DNA of 35,867 nt. Source: a virus. Lineage: Duplodnaviria; Caudoviricetes. Each line of letters starts with the position of its first letter. Position 1 is the first letter of the stretch. The position numbers were made by a program, and so were the translations under genes. The notes below the pieces were generated by a model. That model was not told where the DNA came from and made no database searches. It worked only from the letters and a program-made list of their open reading frames with translations. The stretch is from positions 1 to 35,867 of IMG/VR virus record IMGVR_UViG_3300032257_000065, one strand, 5' to 3'. Of this stretch, positions 1-35,867 are shown piece after piece.

Positions 1-136
1 CAACACCGGCTTGAATTGATGATCCATGATACTGTTTAACCTCCTGAGTTTCTATATCTTTAGTCACTATACACCAGATACGAGTAGCGTAGTCTAGTAG
101 GTTATCTGCTTCTATATCAAATACTAAACTAGACAT
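1..136 (-). CDS. DNA polymerase family A, N-terminal 3'-5' exonuclease domain (partial, runs off the window)
   Basis: Manual translation from ATG at 136: MSSLVFDIEADNLLDYATRIWCIVTKDIETQEV..., the ExoI motif (FDIE..LL...IWCI) of T7-like polymerases; downstream of the primase-helicase. Absent from the ORF track. Confidence 0.85.
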   Translation of the reverse strand, partial: MSSLVFDIEADNLLDYATRIWCIVTKDIETQEVKQYHGSSIQAGV

Positions 137-333
137 ATAATTAACGAGCTAACAAGTATAACTAACAAAAAAATCGGCTTATCATTGGGGCTAGGGCTCC
201 CTTGATGATGTATCACTTCCCCACACGTTGTACACTGATATTCATTTATGCTTTGAATACTACTGCAGAGACTAACACACTTTACATAATGCCAAGAGTG
301 CGGACAAAAGAACATTTTAATTTTAGAACTCAT
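124..333 (-). CDS. small hypothetical protein with possible Zn ligands (FCPHSW...CTTC) and hydrophobic C-terminus
   Basis: AGGA RBS before ATG; tightly packed between neighbours. Confidence 0.6.
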   Translation of the reverse strand: MSSKIKMFFCPHSWHYVKCVSLCSSIQSINEYQCTTCGEVIHHQGSPSPNDKPIFLLVILVSSLIICLV

Positions 334-335
334 TC

Positions 336-575
336 CTAACTACCCCCTTCACTAACCTTGATTAGATTATACCATACCTCTTCAACCCCTTCTCTACCTC
401 CTCCGTTAAAGATATGATCTGCTATATTATCATTAACATTTACCTGATCGTCTTCTACTAGAAGATCATAGATTTGGGTTCGAGTTGGTTTAGTTAACCA
501 AACACTTACGAAGTAATCCCCTTCTTGATCATAAAGATTATGTTCCCTAGTGAGAACCCACAGTTTAGAACTCAT
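336..575 (-). CDS. hypothetical phage protein
   Basis: 79 aa ORF, GGAG-type RBS, short overlap with the end of the primase-helicase. Confidence 0.7.
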   Translation of the reverse strand: MSSKLWVLTREHNLYDQEGDYFVSVWLTKPTRTQIYDLLVEDDQVNVNDNIADHIFNGGGREGVEEVWYNLIKVSEGGS

Positions 576-2265
576 TTCTCTCTCCTTCCTGTGCTACAAA
601 GTCAGTCTTAGTCATACGTCCTGTCTCATCATCGAATTTAAGATAGTCTGAGGCACCTGTCCGTCCTGTGAATCTACATTTAAGGACGTGCAACTGGGAC
701 GTATTTCGTTCTGGTTCTGTTTCTGCTTGTTGATTTCTACTAAGAGCATAGACGCTATTACTAAGCTGCTTAATGCTCCCGCTCCCACGCAAATCGTCAA
801 GACAAGGTACAGCCCCTTCTTCGAAACTAACACCACCACCTACCTTGCGTAGATGGACTACTAATCCTATCCATATGCCTAACTCCTGAGTAAGTTTTTT
901 AAGTTTAGTCATTATACTATCTATTCGTTCTCGTTCTCCGCCTTGATCAGCAAATTCAGATACCACAATACTAAGATGGTCAAGAAAGATGTACTTAACA
1001 CCCAGACCCCTAGCCATGAACTTGATCTTTGAAACAAGGGAATCGTCATCAACGGAACCAAAGTGGTCATAGTAATGTAACCTATCAGTACCAGACGTGG
1101 CCAACCATGCTTCATACTTCTCCTCCTCTGTAACAGTTTCCCGTACATCAGGTAGTTGGTATCTCTTATTGAGATGTAAGGCCATCATTGCCTCTACAGA
1201 GTCCTCCAGTGGCTCCTCAAGGGCTATAATACCTATAGGCCTAGTGGTTGTATCAAGTAGGTGTTTCTGTAGCTCACGTAGGAGCTGAGTCTTACCCATA
1301 CCACTACCAGAAGTCCAAGTGTCTAGCTCTCCTAAACGTATACCGTAGGTCTTCTTATTCATATCATCCCAACCATCAGGATAAGCTACTGATTCTACTA
1401 TCTCTCTATTATTAATCTTATCCCATGTATCTTTACCAGATACAATACCATCAGGTCTAATGATCATAGCGTTATTCAGGGCTGAGTAGAACTCATCTGC
1501 TTTCCCCTCTAATAACATAGCATTAGGATCATTCTCTGAATAAGACATCACCTTTAAAGATCCGGGTGATAAGAGAGTTTTAACCTCCTCTACAAACTTA
1601 GTTCCCGGTTCATCTTGGTCAGGTGCAAGTACGATAGTATCGAATCTTTCTAACCATTCAATCCTACTCTTGATAGCCTCTATATTAGCACCATCTGGCA
1701 GTGAGCAGACACGATAGTTCTTACCTTTCATCATGAACATCTGCCATGCAGCCATGGCGTCATCTTCACCTTCAGTAATAACTAACATCCGACCACTATT
1801 ACCACATACTCTCTGACCAAAGAAGTCCTTATCTTTACCAGAACCTATATGATCAAACCACTTCTTCTCACCATAATTAGTTCTGAACTTAGTCTTATAT
1901 CCTACCGCAGCACCTCGACTGAATGTAGGGTAATGCCAGCTACGTACCTCACCAGATGCACCATCAATCTCTACCTTGACATCGTACTTACTGGTAGCTT
2001 CTTGTGATAAACCTCTGTGTGGTATAGCTAGGCTAGGTAGTTGATCTACCTTCTCTTTCTTTATCCTGACCTTCTCTGGGTCTTTTTCTGATTTCTTCTG
2101 TGTCACCTTCCCTCCATCTTCTTGGTTTTCTGAATAAGGGTCTTTCTCATACTGTTTACATACGTAACAGAACCCGTTATAACTACTATCATCTTCTTCA
2201 TATACTGCTAATCCATCAGATGAAGTACACTTCTTACAAGCTATATGTTCTACTAGTTCTCCCAT
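565..2265 (-). CDS. T7 gp4-like DNA primase-helicase
   Basis: N-terminal Zn ribbon (CKKC...CYVC), TOPRIM motifs (ITEGEDDAM, PDQDEPG), DnaB-type helicase motifs (SGSGMGKT, FLDHL, VVHLRK, DLRGSGSIKQ). Confidence 0.97.
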   Translation of the reverse strand: MGELVEHIACKKCTSSDGLAVYEEDDSSYNGFCYVCKQYEKDPYSENQEDGGKVTQKKSEKDPEKVRIKKEKVDQLPSLAIPHRGLSQEATSKYDVKVEIDGASGEVRSWHYPTFSRGAAVGYKTKFRTNYGEKKWFDHIGSGKDKDFFGQRVCGNSGRMLVITEGEDDAMAAWQMFMMKGKNYRVCSLPDGANIEAIKSRIEWLERFDTIVLAPDQDEPGTKFVEEVKTLLSPGSLKVMSYSENDPNAMLLEGKADEFYSALNNAMIIRPDGIVSGKDTWDKINNREIVESVAYPDGWDDMNKKTYGIRLGELDTWTSGSGMGKTQLLRELQKHLLDTTTRPIGIIALEEPLEDSVEAMMALHLNKRYQLPDVRETVTEEEKYEAWLATSGTDRLHYYDHFGSVDDDSLVSKIKFMARGLGVKYIFLDHLSIVVSEFADQGGERERIDSIMTKLKKLTQELGIWIGLVVHLRKVGGGVSFEEGAVPCLDDLRGSGSIKQLSNSVYALSRNQQAETEPERNTSQLHVLKCRFTGRTGASDYLKFDDETGRMTKTDFVAQEGERNEF

Positions 2266-2483
2266 ATAGGATGGCTTACCTCCATAGGTAATATGTTATG
2301 TAGTAATTCATTAGTGTAGAATAACTCATCATAGATACCTAGCAATATCTCACTTATAAATATCAGTTGAGCTACCACTACAAAAATAGTACCTAATATA
2401 AGACTCCACTTAGCAGCCGTCTTTAGTATCCGCCACCAATCCAGAGTAATCAAATGCTTCATCTCTATTCTCCGCTTTATCAT
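2253..2483 (-). CDS. small membrane protein (true start probably the second Met, MKHLIT)
   Basis: One hydrophobic helix; GGAG lies upstream of the internal ATG. Confidence 0.55.
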   Translation of the reverse strand: MIKRRIEMKHLITLDWWRILKTAAKWSLILGTIFVVVAQLIFISEILLGIYDELFYTNELLHNILPMEVSHPIWEN

Positions 2484-2652
2484 TAAAATCTAAAGGCGTC
2501 TCTCGGTCTTTGTCCTCATATACTTCAAAGGGACATAGACTATTATGGCATACTTGTACACCATCACCTGTCTTAAGACTTACAGGGATATACTCTTGAC
2601 AGTACTCGCATAGTTGCATCTCTACTTCATCTTCATCACTTGTACTATTCAT
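2410..2652 (-). CDS. small acidic protein with possible Zn finger (CEYC...CHNSLC)
   Basis: 80 aa ORF with AGGT RBS, co-oriented within the operon. Confidence 0.55.
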   Translation of the reverse strand: MNSTSDEDEVEMQLCEYCQEYIPVSLKTGDGVQVCHNSLCPFEVYEDKDRETPLDFNDKAENRDEAFDYSGLVADTKDGC

Positions 2653-2653
2653 T

Positions 2654-2842
2654 TTATTTACCTATATATTTTTTAAGGTTTTCTTTTAAGTCATTACGAG
2701 CTATGCCATAGGCCTGTTCAGGTGTTAGGTCAGCCCTAAACTCAGGTGTAAACGTTCTCTGAGGGAGTAACTCATCTACCAATACATCACAAATGACATA
2801 CTCTTTAAATAATAACTCTACTACTTTATTTTGTACGTCCAT
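2654..2842 (-). CDS. hypothetical protein
   Basis: 62 aa ORF, GGAG RBS, 1-nt gaps to neighbours. Confidence 0.65.
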   Translation of the reverse strand: MDVQNKVVELLFKEYVICDVLVDELLPQRTFTPEFRADLTPEQAYGIARNDLKENLKKYIGK

Positions 2843-2843
2843 T

Positions 2844-3257
2844 TTATCGCTCCCAAATACCAGACTCGATCACCTTATTACTCTTAAGTGAGTCTGCATC
2901 TTTAATATAATATATCCACGCAGTACCATAAGAGGTTTCAATCTCTTTACGGTTATAGAAATGAGGATACCCTTCAAGACGATCTAATCGTTTAAATGTA
3001 GGATCATCTACTTTATACACTTCACCACAGATAGAGGTTGAACCCCCTTCCTTAATAGCTGGGAAGCCACCTAAACCATACATAGTGTACTCTTCTGCTG
3101 TCTTCTGTTCACCTAATAATTCAGAAGTATGTAATAGGTGGTGGTTGTGGAAGTTTTTCTTTAAGGAACCATATACCATTACTAGGTATTCTGTATCCTT
3201 TTGTTCCTCTTTTACATCTTGGACAATATTTTCTCTCATAAGTTCAATCCTATTCAA
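2844..3257 (-). CDS. gamma-glutamylcyclotransferase (AIG2-like/YtfP family)
   Basis: VMVYGSLKK...NH, FPAI, GEVYKVD, LDRLEGYP.FY.R, AWIY motifs. Confidence 0.93.
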   Translation of the reverse strand: MNRIELMRENIVQDVKEEQKDTEYLVMVYGSLKKNFHNHHLLHTSELLGEQKTAEEYTMYGLGGFPAIKEGGSTSICGEVYKVDDPTFKRLDRLEGYPHFYNRKEIETSYGTAWIYYIKDADSLKSNKVIESGIWER

Positions 3258-3279
3258 TATTTATTATTAGTAGTCTTTT

Positions 3280-3918
3280 TTAGAAAGATGTTCGTAGTCT
3301 TGCAGACCTTCTAAGAGTCTGTTCAAATCGAGCCTGTGCTTGATCTATTCTCCTCTGATACTCTTCTTTAGCTTTCTTCTTACCCTTCTCACTACGTAAA
3401 TCCTTCTCCTTATAAGATAAGCCATCTTTAGTAAGAGATGTATGTTTAGTCCTAGTAAGATCACCTAGGTCTGCTTTAGTAATAGTATAAGTGTGTAGTA
3501 GGTTCTCTGTCTTACTACTTCGAGCTTTAACCAAAGGCTCGATACCGTACCACTCAGCAAAATCAGCTAGACTATAACCTTCTAATCTGTGCTGACCTAT
3601 AGAAACACCATTCCAACTATCCCCTACTGCATCTGAGAATGAAATAATAACAGTACGGGTAGATAAAAACGTATACCGTAATATTTCTAAGATTTGGTAG
3701 AAGATAAAAGGGCTATCCTCTTGTGTAATCTTAGTCTCTTTACCATACTTAGGGTACATCTCTCTACCCTCAGAGATTATATTTTTATTACTTACACTTA
3801 GGTTAAATACCTCAGAGATACCACAACACTGTCTACTCTGCTTACCTTCTAAAGTAATAGTGATGACACCATCATCTTTCTGTATTATTTTATTATATTT
3901 CATCTCACTGTTCCTCAA
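3280..3918 (-). CDS. hypothetical protein with CCG motif inside the amidoligase cluster
   Basis: 212 aa ORF coupled to the ATP-grasp gene; family not recognised. Confidence 0.7.
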   Translation of the reverse strand: MRNSEMKYNKIIQKDDGVITITLEGKQSRQCCGISEVFNLSVSNKNIISEGREMYPKYGKETKITQEDSPFIFYQILEILRYTFLSTRTVIISFSDAVGDSWNGVSIGQHRLEGYSLADFAEWYGIEPLVKARSSKTENLLHTYTITKADLGDLTRTKHTSLTKDGLSYKEKDLRSEKGKKKAKEEYQRRIDQAQARFEQTLRRSARLRTSF

Positions 3919-4690
3919 TATATTTAGTAAACGCTGCTACATATTTCTCCAGCGTAGTACCTTCTAATCCCGGTGCTGTGTTGATCTCCAGAATATATGG
4001 CTTCTGTTCATGATCATTCCATATAACATCAACCGCTCCGAAATCAAGTCCACAAGACTGTACAGCAAGAATGCTGTTACTGCTAACGCTTGCAGGGCAA
4101 TCAATACCGTCCCTACAATAAACCCAACCAGTATGCTTATTCCTGATCTTATAGTTAACATCATCGTTCTCTACCTCTCTTCGTTTACGTTTCTCCTGTA
4201 TATCTATTACTTCACCTTGGAAGACATGCACTCTATACTCTGTCTTCTTCTTCTTATACTCTACAAATAGGGGGGCACGAGTCCAGTCTGCTGCCAGATC
4301 ATTAGGACTCTCTACGTACTCTGCACCATCACCACTATGACCTCGTAGTTTATGACGGGCTACTATAGGGCAGCCCCACTCTTTAGCTACATTAGGGTTA
4401 GTAGTAAAACGTGGTATCTGTACCTCTCCACGTTCCAGATCCTGAAAGCCAAGTAATTTATTACCTACTCTTAAGACCTTATGAGGGTCGTTTAGAATAG
4501 ATACCTCACGTCCGTACCAGTCAGGTAAGGCTCCGCTACCCCAATTAATAATTACATGGTTGTTACGTGGTAGATATCTACGATTAGGGTACACTTTAAA
4601 AGTACGTGTACCTCTCTCTCGAAGTCCTTCTGCTAACATAGTAGCTGACTGTGAACCCATCTTATATGGGTAGATTCTAAACTGTTTCAT
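3905..4690 (-). CDS. ATP-grasp ligase (RimK/glutathione synthetase-like, phage type)
   Basis: IINWG, GHSGDG loop, EYRVHVF, GLDFGAVDVIW, ILEINTAPGL motifs. Confidence 0.93.
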   Translation of the reverse strand: MKQFRIYPYKMGSQSATMLAEGLRERGTRTFKVYPNRRYLPRNNHVIINWGSGALPDWYGREVSILNDPHKVLRVGNKLLGFQDLERGEVQIPRFTTNPNVAKEWGCPIVARHKLRGHSGDGAEYVESPNDLAADWTRAPLFVEYKKKKTEYRVHVFQGEVIDIQEKRKRREVENDDVNYKIRNKHTGWVYCRDGIDCPASVSSNSILAVQSCGLDFGAVDVIWNDHEQKPYILEINTAPGLEGTTLEKYVAAFTKYIEEQ

Positions 4691-4693
4691 GAC

Positions 4694-6304
4694 TTAAACT
4701 CCACTACGGTCTTTATAACCTGACCCAGCCATACAACCCCAATCAGAGAGATCGAGAGCACAGCTAGGGCAGATAGGCTTATGATCGTTAGTCCACTTAA
4801 CATCAAATGCATTATCTGGGCTGATTGGTGCTTGACACATATCGCATCCATCTTGAGCTGCTCTTTGAAACGACTCCAGACTAATGTATCGTCCGTTTTC
4901 CCCCCTGTACTGTTTGAGGCATGAGGGAGCGTAAGGCTTTTTTTCAGCAGAGGACACCTCCGAGTCCCGTACTTGTTCTATAATCTTCTCTATATTATCC
5001 TTTGGCTTACCTACTCTATCCCGTAGATACTCTCTAACATCATCAGATAGTTTCCTTACTTCCTTACCCTTCTTATCCTCTCTGGCTTTCTTTGCAGCCT
5101 CTTCTCTAGCCTTACGTGCTTCTAATACCTTGTTATCGATATTCGGCAAGGATAGTATTTTCTTCTCTTCTTCCTTTTCTTCTTCCTTTTCTTCTTCCTT
5201 ACCACCTACAGGCTCTTCATAAATCTTAGAGATCGTGTGACGTGATAGGTAGATCTCTATATTACCTGCCCTGTTATTACAGTAAGAGATCTCACCTTGT
5301 AAGACATCCTCATCTTTAGCTAAACTAATAGTGTCAGAGTCTACCTGATGTACAATAATATCACACCAAGGTTCTTCAGTTAAAGTACCAGAGATCTCAC
5401 CTAGTGGGTCTTTATTACCATAATGTGTAGCCTTATGAACCCAGAAGTCAACAGTCTCACCTATCTCCAGACCGATACTTTCTAGTAGCTTTTTTGCCTT
5501 ATCAGTCCGTCTACGATTAAGTCTAGCATTTTGACTTTCATTAGCTGGCTTGAAGTTAGTTGCAGCACGCTTAACCACAGGCTCTGCATATTTACTAAGA
5601 GCTTTTGTTGAGTACTCCATAGTCTTAAGGTCTAGAGTATGGAGGGTGTGTGTTTTAAGCAACACCATATCAACTATTTCCATCTTGTTACGAGAGGCAA
5701 CCCAATTAATCATACCAGCCTCACTAGCAAATAAGACAGTAGTGTGTCCATCATATACATGCTTAACCTTTGCAGTAAAGAGTGGACGTTCCTCATTACG
5801 GAACATATTCACTGTGTTATTTTTAATGTCATGGTATACGATGGCATACGCACCATTAAGGCCTTTTACCGTCTCCTCTACTCCAACTTCATTGATGGAG
5901 TGGAAAACAGCATCACTGTCCACATCAAAAAGCTCACCGTCTTTTAATAGGTTACGGTGATTATTCAATGAGCCATTATGTACACCAATAATATTACCAT
6001 GATGAAAAGGGTGTGCATTGACTGAATTAACAGCACCTCGGGTAGCCCAACGGTTATGTCCTACTACTAAGGTCTTATCAATCATACTGCCTAGTATCTT
6101 CTCTGCCTTACGGTGGTTGATGAAGTCCCAACCTGCAATAGCTGATTTAAACTTCTGTAAAGTACCATCACTATCTACTGTAAAGACGCCAGTACTGTCC
6201 TCGCCTCTTAAAGAGTCTACAACTAAAGCGTCTCTGATAAAGTTACGCTTTTCTCCAGCCATAACACCTTTACTATCACTTATTAAACCTATAATACCAC
6301 ACAT
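4694..6304 (-). CDS. class II (Ntn) glutamine amidotransferase with long C-terminal extension ending in a Zn finger
   Basis: N-terminal MCGIIG, RGEDSTG, GHNRWATRG, NAHPF, HNGSL, VDSD; C-terminal CDMC...CPSC. Confidence 0.93.
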   Translation of the reverse strand: MCGIIGLISDSKGVMAGEKRNFIRDALVVDSLRGEDSTGVFTVDSDGTLQKFKSAIAGWDFINHRKAEKILGSMIDKTLVVGHNRWATRGAVNSVNAHPFHHGNIIGVHNGSLNNHRNLLKDGELFDVDSDAVFHSINEVGVEETVKGLNGAYAIVYHDIKNNTVNMFRNEERPLFTAKVKHVYDGHTTVLFASEAGMINWVASRNKMEIVDMVLLKTHTLHTLDLKTMEYSTKALSKYAEPVVKRAATNFKPANESQNARLNRRRTDKAKKLLESIGLEIGETVDFWVHKATHYGNKDPLGEISGTLTEEPWCDIIVHQVDSDTISLAKDEDVLQGEISYCNNRAGNIEIYLSRHTISKIYEEPVGGKEEEKEEEKEEEKKILSLPNIDNKVLEARKAREEAAKKAREDKKGKEVRKLSDDVREYLRDRVGKPKDNIEKIIEQVRDSEVSSAEKKPYAPSCLKQYRGENGRYISLESFQRAAQDGCDMCQAPISPDNAFDVKWTNDHKPICPSCALDLSDWGCMAGSGYKDRSGV

Positions 6305-6305
6305 T

Positions 6306-7382
6306 TTAAAGCTCCTCTTCGATATCTCTAATTATTCTAGCACGTTCTGCCATCGCTTGCATATGCTCTTCCATACCTCCGATAGCATATACTGTCTTCT
6401 TCTTATTAGTCTTCCGTAGCTTGATCAACCTTTTATAGTTCTCACTTTCTACGAATCTAGGGTTCTTCCTAGATATCGACCCCATATACTTATCGGAACT
6501 ATTCCTTAAGTCTCCGGCGTATATCATATCTTGAAAGAGACGCATACCTTCTAAGATATCTCCTTCTACATCTGAATACTTAAACAGTTTCTGGATCATA
6601 TCTTCAGAGAATATGTCACCGATAACAGACATATACCCTGCACCACTGATACCGGTAAGGATATCATAAGGATGACCATTATACTCACAGGCATATTTCT
6701 TCATAGCCATAAGTATATTGATCCACTCAAGGATAGCTTTTGAGTTTGTTGACCCTTCCATATGTCTGAACTCTAAAGACCCGAAAGAGAATAAAGCAGC
6801 TACATTAAGACCATAATATTTGGTCAGATACTTTAGACTACCTTGTATACGTCGAGCTACCTTACCATCCTCGTCGCCCTCAGCAAGCTCTAATACTTTA
6901 GATAAGCCTCCTAAGTGTTCTAAATGCTTTGTTGCATTATAGAAAGGTAGGCAATAGATATTCTCATGCCTATTATATCCGTGATTGTGATAACGATAGA
7001 TAGGTTTCTCAATAATTAAATATAAACCTATAAGGTTTAATAAAGAACGTAATGTCATATCTCGAACGTCTAAATGTACATGTATTGATGTACGAACACT
7101 TTGAGATACTTTAAGATCTTTACCTACTTGCTCTAGGTTCTCCAAAGCAGTAACTAGGTCTAAACCCATCAGCGGTTCTGATAGTACAAACTCAGCCCCT
7201 CTTCTAAGTGAGCCATCTTCTACGACATTCCAATACTTAGGAGGTGTTATACGGTCAAGACGTACCCCTTCTACCTCAGACTCTACACCTACATAACAGC
7301 TTGGAAGGACTAATCGATCATCAGGTTTAAAAGTACGGACATCTGCGTACTTACCTGTTATTAAACTAACCTGCATCTTCAA
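6306..7382 (-). CDS. putative amidoligase (glutamate-cysteine ligase/glutamine synthetase fold, Amidoligase_2-like)
   Basis: VGVESEVEG, VEDGSLR..AEFV, RTSIHVHLD, KYYGLN, GSLEFRHM motifs. Confidence 0.9.
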   Translation of the reverse strand: MKMQVSLITGKYADVRTFKPDDRLVLPSCYVGVESEVEGVRLDRITPPKYWNVVEDGSLRRGAEFVLSEPLMGLDLVTALENLEQVGKDLKVSQSVRTSIHVHLDVRDMTLRSLLNLIGLYLIIEKPIYRYHNHGYNRHENIYCLPFYNATKHLEHLGGLSKVLELAEGDEDGKVARRIQGSLKYLTKYYGLNVAALFSFGSLEFRHMEGSTNSKAILEWINILMAMKKYACEYNGHPYDILTGISGAGYMSVIGDIFSEDMIQKLFKYSDVEGDILEGMRLFQDMIYAGDLRNSSDKYMGSISRKNPRFVESENYKRLIKLRKTNKKKTVYAIGGMEEHMQAMAERARIIRDIEEEL

Positions 7383-8046
7383 TACCTCCTATTGGCATAA
7401 ATTGCGTTAAAGATTCCATCAAAAACTCAAATCCTGTAAATACTATAGCAGTGTTATTTGGCTTAACTTTACCTACTATGTCGTTGTTGTTACATCCTAT
7501 TAAGATATCTTCAGAGTAACGATCAACGCTTAACCAGAACTTACCACTAATGGCTGCTGTAAATCTCTTACCTTTACGTATACGACTTAGGGCAGCATAC
7601 GTATCATAATAAGAATTTTTACGTATTGCATCTAAGATTTTAGGTAAAGATATCGAAGGGTTATGTACTACTGGAAGATCCCCATTAACATAGGAGCAAT
7701 GATATGAGTTGTTATTAATAGCCATATTATATTGACGCTCTGCACCCCTCTTAACATTTATAACTCTGTCATGATAGTTGTATAAACCAGACTTGATCGG
7801 TGTCAGGTCAATCTCAGACAGTTTAATGTCGATTAAAGCTTCAGAGTCCCAACTATTATAGTTTCCTCGTGATTTGGGCTTAAACACTTTAGCGAATCGT
7901 ACCATTTTATCAGTACTATCACTTGTAAAAGTTTCAAATATCTGCTGTATAGATACAGGTGTAATTTTACCACCTAGTACAGCAAAAGCATAACCTCTCC
8001 GTAGGTATCTATCTAAATCACCTACTGCATAGTCTTCTGTTTTCAT
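7366..8046 (-). CDS. hypothetical protein between the two COOH-NH2 ligases
   Basis: 226 aa, ATGA overlap with the upstream gene, GGAGG RBS. Confidence 0.8.
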   Translation of the reverse strand: MKTEDYAVGDLDRYLRRGYAFAVLGGKITPVSIQQIFETFTSDSTDKMVRFAKVFKPKSRGNYNSWDSEALIDIKLSEIDLTPIKSGLYNYHDRVINVKRGAERQYNMAINNNSYHCSYVNGDLPVVHNPSISLPKILDAIRKNSYYDTYAALSRIRKGKRFTAAISGKFWLSVDRYSEDILIGCNNNDIVGKVKPNNTAIVFTGFEFLMESLTQFMPIGGIEDAG

Positions 8047-8828
8047 ACCACCTCCAAGCCGTGAAGCTCAACCAACTCATTAGCTAGTTCTCGATTGCCT
8101 TCATTAATACACTCGATAACTTTATCACCAATATCACGAGTGATACGGAAACCGCCTAAATACCGATCCATAGCAGCCTCTACCTGATCATAAGCCCAAT
8201 CAATGTGATCTCTCGACTGAATCCAGAAATTAGACAGAGTTCGATATTCAACACCATATTCTTTACTACGGTATGCTCCAGCCTTACCGTACAACTTACG
8301 ACGTTCAACATCAGCATCCATTAACACAGAAGGAACACCCAGCACTAAGTCTAAGATTCGGATAAATGATGCTTTCTCATTCTCATCCTGTGTTACGTCT
8401 TCCAGAGATACGTGGATATGACCACCGCATGAACGTAAAGTCCCTACAGTTTCAGGATCAGGTGGTATATTATTATCCATAGTGTACGCATTCAAGTCCG
8501 GAGTACACCCAAATACTAAAGCCATAGGGTGTTCTAACTCCTTCTTAGGGTAATGAGCAGAGGCCTTAACTATAGTAGTAAGGTCATACTCTTTAACCTT
8601 ATGTTGAAGCAGCCCATATACTTTCTCAATACCTTCCCGCCAACCCTCCTTACTGTCACTGGGGTCTACAGCAAACTCTGCTAAGACGTTATCTTCCTGT
8701 AAATTACCACCATCCACTAAGAACGGTTCCTCTTTACTACCACCAATCAAACCAATAGATGATACAAAATCACCCGTTTTAGATGATAGTAGTAATACCT
8801 CTATATCTGTACCTAGTTTTAAACTCAT
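8043..8828 (-). CDS. phiEco32-like COOH-NH2 ligase type 2
   Basis: LGTDIEV, IGGSKEEP, LQEDNVLAEF, FGCTPDLNAY, RSCGGHIH, RRKLYGKAGAYR.K.YGVEYRTLSNFW. Confidence 0.93.
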   Translation of the reverse strand: MSLKLGTDIEVLLLSSKTGDFVSSIGLIGGSKEEPFLVDGGNLQEDNVLAEFAVDPSDSKEGWREGIEKVYGLLQHKVKEYDLTTIVKASAHYPKKELEHPMALVFGCTPDLNAYTMDNNIPPDPETVGTLRSCGGHIHVSLEDVTQDENEKASFIRILDLVLGVPSVLMDADVERRKLYGKAGAYRSKEYGVEYRTLSNFWIQSRDHIDWAYDQVEAAMDRYLGGFRITRDIGDKVIECINEGNRELANELVELHGLEVV

Positions 8829-9022
8829 ATTAAAGTCCCCGCAGTTACTGTAAATGTATAATGAAGTCTACCGTTAAGAAAGATAGGGTAGTTACTGCTT
8901 ATAGTGACCCACTCATACTTTTTACACAGTGTTGCATCTAACATCTTAGCGACATCATCTGCCTTACCTGCATCAACGGTATGTGTTTGCCTGTATTCAA
9001 TATTAGGCTGTACTTGATACAT
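8825..9022 (-). CDS. hypothetical protein
   Basis: 65 aa, strong GGAGG RBS, ATGA overlap with the next gene. Confidence 0.7.
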   Translation of the reverse strand: MYQVQPNIEYRQTHTVDAGKADDVAKMLDATLCKKYEWVTISSNYPIFLNGRLHYTFTVTAGTLI

Positions 9023-9049
9023 AAAACCTCCCCCTACGTAGTAGGTTGT

Positions 9050-9751
9050 TTATTTAATATACTCCTTGATTAGGAATTGAAAGAATTTAGCTCCGTCAGA
9101 ACTCTTATCCATATATTCTGGATGGTACTGAACACAAAGAGAATTGGTAGTATCATACCACAACACTTCCGGTTCTTTGCCGCTAAAAAGACCGCCATTA
9201 TACTTCTCAGTATAGTCATTAAATTCAGGGAATGGTATTGCTGACATTTGAACAGCAAGATCTTCCGCATAGGCTATCATTTCATGGCTCTTAGTGACAT
9301 CAGGAACCATCATTTGATGATGTGTGGAAGTAACCATAACCTCTTTATTTTTAAACTTACTGCTTCCATTGATACGTATCTTATGACTTGAGGTGTGTCC
9401 AGTCATATGCTGTACCAGCTTACCTCCATTCATGACGTTAAGGAATTGAGCACCTCTACAGATACCAATCATAGGTATTCCATGCTCTAAGGCGTACTGG
9501 AATATTTCCTTCTCTTCCCTGTCCCTAACATCATCTACTGAAGCTACATAGCCACTACGAACCTCCCCATACATAGAAGGGTTGACGTCTGTACCGCCAG
9601 TAAATACTATACAATCAGCCATATCTCTTTGTGATGGAGCTACTACTGCCCCACCTGCTTCAAAGAATGGTTTGAAATAAGCATTACTGCCTAGTACTAA
9701 GAAGTTAAAAGAATTGTGATTAAGGATATTATTACGATTACGATCAGCCAT
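9050..9751 (-). CDS. class I glutamine amidotransferase-like protein (peptidase C26 / PuuD gamma-glutamyl hydrolase family)
   Basis: FTGGTDV.P..YGE, GICRGAQFLNV..GG.L.QH, STHHQMM, VQYHPE (Cys-His-Glu triad). Confidence 0.92.
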   Translation of the reverse strand: MADRNRNNILNHNSFNFLVLGSNAYFKPFFEAGGAVVAPSQRDMADCIVFTGGTDVNPSMYGEVRSGYVASVDDVRDREEKEIFQYALEHGIPMIGICRGAQFLNVMNGGKLVQHMTGHTSSHKIRINGSSKFKNKEVMVTSTHHQMMVPDVTKSHEMIAYAEDLAVQMSAIPFPEFNDYTEKYNGGLFSGKEPEVLWYDTTNSLCVQYHPEYMDKSSDGAKFFQFLIKEYIK

Positions 9752-10499
9752 ATATTTCCTCCTGTAATTTTTTAGACTGTGATATTAGCTGTTTTAATGA
9801 TAATTTAGGGTGTTCAAAAGGTTCACTTTTAAAAGGCTTAATGATGTATTCTACAAAACCTGAATCCAGATTGTAAGATCCACCGATAAAAGCATCAAAA
9901 CCGCTATGACATATATGGTCTCTACTATACACCGGACTAGTATCTAATGTATCCTTTAGTTTTGGGAAAGAATGTTTAAGATCGTTTAGACTTATGCCGC
10001 AAAGTCCGTTTAAAAAACCATGACCTCCTTTCATTTTAGTGTACGTTTTGTCATTTTTATTGAAATTAGCCCCTACTAGTATAGCCAATGATGGACGTAT
10101 ACCTCCAGATATAAGGTCACGTACAGTCGACACCCAGCGTTCTCCATTCTCGATAAAGAAACGAACCACATAGAGCATAAAAATATTAACCATAGGACGA
10201 TTATCATTTACCTCTATGTATCTATCAAAGATAGAATTATACGAGTCCTCACCTACAGCTATGCAGTACCTGTCTAAGTACCCAAAATCATCAAGTATTT
10301 TACGTATTAGTTCGATATCTTTTAGATGCAGAGACTCTAGGCTTACCTTAATATTCTTAATATCAGAGAACTTGTACCGTGAAATTGCCCTCATACCTTG
10401 TAATGCTGCATAGCATGGGGCATTTTTAAAGACCTCTTCAAGGGTTCCACCATTAGCTTCCCTAAGCCTACGTTCTACTGTGTAATCTATATATGCCAT
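9744..10499 (-). CDS. hypothetical protein heading the amidoligase cluster
   Basis: 251 aa, GAGG RBS, overlaps the next gene by 8 nt. Confidence 0.8.
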   Translation of the reverse strand: MAYIDYTVERRLREANGGTLEEVFKNAPCYAALQGMRAISRYKFSDIKNIKVSLESLHLKDIELIRKILDDFGYLDRYCIAVGEDSYNSIFDRYIEVNDNRPMVNIFMLYVVRFFIENGERWVSTVRDLISGGIRPSLAILVGANFNKNDKTYTKMKGGHGFLNGLCGISLNDLKHSFPKLKDTLDTSPVYSRDHICHSGFDAFIGGSYNLDSGFVEYIIKPFKSEPFEHPKLSLKQLISQSKKLQEEIYG

Positions 10500-10511
10500 G
10501 ATTTAGTCCTC

Positions 10512-11000
10512 TTACAATAGAAATTTATGTACAGCGTACAGTTCAGGCCAGAACATACCTACCCAAGCCCATAGATTGAATATCCCTATAACCGCTACTA
10601 CTGCTAAACAGCAGGATGTAATATATCCTAAAAATACAAACATCACAGTATCACCATCCCAGTTATCCTCCTCTATTTTCTTCGATAGAGAAAGCGCTCC
10701 TTTGTAAAAAAGAACAGACAATATGGTATATATTAAGTAAGGGATTAACTCACTGATAGCCTCAATACGTAGTACATTAAGGCCTAGCGCAGCTACATCA
10801 CCACCATATTGTTCAATAATCTTCTGAGCAGCACCAAAATAGCCCTCCATTTTATCAAATGTAAAAGCTACTACATCATTAGTCTTATCTAAGACCTGAG
10901 TAGCCTGCTCTGCAACCACCTTTGCCCCTTCTTGAGCTTCAATTGCTGTATTTTTTACAGCCTCAAGGGACTGCTCCACCTTTTCTATCTCTTCTTTCAT
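10512..11000 (-). CDS. membrane protein (helical N-terminus, two or more TM segments)
   Basis: GGAG RBS; hydrophobic segments in the C-terminal half. Confidence 0.8.
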   Translation of the reverse strand: MKEEIEKVEQSLEAVKNTAIEAQEGAKVVAEQATQVLDKTNDVVAFTFDKMEGYFGAAQKIIEQYGGDVAALGLNVLRIEAISELIPYLIYTILSVLFYKGALSLSKKIEEDNWDGDTVMFVFLGYITSCCLAVVAVIGIFNLWAWVGMFWPELYAVHKFLL

Positions 11001-11031
11001 GGTATATCTCCGGTTGATTGTAAAATATATT

Positions 11032-11058
11032 GAACTTTCTTTAATAAAAGCTGTCCAA
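11032..11058 (+). promoter_or_regulatory. RpoE/AlgU (sigmaE)-type promoter, antisense to the early genes
   Basis: GAACTT-N16-TCCAA; shares flanks (AAAATA.ATTGAACTTT...TGTCYAATAC) with the copy at 13787. Confidence 0.7.
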
Positions 11059-11068
11059 TACCTTAAAA

Positions 11069-11117
11069 AGCCTTAAAGTGTAGCCTCCCAAGCCTCCCAA
11101 GCCTTCAAAGCCATAAG
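11069..11117 (+). repeat. short 9-bp repeats (AGCCTCCCA x2, AGCCTTCAA, AGCCATAAG, AGCCTTAAA)
   Basis: Read directly; intergenic, just downstream of the sigmaE-type promoter. Confidence 0.7.
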
Positions 11118-11180
11118 GTGTAGGTCACCATCCACATCATGATGCATTGGCTGGTAACTTTAATTTATCATTAGAATTAC

Positions 11181-11408
11181 TCATAAGCCTACAGCCTCCA
11201 TACCTTCCATCATATTCTGATGTACGATATCCTTACTGTTAATGTCCTGAACATAGCCTTTAAGACCGTCTTTAAGCCTATTAACAGCTACTTTCTTACT
11301 GGGAGTTACTTGACCCTTAGTGTACGTGAAAGTAGCCCCATATTCATCTTTAGTGTAGATGAAAGTCTCATATAGAGTCTTTTTTACCTTCTGAATAGCC
11401 ATAATCAC
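11181..11408 (-). CDS. early hypothetical protein
   Basis: 75 aa, GGAG RBS, start/stop overlap with upstream gene. Confidence 0.7.
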   Translation of the reverse strand: MIMAIQKVKKTLYETFIYTKDEYGATFTYTKGQVTPSKKVAVNRLKDGLKGYVQDINSKDIVHQNMMEGMEAVGL

Positions 11409-11632
11409 ATACTCCAGAGGGTAATAGAGATAAACAAGAATGTTAAAGTCAAGAATATAGACCTTAAATACCCTGAATAGTGATACTCTGACTCATGATA
11501 GTCAACATCACCACGATATTGTAAACTTTCCTTATAGGCATTGTACGCTGCAATAGTGTACAGGAAAGCTACAACCGTAACTCCTGAGAAACAAATAGCC
11601 GCAGCTATAGTCAAAAATGTAATAATATTCAT
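11405..11632 (-). CDS. small two-TM membrane protein
   Basis: GGGGAG RBS; two hydrophobic helices. Confidence 0.7.
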   Translation of the reverse strand: MNIITFLTIAAAICFSGVTVVAFLYTIAAYNAYKESLQYRGDVDYHESEYHYSGYLRSIFLTLTFLFISITLWSM

Positions 11633-11662
11633 ATTGATTTACTCCCCTACGCAGTAGGTTAT

Positions 11663-11746
11663 TTATTGAGTTAATAAAACGACTACTGCCAGTACCACTA
11701 CAGTACAGACAATAGCCAGAAAACTAGCTAGAAAATATACTTTCAT
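11663..11746 (-). CDS. 27-aa single-TM peptide (MKVYFLASFLAIVCTVVVLAVVVLLTQ)
   Basis: Manual translation; AGGTGA RBS; fills the gap between neighbours; below ORF-track cutoff. Confidence 0.6.
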   Translation of the reverse strand: MKVYFLASFLAIVCTVVVLAVVVLLTQ

Positions 11747-11753
11747 ACATCAC

Positions 11754-11969
11754 CTATACCTTCGTAGTCTTTGGCTGACGACGCATACGAGGTACGGTAT
11801 GGCCATGATTACCAATATGATCAACGCCACGAGAGATAACATAACGAGCACTATCGCCACTATTAAGATTGTCTCTAAAAACCTTCGCCTCTTCTTTATT
11901 GTTGAAGTCAGGCGAACATTCACTTCTTTTACCAGTTTTTGTATCCTTTACATAAAATAAACGCTTCAT
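11754..11969 (-). CDS. small basic early protein
   Basis: GGAGG RBS before ATG at 11969 (MKRLFY...), preferred over the GTG at 11984. Confidence 0.7.
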   Translation of the reverse strand: MKRLFYVKDTKTGKRSECSPDFNNKEEAKVFRDNLNSGDSARYVISRGVDHIGNHGHTVPRMRRQPKTTKV

Positions 11970-12003
11970 AGTTTTATCCTCCACGTAGTTGCACTATAGA
12001 CAG

Positions 12004-12073
12004 CCTATAATACATACAATAAAAAACCCTATAAATCATAGACTTATAAGGCTTTTGATGTATATACTACAGG
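12004..12073 (-). terminator. long imperfect RNA hairpin: intrinsic terminator and/or RNase III-type site
   Basis: Minus strand: outer stem CCUGUAGUAUAUACA/UGUAUGUAUUAUAGG, internal loop, inner stem AAGCCUUAUAAGUC/GAUUUAUAGGGUUU followed by U-run; several G-U pairs. Confidence 0.65.
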
Positions 12074-12085
12074 TTATTAGAAGTA

Positions 12086-12583
12086 TTATGCTTCCAGTGC
12101 TAGCATAGCAGTAGTAAGGTGCTCCACTAGCGCAGGTGCATTATTTTCTCGTGCAATTTCACGACGTTTATTAAGGTAAGCAATAGCGCTTTTGGTAGCT
12201 TTAGCCTCGTCAAACTCAGGCTCCCCTTTACCGTTATTATCTGCCCACTCCACCCAAGTGCTTAAGCTGTGGAATTCTTTAGGTAAAGTTTTCATCTTAC
12301 CAGCTTTAGTGTATGAATTAGTATTACTGTCATACACCGCACCAGTGAAATGCGTTAAAAAGCTACGCAAGGCATTAACTCGAATACCTCTACGGGTTCT
12401 GGCATAGGTCAAACTCTTATTAAGATATGCTATATTCTTTTTATGTTTCCAGAATAGAGCTATAGCGCCAATTGTCAGCACTGTATCATCGTCATTATTT
12501 TGCTTGGCTGTCTGGAATTGACGACCTAAAGCAGCCATAAACGTATCATGATCGTAGTCTATGTTTTTAATTGTGTTGTTCAT
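12086..12583 (-). CDS. first leftward (early) gene, hypothetical, 165 aa
   Basis: AAAGGTGA RBS before ATG at 12583 (MNNTIK...); the upstream extension to 12646 lacks an RBS. Confidence 0.8.
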   Translation of the reverse strand: MNNTIKNIDYDHDTFMAALGRQFQTAKQNNDDDTVLTIGAIALFWKHKKNIAYLNKSLTYARTRRGIRVNALRSFLTHFTGAVYDSNTNSYTKAGKMKTLPKEFHSLSTWVEWADNNGKGEPEFDEAKATKSAIAYLNKRREIARENNAPALVEHLTTAMLALEA

Positions 12584-12856
12584 AATATTCACCTTTCTAT
12601 AGGTTATTAATAGGAATGTATTATATGTACTTAAACATAAGCACATACTGATAAACTCATATTATATTTAGAATATGACCATTTAAGCCCACGGCAAGCC
12701 CCTGCAATATCGGGAGTTACTACCTTCTCTCTACTTACGCGCCCAAAGGTTGCCACTATTACAACAGTTGTTAACTGTATTTGGTCATTTACTAGTTACT
12801 GTATTGTATGGCTATAACTATTAGCGTATTGATAGTATATTAGCGTTTGCTTAAAT

Positions 12857-12875
12857 GATAATGATTCTCATTCGC
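12857..12875. promoter_or_regulatory. Fur box 1
   Basis: GATAATGATTCTCATTCGC, 15/19 to GATAATGATAATCATTATC; 7-1-7 form TGATAAT-G-ATTCTCA is 13/14. Confidence 0.7.
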
Positions 12876-13027
12876 ATTGACTAACTATCGCAACAAGCCC
12901 GTATACAGTGCCTTATCTCGCGTCTATTCTTATGCATGGTTTAATCGTACCACTGGTATAGATACCGCTGACGAACTACGCTGACTAAAGAACATGCCTC
13001 AAGGGGCTAGTCAGTTGCTGAATATGT

Positions 13028-13044
13028 TGCATATGCTATGCCAA
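13028..13044 (-). promoter_or_regulatory. sigma54 -24/-12 box 1 (leftward, towards early genes)
   Basis: Minus strand TTGGCATAGCATATGCA, GG-N10-GC. Confidence 0.7.
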
Positions 13045-13084
13045 CTTTAAGTATTATCCCTTTTATTTATTTATTCCCCTTTAG

Positions 13085-13097
13085 AATCAATGACTTA
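13085..13097 (+). promoter_or_regulatory. IHF site 1
   Basis: AATCAATGACTTA, exact WATCAANNNNTTR, with an upstream T/A tract. Confidence 0.7.
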
Positions 13098-13122
13098 CAG
13101 CGATATATCTACTTTTATCACA

Positions 13123-13139
13123 TTGGCATAACTTTTGCA
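13123..13139 (+). promoter_or_regulatory. sigma54 box 2
   Basis: TTGGCATAACTTTTGCA. Confidence 0.8.
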
Positions 13140-13144
13140 TACAG

Positions 13145-13277
13145 TGTACAATTTTGTCCATTTTATACCCATATTGTACATATTGTACAATGCTAATATA
13201 CTAATATAGAGCTATGTCATTGATTTATATAGTATATAAGTATATTAGAATTGTCCATATTGTACAATTTATGTATA
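13145..13277. repeat. two clusters of phased TGT(A/C)CA repeats
   Basis: Copies at 13145, 13155, 13175, 13184 and 13252, 13261 (TGTATA at 13272); about 10-bp phasing. Confidence 0.75.
13213..13225 (-). promoter_or_regulatory. IHF site 2
   Basis: Minus strand AATCAATGACATA, one mismatch to consensus; inverted near-copy of site 1. Confidence 0.55.
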
Positions 13278-13320
13278 TTTTTATTGCCTATATATAGTGT
13301 AAATATAAACACATATTATA

Positions 13321-13337
13321 TTGGCATTATTATTGCA
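13321..13337 (+). promoter_or_regulatory. sigma54 box 3
   Basis: TTGGCATTATTATTGCA. Confidence 0.8.
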
Positions 13338-13360
13338 TGTCTTGATAGCCTATTGCGGTG

Positions 13361-13377
13361 CTGGCACGATTGTTGCA
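13361..13377 (+). promoter_or_regulatory. sigma54 box 4
   Basis: CTGGCACGATTGTTGCA, full match to YTGGCACGRNNNTTGCW. Confidence 0.9.
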
Positions 13378-13438
13378 TGGTACTATAAAGGGTATTAATG
13401 GTGACTATCACTTATATTTATACCATATTTCTGTATTA

Positions 13439-13455
13439 TTGGCATATTTCTTGCT
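13439..13455 (+). promoter_or_regulatory. sigma54 box 5
   Basis: TTGGCATATTTCTTGCT. Confidence 0.8.
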
Positions 13456-13461
13456 TTAAAT

Positions 13462-13480
13462 GAGAATGATTATCATTATC
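13462..13480. promoter_or_regulatory. Fur box 2
   Basis: GAGAATGATTATCATTATC, 17/19 to consensus; covers the predicted +1 (about 13466) of sigma54 box 5. Confidence 0.85.
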
Positions 13481-13593
13481 GATGGGGGGAGGGGGCTGGA
13501 CTCTATTAAAAAAATCCTATTATAACACCTAGCTACAAAAAACGTGATTTTGAGTATTAAAAAACAGGGATATAGAACTATATAGACTATACA

Positions 13594-13606
13594 TAACTAC
13601 TTGATT
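13594..13606 (-). promoter_or_regulatory. IHF site 3
   Basis: Minus strand AATCAAGTAGTTA, exact WATCAANNNNTTR. Confidence 0.6.
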
Positions 13607-13786
13607 CTACTAGGTTTTTAGGTCTGAAAGCAGTTATTAAATAATACCCTAAAGAACTCAGTAATACCTACCTACCTTACTATCTTTATAACCATATCTC
13701 TTTGTCTTTCTCTGGTAATCCTTACCCCTTGTGGGTAAAACGGAAATTAAAAAGACTAAAGAATGAAAATAATTTGAAAATAAATT

Positions 13787-13813
13787 GAACTTTTTGCTTT
13801 TTTTATTGTCTAA
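13787..13813 (+). promoter_or_regulatory. RpoE/AlgU (sigmaE)-type promoter upstream of the packaging/structural operon
   Basis: GAACTT-N16-TCTAA with an A-rich upstream element. Confidence 0.75.
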
Positions 13814-13946
13814 TACGTATATTACTTTTATATTAATTAAAAAGAAAATAATAATAAAAATATAAGGATATAAGGAAAGTAGGTATTAAAAGTATTAAAG
13901 AATATACCAGAACTATATAGATATATACAACAATGAGCGTATACGT

Positions 13947-14072
13947 ATGAAATCTTCAAATAAAGCAGCTATGACTGTAAGAAGTATGTTTGGTGGTATG
14001 TTAGGTAAAGCTATCACAAAGACTAAAGAAAGTAAAATTAAGAGACAAGGTAATAAAAAGACCAAAAAGTAA
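13947..14072 (+). CDS. 41-aa lysine-rich peptide (MKSSNKAAMTVRSMFGGMLGKAITKTKESKIKRQGNKKTKK)
   Basis: Manual translation; ends 6 nt before terS; weak RBS. Confidence 0.5.
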   Translation: MKSSNKAAMTVRSMFGGMLGKAITKTKESKIKRQGNKKTKK

Positions 14073-14078
14073 ATAATA

Positions 14079-14453
14079 ATGACTGAGCTTACTGACACCA
14101 AATTTAAAAAGGGTACTTCTGGTAATAAAAGAGGTAGGCCTAAAGGTGCTAAGAATAAGAAAACTGAACTACAAGAGATACTTGTATCTAAATCAAGTGA
14201 ATTGATGGTTCAGAACCTTAATAAGGTAGTATCTGTAGTTATTCAGAAAGCAGAGGAAGGTGATCTAACTGCTGCTAAGATGATTTTAGACCGTCTAATC
14301 CCAGTTAAGAAAGCTGTAGAGATTAATGCAGGTAAACTAGGGAATGGTGGTATTACAATCAATATAGAGAAACTAACAACCAACCCTCATCTATCTGGAA
14401 AAGACCTAGAAGAAGGTGAAGATGGTACTTTTGAAGAAGTAGAGCAAATATGA
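14079..14453 (+). CDS. terS: terminase small subunit (DUF5681-like N-terminus)
   Basis: FKKGTSGNKRGRPKGAKNK motif, A..GD..AAK.ILDR..P, position upstream of TerL. Confidence 0.8.
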   Translation: MTELTDTKFKKGTSGNKRGRPKGAKNKKTELQEILVSKSSELMVQNLNKVVSVVIQKAEEGDLTAAKMILDRLIPVKKAVEINAGKLGNGGITINIEKLTTNPHLSGKDLEEGEDGTFEEVEQI

Positions 14454-14695
14454 GTACTAAACAGAAGGACATCTACTGGTTTGGACATGGCCGTTTAAGA
14501 GACTATTCTTCTCCTCAAGAGCTTAAAAGGGCTCATAGAAAGAAATTAAGAGAACATAACAGTACTGCATGGTCGCCTATCTATAAATCAAGTAGATGGC
14601 AGAATACAGGTTGGACATATTACTGTAAGTTGTATGGTGAACCTTTTGAACACCTAAATTCACTACAGTATTCTAAAGCATTATATGGGAATTAA
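14450..14695 (+). CDS. hypothetical basic/aromatic protein
   Basis: ATGA overlap with terS. Confidence 0.55.
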   Translation: MSTKQKDIYWFGHGRLRDYSSPQELKRAHRKKLREHNSTAWSPIYKSSRWQNTGWTYYCKLYGEPFEHLNSLQYSKALYGN

Positions 14696-14700
14696 ATACA

Positions 14701-14883
14701 ATGGCTGATATGAAAGCAAGAAACCAGAAAGGTAGTCGTATTGGCTCGACTGGCTCTAAACCTAGTGTACAGAATCCACCTAAAGTAGCTACTATCCAGA
14801 AGGGTAAGGCTAGAAGCAGTGACTGTGCATGTATTACAGGTTCAAATACTGGTAAAGTACAGAAAGAGCCGACTATAAAATAA
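14701..14883 (+). CDS. small basic hypothetical protein
   Basis: 60 aa, fills the gap before terL. Confidence 0.6.
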   Translation: MADMKARNQKGSRIGSTGSKPSVQNPPKVATIQKGKARSSDCACITGSNTGKVQKEPTIK

Positions 14884-14895
14884 ATAGGTACATAA

Positions 14896-16173
14896 ATGTC
14901 TGATTTAAACTTCTCTCTACACGAGAAGCAATTAGAGATTTTCAATTCCGATGCTCGATTCAAGGTATGTGCTGCAGGTAGACGAGGAGGTAAATCCTAC
15001 TTATCCGCTGTAACACTCCTTCTGAAAGGACTTGAAGAGACTAATCGCTGGGGTTACCCCCTAAAAGGTAAAGAGGTGTGGTATGTAGCACCTACCTTCC
15101 AACAAGGGAAGGATATCATGTGGAATCTCCTTAAAGATATAGGGGAGAAAGTGATTAAGCAAGCACATGAGAATACAGCACGTTTAACCCTTATAAATGG
15201 ACGTACTATCCAAATTAAGGGATCAGATAGACCAGACACCTTACGTGGTGTAGCTATCTCTTACGTGGTAATGGATGAATATGCGTTTATGAAGCCAGAA
15301 GTATGGGATCTTATAATAAGTCCTACACTAGCTGACGTAGAGGGAGATGCCTTATTTATAGGAACTCCTGATGGTAAGAACCACTTCTATGAGTTGTGGG
15401 TTCAAGGCCATAAACTAGACGAATGGGAATCTTTCTCCTTTAATAGCATGGATAATCCCATGATATCTCAGAAGGAAATAGAGAAAGCCCGTGGTCGTAT
15501 GTCAGCAGACGCATTTAGACAAGAATTTGAGGCTTCATTCTCCTCTGGTGGTGGGGGTTCGTTTAAGGAAAGTATGTTCCAATATGCTACCTCAAGCCCT
15601 GAAGCAGGAGATATATACATAGCAGTAGATCCAGCAGGTTTTGGTACTGGAACTGGTATGGTTAAATCAGCAATGAGTCGTCTAGATGAGATGGCTATAG
15701 CAGTAGTAGAAGTTTCTCCTTCTGGCTGGTTTGTACATGATATGATACATGGTAGATGGGGTGTACGAGAGGCCAGTCTACAGGTTATAAAGGCAGCTCA
15801 GAAGTATAGACCTCGTTGTGTAGGAATAGAAGGTGGCTCATTAAAGAATGCAATGGGCGACTACTTACATGATCAGATGCGTAGGCTTAATATATATCCT
15901 CGTATCGAGACTCTTACTCATGGTGGTAAGAAGAAGACTGAAAGAATAACATGGGCTCTTCAGGGGCGTTTCGAGCACGGTCGTATTATCTTTAAAGAAG
16001 ATGCACCTTGGCTTAAGAAGCTTACTGATCAGCTCTTAGATTTTCCAAACCCAATGTCCCATGATGATCTCCCGGACGCTCTTGCGTACATAGATCAACT
16101 TGCAGATGTCGTCTATGCAGATGATTTCGAAGAAGAGACATGGGAACCTCTTGACCCAATGGCAGGATTTTAA
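14896..16173 (+). CDS. terL: terminase large subunit
   Basis: AAGRRGGKS Walker A, YVAPT, LRG...VVMDEYA Walker B, FIGTPDGKNHFY, FRQEFEASF, AVDPAG, HDDLPDALAY nuclease motifs. Confidence 0.97.
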   Translation: MSDLNFSLHEKQLEIFNSDARFKVCAAGRRGGKSYLSAVTLLLKGLEETNRWGYPLKGKEVWYVAPTFQQGKDIMWNLLKDIGEKVIKQAHENTARLTLINGRTIQIKGSDRPDTLRGVAISYVVMDEYAFMKPEVWDLIISPTLADVEGDALFIGTPDGKNHFYELWVQGHKLDEWESFSFNSMDNPMISQKEIEKARGRMSADAFRQEFEASFSSGGGGSFKESMFQYATSSPEAGDIYIAVDPAGFGTGTGMVKSAMSRLDEMAIAVVEVSPSGWFVHDMIHGRWGVREASLQVIKAAQKYRPRCVGIEGGSLKNAMGDYLHDQMRRLNIYPRIETLTHGGKKKTERITWALQGRFEHGRIIFKEDAPWLKKLTDQLLDFPNPMSHDDLPDALAYIDQLADVVYADDFEEETWEPLDPMAGF

Positions 16174-18188
16174 TGGCTACAGATATAGTTATAAACGACC
16201 CTAATGACGAGGATAACAGAATCCACGAGATGAACTCGCCAGAAGACCGTTTAGTGTCTTGGGTGCTACAGACTATTCAACCTTGGATAGACTATAGAGA
16301 TGCTAATTTCAAGGATAAATGGGATGAGTATTATCGCTTATGGCGTGGTATTCATATCGAACAAGATAAGACTCGTAATTCAGAAAGAAGTAAGCTTATT
16401 ACACCTGCATTGCAGCAAGCTATTGAAAGTGGAGTAGCTGAGTTAGAAGAAGCTGTATTTGGTAAAGGTAAATGGTTTGACCTAGACGATGACATGATGG
16501 ATCAAAGTCCAGAAGATATAGGTCATTATCGTAATATGTTACAAGAAGATCTTGAATTCGCTGGCGTTAAAGATGCCATGTCAGAAGTCTTCTTAAATAG
16601 CTCCTTATATGGTACTGGTATTGGTAAGATCATTGTAGAGGATATAGATGTAAGAGACGTTACATCTGTAGACCTAGGTGGTGGTGTACAGGAAGCTGCT
16701 GCATCTGTTGAACAGAAGGTACAGGTTAAATTAATACCTATCAGTCCAGATGAGTTTGCTATAGATCCTGCTGCTAGAACACTCGATGAGGCACTTGGTT
16801 GTGCCCATATAACTGTTGTTCCTAAACATAGTATTATAGGTAAGCAACAGGAAGGTATCTACTTAGGTGGAGATATTGGTTCTTTTACTGATGACCTAGA
16901 TCTTAACCCTAAAGGTGAGAGTAAGAGTCCACTATCCCTAGATTCTACTAAAGTTGTAGAGTATCATGGACTAGTACCTGCTAACCTTATGCCTACTTAT
17001 GTAGGTGAAGGTGAAGAGTTTGTAGACCTTACTAGTGATGATACTGATTACGAAGCTGATACGATTGAATTTGTAGAAGCTATTATAACTATTGCTAATG
17101 ATGATGTATTACTCAAAGCTGTAGAGAATCCTCATTTGATGAAGGATCGTAGCTTTATTGCATATCAACATGATACGGTTCCTAATCGTTTCTGGGGACG
17201 TGGTATAGCTGAGAAAGGGTATAACCCTCAGAAGGCTTTAGACGCAGAACTACGAGCACGTATAGACGCTATGGCGTTGACTGTACATCCTATGATGGGA
17301 GTAGATGCAACTCGCATCCCTCGTGGTGGTAGCTTCGTAGTAGAACCCGGAAAGAATGTTTACACTAACGGTGATCCTAATACTGTTTTACGTCCATTTA
17401 ACTTTGGTCAAGTAAACCCTAATACATTCCATCAATCAGGTGACCTAGAACGTATGGTTCAGATGGCTACTGGTAGTATGGACAGTGCTGCACCTGTAGG
17501 TGTATCTCCTCGTAATAATACTGCTTCTGGTATGAGTATGATGCTTTCAGGTAGTATTAAACGTAGTAAGAGGACACTTGCTAATATCGAGCGTAAGTTC
17601 ATCACAGCACTATTGAATAAGACTGCATGGAGATATATGCAGTTAGATCCAGACAGATACCCTGTAATGGATATCAAATTTAAAGTATATAGTACTCTTG
17701 GTATTATGGCACGAGAGGTAGAACAGCAGCAACTTACTGGGTTGTTAAATACTGTTCCACCAGACAGTCCTACATACTGGATACTGATACGTAGCATCTA
17801 TGAGAACTCTAGCATTACCGATAAGGATAAAATGATAGTAGTTATTGATCAGATGTTACAACAATCCTTGCAACCTCAACCTGATCCTGCAGCGCAAATG
17901 GCTCAAGTTAAGGCTCAAGAGGTTCAAATGAAGGCTCAAGCTGATAGCGAGAGTCGTAAGATTGAATTCATGAGAGCAAGAACCGAGATGGCTCGTGTTA
18001 TGATAGAGCAAGAGAAGGTAGCAGATCAGCGAGTTAAGCTCGAAACTGAAGCTATTCTTAATCTAGCAAAAGCAGAGTCAGAAGAGATAGGTAATCAGCT
18101 GAATATCTATCAAAGTAAAGTTGACGCTATGGCAACGAAAGCACAATCAACAACAGAGGTAACAGATGGATCAGGCACAACAGATTAA
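16173..18188 (+). CDS. portal protein (P22-like, with C-terminal coiled coil)
   Basis: 671 aa after TerL; LYGTGIGK, DPAA, FWGRGIAE, TASGMSM; Q/E-rich helical tail. Confidence 0.92.
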   Translation: MATDIVINDPNDEDNRIHEMNSPEDRLVSWVLQTIQPWIDYRDANFKDKWDEYYRLWRGIHIEQDKTRNSERSKLITPALQQAIESGVAELEEAVFGKGKWFDLDDDMMDQSPEDIGHYRNMLQEDLEFAGVKDAMSEVFLNSSLYGTGIGKIIVEDIDVRDVTSVDLGGGVQEAAASVEQKVQVKLIPISPDEFAIDPAARTLDEALGCAHITVVPKHSIIGKQQEGIYLGGDIGSFTDDLDLNPKGESKSPLSLDSTKVVEYHGLVPANLMPTYVGEGEEFVDLTSDDTDYEADTIEFVEAIITIANDDVLLKAVENPHLMKDRSFIAYQHDTVPNRFWGRGIAEKGYNPQKALDAELRARIDAMALTVHPMMGVDATRIPRGGSFVVEPGKNVYTNGDPNTVLRPFNFGQVNPNTFHQSGDLERMVQMATGSMDSAAPVGVSPRNNTASGMSMMLSGSIKRSKRTLANIERKFITALLNKTAWRYMQLDPDRYPVMDIKFKVYSTLGIMAREVEQQQLTGLLNTVPPDSPTYWILIRSIYENSSITDKDKMIVVIDQMLQQSLQPQPDPAAQMAQVKAQEVQMKAQADSESRKIEFMRARTEMARVMIEQEKVADQRVKLETEAILNLAKAESEEIGNQLNIYQSKVDAMATKAQSTTEVTDGSGTTD

Positions 18189-18432
18189 AGATTTAGAAAA
18201 ACTATCAGAGATGTTTAACGGAGAAGGTTGGGGTCTCTTACAGAAAGATTTTGAATTACTACTTAAGGTAGCTCAAGAGTCATCTGACACAGAGTGTGAG
18301 ACAAATGACAAATGGCAATTTAGACGTGGTAATATTCAAACACTGAGGTATATAACAAACCTCGCACAAATAACTCGAAATCAGTTAGATGAATTAACTG
18401 ACGAGTCAACTAACGATACAATAGATTCCTAA
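18166..18432 (+). CDS. small helical protein between portal and scaffold
   Basis: GAGG RBS; typical podovirus position. Confidence 0.8.
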   Translation: MDQAQQIKDLEKLSEMFNGEGWGLLQKDFELLLKVAQESSDTECETNDKWQFRRGNIQTLRYITNLAQITRNQLDELTDESTNDTIDS

Positions 18433-18452
18433 ACCTATAAGGCGGAAAATAA

Positions 18453-19271
18453 ATGAGTAATGATACAATCGTAGTCGAGCAGACTACTTTAACTGATAAC
18501 GAAGAACTGGTCAACCTAGATGATGTTGTAATAGATGAAACTAGAGAGACCCCTAAAGAACTAGAGAAAGAAGTTGTTAATGCTTCATCTTTACCTGAGA
18601 AATTCCAAGGTAAGAGTGTAGAAGAAGTAGCTGAAGTTTATAGTAATTTAGAGAAAGAGTTTGGTCGTAAGAATAATGAGCTAGGCGAGCAGCGTAAGCT
18701 TATTGATCAGTTACTGGAGCTTAAACTCGAAGAGAAGAGCACACCTAATGATAAGCAGAATGCCCAGAAGGTAGATGTAGACTCTCTATTAGATGACCCA
18801 GACAGAGTAATCTCTGATGCTGTGGCTAATAATCCTGTCTTGAAAGAGATGCAAGAAAATTTAGTGTTAAGTAAAAGAGAAGCTGAATTAAAAGGCTTTG
18901 AAGGCGTACATCCAGATTGGCAAACAGTTATACAGACTGATGAATTTGCTAAATGGATTAAAGAAAGTCCTGTTCGTGAACAGTTATTTAATGACGCGAA
19001 TCAGAACTACAAGTACGACGTAGCTACTGAACTCTTTACCTTGTATAAAGGTGTTCAAGGTACCGTAGTCGAAGAGGCTAAGGAAATTAGAAAGAAGAAT
19101 GCCAAACAGGTTATGAATAATGCTGCTACTGAGAAGGGAACACAGACTGCCTCTACTCAAAAGATCTATAGTAGAGCACAGTTAATGAACTTTCGTTTAA
19201 GAGACCCTGAAGGATATAGAGCTAGGGAACAAGAGTTCTACCAAGCCTATGCCGAAGGTCGAGTACGTTAA
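18453..19271 (+). CDS. capsid scaffolding protein
   Basis: Acidic helical protein, LPEKFQGKS.EE....Y.NLEK, ends AYAEGRVR; precedes the capsid gene. Confidence 0.88.
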   Translation: MSNDTIVVEQTTLTDNEELVNLDDVVIDETRETPKELEKEVVNASSLPEKFQGKSVEEVAEVYSNLEKEFGRKNNELGEQRKLIDQLLELKLEEKSTPNDKQNAQKVDVDSLLDDPDRVISDAVANNPVLKEMQENLVLSKREAELKGFEGVHPDWQTVIQTDEFAKWIKESPVREQLFNDANQNYKYDVATELFTLYKGVQGTVVEEAKEIRKKNAKQVMNNAATEKGTQTASTQKIYSRAQLMNFRLRDPEGYRAREQEFYQAYAEGRVR

Positions 19272-19297
19272 TTATATAACTTTATAGGTAAATAAAA

Positions 19298-20236
19298 ATG
19301 GCTTTAGGTACTAACCATCTATCGAATCAGGCGACTTCGGTACAGGAGTTCATCCCAGAACTTTGGTCAGATGACATAATCGCCTCATATAAACAGAACT
19401 TGGTTCTAGCTAACTTAGTAAGCAAGATTAATCACAAAGGTAAGAAAGGTGATACAATTCACATTCCTAAACCTACTCGTGGTTCTGCTAATTCTAAGGT
19501 TGTTGGCTCACCAGTTACCCTTAATGAGAATAACTCAAGCGAACTGACAGTTGTTCTAGATAAACATTATGAATACTCGTTCGTAATTGAAGACATCATC
19601 GCGATTCAAGCTTTAGATTCTTTGAGACGTTTCCAAACTGATGACGCTGGCTATGCTCTAGCTTCACAAGTTGATGACGACTTATGGACTTTAGCTGCTG
19701 CGTTGCAGGGTGGTACATCTTACTCTGCTGCTGTAATCGGTGGTGACGGTGTGACAGTATGGGACGGTTCTGCTAATACCAACACTGGTAATGGTACTAC
19801 TCTGACTGATGCTGGTATCCGTGAGATGTCTCAATTGTTAGACGATGCCAATGTGCCGATGCAAGGTCGTGTACTGGTTATCCCACCTGTCGAGAAGAAT
19901 ACCCTTCTGGGTCTTGCTCGATTCACTGAACAAGCATTTGTTGGTGAAGTAGGTGCAGGTAATAGCATCCGTAATGGTAAGATTGGTGACATCTATGGTA
20001 TGGAAGTTTATGTTTCTACAAACTGCCCAACTGTAGCTGCTGACGATACTACTACTAACTATCGGGTTGGTATGATGTTCCATAAGGATGCCTTTGTTCT
20101 TGCTGAACAGATGGGTGTTCGTACACAGTCTACTTATGTACAGGAGTACTTAGGTGATCTGTTTACATCAGATATGATTTATGGTATTGCAGAGCTGCGT
20201 GATGACGCAGGTGTTGCATTCTTCGTACCACAATAA
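19298..20236 (+). CDS. major capsid protein
   Basis: FIPELWS, KGDTIHIP, AGYALA..VD, G.IYG.EVYVS.N.P, D.IYG..ELR; followed by a hairpin. Confidence 0.93.
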   Translation: MALGTNHLSNQATSVQEFIPELWSDDIIASYKQNLVLANLVSKINHKGKKGDTIHIPKPTRGSANSKVVGSPVTLNENNSSELTVVLDKHYEYSFVIEDIIAIQALDSLRRFQTDDAGYALASQVDDDLWTLAAALQGGTSYSAAVIGGDGVTVWDGSANTNTGNGTTLTDAGIREMSQLLDDANVPMQGRVLVIPPVEKNTLLGLARFTEQAFVGEVGAGNSIRNGKIGDIYGMEVYVSTNCPTVAADDTTTNYRVGMMFHKDAFVLAEQMGVRTQSTYVQEYLGDLFTSDMIYGIAELRDDAGVAFFVPQ

Positions 20237-20244
20237 TCTATATA

Positions 20245-20270
20245 GGGGCAAGGATGCCCCGCCTTTTTCT
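20245..20270 (+). terminator. hairpin after the capsid gene (probable partial terminator) with ARGGAU loop
   Basis: GGGGC-AAGGAT-GCCCC followed by GCCTTTTTCT. Confidence 0.65.
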
Positions 20271-20289
20271 TGTACTCTAAGGGTATACA

Positions 20290-20934
20290 ATGACATATAT
20301 ACAACTAGTAAATAAAGTACTCTTACGTTTAAGAGAGGCACAAGTATCTACCGTAGCTGAGACTGAATACTCTGCGCTTATTGGTGAATTTATCAATGAG
20401 GCCAAGAAGGAGATCGAGGATGCTTATGATTGGATACAATTAAGAACTACATTACAAATTACAACTGCTGCTGATGACTTTAGATATACACTCACAGGGG
20501 CAGGTGACAGATATAAAATACTACAGATTATAAACGATACCAAAGAGGTAGGTGTTTATAAAGCTGATTACAAGTTTATGAATACGGTTCTAACAGCTAA
20601 TGGTGTCTCAACAGGTACTCCTACCTATTATGACATTAATGGCAGTACAGGGGGTGATCCTGATATCGACCTCTATCCGGTTCCGGACGGGGTGTATGTT
20701 CTATACTTCAACATGATTATACCACAGGATGACCTGTCAGCAGAAGATGATATTATAACTATCTCTCACTGGCCTGTCATCCTAGGGGCGTATATGAAAG
20801 CTCTTGGTGAAAGAGGTGAAGAGGGGACTACTTCTTATCAGACTGCTGCTAAAGCGTATTTCGATGCACTAGCAAGAGCTATTGATTTAGGCTCTGCTGA
20901 CTCTCCTAGTGAGAATGTTTGGACGGTAGGTTAA
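20290..20934 (+). CDS. head-tail adaptor (tail tubular protein A-like)
   Basis: MTY.QLVN.VL.RLRE, F.NEAK.EIE...DW, GTP.YY, LYPVPD; position after MCP. Confidence 0.82.
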   Translation: MTYIQLVNKVLLRLREAQVSTVAETEYSALIGEFINEAKKEIEDAYDWIQLRTTLQITTAADDFRYTLTGAGDRYKILQIINDTKEVGVYKADYKFMNTVLTANGVSTGTPTYYDINGSTGGDPDIDLYPVPDGVYVLYFNMIIPQDDLSAEDDIITISHWPVILGAYMKALGERGEEGTTSYQTAAKAYFDALARAIDLGSADSPSENVWTVG

Positions 20935-22628
20935 TGCCAAGTCAATTAGTAGATTACTCTATACAAGCACCGGGATTCTTAGGACTCAATAAGCAGAACT
21001 CAGGGGATATACTTCCTGAAGGTTGGGCTACTGAGGCTAAGAACTTCGTACTTGATGATGTAGGCCGTTTAGCTGCCCGTAAAGGTACTAAGAGAGTTAA
21101 CTCTACAGCTATTGCTACGTCTCCTGTAGTAGAAGTAATACATGAATATATAGATGATGCTGGTAATACAGAGATAATCTTAACTGCAGGCAATGCAATC
21201 TACTCCTCTAGTGGAGCAACTCTTACAGATATTTCTAGTGGCTTAACTATTACAGATAACCATTGGAAGTTTGTAAACTTTAATGGCAATTGTATAGGTT
21301 TCCAAGACTTACATGAACCTATCATATACACAGGTAGTGGCAACTTTACACTTCTTATAGAAGAGCATACTGATTGGGCTATTAATACTTCCTACTCTGT
21401 AGGGGATCTACGTATTCCTGCTGCAGCTACAGACTTCTACCTATACTGCAGTACAGCAGGTCTTTCAGGTGGAGCAGAGCCTACTTGGAATACTACAGAA
21501 GGTGCCAGCACTACAGACAATACTGCTACATGGACTACGCATAAGATTCCTAACGGTAATGAAGCTATTGCTGCAGGCGGTAGACTATGGGTTATAGACG
21601 GTACTACACTAAGTTATAGTCAAACTCTTATCCCTCACTACTGGGACACTACTGATACTATTAATCAGTTTGATCTTAAGACTGTATGGCGTAATGGTAT
21701 GGACGTAGGTGTAGGTCTTGCTGAGTTTAATGGACACCTCTGTATATTAGGTAAGAAGACAATTACAGTCTATCAAGGTTTCACTGATGTAGATACCATG
21801 TCTCTGGTAGAGAATATAGCAGGTATTGGTTGCCTTGGTAGAGATACAATACAAGATATTGGTACAGATATTCTCTTTCTTTCAACATCAGGGGTACGTT
21901 CTCTAGGTAGGACTATTCAAGAGAAGAGTATGCCTGTAAGAGATATCAGTAAGAATGTTAGACACTATTTATTAGAGACTGCATTCTCAGAAACTGCAGC
22001 TAATATTAAAAGTGTATACTCTGAGAAAGATGGTATGTATTTACTTACTTTCCCGACTAAGACTAAGGTGTTTTACTTTGATGTACGTCAGCCACAACAA
22101 GACGGATCACTTAAAGCTACTGAGTGGGAGACAGTACATAATAGCTATGCATACACACTTAGTGGTGATGTATATGTAGGTACCGCAGGGTACTTGAATC
22201 AATATACTGGATTTTTAGATGATAAGAACTCTGATGCTACAGGTGGTACATCTTATGATGTTCTATTTGAATCAGGTTGGTCAGACTTCGGAGAGGAAGC
22301 TTCTAGTTTAAATAAGATCCCTAAGAGAATGTCTATCACTGCATATGGTGGTCAAGGTAAGACTTTCTTATTTAAGTGGGCATTTGATTATTCGGAGTCA
22401 TTTACTTCTTCTAATATCACAGCAGAGTCTGGTACACTAGCTGAGTACGGTATATCGGAATACGGTATAGCTGAGTGGTCAGGTGGTTTAGATTTTAATA
22501 ACCTAAAAAGAAATATGTCACGTAATGGACGAGTCATGAAGACAGGTATGAGTGTCACGATTGATGGAAGGTCTATTGCACTACAACGATTAAGCGTTCA
22601 AGCTAAACTAGGTAAGATGGTACTATGA
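20934..22628 (+). CDS. tail nozzle / DNA stabilisation protein (tubular protein B / P22 gp10-like)
   Basis: TAATG-coupled start at 20934; APGF.GLN, G.L..RKG, GIGC..RDTIQ..G.D..FLS..GVRSL; beta-rich. Confidence 0.82.
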   Translation: MPSQLVDYSIQAPGFLGLNKQNSGDILPEGWATEAKNFVLDDVGRLAARKGTKRVNSTAIATSPVVEVIHEYIDDAGNTEIILTAGNAIYSSSGATLTDISSGLTITDNHWKFVNFNGNCIGFQDLHEPIIYTGSGNFTLLIEEHTDWAINTSYSVGDLRIPAAATDFYLYCSTAGLSGGAEPTWNTTEGASTTDNTATWTTHKIPNGNEAIAAGGRLWVIDGTTLSYSQTLIPHYWDTTDTINQFDLKTVWRNGMDVGVGLAEFNGHLCILGKKTITVYQGFTDVDTMSLVENIAGIGCLGRDTIQDIGTDILFLSTSGVRSLGRTIQEKSMPVRDISKNVRHYLLETAFSETAANIKSVYSEKDGMYLLTFPTKTKVFYFDVRQPQQDGSLKATEWETVHNSYAYTLSGDVYVGTAGYLNQYTGFLDDKNSDATGGTSYDVLFESGWSDFGEEASSLNKIPKRMSITAYGGQGKTFLFKWAFDYSESFTSSNITAESGTLAEYGISEYGIAEWSGGLDFNNLKRNMSRNGRVMKTGMSVTIDGRSIALQRLSVQAKLGKMVL

Positions 22629-23413
22629 GTGATTATTCAAAGACTACTGATTTCTCGACTAAAGATGCTCTAGTTACCGGAGATCCTAATAAGATCGTAT
22701 CTGGTACAGAACATGACGATGAATATAACAATATAGCTACTGCTGTAGCTACTAAGACTAATAAGAAGCTACCTGCTACTACTAATAATCTAGCAACACT
22801 AGACGCTACTGGTGACTTAGGTGACTCTGGTTTCTACTTTAGTGGGGCAGGTGGTACGGTAACGGCTACTGCTGCAGAGTTAAATAAAACTAATACTACT
22901 GCCTCTCAGGGAGACCTAGACGCAATAACTAATTTCGAAGAGACTTTATCAGCTACTACGTCTGAAGTATCTATACTGACTACTAAGACTTTAAACATAG
23001 TAGACGATGGTGCTCTAGAGATTGCAGGAACAGCAATTACAGCTACTGCTGCGGAGCTTAACACAGCATGTGATGGTATTACAGCTACTGCTGCGGAGCT
23101 TAACACAGCATGTGATGGTATTACAGCTACTGCTGCAGAGATAAATAGAGTGTGTGATGGTTCCTTGTCAGGATCTAGATCTTATGACTTACCTAATATA
23201 TCATCTGTTGCAGGACACGCTACTTTTACTATATCAGTATCAGGGGCTACGTTAGGTGATTTCTCACTTGTATCTGCTAATATTAGCCTACAAGGATTGA
23301 ATGTTACATCGTATGTCTCTGCTGCCGGTACTGTAACAGTAGTAGTATATAACCATACAGGTTCTGATGTGAATCTTGCGTCTACTACTTGGAATGCTAA
23401 GGTATTGACATGA
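22625..23413 (+). CDS. tail fibre/needle-like virion protein
   Basis: N-terminal YSKTTDF..KD.L..GDPNKIV.G.E.D.E; ITATAAELN repeats. Confidence 0.75.
   Translation: MSDYSKTTDFSTKDALVTGDPNKIVSGTEHDDEYNNIATAVATKTNKKLPATTNNLATLDATGDLGDSGFYFSGAGGTVTATAAELNKTNTTASQGDLDAITNFEETLSATTSEVSILTTKTLNIVDDGALEIAGTAITATAAELNTACDGITATAAELNTACDGITATAAEINRVCDGSLSGSRSYDLPNISSVAGHATFTISVSGATLGDFSLVSANISLQGLNVTSYVSAAGTVTVVVYNHTGSDVNLASTTWNAKVLT
23036..23161 (+). repeat. 42-bp in-frame tandem repeat x3 (ITATAAELNTACDG)
   Basis: Units 23036-23077 and 23078-23119 are identical; 23120-23161 is diverged. Confidence 0.95.
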
Positions 23414-23450
23414 TAATTAATAGAAACAGACTTGAAGAGGTTGAACGATA

Positions 23451-24104
23451 ATGCCAGCTTTAGATTTTGTAGGTGACTTACTAGGTATTGGAGGTGATGT
23501 ACCTCAAGCTGAGTTTAGCCCCTACGGTATAACTTCAGGTGTCGGTACCTCCTCTTTTGCAGACGGTACTGGTACTTTCGAACTAAGCCCTGAACTACAA
23601 GGGATATATGATCAACTATTAGGTAGTGGTTCACAGCAATTACAAGCCGCTCAAGAATATGACCCATATGCAGCAGCAGAAGGCTTATTCGGTAGACTAG
23701 ACCAGATACTAGCTCCCGGTAGAGAACAAGGGAGACAAGGCCTAGAATCTAGACTTCTTAATCAAGGTCGCTTAGGCAGTACAGGTGGAGCCTTCCAACA
23801 GCAGGGCTTTGAATCAGCTATCGAAGCAGAGAGAGCTAGACAGCTTAATCAGGCTTTTGGTACAGCTCAAGGTGTACAAGACTCTATGTTTAATAGAGGT
23901 ATGGCTGGAATACAAGGTGCTCTAGGTATCCAAGGCGCTGGTATGAATCAATTAAATCTAGGCCTACAAGCCGGACAAGGTTCCTTACAAGCAGGTATGT
24001 TTAACATTGGTAATCAGATACAACAAGATCAACTGCTACCTAGTTTAATAACTGGATTAGGCCAAGGTGCATTAACTGGTTGGGCTTCAGGAGGGTTTAA
24101 GTAA
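23451..24104 (+). CDS. internal virion (ejection/pilot) protein
   Basis: G/Q/A-rich, RLLNQGRLGSTGG; position after the tail genes. Confidence 0.72.
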   Translation: MPALDFVGDLLGIGGDVPQAEFSPYGITSGVGTSSFADGTGTFELSPELQGIYDQLLGSGSQQLQAAQEYDPYAAAEGLFGRLDQILAPGREQGRQGLESRLLNQGRLGSTGGAFQQQGFESAIEAERARQLNQAFGTAQGVQDSMFNRGMAGIQGALGIQGAGMNQLNLGLQAGQGSLQAGMFNIGNQIQQDQLLPSLITGLGQGALTGWASGGFK

Positions 24105-25009
24105 TGAGCGAGAGAGCTAATACTTTATTTGGCTTCGAGACTCCTGAGCAGGTACGAGAAAGAATAGGACGTACCTATCAAGAAGGTCGTAATAAACTAT
24201 ACCAGCAAGCCTTACAGTCTGGTCAAGGTGGCCTAGCTAATAGGTTAGGTGGCTTAGGTCAAACTATAGGTCTTGCACTTAGTGGTCTTGGTGGTGATAA
24301 AGAGATCAATACAGAAGAGACCCGTATGGCTGAACAGAGACAGAAGATTATATCTGGTCTTGATGGTGAACCTACGACTGCTGAATACTACTCTAAGGCT
24401 ATGAAAGCATTTATGGATGCCGGTGATATGGCTGGTGCTAAGGATGCGCTTGGTAATTTTGTTAAGTTGACTACTATTGAGAGTGCTAAGGGTAAAGAAG
24501 AAGATAAAGGTCTTAAGACTACTATCACTATGGTACCTACTGGCGATGGAACTGATACTCAAAGAATGGCAGTCACTACTGATAGGAAAGGTAATGTAGT
24601 TAATCAGGTACCACTAGGTGGTATTAAAGAAGATAAGCCCCCAGTAACCCGTACACCTAAAATTACTAAAGGTGATAGAGAGGGTACTCTTGCTCAAGCT
24701 AGAAATATCTATAAACATATGGATTTTTCTGCTGAATATAATCCAGAAGATCATGATGCTTTCTTAGATATTATAACAGGTGAAGTGAATAGAAGGGCGG
24801 AAGAATTAAGAGTTCAAGGAGAACCAGTAAGTAAGGCTAAGTTGACTAGGGAAGTACTAAGGATGGCTGAGAAAGAAGGGGTAATTACTAAGGATGAAGG
24901 GTTCTTCGATACAGAGCCTAAGATAGATCAAAGTAAATTAGACGTTATGTTCGGTATTAAAAAAGCTGAAGATAAAGGCGAGTGGACAATTGAGGAAGTT
25001 AAAGACTAA
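24104..25009 (+). CDS. internal virion protein
   Basis: TAATG coupling on both sides; Gly-rich N-terminus. Confidence 0.68.
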   Translation: MSERANTLFGFETPEQVRERIGRTYQEGRNKLYQQALQSGQGGLANRLGGLGQTIGLALSGLGGDKEINTEETRMAEQRQKIISGLDGEPTTAEYYSKAMKAFMDAGDMAGAKDALGNFVKLTTIESAKGKEEDKGLKTTITMVPTGDGTDTQRMAVTTDRKGNVVNQVPLGGIKEDKPPVTRTPKITKGDREGTLAQARNIYKHMDFSAEYNPEDHDAFLDIITGEVNRRAEELRVQGEPVSKAKLTREVLRMAEKEGVITKDEGFFDTEPKIDQSKLDVMFGIKKAEDKGEWTIEEVKD

Positions 25010-27876
25010 TGGCTACTTATCAGATTACTGATCCTAGTGGTAAAAAGTTTAAGATAACTGCTCCTGAAGGGGCTACTCAAGATGAGGTTCTAGAGTTTGC
25101 TAGAACTAGAAGCACCCCTACGTCTAAATCACAAGAAGGTTTAGAACTCACTGACGCTATTGATGCCTATAAAGATGAGCACTTTCCTAATGTAGGTAAT
25201 CGTTTAGGTGCTTTTGAGTTTGGTGGATTCCACGGTACAGAAGAGAAGCGTAAAGAATTAGAGAATATCTTTAAACTTAAGGATGCCCTTATACAGCCTC
25301 GTGGTATCGATGAGAAGTTCAATGCTCTTAAAGAGGTTGATCCTACTATAACTCCTGCCGGATACGATAAAGAGAAAGATATAGCTTATGTTAATTGGAA
25401 GGGTAAGAAGTATCCTATAAATGCTGAAGGTGTTTCTTCTCAAGATATAACAGATATAGGTGCAGAGATAGGTGCTCAGGCTCCCCTAATGGCTGCAGGT
25501 GGTGGCTTAGGTGGTATCATTAAAGCAGGTTCTCTATTAGCTAAGGCTGCTGGTGTAGGTGTAGGTGCTGCATCCGGCTCTGCATTCAGAGACGTTACTG
25601 CTGACCTAGAAATAGATATGAATCATGCACTCTTAAGCGGTGCTTTAGGTGGTACATTAGAGGTAGTCATACCTACTGCTGGTAAGATGATAGGTAGGTA
25701 CTTCTCTGGTAAGGCTGCTAATAGTATTGTTAAGAAGTTTGAGATAGCTGCTAATCAAGAGAAGGCTAGAGGTATTACTAATCATCAAGACGTAATCACT
25801 GAGTCTATGAAGAAGATAGGTATTTTTCCTTCTGAACTACAATGGGCTGTTAAGAGGGCTGGGAAAGGTGCTAATATCTATGGACAAGATGCAGCTAAGA
25901 GTTACCTTAAACAAGCTAAACCTATAACTACTGCAGTAGAGAATTTTGTAACTAAGCACCCTAAAGTAGGTATGCCTTTACAGAAAGTATCTGAATGGGG
26001 ATCTAGTGCAGGCAAGCATACAGAGAATGCATTAGGTACACTGCTTACGTCTATTAATAACATAAGCACCCGACAAGCTATGAAGCTTAATAGATATGAA
26101 CATACGTTACATACTAAATTATTAGAGGGTAAAGATATCTCTAGGGGCTTCCAGAACGCATACAGAGCGCTTGAGCCGTCCGTTCAGCGTAAGTTCACTA
26201 CTATGCTATTCAATGGAGATAAAGAGGGCGTAGAAGCGATTGTACGTCAAGCAGGTAATGAGAAGTTACTTGACTCTTGGCTTAAGGTCAGAGGTACTTT
26301 AGACAATGTACATAAGGAATTAAAAGCTACAGGACATGAGGTAGGTTTCTTAGAGAACTATTTTCCACGTAATGTTAAAGATCAGAAAGGTCTTGACTCT
26401 TATAGAGGTGTAACCCGTGGTACTGAGGCAGAGGAATTAGTTAAAAGATGGGAGTCTCACTTTGGTAAGAAGATCGATGATCAGACACTAGGCCGTATTA
26501 TTGGTGGGGATATAAAGGTACGTAAAGAGATTCCTGTTAAAGCATCTACTCCTTCTAAGAAGAGAACTATTGAGAAAGTAGACGAAAAGATGGTTCCTTT
26601 CTATGATGATCCTGCAGAATACTTAGATGCATACTTACACAGAGCTATCAACAGTGTAGAGAAGAATAAGTTCTTAGGTATTAATAAGAATAACTCTAAG
26701 TATACAGCTTGGGATGATGCTGAATTCGATTCAGATATGTTATCTAATTCTATTGGTATACAGCTAGGAAGGGAAGTTAAGAATGGATCTTTGACATGGG
26801 ATGACGTAGCTAAACTTAAACCATTGTATCAAGCTCGATTTGGTAAAGGTGAAGAGTTTGCATCTACTGTACAGCAAAGAGCTAAGAACTTAATGTATAT
26901 GTGGACTTTAGGTAGTCCAATGTCTGCCCTTACTCAGGTAGGTGATTTAGCCTTATCAGCTCAGGTTAATGGATTGACTAATACTATAGCTGCAGTTGCT
27001 AAGACTTTAGGTAGAAAGAATGATGCTACAATTCATAAGACAGGCGTTGATTTAATATCTCATGAATTTAGTAGTAACCTATCTACTGCTCGTGCATTAG
27101 ATGCTACACTTAAATGGTCAGGCTTTAAAGCTGTTGATAAGTTTGGTAAGACAGTACATATAAATGCCTCTCTTGCTAAACATAAACAAGCATTACGTAG
27201 TTCGAAAGGAACAGAACGTTTTGTACAAGAGTATAAAGATGCATTTACTCCTGCGGAGCTTAATCGTGTTATTCGTGATCTTAAGTCTGGTAAACAGACT
27301 GATCTATCTAGTGTAGTGCTATGGAATGATCTAACAAAAGCACAACCTATTGCCTTATCTCAGATGCCTAAGTGGTACTTAGAACATCCTAAAGGCCGTA
27401 TGTTATACATGCTTAAGACATTCACTATTAAACAGTTTGACTTGATGAGAAGAGAGGCTTTCCAGAAGATAGCTAATGGTCAAGTTAAGGAAGGTACTAA
27501 GAATCTACTTACCTTTGCCACTATGTTTACAGGAGCTAATGCTTCTATAGAACAAGTTAAGAATTGGTTAAGAGGTAAAGATGTAGACTTCGCAGACACC
27601 GTGTATGCTAACATGCATAAGAATTGGGGTGGTTCTGAATGGCTACTTAAGAAAGCCTCTGGTAGAGGTGTGTCAGGTGCTATAGAAGCAGCTATAGGTG
27701 TAGTTACTCCTCCTTTAGATGCTCCGGCTAAGACAATAGATGCATTTACTAGTGGTGTAGCTGATAGTAACAAGGCGATAGATATATTAAATGAGACAGC
27801 TAAGACACTACCTATAGTAGGTGGATATACTCAGATGGTAAATACTTTCATGGGTAATACTAAAAATGACAAGTAG
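25009..27876 (+). CDS. large internal virion (ejection) protein
   Basis: 955 aa, Gly/Ala-rich hydrophobic segment, G.LENYFPR, helical C-terminus; third of three coupled genes. Confidence 0.75.
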   Translation: MATYQITDPSGKKFKITAPEGATQDEVLEFARTRSTPTSKSQEGLELTDAIDAYKDEHFPNVGNRLGAFEFGGFHGTEEKRKELENIFKLKDALIQPRGIDEKFNALKEVDPTITPAGYDKEKDIAYVNWKGKKYPINAEGVSSQDITDIGAEIGAQAPLMAAGGGLGGIIKAGSLLAKAAGVGVGAASGSAFRDVTADLEIDMNHALLSGALGGTLEVVIPTAGKMIGRYFSGKAANSIVKKFEIAANQEKARGITNHQDVITESMKKIGIFPSELQWAVKRAGKGANIYGQDAAKSYLKQAKPITTAVENFVTKHPKVGMPLQKVSEWGSSAGKHTENALGTLLTSINNISTRQAMKLNRYEHTLHTKLLEGKDISRGFQNAYRALEPSVQRKFTTMLFNGDKEGVEAIVRQAGNEKLLDSWLKVRGTLDNVHKELKATGHEVGFLENYFPRNVKDQKGLDSYRGVTRGTEAEELVKRWESHFGKKIDDQTLGRIIGGDIKVRKEIPVKASTPSKKRTIEKVDEKMVPFYDDPAEYLDAYLHRAINSVEKNKFLGINKNNSKYTAWDDAEFDSDMLSNSIGIQLGREVKNGSLTWDDVAKLKPLYQARFGKGEEFASTVQQRAKNLMYMWTLGSPMSALTQVGDLALSAQVNGLTNTIAAVAKTLGRKNDATIHKTGVDLISHEFSSNLSTARALDATLKWSGFKAVDKFGKTVHINASLAKHKQALRSSKGTERFVQEYKDAFTPAELNRVIRDLKSGKQTDLSSVVLWNDLTKAQPIALSQMPKWYLEHPKGRMLYMLKTFTIKQFDLMRREAFQKIANGQVKEGTKNLLTFATMFTGANASIEQVKNWLRGKDVDFADTVYANMHKNWGGSEWLLKKASGRGVSGAIEAAIGVVTPPLDAPAKTIDAFTSGVADSNKAIDILNETAKTLPIVGGYTQMVNTFMGNTKNDK

Positions 27877-28096
27877 GACAGTATTAATGAATGAATTGGA
27901 AGTAGGTAAGTTAATATCTGCAGTAGAGAACCTTACTAAGACAGTAGACGCTTTATCAACTAAAGTAGATGAATTAGAGTCTCAGCTAGATAGAGGTAAA
28001 GGTGTGATCATTGGTATCTTCCTGATCGCAGGCTTCTTAGGTGCGGCAGGGTCAACACTGATACACAAAGCTATGAGTTTTATTGGAGGTTCTTAA
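27866..28096 (+). CDS. small coiled-coil protein with C-terminal TM helix
   Basis: Heptad pattern followed by GVIIGIFLIAGFLGAAG. Confidence 0.7.
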   Translation: MTSRTVLMNELEVGKLISAVENLTKTVDALSTKVDELESQLDRGKGVIIGIFLIAGFLGAAGSTLIHKAMSFIGGS

Positions 28097-28467
28097 TGGC
28101 TACCTTTAGAGGAAGTCCTACCCCAGAGGCTGGTTCAGTAGTAAGAGCTACTGCTTCTGAGATAGACATAGCGGATGCTAATAATTACTTTGATGGTACT
28201 GAGGTAGAGACCGCTCTTGAAGAATTAGCAGTAAGTGTTGGACTCGGTACAGATGTAGATATTAGATATAAAAGTATCACAGGGTCAGTATATACTATAA
28301 CCAATGCTGAACTTATAGATGGTTATAATATATATGGTATTAATTATTCAGGCACTGTAACTATTACTCTACCTTTTGAACCTCAACAAACACAGATCAT
28401 TGTAGTTAAAGATGAATCAGGCAATGCTGATACTAATAACATACAGATCGTAACCTTGGATAGTTAA
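28096..28467 (+). CDS. small acidic virion/fibre-associated protein
   Basis: GGAGG RBS; NYFDGTEVETALEEL and TITLP...VVKDESGNA..NNI fibre-type motifs. Confidence 0.7.
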   Translation: MATFRGSPTPEAGSVVRATASEIDIADANNYFDGTEVETALEELAVSVGLGTDVDIRYKSITGSVYTITNAELIDGYNIYGINYSGTVTITLPFEPQQTQIIVVKDESGNADTNNIQIVTLDS

Positions 28468-28469
28468 AT

Positions 28470-28913
28470 ATGGCTGTTGTATTATTTTGTTTCAAGCATA
28501 AAGGGACTGACGAAGTAGAAGGTCATCGTAGAGGTGATCCTATCGTAGCTATGCGTAATAATCATATATGGGGATCTGGTGAAGATAAGCGGGCACATTT
28601 AGCGTTACACGGCAACACAGACAACTGGACTGATGCAACGGTGCTAATAAAGATCACCGGTATGTCAGTTGCAAGAGCCACAGCGTTAATGAACAGAGAC
28701 ACGCGAGCCGCTAATATTTCAGATATTGAATATGAATCTCCTGATGCAGAGGATAGAGTAGTTCAATTGGCTCGTAAAATGTGGCGTGTTCGGTTTGCAG
28801 AAATGCCCCCAGCTTGGAAAAGCGCATTAAATAATATTGGTTATCTTGAAGTGACAATCGACGAAATTAGGCCGTATTTCAGGCATCGTAGATCAGAAGA
28901 GGTCATTGCCTAA
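28470..28913 (+). CDS. hypothetical protein
   Basis: 147 aa, TAATG-coupled to the next gene. Confidence 0.75.
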   Translation: MAVVLFCFKHKGTDEVEGHRRGDPIVAMRNNHIWGSGEDKRAHLALHGNTDNWTDATVLIKITGMSVARATALMNRDTRAANISDIEYESPDAEDRVVQLARKMWRVRFAEMPPAWKSALNNIGYLEVTIDEIRPYFRHRRSEEVIA

Positions 28914-30013
28914 TGGCTGATCAAACATTTCAAATTGGTACAGGTGAGACTTACACTACTATTGCAGGATGGGAAGCGGCTAGTGATGTTAGTACAGGTT
29001 TCTGGAAAGGCGAATTAAAAGACACTGCTGCTTATGGTGGTGTTACTATCGCTGGTGTTACTGGTACTCCTTCTATTAGTAATTATGTCTGGCTATCTGC
29101 TACAAGCGGTAATAAGCATTCTGGTTTAGCAGGAACAACTCACGCAAGAATAGCTGCGGCTGGTGCTGGTGCTGTAACTATATCTGATGATTTTACTCGT
29201 ATCGACGATATTGAGATTGGTCTAACCGGCTCTAATAATTCTGATGAAGCCATAAGAATAACTGCTAACACTAATAATGTTTTAATATCTCGTTGTATTA
29301 TATGGACAGGTACAACACAAATAGATAAAGACGGAATTTATACTGGTAATTGGGATTGTTCGTATAGTGTTGATAACAGTATTATTTATGGGTTTACTCG
29401 TGGCGGAATTAATGCTCAAAGTTGGCAGAATTCAACTAGAACTCAGACAGTTAATATTGATTATTGTACGATTGTAAAATGTGGCTCTTCTGGTGAGGTT
29501 GAATCAGCGGGTATCACATCAAGAACTGGTGGCACGAATGTAACTAATAATATCAATGTCTATAATACAGGTTGTTTTGATACTGCCAGCACCTATGATG
29601 ATTTTGCTAACTATACAGAAGCAGGAACAACTAACTGGACAGGCACACACAATGCTAGCTCAGACGCTTCCTTAACAAGTCGCGGCATTGCTACCAGCGC
29701 ACAAGAGAGCTTAACACTCACAGCCACTACTCAATCTAGTGGTAGTTATTTTGTTGTTCAGAATATCGGAGCAGGTACAGAAGACTATCAACTACTAGAC
29801 GAAGCTGCTGGTAACTTAGCGATAGGTAATGCCACTGATAGAGTAGGTAGTGAACCTGATGCAAGACAAGATTTTAGTTTAGATATTGTTGGAAACACTA
29901 GGAACACGTCTAGTCCAAGTCCAGATATTGGAGCAAGTGATATATATACTACACCTGTGAGTGGTGGAATAGAGGTGTTTAGAAGAAGAATAATGATGAG
30001 GAATGTAGCGTGA
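28913..30013 (+). CDS. putative right-handed beta-helix (pectin lyase-like) virion protein
   Basis: YTTIAGWEAA start, repeated I..C.I/N.IIY rungs, C-terminal DI.G..R....PDIGA. Confidence 0.65.
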   Translation: MADQTFQIGTGETYTTIAGWEAASDVSTGFWKGELKDTAAYGGVTIAGVTGTPSISNYVWLSATSGNKHSGLAGTTHARIAAAGAGAVTISDDFTRIDDIEIGLTGSNNSDEAIRITANTNNVLISRCIIWTGTTQIDKDGIYTGNWDCSYSVDNSIIYGFTRGGINAQSWQNSTRTQTVNIDYCTIVKCGSSGEVESAGITSRTGGTNVTNNINVYNTGCFDTASTYDDFANYTEAGTTNWTGTHNASSDASLTSRGIATSAQESLTLTATTQSSGSYFVVQNIGAGTEDYQLLDEAAGNLAIGNATDRVGSEPDARQDFSLDIVGNTRNTSSPSPDIGASDIYTTPVSGGIEVFRRRIMMRNVA

Positions 30014-32196
30014 TATTAGGTAAATATAACCAATCAAAGACTATTACATTTGATCTATACGATCTAGACGGTGTAGATATGTCTGTCGCTGCTACCTTTG
30101 CAGCAGGCGATGTTAAGATAATGAAAGATGAGGGAGCAGAGGCTAATACTACTAACCTTCCTACAGATGAGGGCAGCTCCTACTCTCTAGTACTTACAGC
30201 TACAGAGATGAGTGCTGCACGTATACGTATTATATTGATAGATCAGACGGCTACAAAAGTATGGCTAGATACATCTATAGGTATAGAGACGTATGGTAAT
30301 GCTAGTGCAGAACATGCTTTTGACCTAGATACAGCGTCTACTGCTCAGACTGGAGACTCATATGCACGTATCGGTGCTCCTGCTGGTGCTTCTATAGCTG
30401 CTGATTTAGTAGTAATAGATAACTTTGTAGACGATCTAGAGACTAGGCTTACAGCTACAAGAGCAGGCTACTTAGATAACCTAAGTGTTGCCCCTGCTAC
30501 AGCTACAGCCCTCTCTACAGCGCAAACAGACCTTGATACGATTACAGGTACTAATGGTGTTCTAATTGACGATACAGAGGCAGCGGCCTTAGTTGATGAT
30601 GTGTGGGATGAGGTTCTAACAGGTGGAGCTCATAATGTCACTAACTCGGCTGGTCGTAGGCTTCGATCAATTCAAGAGTTTCAAGGATATGAAGGCGGCC
30701 ATGTTTGGATAGATGGTGTCAACGGCACAGCAGGAACCGTATCTTATGAAAATGGAACGGTTGAGAATCCAGTAGACGCGCCAGCAGGGTCTATCGCAGA
30801 TGCTAATACAATAGCGGCGGCTGTAAGTTTATCCAGATTTAGCGTAGCACCAGCAACTTCAATAACTTTTGCCGCCTCTCAAGCAAATCAAATATTTGAA
30901 GGGCATGAGTGGACTGTTGCACTAGGTGGTCAAGCTGTGACAGCTTCTATGTTTATAGACGCTTCTGTATCAGGTACAGGAACGGGGGCTGAGTCAGAGT
31001 GGGAACAGTGTATTTTTGGTGTCACCTCTTTACCAGCTATGCAAGCGTATAACTGTTCATTTACAGCAACAGCGTCAGGCGGCTTCACAATGAGTGCTGC
31101 TGGTGATTATAGGTTTATTAATTGCCAATCAGGGGTTGCAGGTTCAGGTAGTCCGCTGTTTACGTCAGGCGCTGGAGCGCATACAGCAGAGTTCAGAAGA
31201 TGGTCAGGCGGCATTACATTTGCTGGATTAACCTCAAGCGATACCATTACGGTAGGTGGTGAGATGGGTACTATTGATTTAGGCTCGCCAGCAAGTGCGG
31301 CTGTGATTGAGGTACGAGGCACTTATAAAGCAATAACTAATATCGGTTCGGCAACTGTGAATACTGACGGGGCTATATTAGCCTCAGATGTTGCAGATAC
31401 ATTAGCAGACACTAACGAGCTGCAAACTAATCAAGGTAACTGGCTAACAGCGACAGGCTTTGCTACTGAGGCCAAGCAGGATATTATTGATGCGAATGTT
31501 GATGCTATCCTAGTAGATACTAATGAGTTGCAGACTGATTGGGTAGACGGTGGACGTTTAGATAATTTACTTGACGGTGCTTCTAGTGCTGGTGATCCTT
31601 GGACTACTGCAATACCCGGAGCTTATGGTGTTGGTACTGCTGGATATATTGTAGGTAATAATGTAGATGCACCTATCTCTACAGTAGATACAGTAGTAGA
31701 TGGTATACAAACAGACCTAGATAACGCTACTGATGGCCTAGGTGCTATTAAGACAGCGGTAGACTCTCGTATGGCAGAAGCAAGTATTAATACTACTGGA
31801 GGTGCAGTAGATAATGTAACGCTAGTAGGTACTACTACTACTAATACTGATATGCGTGGAACTGATAGTGCTGCTACAGCTACAGCCTTAGCTACAGTAG
31901 ATACTAATGTAGATGCTATCCTAGTAGACACAGGGACAACCTTACCTGCTACATTAGCAGCCTTGAATGACATCTCAGTTAGTGATATACTTACTACTCA
32001 GATGACAGAGGCCTACGCTGCAGATGGAGTAGCTCCTACTCTAGCTCAAGCCCTATTCTTAATACAGCAGACTATAGGAGACTTCAGTATTACAAGTACT
32101 ACTCTTACAACTAAGCAGTTAGATGGCACTACAACAGCGGCCACATACACCTTAGATGATGCTACCAATCCAACAAGCAGGACTAGGTTCTCATAA
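30010..32196 (+). CDS. large acidic T/A/G/D-rich virion protein (fibre/spike-like)
   Basis: GTG start overlapping the upstream stop; repeated VDAILVDT and DTNELQT segments. Confidence 0.72.
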   Translation: MILGKYNQSKTITFDLYDLDGVDMSVAATFAAGDVKIMKDEGAEANTTNLPTDEGSSYSLVLTATEMSAARIRIILIDQTATKVWLDTSIGIETYGNASAEHAFDLDTASTAQTGDSYARIGAPAGASIAADLVVIDNFVDDLETRLTATRAGYLDNLSVAPATATALSTAQTDLDTITGTNGVLIDDTEAAALVDDVWDEVLTGGAHNVTNSAGRRLRSIQEFQGYEGGHVWIDGVNGTAGTVSYENGTVENPVDAPAGSIADANTIAAAVSLSRFSVAPATSITFAASQANQIFEGHEWTVALGGQAVTASMFIDASVSGTGTGAESEWEQCIFGVTSLPAMQAYNCSFTATASGGFTMSAAGDYRFINCQSGVAGSGSPLFTSGAGAHTAEFRRWSGGITFAGLTSSDTITVGGEMGTIDLGSPASAAVIEVRGTYKAITNIGSATVNTDGAILASDVADTLADTNELQTNQGNWLTATGFATEAKQDIIDANVDAILVDTNELQTDWVDGGRLDNLLDGASSAGDPWTTAIPGAYGVGTAGYIVGNNVDAPISTVDTVVDGIQTDLDNATDGLGAIKTAVDSRMAEASINTTGGAVDNVTLVGTTTTNTDMRGTDSAATATALATVDTNVDAILVDTGTTLPATLAALNDISVSDILTTQMTEAYAADGVAPTLAQALFLIQQTIGDFSITSTTLTTKQLDGTTTAATYTLDDATNPTSRTRFS

Positions 32197-34649
32197 TGTC
32201 AATATCTTCAATACTTACCCGTGGTATTGGAGTCTTTGGTAGTGTAAATAAAGTAGTCACTGCCGGATTCACCTCCGGTATTGATTTAGGTGTAACCATT
32301 GATGGTGCAGCAAGTTATACACTTACAGAGGCTTATACTTCTGTTATGCTGTACTATGATGGATCTAATTACTTTACCTTAGACTCTATAGCTCAGAGCC
32401 ATACTCATCCTTTCTCAGACCTTACTGCTACGCCTACTACTTTAGCTGGCTACGGTATAACTGACGGTGCATTATCTACTCACCTACATACTGGTATATA
32501 TGAACCTGTATTCTCTAAAGGTACCGGTTTCAACCTCAACTTAGGTACTGTTGCAGGTACTGTAAGCGAAGGAGACCATAACCACACATTAGACTCTCTG
32601 AGTAATTTAACAATAACTGCTAACAGTGTAGGTGAGTTGCTTAAGTGGAATGGAAGTGCATGGATTAATAATACTCTTGCAGAGGCTGGAATAAGTGCTA
32701 CAGGGCATACTCATACTGAATCTGATATCACGGATTTACAATCGTACTCTTTATCTACCCATGTGCATACAGGTGTATATGAGCCTGCTGACGCTACTAT
32801 TTTAAAAGATGCCGATATAGGTGTTAATGTTCAGGCATATGACGCTACGCTGGAGACTGGGGCGACTCAGGATCAAACCGCTGGTGAGATAGAGGCTATA
32901 GTAAACCATGATAATTTACTAGGTTTTGTAGCTAATGAACATATAGATTGGACTGCTGATCAAGGCGCTACTAATATACATAGTGGTAACTATACTGATA
33001 CGGATACTACTGATCATACTGCTTTAAGTAATATTGGCACTAACAGCCATGCTGTCATAGACAGTCATATAGCTGATGGTACCTTACACTATACTCAAGC
33101 AGCTATTAGTATCACAGAGAGTCAGATAAGTGATCTAGGTTCTTATTCTTTAACTAGTCATAATCATACATTAGATGGTTTAAGTAATACAACTATTACA
33201 GCTAATAGTAGTGGTGAGATCTTAAAGTGGAATGGAAGTGCATGGGTTAATAATACTCTTGCAGAGGCTGGAATAAGTACAATAACTGATCATGGTGGAT
33301 TAACAGGTCTTGCTGATGACGACCACACTCAGTACCATAACGACACTAGAGCTTTAACATGGTTAGGTACTCGCTCTACTTCTGATCTCAGTGAAGGGAC
33401 TAACCTATACTACACAGACGCTAGAGTAACTTCATTTGTTGATAAGGCGTTTGTTGATGCTCTTAATGTTGACGCTGATACGCTTGATACTCTTAATTCA
33501 ACTCAGTTTCTGAGATCTGATGCTACTGATTCATTTGATAGAGATAATGGGTATCTTAGATTTATCAATACTGATGGAGGTACCGCTGACTCAGCAACAA
33601 GTACATTAGGAGCTTTGGAGGTTTACCAGCCTACTTCTGGTGCCGATGCCTTTATGAATTTTCATATAGGTGGAGACTATGCTACCTATTTTGGACTAGA
33701 TGGTACAACTAACGATATCTTTGTAGGCGGTTGGAGCAATGGAGCGGTTAAGTATACTATCTGGCATGAAGGTAATGATGGGTCTGGTAGTGGCCTAGAC
33801 GCTGATACCTTAGATGGGGTTGAGGGTTCTGGTTATTCTCTAAGCGGACATACTCATACATTAGATGGTTTAAGTAATACAACTATTACAGCTAATAGTA
33901 GTGGTGAGATCTTAAAGTGGAATGGAAGTGCATGGATTAATAATACTCTTGCAGAGGCAGGTATAGATAAGACCTATATCGATTCACTAGGTGTTGATGC
34001 TACTACTTTAAGTGGGTCTAGTAAAGATTCTTTGTGGTTATCACCTACTTCGGCTACAGTGCCAGTGAGGAGTTCTTCTGGGCAGCTAGGCGCTCCTTCT
34101 CTTTATATAAGTGGAACTCCTATTACTTCTGTTGCCTCCCATGTACTGATTGAATCAGCTAGTACTAAATATTACCAAAGACAAACTATTGCTCAGTTTC
34201 TAACTAATCATAATCTAGTTACTAGTGTAGTTAGTCAAGCAGAAGCAGAAGCTGGCACATCTACTACTAGTAGAATTTGGACAGCTCAAAGAGTTGCACA
34301 AGCTATAGCTGCACTAGAGACTACTTATGTTAATCCAGTAGAAAGAGATGTATTTACTGCAACAACTGCTAGTATTACTGCTAATAACTGGTCAGTAAGC
34401 AGTACCCATACCCTGATAAATGTCACTAATGTAGAAAGTATCACTGTTATGGCTATAAGAAATAGCGGTACTGCAACAGAAGCTGTCAGTTGGGTAGCTT
34501 GGGATGATACAGGTTATATGTCATCTAATGATCAATTCAGTAATATAGCTATGGGATCTACGGCTGCTTCTGGAACAATTAGATTACGTCTATATAACTC
34601 AGATGTTACTGGAACCATCTCTTATAGATGTGTTGTTACAGGCACTTAA
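32196..34649 (+). CDS. tail fibre protein with seven HxH motifs and three internal 39-aa repeats
   Basis: PTTLAGYGITD, DLSEGTNLYYTDAR, WHEGNDGSGSGLDADTLDG fibre motifs. Confidence 0.85.
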   Translation: MSISSILTRGIGVFGSVNKVVTAGFTSGIDLGVTIDGAASYTLTEAYTSVMLYYDGSNYFTLDSIAQSHTHPFSDLTATPTTLAGYGITDGALSTHLHTGIYEPVFSKGTGFNLNLGTVAGTVSEGDHNHTLDSLSNLTITANSVGELLKWNGSAWINNTLAEAGISATGHTHTESDITDLQSYSLSTHVHTGVYEPADATILKDADIGVNVQAYDATLETGATQDQTAGEIEAIVNHDNLLGFVANEHIDWTADQGATNIHSGNYTDTDTTDHTALSNIGTNSHAVIDSHIADGTLHYTQAAISITESQISDLGSYSLTSHNHTLDGLSNTTITANSSGEILKWNGSAWVNNTLAEAGISTITDHGGLTGLADDDHTQYHNDTRALTWLGTRSTSDLSEGTNLYYTDARVTSFVDKAFVDALNVDADTLDTLNSTQFLRSDATDSFDRDNGYLRFINTDGGTADSATSTLGALEVYQPTSGADAFMNFHIGGDYATYFGLDGTTNDIFVGGWSNGAVKYTIWHEGNDGSGSGLDADTLDGVEGSGYSLSGHTHTLDGLSNTTITANSSGEILKWNGSAWINNTLAEAGIDKTYIDSLGVDATTLSGSSKDSLWLSPTSATVPVRSSSGQLGAPSLYISGTPITSVASHVLIESASTKYYQRQTIAQFLTNHNLVTSVVSQAEAEAGTSTTSRIWTAQRVAQAIAALETTYVNPVERDVFTATTASITANNWSVSSTHTLINVTNVESITVMAIRNSGTATEAVSWVAWDDTGYMSSNDQFSNIAMGSTAASGTIRLRLYNSDVTGTISYRCVVTGT
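32577..33965 (+). repeat. three dispersed 117-bp in-frame repeats (32577-32693, 33159-33275, 33849-33965)
   Basis: HxHTLDxLSNxTITANSxGExLKWNGSAWxNNTLAEAGI; copies 2 and 3 are nearly identical in DNA. Confidence 0.95.
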
Positions 34650-34671
34650 AACCTACAAGAGAGAGGGTCTC

Positions 34672-35100
34672 TTAACGATTAGAAACAAGGCTTCCACCAA
34701 AGTAAAGGCCTATAATAGCACTTACGAGGTGTGTGTCCAGAGGTGTCAGGAGTATTCCCCCTGTCTGCATCTGATGCCATTGGACTATATCCTTTCCTTC
34801 CGTAAAGAATAAGAACCCACTCTGCCACTCTGTCCAACCATAGGTTACAGGTGTGTCCCATAAACCTGCTAGTTTCGGTAAGACGATGATAGCTAGTACG
34901 GATGAGATCGCTATAACTCTTCGTGTGAACTGTAAGCTTTTGTCCTTTCGAGCTTGCTGTAGTTGTTTCCCTCTCTCCTTCATTGCATCTAATTGAGCTA
35001 GGGCTATCTGTTTCTTCGACTCTGTTGACTGAGACCAAATACTCATTATCCCACCGAGTACTGTACTCACCCCCATTGTTAGTAATTCTACTGGTATCAT
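34672..35100 (-). CDS. holin-like membrane protein
   Basis: AGGAG RBS, about three hydrophobic segments, C-terminal AIIGLYFGGS; adjacent to the muralytic gene. Confidence 0.65.
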   Translation of the reverse strand: MIPVELLTMGVSTVLGGIMSIWSQSTESKKQIALAQLDAMKERGKQLQQARKDKSLQFTRRVIAISSVLAIIVLPKLAGLWDTPVTYGWTEWQSGFLFFTEGKDIVQWHQMQTGGILLTPLDTHLVSAIIGLYFGGSLVSNR

Positions 35101-35560
35101 TTATAACTCCTAAGATAAAAAGATCTGTGTAAGGAACGTATCCATTCTCATATCGGATAAATTCCCGAATGAGTAATGTAATATGATGGCGGTTATGTAC
35201 GCTAAAAGAACCAACCCCAGCCCTAGTAAGATTCCGTGTGATATTCCTTTTAAGCTTTTCAGTATTGTTTTCATTAGGTGGACTCCATCTAGATATAATA
35301 CCATCTAGTGTGGTTAATTTATGCTTGAGTATATAACTATCTAGGTTCTTAACTATAGCCCTTATCCCCTTCTCAGGGGACTCAAAGCATTCAAAACGTA
35401 CATCCTGACAGGGAACTTCTCCCTGCCATTGAATGTTTGTCTTAGTTATATTACCGGGATTGTTATTACGTATACCCCTAGATATCAACGACTTCGCAGA
35501 CACCAGCGGAGCAAGCAAGGTCATGCTTAATAGTAGCATTGTCGCTAGTCTCATAGTCAC
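34679..35560 (-). CDS. putative endolysin / lysozyme-like protein with N-terminal signal peptide and overprinted C-terminal extension
   Basis: RGIRNNNPGNI, F..FESPE.GIRA, II.RWSPP.ENNT, I.YENG motifs; hydrophobic leader ending VSA; GGGAG RBS before GTG. Confidence 0.75.
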   Translation of the reverse strand: MTMRLATMLLLSMTLLAPLVSAKSLISRGIRNNNPGNITKTNIQWQGEVPCQDVRFECFESPEKGIRAIVKNLDSYILKHKLTTLDGIISRWSPPNENNTEKLKRNITRNLTRAGVGSFSVHNRHHITLLIREFIRYENGYVPYTDLFILGVINDTSRITNNGGEYSTRWDNEYLVSVNRVEETDSPSSIRCNEGERETTTASSKGQKLTVHTKSYSDLIRTSYHRLTETSRFMGHTCNLWLDRVAEWVLILYGRKGYSPMASDADRGNTPDTSGHTPRKCYYRPLLWWKPCF

Positions 35561-35867
35561 GTAGTTTCTCCCAATCTAGTTCAGGCATCCTATCTTTCAA
35601 TGCCATATATTCCTCCTCTGTACAGTCCTGATAAGGGGCTTGTGCATATACATGATCAGTGTGTGGTAAGAATGAGATACCAGAACACATATCAAAGTTC
35701 TCCTGTACCCATGCGCCTACTGCCATGAACTCATCATCTTTATAGGTAATAGTTACGGATGGTTTATGCTCACACCAGTTCTCCGCATACACTTTCCATA
35801 ATTCTAATTGTTCTATAGCTGTCATATCATGACGTGTTATACTTCCTTCTGGTGCTGCTATAGGGAA
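35478..35867 (-). CDS. nrdJ: class II (B12-dependent) ribonucleotide reductase, C-terminal part
   Basis: Frame open to the window edge; WCEHKPSVT, SGISFLP, YAQAPYQ, terminal redox pair LACSAGVCE. Confidence 0.9.
   Translation of the reverse strand, partial: FPIAAPEGSITRHDMTAIEQLELWKVYAENWCEHKPSVTITYKDDEFMAVGAWVQENFDMCSGISFLPHTDHVYAQAPYQDCTEEEYMALKDRMPELDWEKLRDYETSDNATIKHDLACSAGVCEVVDI

Follow-up and report, generated by a model that had tools for sequence, protein, structure and literature searches.

The gene-free gap between the two opposed gene arms of an uncultured phage carries five exact σ54 (−24/−12) boxes. A conserved G-tract has all five, along with Fur-type boxes and IHF sites, on its early side. 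Judged from sequence, the cluster may act as a docking pad for host proteins at the genome end that probably enters first, which it would anchor and shield; we hold this reading tentatively and give it somewhat less than an even chance. A physical role fits best because the sites are one-sided, are interchangeable between relatives and often stand in a non-productive geometry. Among the functions that the original prediction had offered for the array, the landing pad for the end injected first agrees best with the one-sided position beside the G-tract and with the exchange of site types between relatives, the position of the end itself being deduced by comparison.

The window, by which we mean the whole stretch of 35,867 nucleotides of the virus record that was analyzed, holds a podovirus gene set in two opposed arms. 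The leftward, early arm encodes an amidoligase/amidotransferase cluster and a primase-helicase, and the rightward, late arm a DUF5681 protein, the large terminase subunit (TerL), an SU10-type portal and a capsid protein (Table 1). The cluster at 2844–9751 is a peptide-ligase cluster of the phiEco32/LUZ24 type and comprises a gamma-glutamyl cyclotransferase, ATP-grasp, amidotransferases, an amidoligase and a COOH.NH2 ligase. No Pfam or PHROG match was obtained for the first early-arm ORF, which the ESM Atlas places in unnamed viral clusters only. The record is incomplete, since it lacks the DNA polymerase A present in all four relatives tested. For TerL and capsid, no close cultured relative was found (best cultured matches below 45% identity), a TerL search of genome contigs returned two MAG contigs only (51 and 34% identity), and the tail-fibre matches gave no informative host clue. 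The window DNA is present in microbial-mat assemblies, two of which are possibly its origin; in one mat-assembly copy, position 13011 is substituted and 11 nt are inserted at 13773, and no difference is listed for the boxes. From the same mat comes another, related phage that has the short stretches 11508–11557 and 13762–13813 in common with the window, the latter being the late-promoter element.

Table 1. Features of the window in and around the gap separating the two gene arms.
Feature	Position	Strand	Remarks
First early-arm ORF	12086..12583	-	~165 aa from second ATG
Weak σ70-like promoter (9/12), leftward	12855..12883	-	consensus match only; overlapped by Fur-type box 1
Fur-type box 1	~12856..12875		perfect 7-1-7 unit; consensus match
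σ54 box 1	13028..13044	-	exact match; faces early genes; predicted start ~13017
IHF consensus site	13085..13097	+	exact; between boxes 1 and 2
σ54 box 2	13123..13139	+	exact match; faces G-tract
Array of six TGTACA/TGTCCA units	13145..13266		two clusters around the IHF-like site
IHF-like site	13213..13225	-	1 mismatch
σ54 box 3	13321..13337	+	exact match; faces G-tract
σ54 box 4	13361..13377	+	exact TGGCAC-N5-TTGC; 40 bp past box 3
σ54 box 5	13439..13455	+	exact match; G-tract begins 28 bp on
Fur-type box 2	~13461..13480		1 mismatch to 19-mer; kept in two closest relatives
G-tract	13484..13495	+	conserved family-wide; probable marker of virion DNA end
Conserved element, CAC/TAC + purine run	13516..13546	+	30-50 nt past G-tract; candidate terminase site
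σE-type promoter motif GAACTT-N16-TCTAA	13787..13813	+	faces terS/terL; sole one in window
Basic small ORF, 41 aa, lysine-rich	13947..14072	+	late arm's first; counterparts in L091, L097
DUF5681 protein, likely small terminase subunit	14079..14453	+	PF18932, 1e-15; precedes terL
Large terminase subunit (TerL)	14896..16173	+	query used to collect relatives

All five boxes are found as originally predicted, in position and strand, with 0 mismatches to the pattern used there, and the nearest rightward ORF, put at about 490 bp away, starts 492 bp from box 5. Each box has GG at −25/−24 and GC at −13/−12 across a fixed 10-nt spacer, inside TGGCAC..TTGC. Even the looser core TGGC-N8-TGC occurs only seven times in the 35.9-kb window, and five of these matches are the boxes. 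The shuffle control proposed with the original prediction was run as 2000 dinucleotide shuffles of the gap (12647–14078), which gave a mean of 0.007 matches for TGGCAY-N5-WTGCW and 0.075 for TGGC-N8-TGC; five matches were reached in none of them, ruling out a chance origin. The bare GG-N10-GC pattern is less telling (nine observed against a shuffle mean of 2.8, a number reached by 6 of the 2000 shuffles). At flanking positions of the consensus, the window boxes carry Y at −27 in five of five cases and R at −20 in four of five. Boxes 1 and 2 stand back to back, and no head-to-head pair occurs within the window.

A head-to-head arrangement with the two boxes 3–8 bp apart was first seen in two lineages, L097 and L186, and this pattern was then searched in IMG/VR. 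Such pairs were found in 126 stretches in 18 of the 64 parts of the database, which corresponds to an estimated 440 or so overall. In the same search, a control with both spacers lengthened by one nucleotide gave no match, and one with a single spacer shortened by one gave six. Many pair loci contain 6–10 alternating boxes with a period near 46 bp. Among 454 viral boxes, the positions that the pattern leaves free show R at −20 in 98% and T at −27 in 63%, and the extra boxes near pairs have the canonical spacer 161 times, compared with at most 10 times for any other. The conserved 10-nt spacing that had been named as a check is invariant in viral boxes. Since the pattern-free positions still follow the σ54 consensus and the wrong-spacer controls fail, the sequences support the identification of the five motifs as σ54 sites, with binding by RpoN predicted. 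The head-to-head pairs have a geometry that, by their sequence, appears unlike any ordinary promoter; no IHF enrichment was seen at −40 to −60 of 471 pair-type boxes. A hairpin or terminator origin of the pairs was ruled out by their non-complementary spacers. Of 62 pairs, 22 have a G/C tract no more than 500 nt away, compared with 5 of 101 control windows. The design is not peculiar to this phage. In the open literature, subscription papers, figures and bioRxiv supplements aside, no description of phage σ54 arrays was found, and the parts of PMC7693777 and PMC3391216 that were covered deal with phage proteins and not with sites.

A phage-encoded partner for these sites was sought and rejected. 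In agreement with the original prediction, which had noted no enhancer-binding protein, the record of the window contains no PF00158 (activator), nor does it contain PF04552 (σ54 DNA-binding domain) or PF04542 (σ70 region 2), and all three are likewise absent from a 42-kb relative (G002, CheckV 100%). As regards a phage activator, PF00158 exceeded the cut-off in none of 18 records (one weak match, E 0.001) and in none of five; as regards a phage σ factor, PF04552 was found in none of 18 records and PF04542 in none of five. PF00940 was found in none of five records, in a search whose positive control also gave no match anywhere.

The consensus motifs used here for Fur, IHF, DnaA, parS, NtrC, AlgR and σE are those that we take to be typical of each. 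The IHF sites and phased repeats said to be interleaved with the boxes are indeed present, the repeats being six TGTACA/TGTCCA units, but there are two Fur boxes instead of one; at four or fewer mismatches they are the only Fur-type boxes in the window, and they flank the box array. The TGTACA/TGTCCA array is possibly an activator site. Upstream of box 1 lie an IHF site at −68 to −80 and the repeat array. On the other side of the G-tract, the σE-type motif is kept in six relatives (L091, L097, L114, L134, L006 and L100); with this σE/AlgU-type motif conserved and no phage σ factor found, the late genes may use a host stress σ factor. A structured RNA was considered and rejected, as the folding of the 428-nt leader that starts at box 1 was not better than that of shuffled sequences (z −1.35); an Rfam search of the locus gave sub-threshold matches only.

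The G-tract, followed 30–50 nt on by an element of CAC/TAC and a purine run, recurs across the TerL family. PacBio mapping gave the cobavirus ICBM1 a terminal repeat of 172 bp (PMC6775973); its genome begins 17 nt ahead of a tract similar to that of the window, which makes the G-tract side the likely first-entering end. C-rich tracts at the early-end genome start are also found in LUZ24, tf and RIO-1 according to their GenBank features. That the early end enters first is taken by analogy with T7. By comparison with these phages, we infer a virion end near ~13510 and a terminal repeat at ~13330–13510. If the G-tract marks where the virion DNA ends, boxes 4 and 5 as well as Fur box 2, and possibly box 3, would lie in the terminal repeat and thus at each of the genome's two ends. 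The region had been described as a central non-coding one; it is gene-free, but its central position belongs to the assembly and probably reflects joined genome ends. Contig ends pile up weakly near the G-tract (7 of 47 mapped ends within −200 to +15, with 132 tried), and the assemblies covering the window DNA contain it as contigs with flat depth.

Relatives were collected by TerL and capsid homology and dereplicated at 95% TerL identity. Twenty-three lineages were anchored on the G-tract, which was picked by eye via its downstream element with lineages lacking a clear tract excluded; seven of them are recruits of the motif search, and the other 16, including the window, were recruited by homology. 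Within 600 nt on the early and 600 nt on the late side of the G-tract, the 23 lineages contain 54 and 0 σ54 boxes, 21 and 0 DnaA boxes, three and no Fur boxes, three and no parS sites, six and one NtrC-like sites, and two and no AlgR-like sites, respectively. IHF sites show no sidedness (six on either side). The 15 homology-recruited relatives alone have 14 boxes in 8.5 kb here, compared with two in 187 kb elsewhere.

Boxes are present in 15 of the anchored lineages (7 of these 15 from the motif search) and absent from 8 of the 16 that were homology-recruited, the window counted among the 16. Three of the eight boxless lineages carry DnaA, parS or IHF motifs instead, the early side of four others (L166, L163, L095 and L194) is free of all seven motifs, and for the last (L075) only 98 nt of that side are available. 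The slot beside the G-tract holds eight DnaA boxes in L255, DnaA and parS motifs in L118, parS and IHF motifs in L017, and eight alternating σ54 boxes in L212 and L267. The parS motifs of L017 and L118 are parS-like palindromes on the early side, in lineages without σ54 boxes. On a TerL tree with 46 rows, 32 of which have no box near a G-tract, the box label requires six changes compared with a mean of 12.2 after shuffling. The two closest relatives, L091 and L097 (88–90% TerL identity), align well with the window to the right of the Fur box and G-tract and not to the left. They keep one and four boxes, respectively, elsewhere and otherwise oriented, and boxes 2–5 are kept in place in neither. 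Selection therefore appears to favor the presence of host sites at this place and not a fixed promoter layout. Sites for RpoN, Fur, IHF, DnaA and ParB would have in common that host proteins can load on them immediately, with no need for phage expression.

Other repeats and sites were observed in the same region. Arrays of GTGACTA/TAGTCAC repeats lie beside the G-tract on the early side in L157, L163, L164 and L166. Downstream of its single box, L091 has two exact AlgR-type sites (~5130–5270) and an NtrC-like site (5040–5060), and these sites hint at a gammaproteobacterial host.

In the docking-pad reading, host σ54 RNA polymerase, Fur and IHF would bind the pad without the help of any phage protein. 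Boxes 2–5, which point off the leading end, would mostly remain silent closed complexes, and, pending expression of the early genes, the bulk of bound protein would prevent the end from sliding out again or being degraded. Box 1, together with the IHF site and the TGTACA array, would perhaps serve additionally as an activator-dependent early promoter. That the σ54 holoenzyme sits on its sites in a transcriptionally inactive state, as the original prediction assumed, is established (Bonocora et al., 2015; PMC4591121). In the same study, intragenic σ54 sites did not act as roadblocks to transcription in Escherichia coli, and shielding by silent σ54 sites can therefore not be taken for granted.

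The chief alternative, which we regard as rather unlikely, is a bidirectional σ54 promoter hub, including the nutrient-gated switch that had been put forward as one option. Here, the TGTACA array would be the enhancer for a host activator and box 1 would drive the early arm through IHF looping, while boxes 3–5 would serve the late arm on concatemers or a non-coding RNA and Fur would add iron control. Consistent with such a hub, 12 of the 14 boxes in the homology-recruited relatives face the early genes, and an early-facing box occurs in all seven of the box-bearing ones, at positions that are not homologous. In L097, L149 and GX1, a box is accompanied by an IHF site at classical spacing and by repeats upstream. 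No leftward σ70 promoter of at least 10/12 was found near the gap in five lineages, namely the window, L091, L097, L149 and L157, and the weak σ70-like promoter in the window is overlapped by Fur box 1. The early-facing boxes and the classical layout speak against the docking pad and favor real promoters in these relatives. The predominance of early-facing boxes (12:2) indicates that box 1 may be a real early promoter, and the classical layout and the missing strong σ70 promoters make this plausible; by its sequence context, box 1 is the best candidate in the window.

Other observations argue against the hub. At 88–90% identity, box positions and orientations already differ between relatives, and the four rightward boxes of the window, although present as predicted, are not conserved, the relatives mostly keeping leftward ones. 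The late arm already has its conserved σE-type motif at 13787, which weakens a late-promoter role of boxes 3–5. The DnaA and parS motifs in the same slot of sister lineages likewise weaken the nutrient switch, which remains an option for box 1 and Fur box 1. Dense alternating arrays occur without IHF sites and alongside σ70 promoters; strong leftward σ70 promoters lie behind the arrays in L267, L164, L259 and L188. The simpler idea that σ54 boxes merely replace σ70 early promoters was rejected, since five lineages conform to it but at least four do not. Finally, a gene-free gap of the cultured phage PAK_P3 contains two exact boxes, with predicted starts at 50786 and 50972, but the ONT-cappable-seq list for this phage, obtained under one growth condition, contains no start between 48439 and a σ70 start at 51049 (PMC10914365). 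The members with the most promoter-like layout appear to be L149 and L083 (GX1, PQ867844 45890–46100), in which TGTTAC/GTAACA repeats, presumably CbrB-like, lie upstream of an IHF site and an early-facing box.

It is also conceivable, though improbable, that the array is a landmark for packaging and the terminal repeat, with host proteins, stably bound beside the terminase site as a stop or a bend, setting where the repeat is copied and cut on concatemers. The cutting of lambda cos is assisted by IHF, and the array abuts the conserved G-tract and its downstream element. Moreover, with 75 of the 121 listed ORFs scanned, about 19 of the 70 distinct pair loci have a terminase among their one or two longest scanned ORFs, and the inner edge of the T5 terminal repeat is where the T5 repeat region is found. 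However, the last box and the G-tract are 13 to ~450 bp apart, depending on the lineage, and several lineages have no boxes at all.

A sponge, another option of the original prediction, has only a slim chance; here, replicated copies would titrate host σ54 holoenzyme and also Fur and thereby damp σ54 stress regulons and lift iron repression. Five boxes and two Fur boxes per genome, an irrelevance of orientation, and arrays that are widespread in viruses while head-to-head pairs were absent from the 151 Myxococcota genomes searched (one phylum) would suit it. Yet a sponge does not predict sidedness and is disfavored by the equally gene-free late side, which holds no box in any of the 23 lineages. 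Pairs 3–5 bp apart could presumably not both be occupied, which would be wasteful, and three lineages (L091, L149 and L188) have a single box. Very improbable is a phage protein, such as the small terminase, binding a motif that merely resembles σ54 sites: the motif does lie near terS/terL, but its free positions follow the σ54 consensus with an invariant spacer, it adjoins several different terminase types in phages of 36–480 kb, and a σ54-like domain was found in none of the 18 records searched.

Extending the docking-pad reading beyond the window, the DNA ends of many lytic phages might be plug-and-play docking pads for host proteins, in which silent σ54 polymerase is a clamp that can be swapped for DnaA, ParB or Fur; we consider this broader proposal possible, if on balance doubtful. 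If true, swappable pads would ratchet the incoming genome into the cell, tether it and protect it ahead of all phage gene expression; a host σ factor would here be put to a non-transcriptional use. The proposal touches on the old open questions of how a bare phage DNA end is secured and shielded early in entry and how T5 injection is halted, and a one-sided pad of swappable sites points to concrete host proteins (RpoN, Fur, IHF, DnaA and ParB). For uncultured phages, the mix of motifs might also hint at the host, and the pad would be a cis element at risk of inadvertent deletion in phage engineering. Should the boxes instead be promoters, a phage with host σ54 early and σE-type late transcription and no σ factor of its own would be unusual.

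Compared with bacterial RpoN −24/−12 sites (PMC4591121), the boxes of the window share the consensus, the fixed spacing and the possible occupancy by inactive holoenzyme; they differ in being clustered on phage DNA, in mixed orientation and on one side of a G-tract. Two opposed arms are also found in cobaviruses, RIO-1, LUZ24 and tf (Zobellviridae, Bruynoghevirus and Krylovvirus; PMC6775973), and the amidoligase cluster is common to the window and LUZ24-type phages. As in podoviruses with short terminal repeats, the window has a joined end free of genes, and a G/C-rich tract stands where the putative repeat starts; a T7-type RNA polymerase was not found in it. In contrast to the window, LUZ24, tf, RIO-1, CW02, phiEco32, ICBM1 and HTVC103P have no exact box, and the LUZ24 end carries σ70 promoters. 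The sole claim of this kind for a phage that we found in print is the single ‘σ54-like’ promoter P015 of Pseudomonas phage YuA (PMC10914365), whose 50-nt upstream sequence as listed in Table S3 of that source contains a σ70-like −35/−10 pair and no GG-N10-GC at −24/−12.

A blastn search of cultured phages with four stretches of the array returned only T5-type Fur repeats and a Nankokuvirus box. PAK_P3 could serve as a cultured model. A Hi-C study (2026, PMC13510664) describes a 14-kb loop in this phage at 3 min, anchored at two gene-free, untranscribed sites, one of which is at the termini (~63 kb); the gap at 50570–51080 may be the other anchor. This gap also contains GACAG..CAC repeats alongside the two boxes. 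The PAK_P3 boxes lie ~12 kb from the terminal repeat (PMC13510664, PMC4482731) and those of V22 in two places 6.4 kb apart, and σ54 clusters are thus not terminal in every family.

The match to T5 joins box 5 and Fur box 2 to the T5 injection-stop region (E ~0.1) and rests on Fur-type units in direct repeats C, beside the T5 DnaA boxes. The copies of direct repeat C (AY587007, 9475–9634) are Fur-type boxes, including one perfect 7-1-7 unit. Davison (bioRxiv 10.1101/866236) proposed in silico that host DnaA bound to the T5 boxes halts injection, and the passages of the preprint that were covered make no mention of Fur in these repeats. T5 differs from the window in being a siphovirus with a 10-kb repeat, two-step injection and an array ~9.5 kb from the end, and its injection-stop region has no σ54 box; the window has a podovirus gene set with no A1/A2 genes annotated in its incomplete record. 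What both have in common, in the T5 injection stop signal/Repeat Region 3 as in the presumed repeat of the window, is gene-free terminal-repeat DNA dense with motifs for host proteins, with T5 Fur-type units that match Fur box 2 and with a physical role in DNA entry proposed for T5. If the broader docking-pad proposal is correct, elements of one class could account for the stop in T5 injection as well as for the early loop of PAK_P3, so far unexplained.
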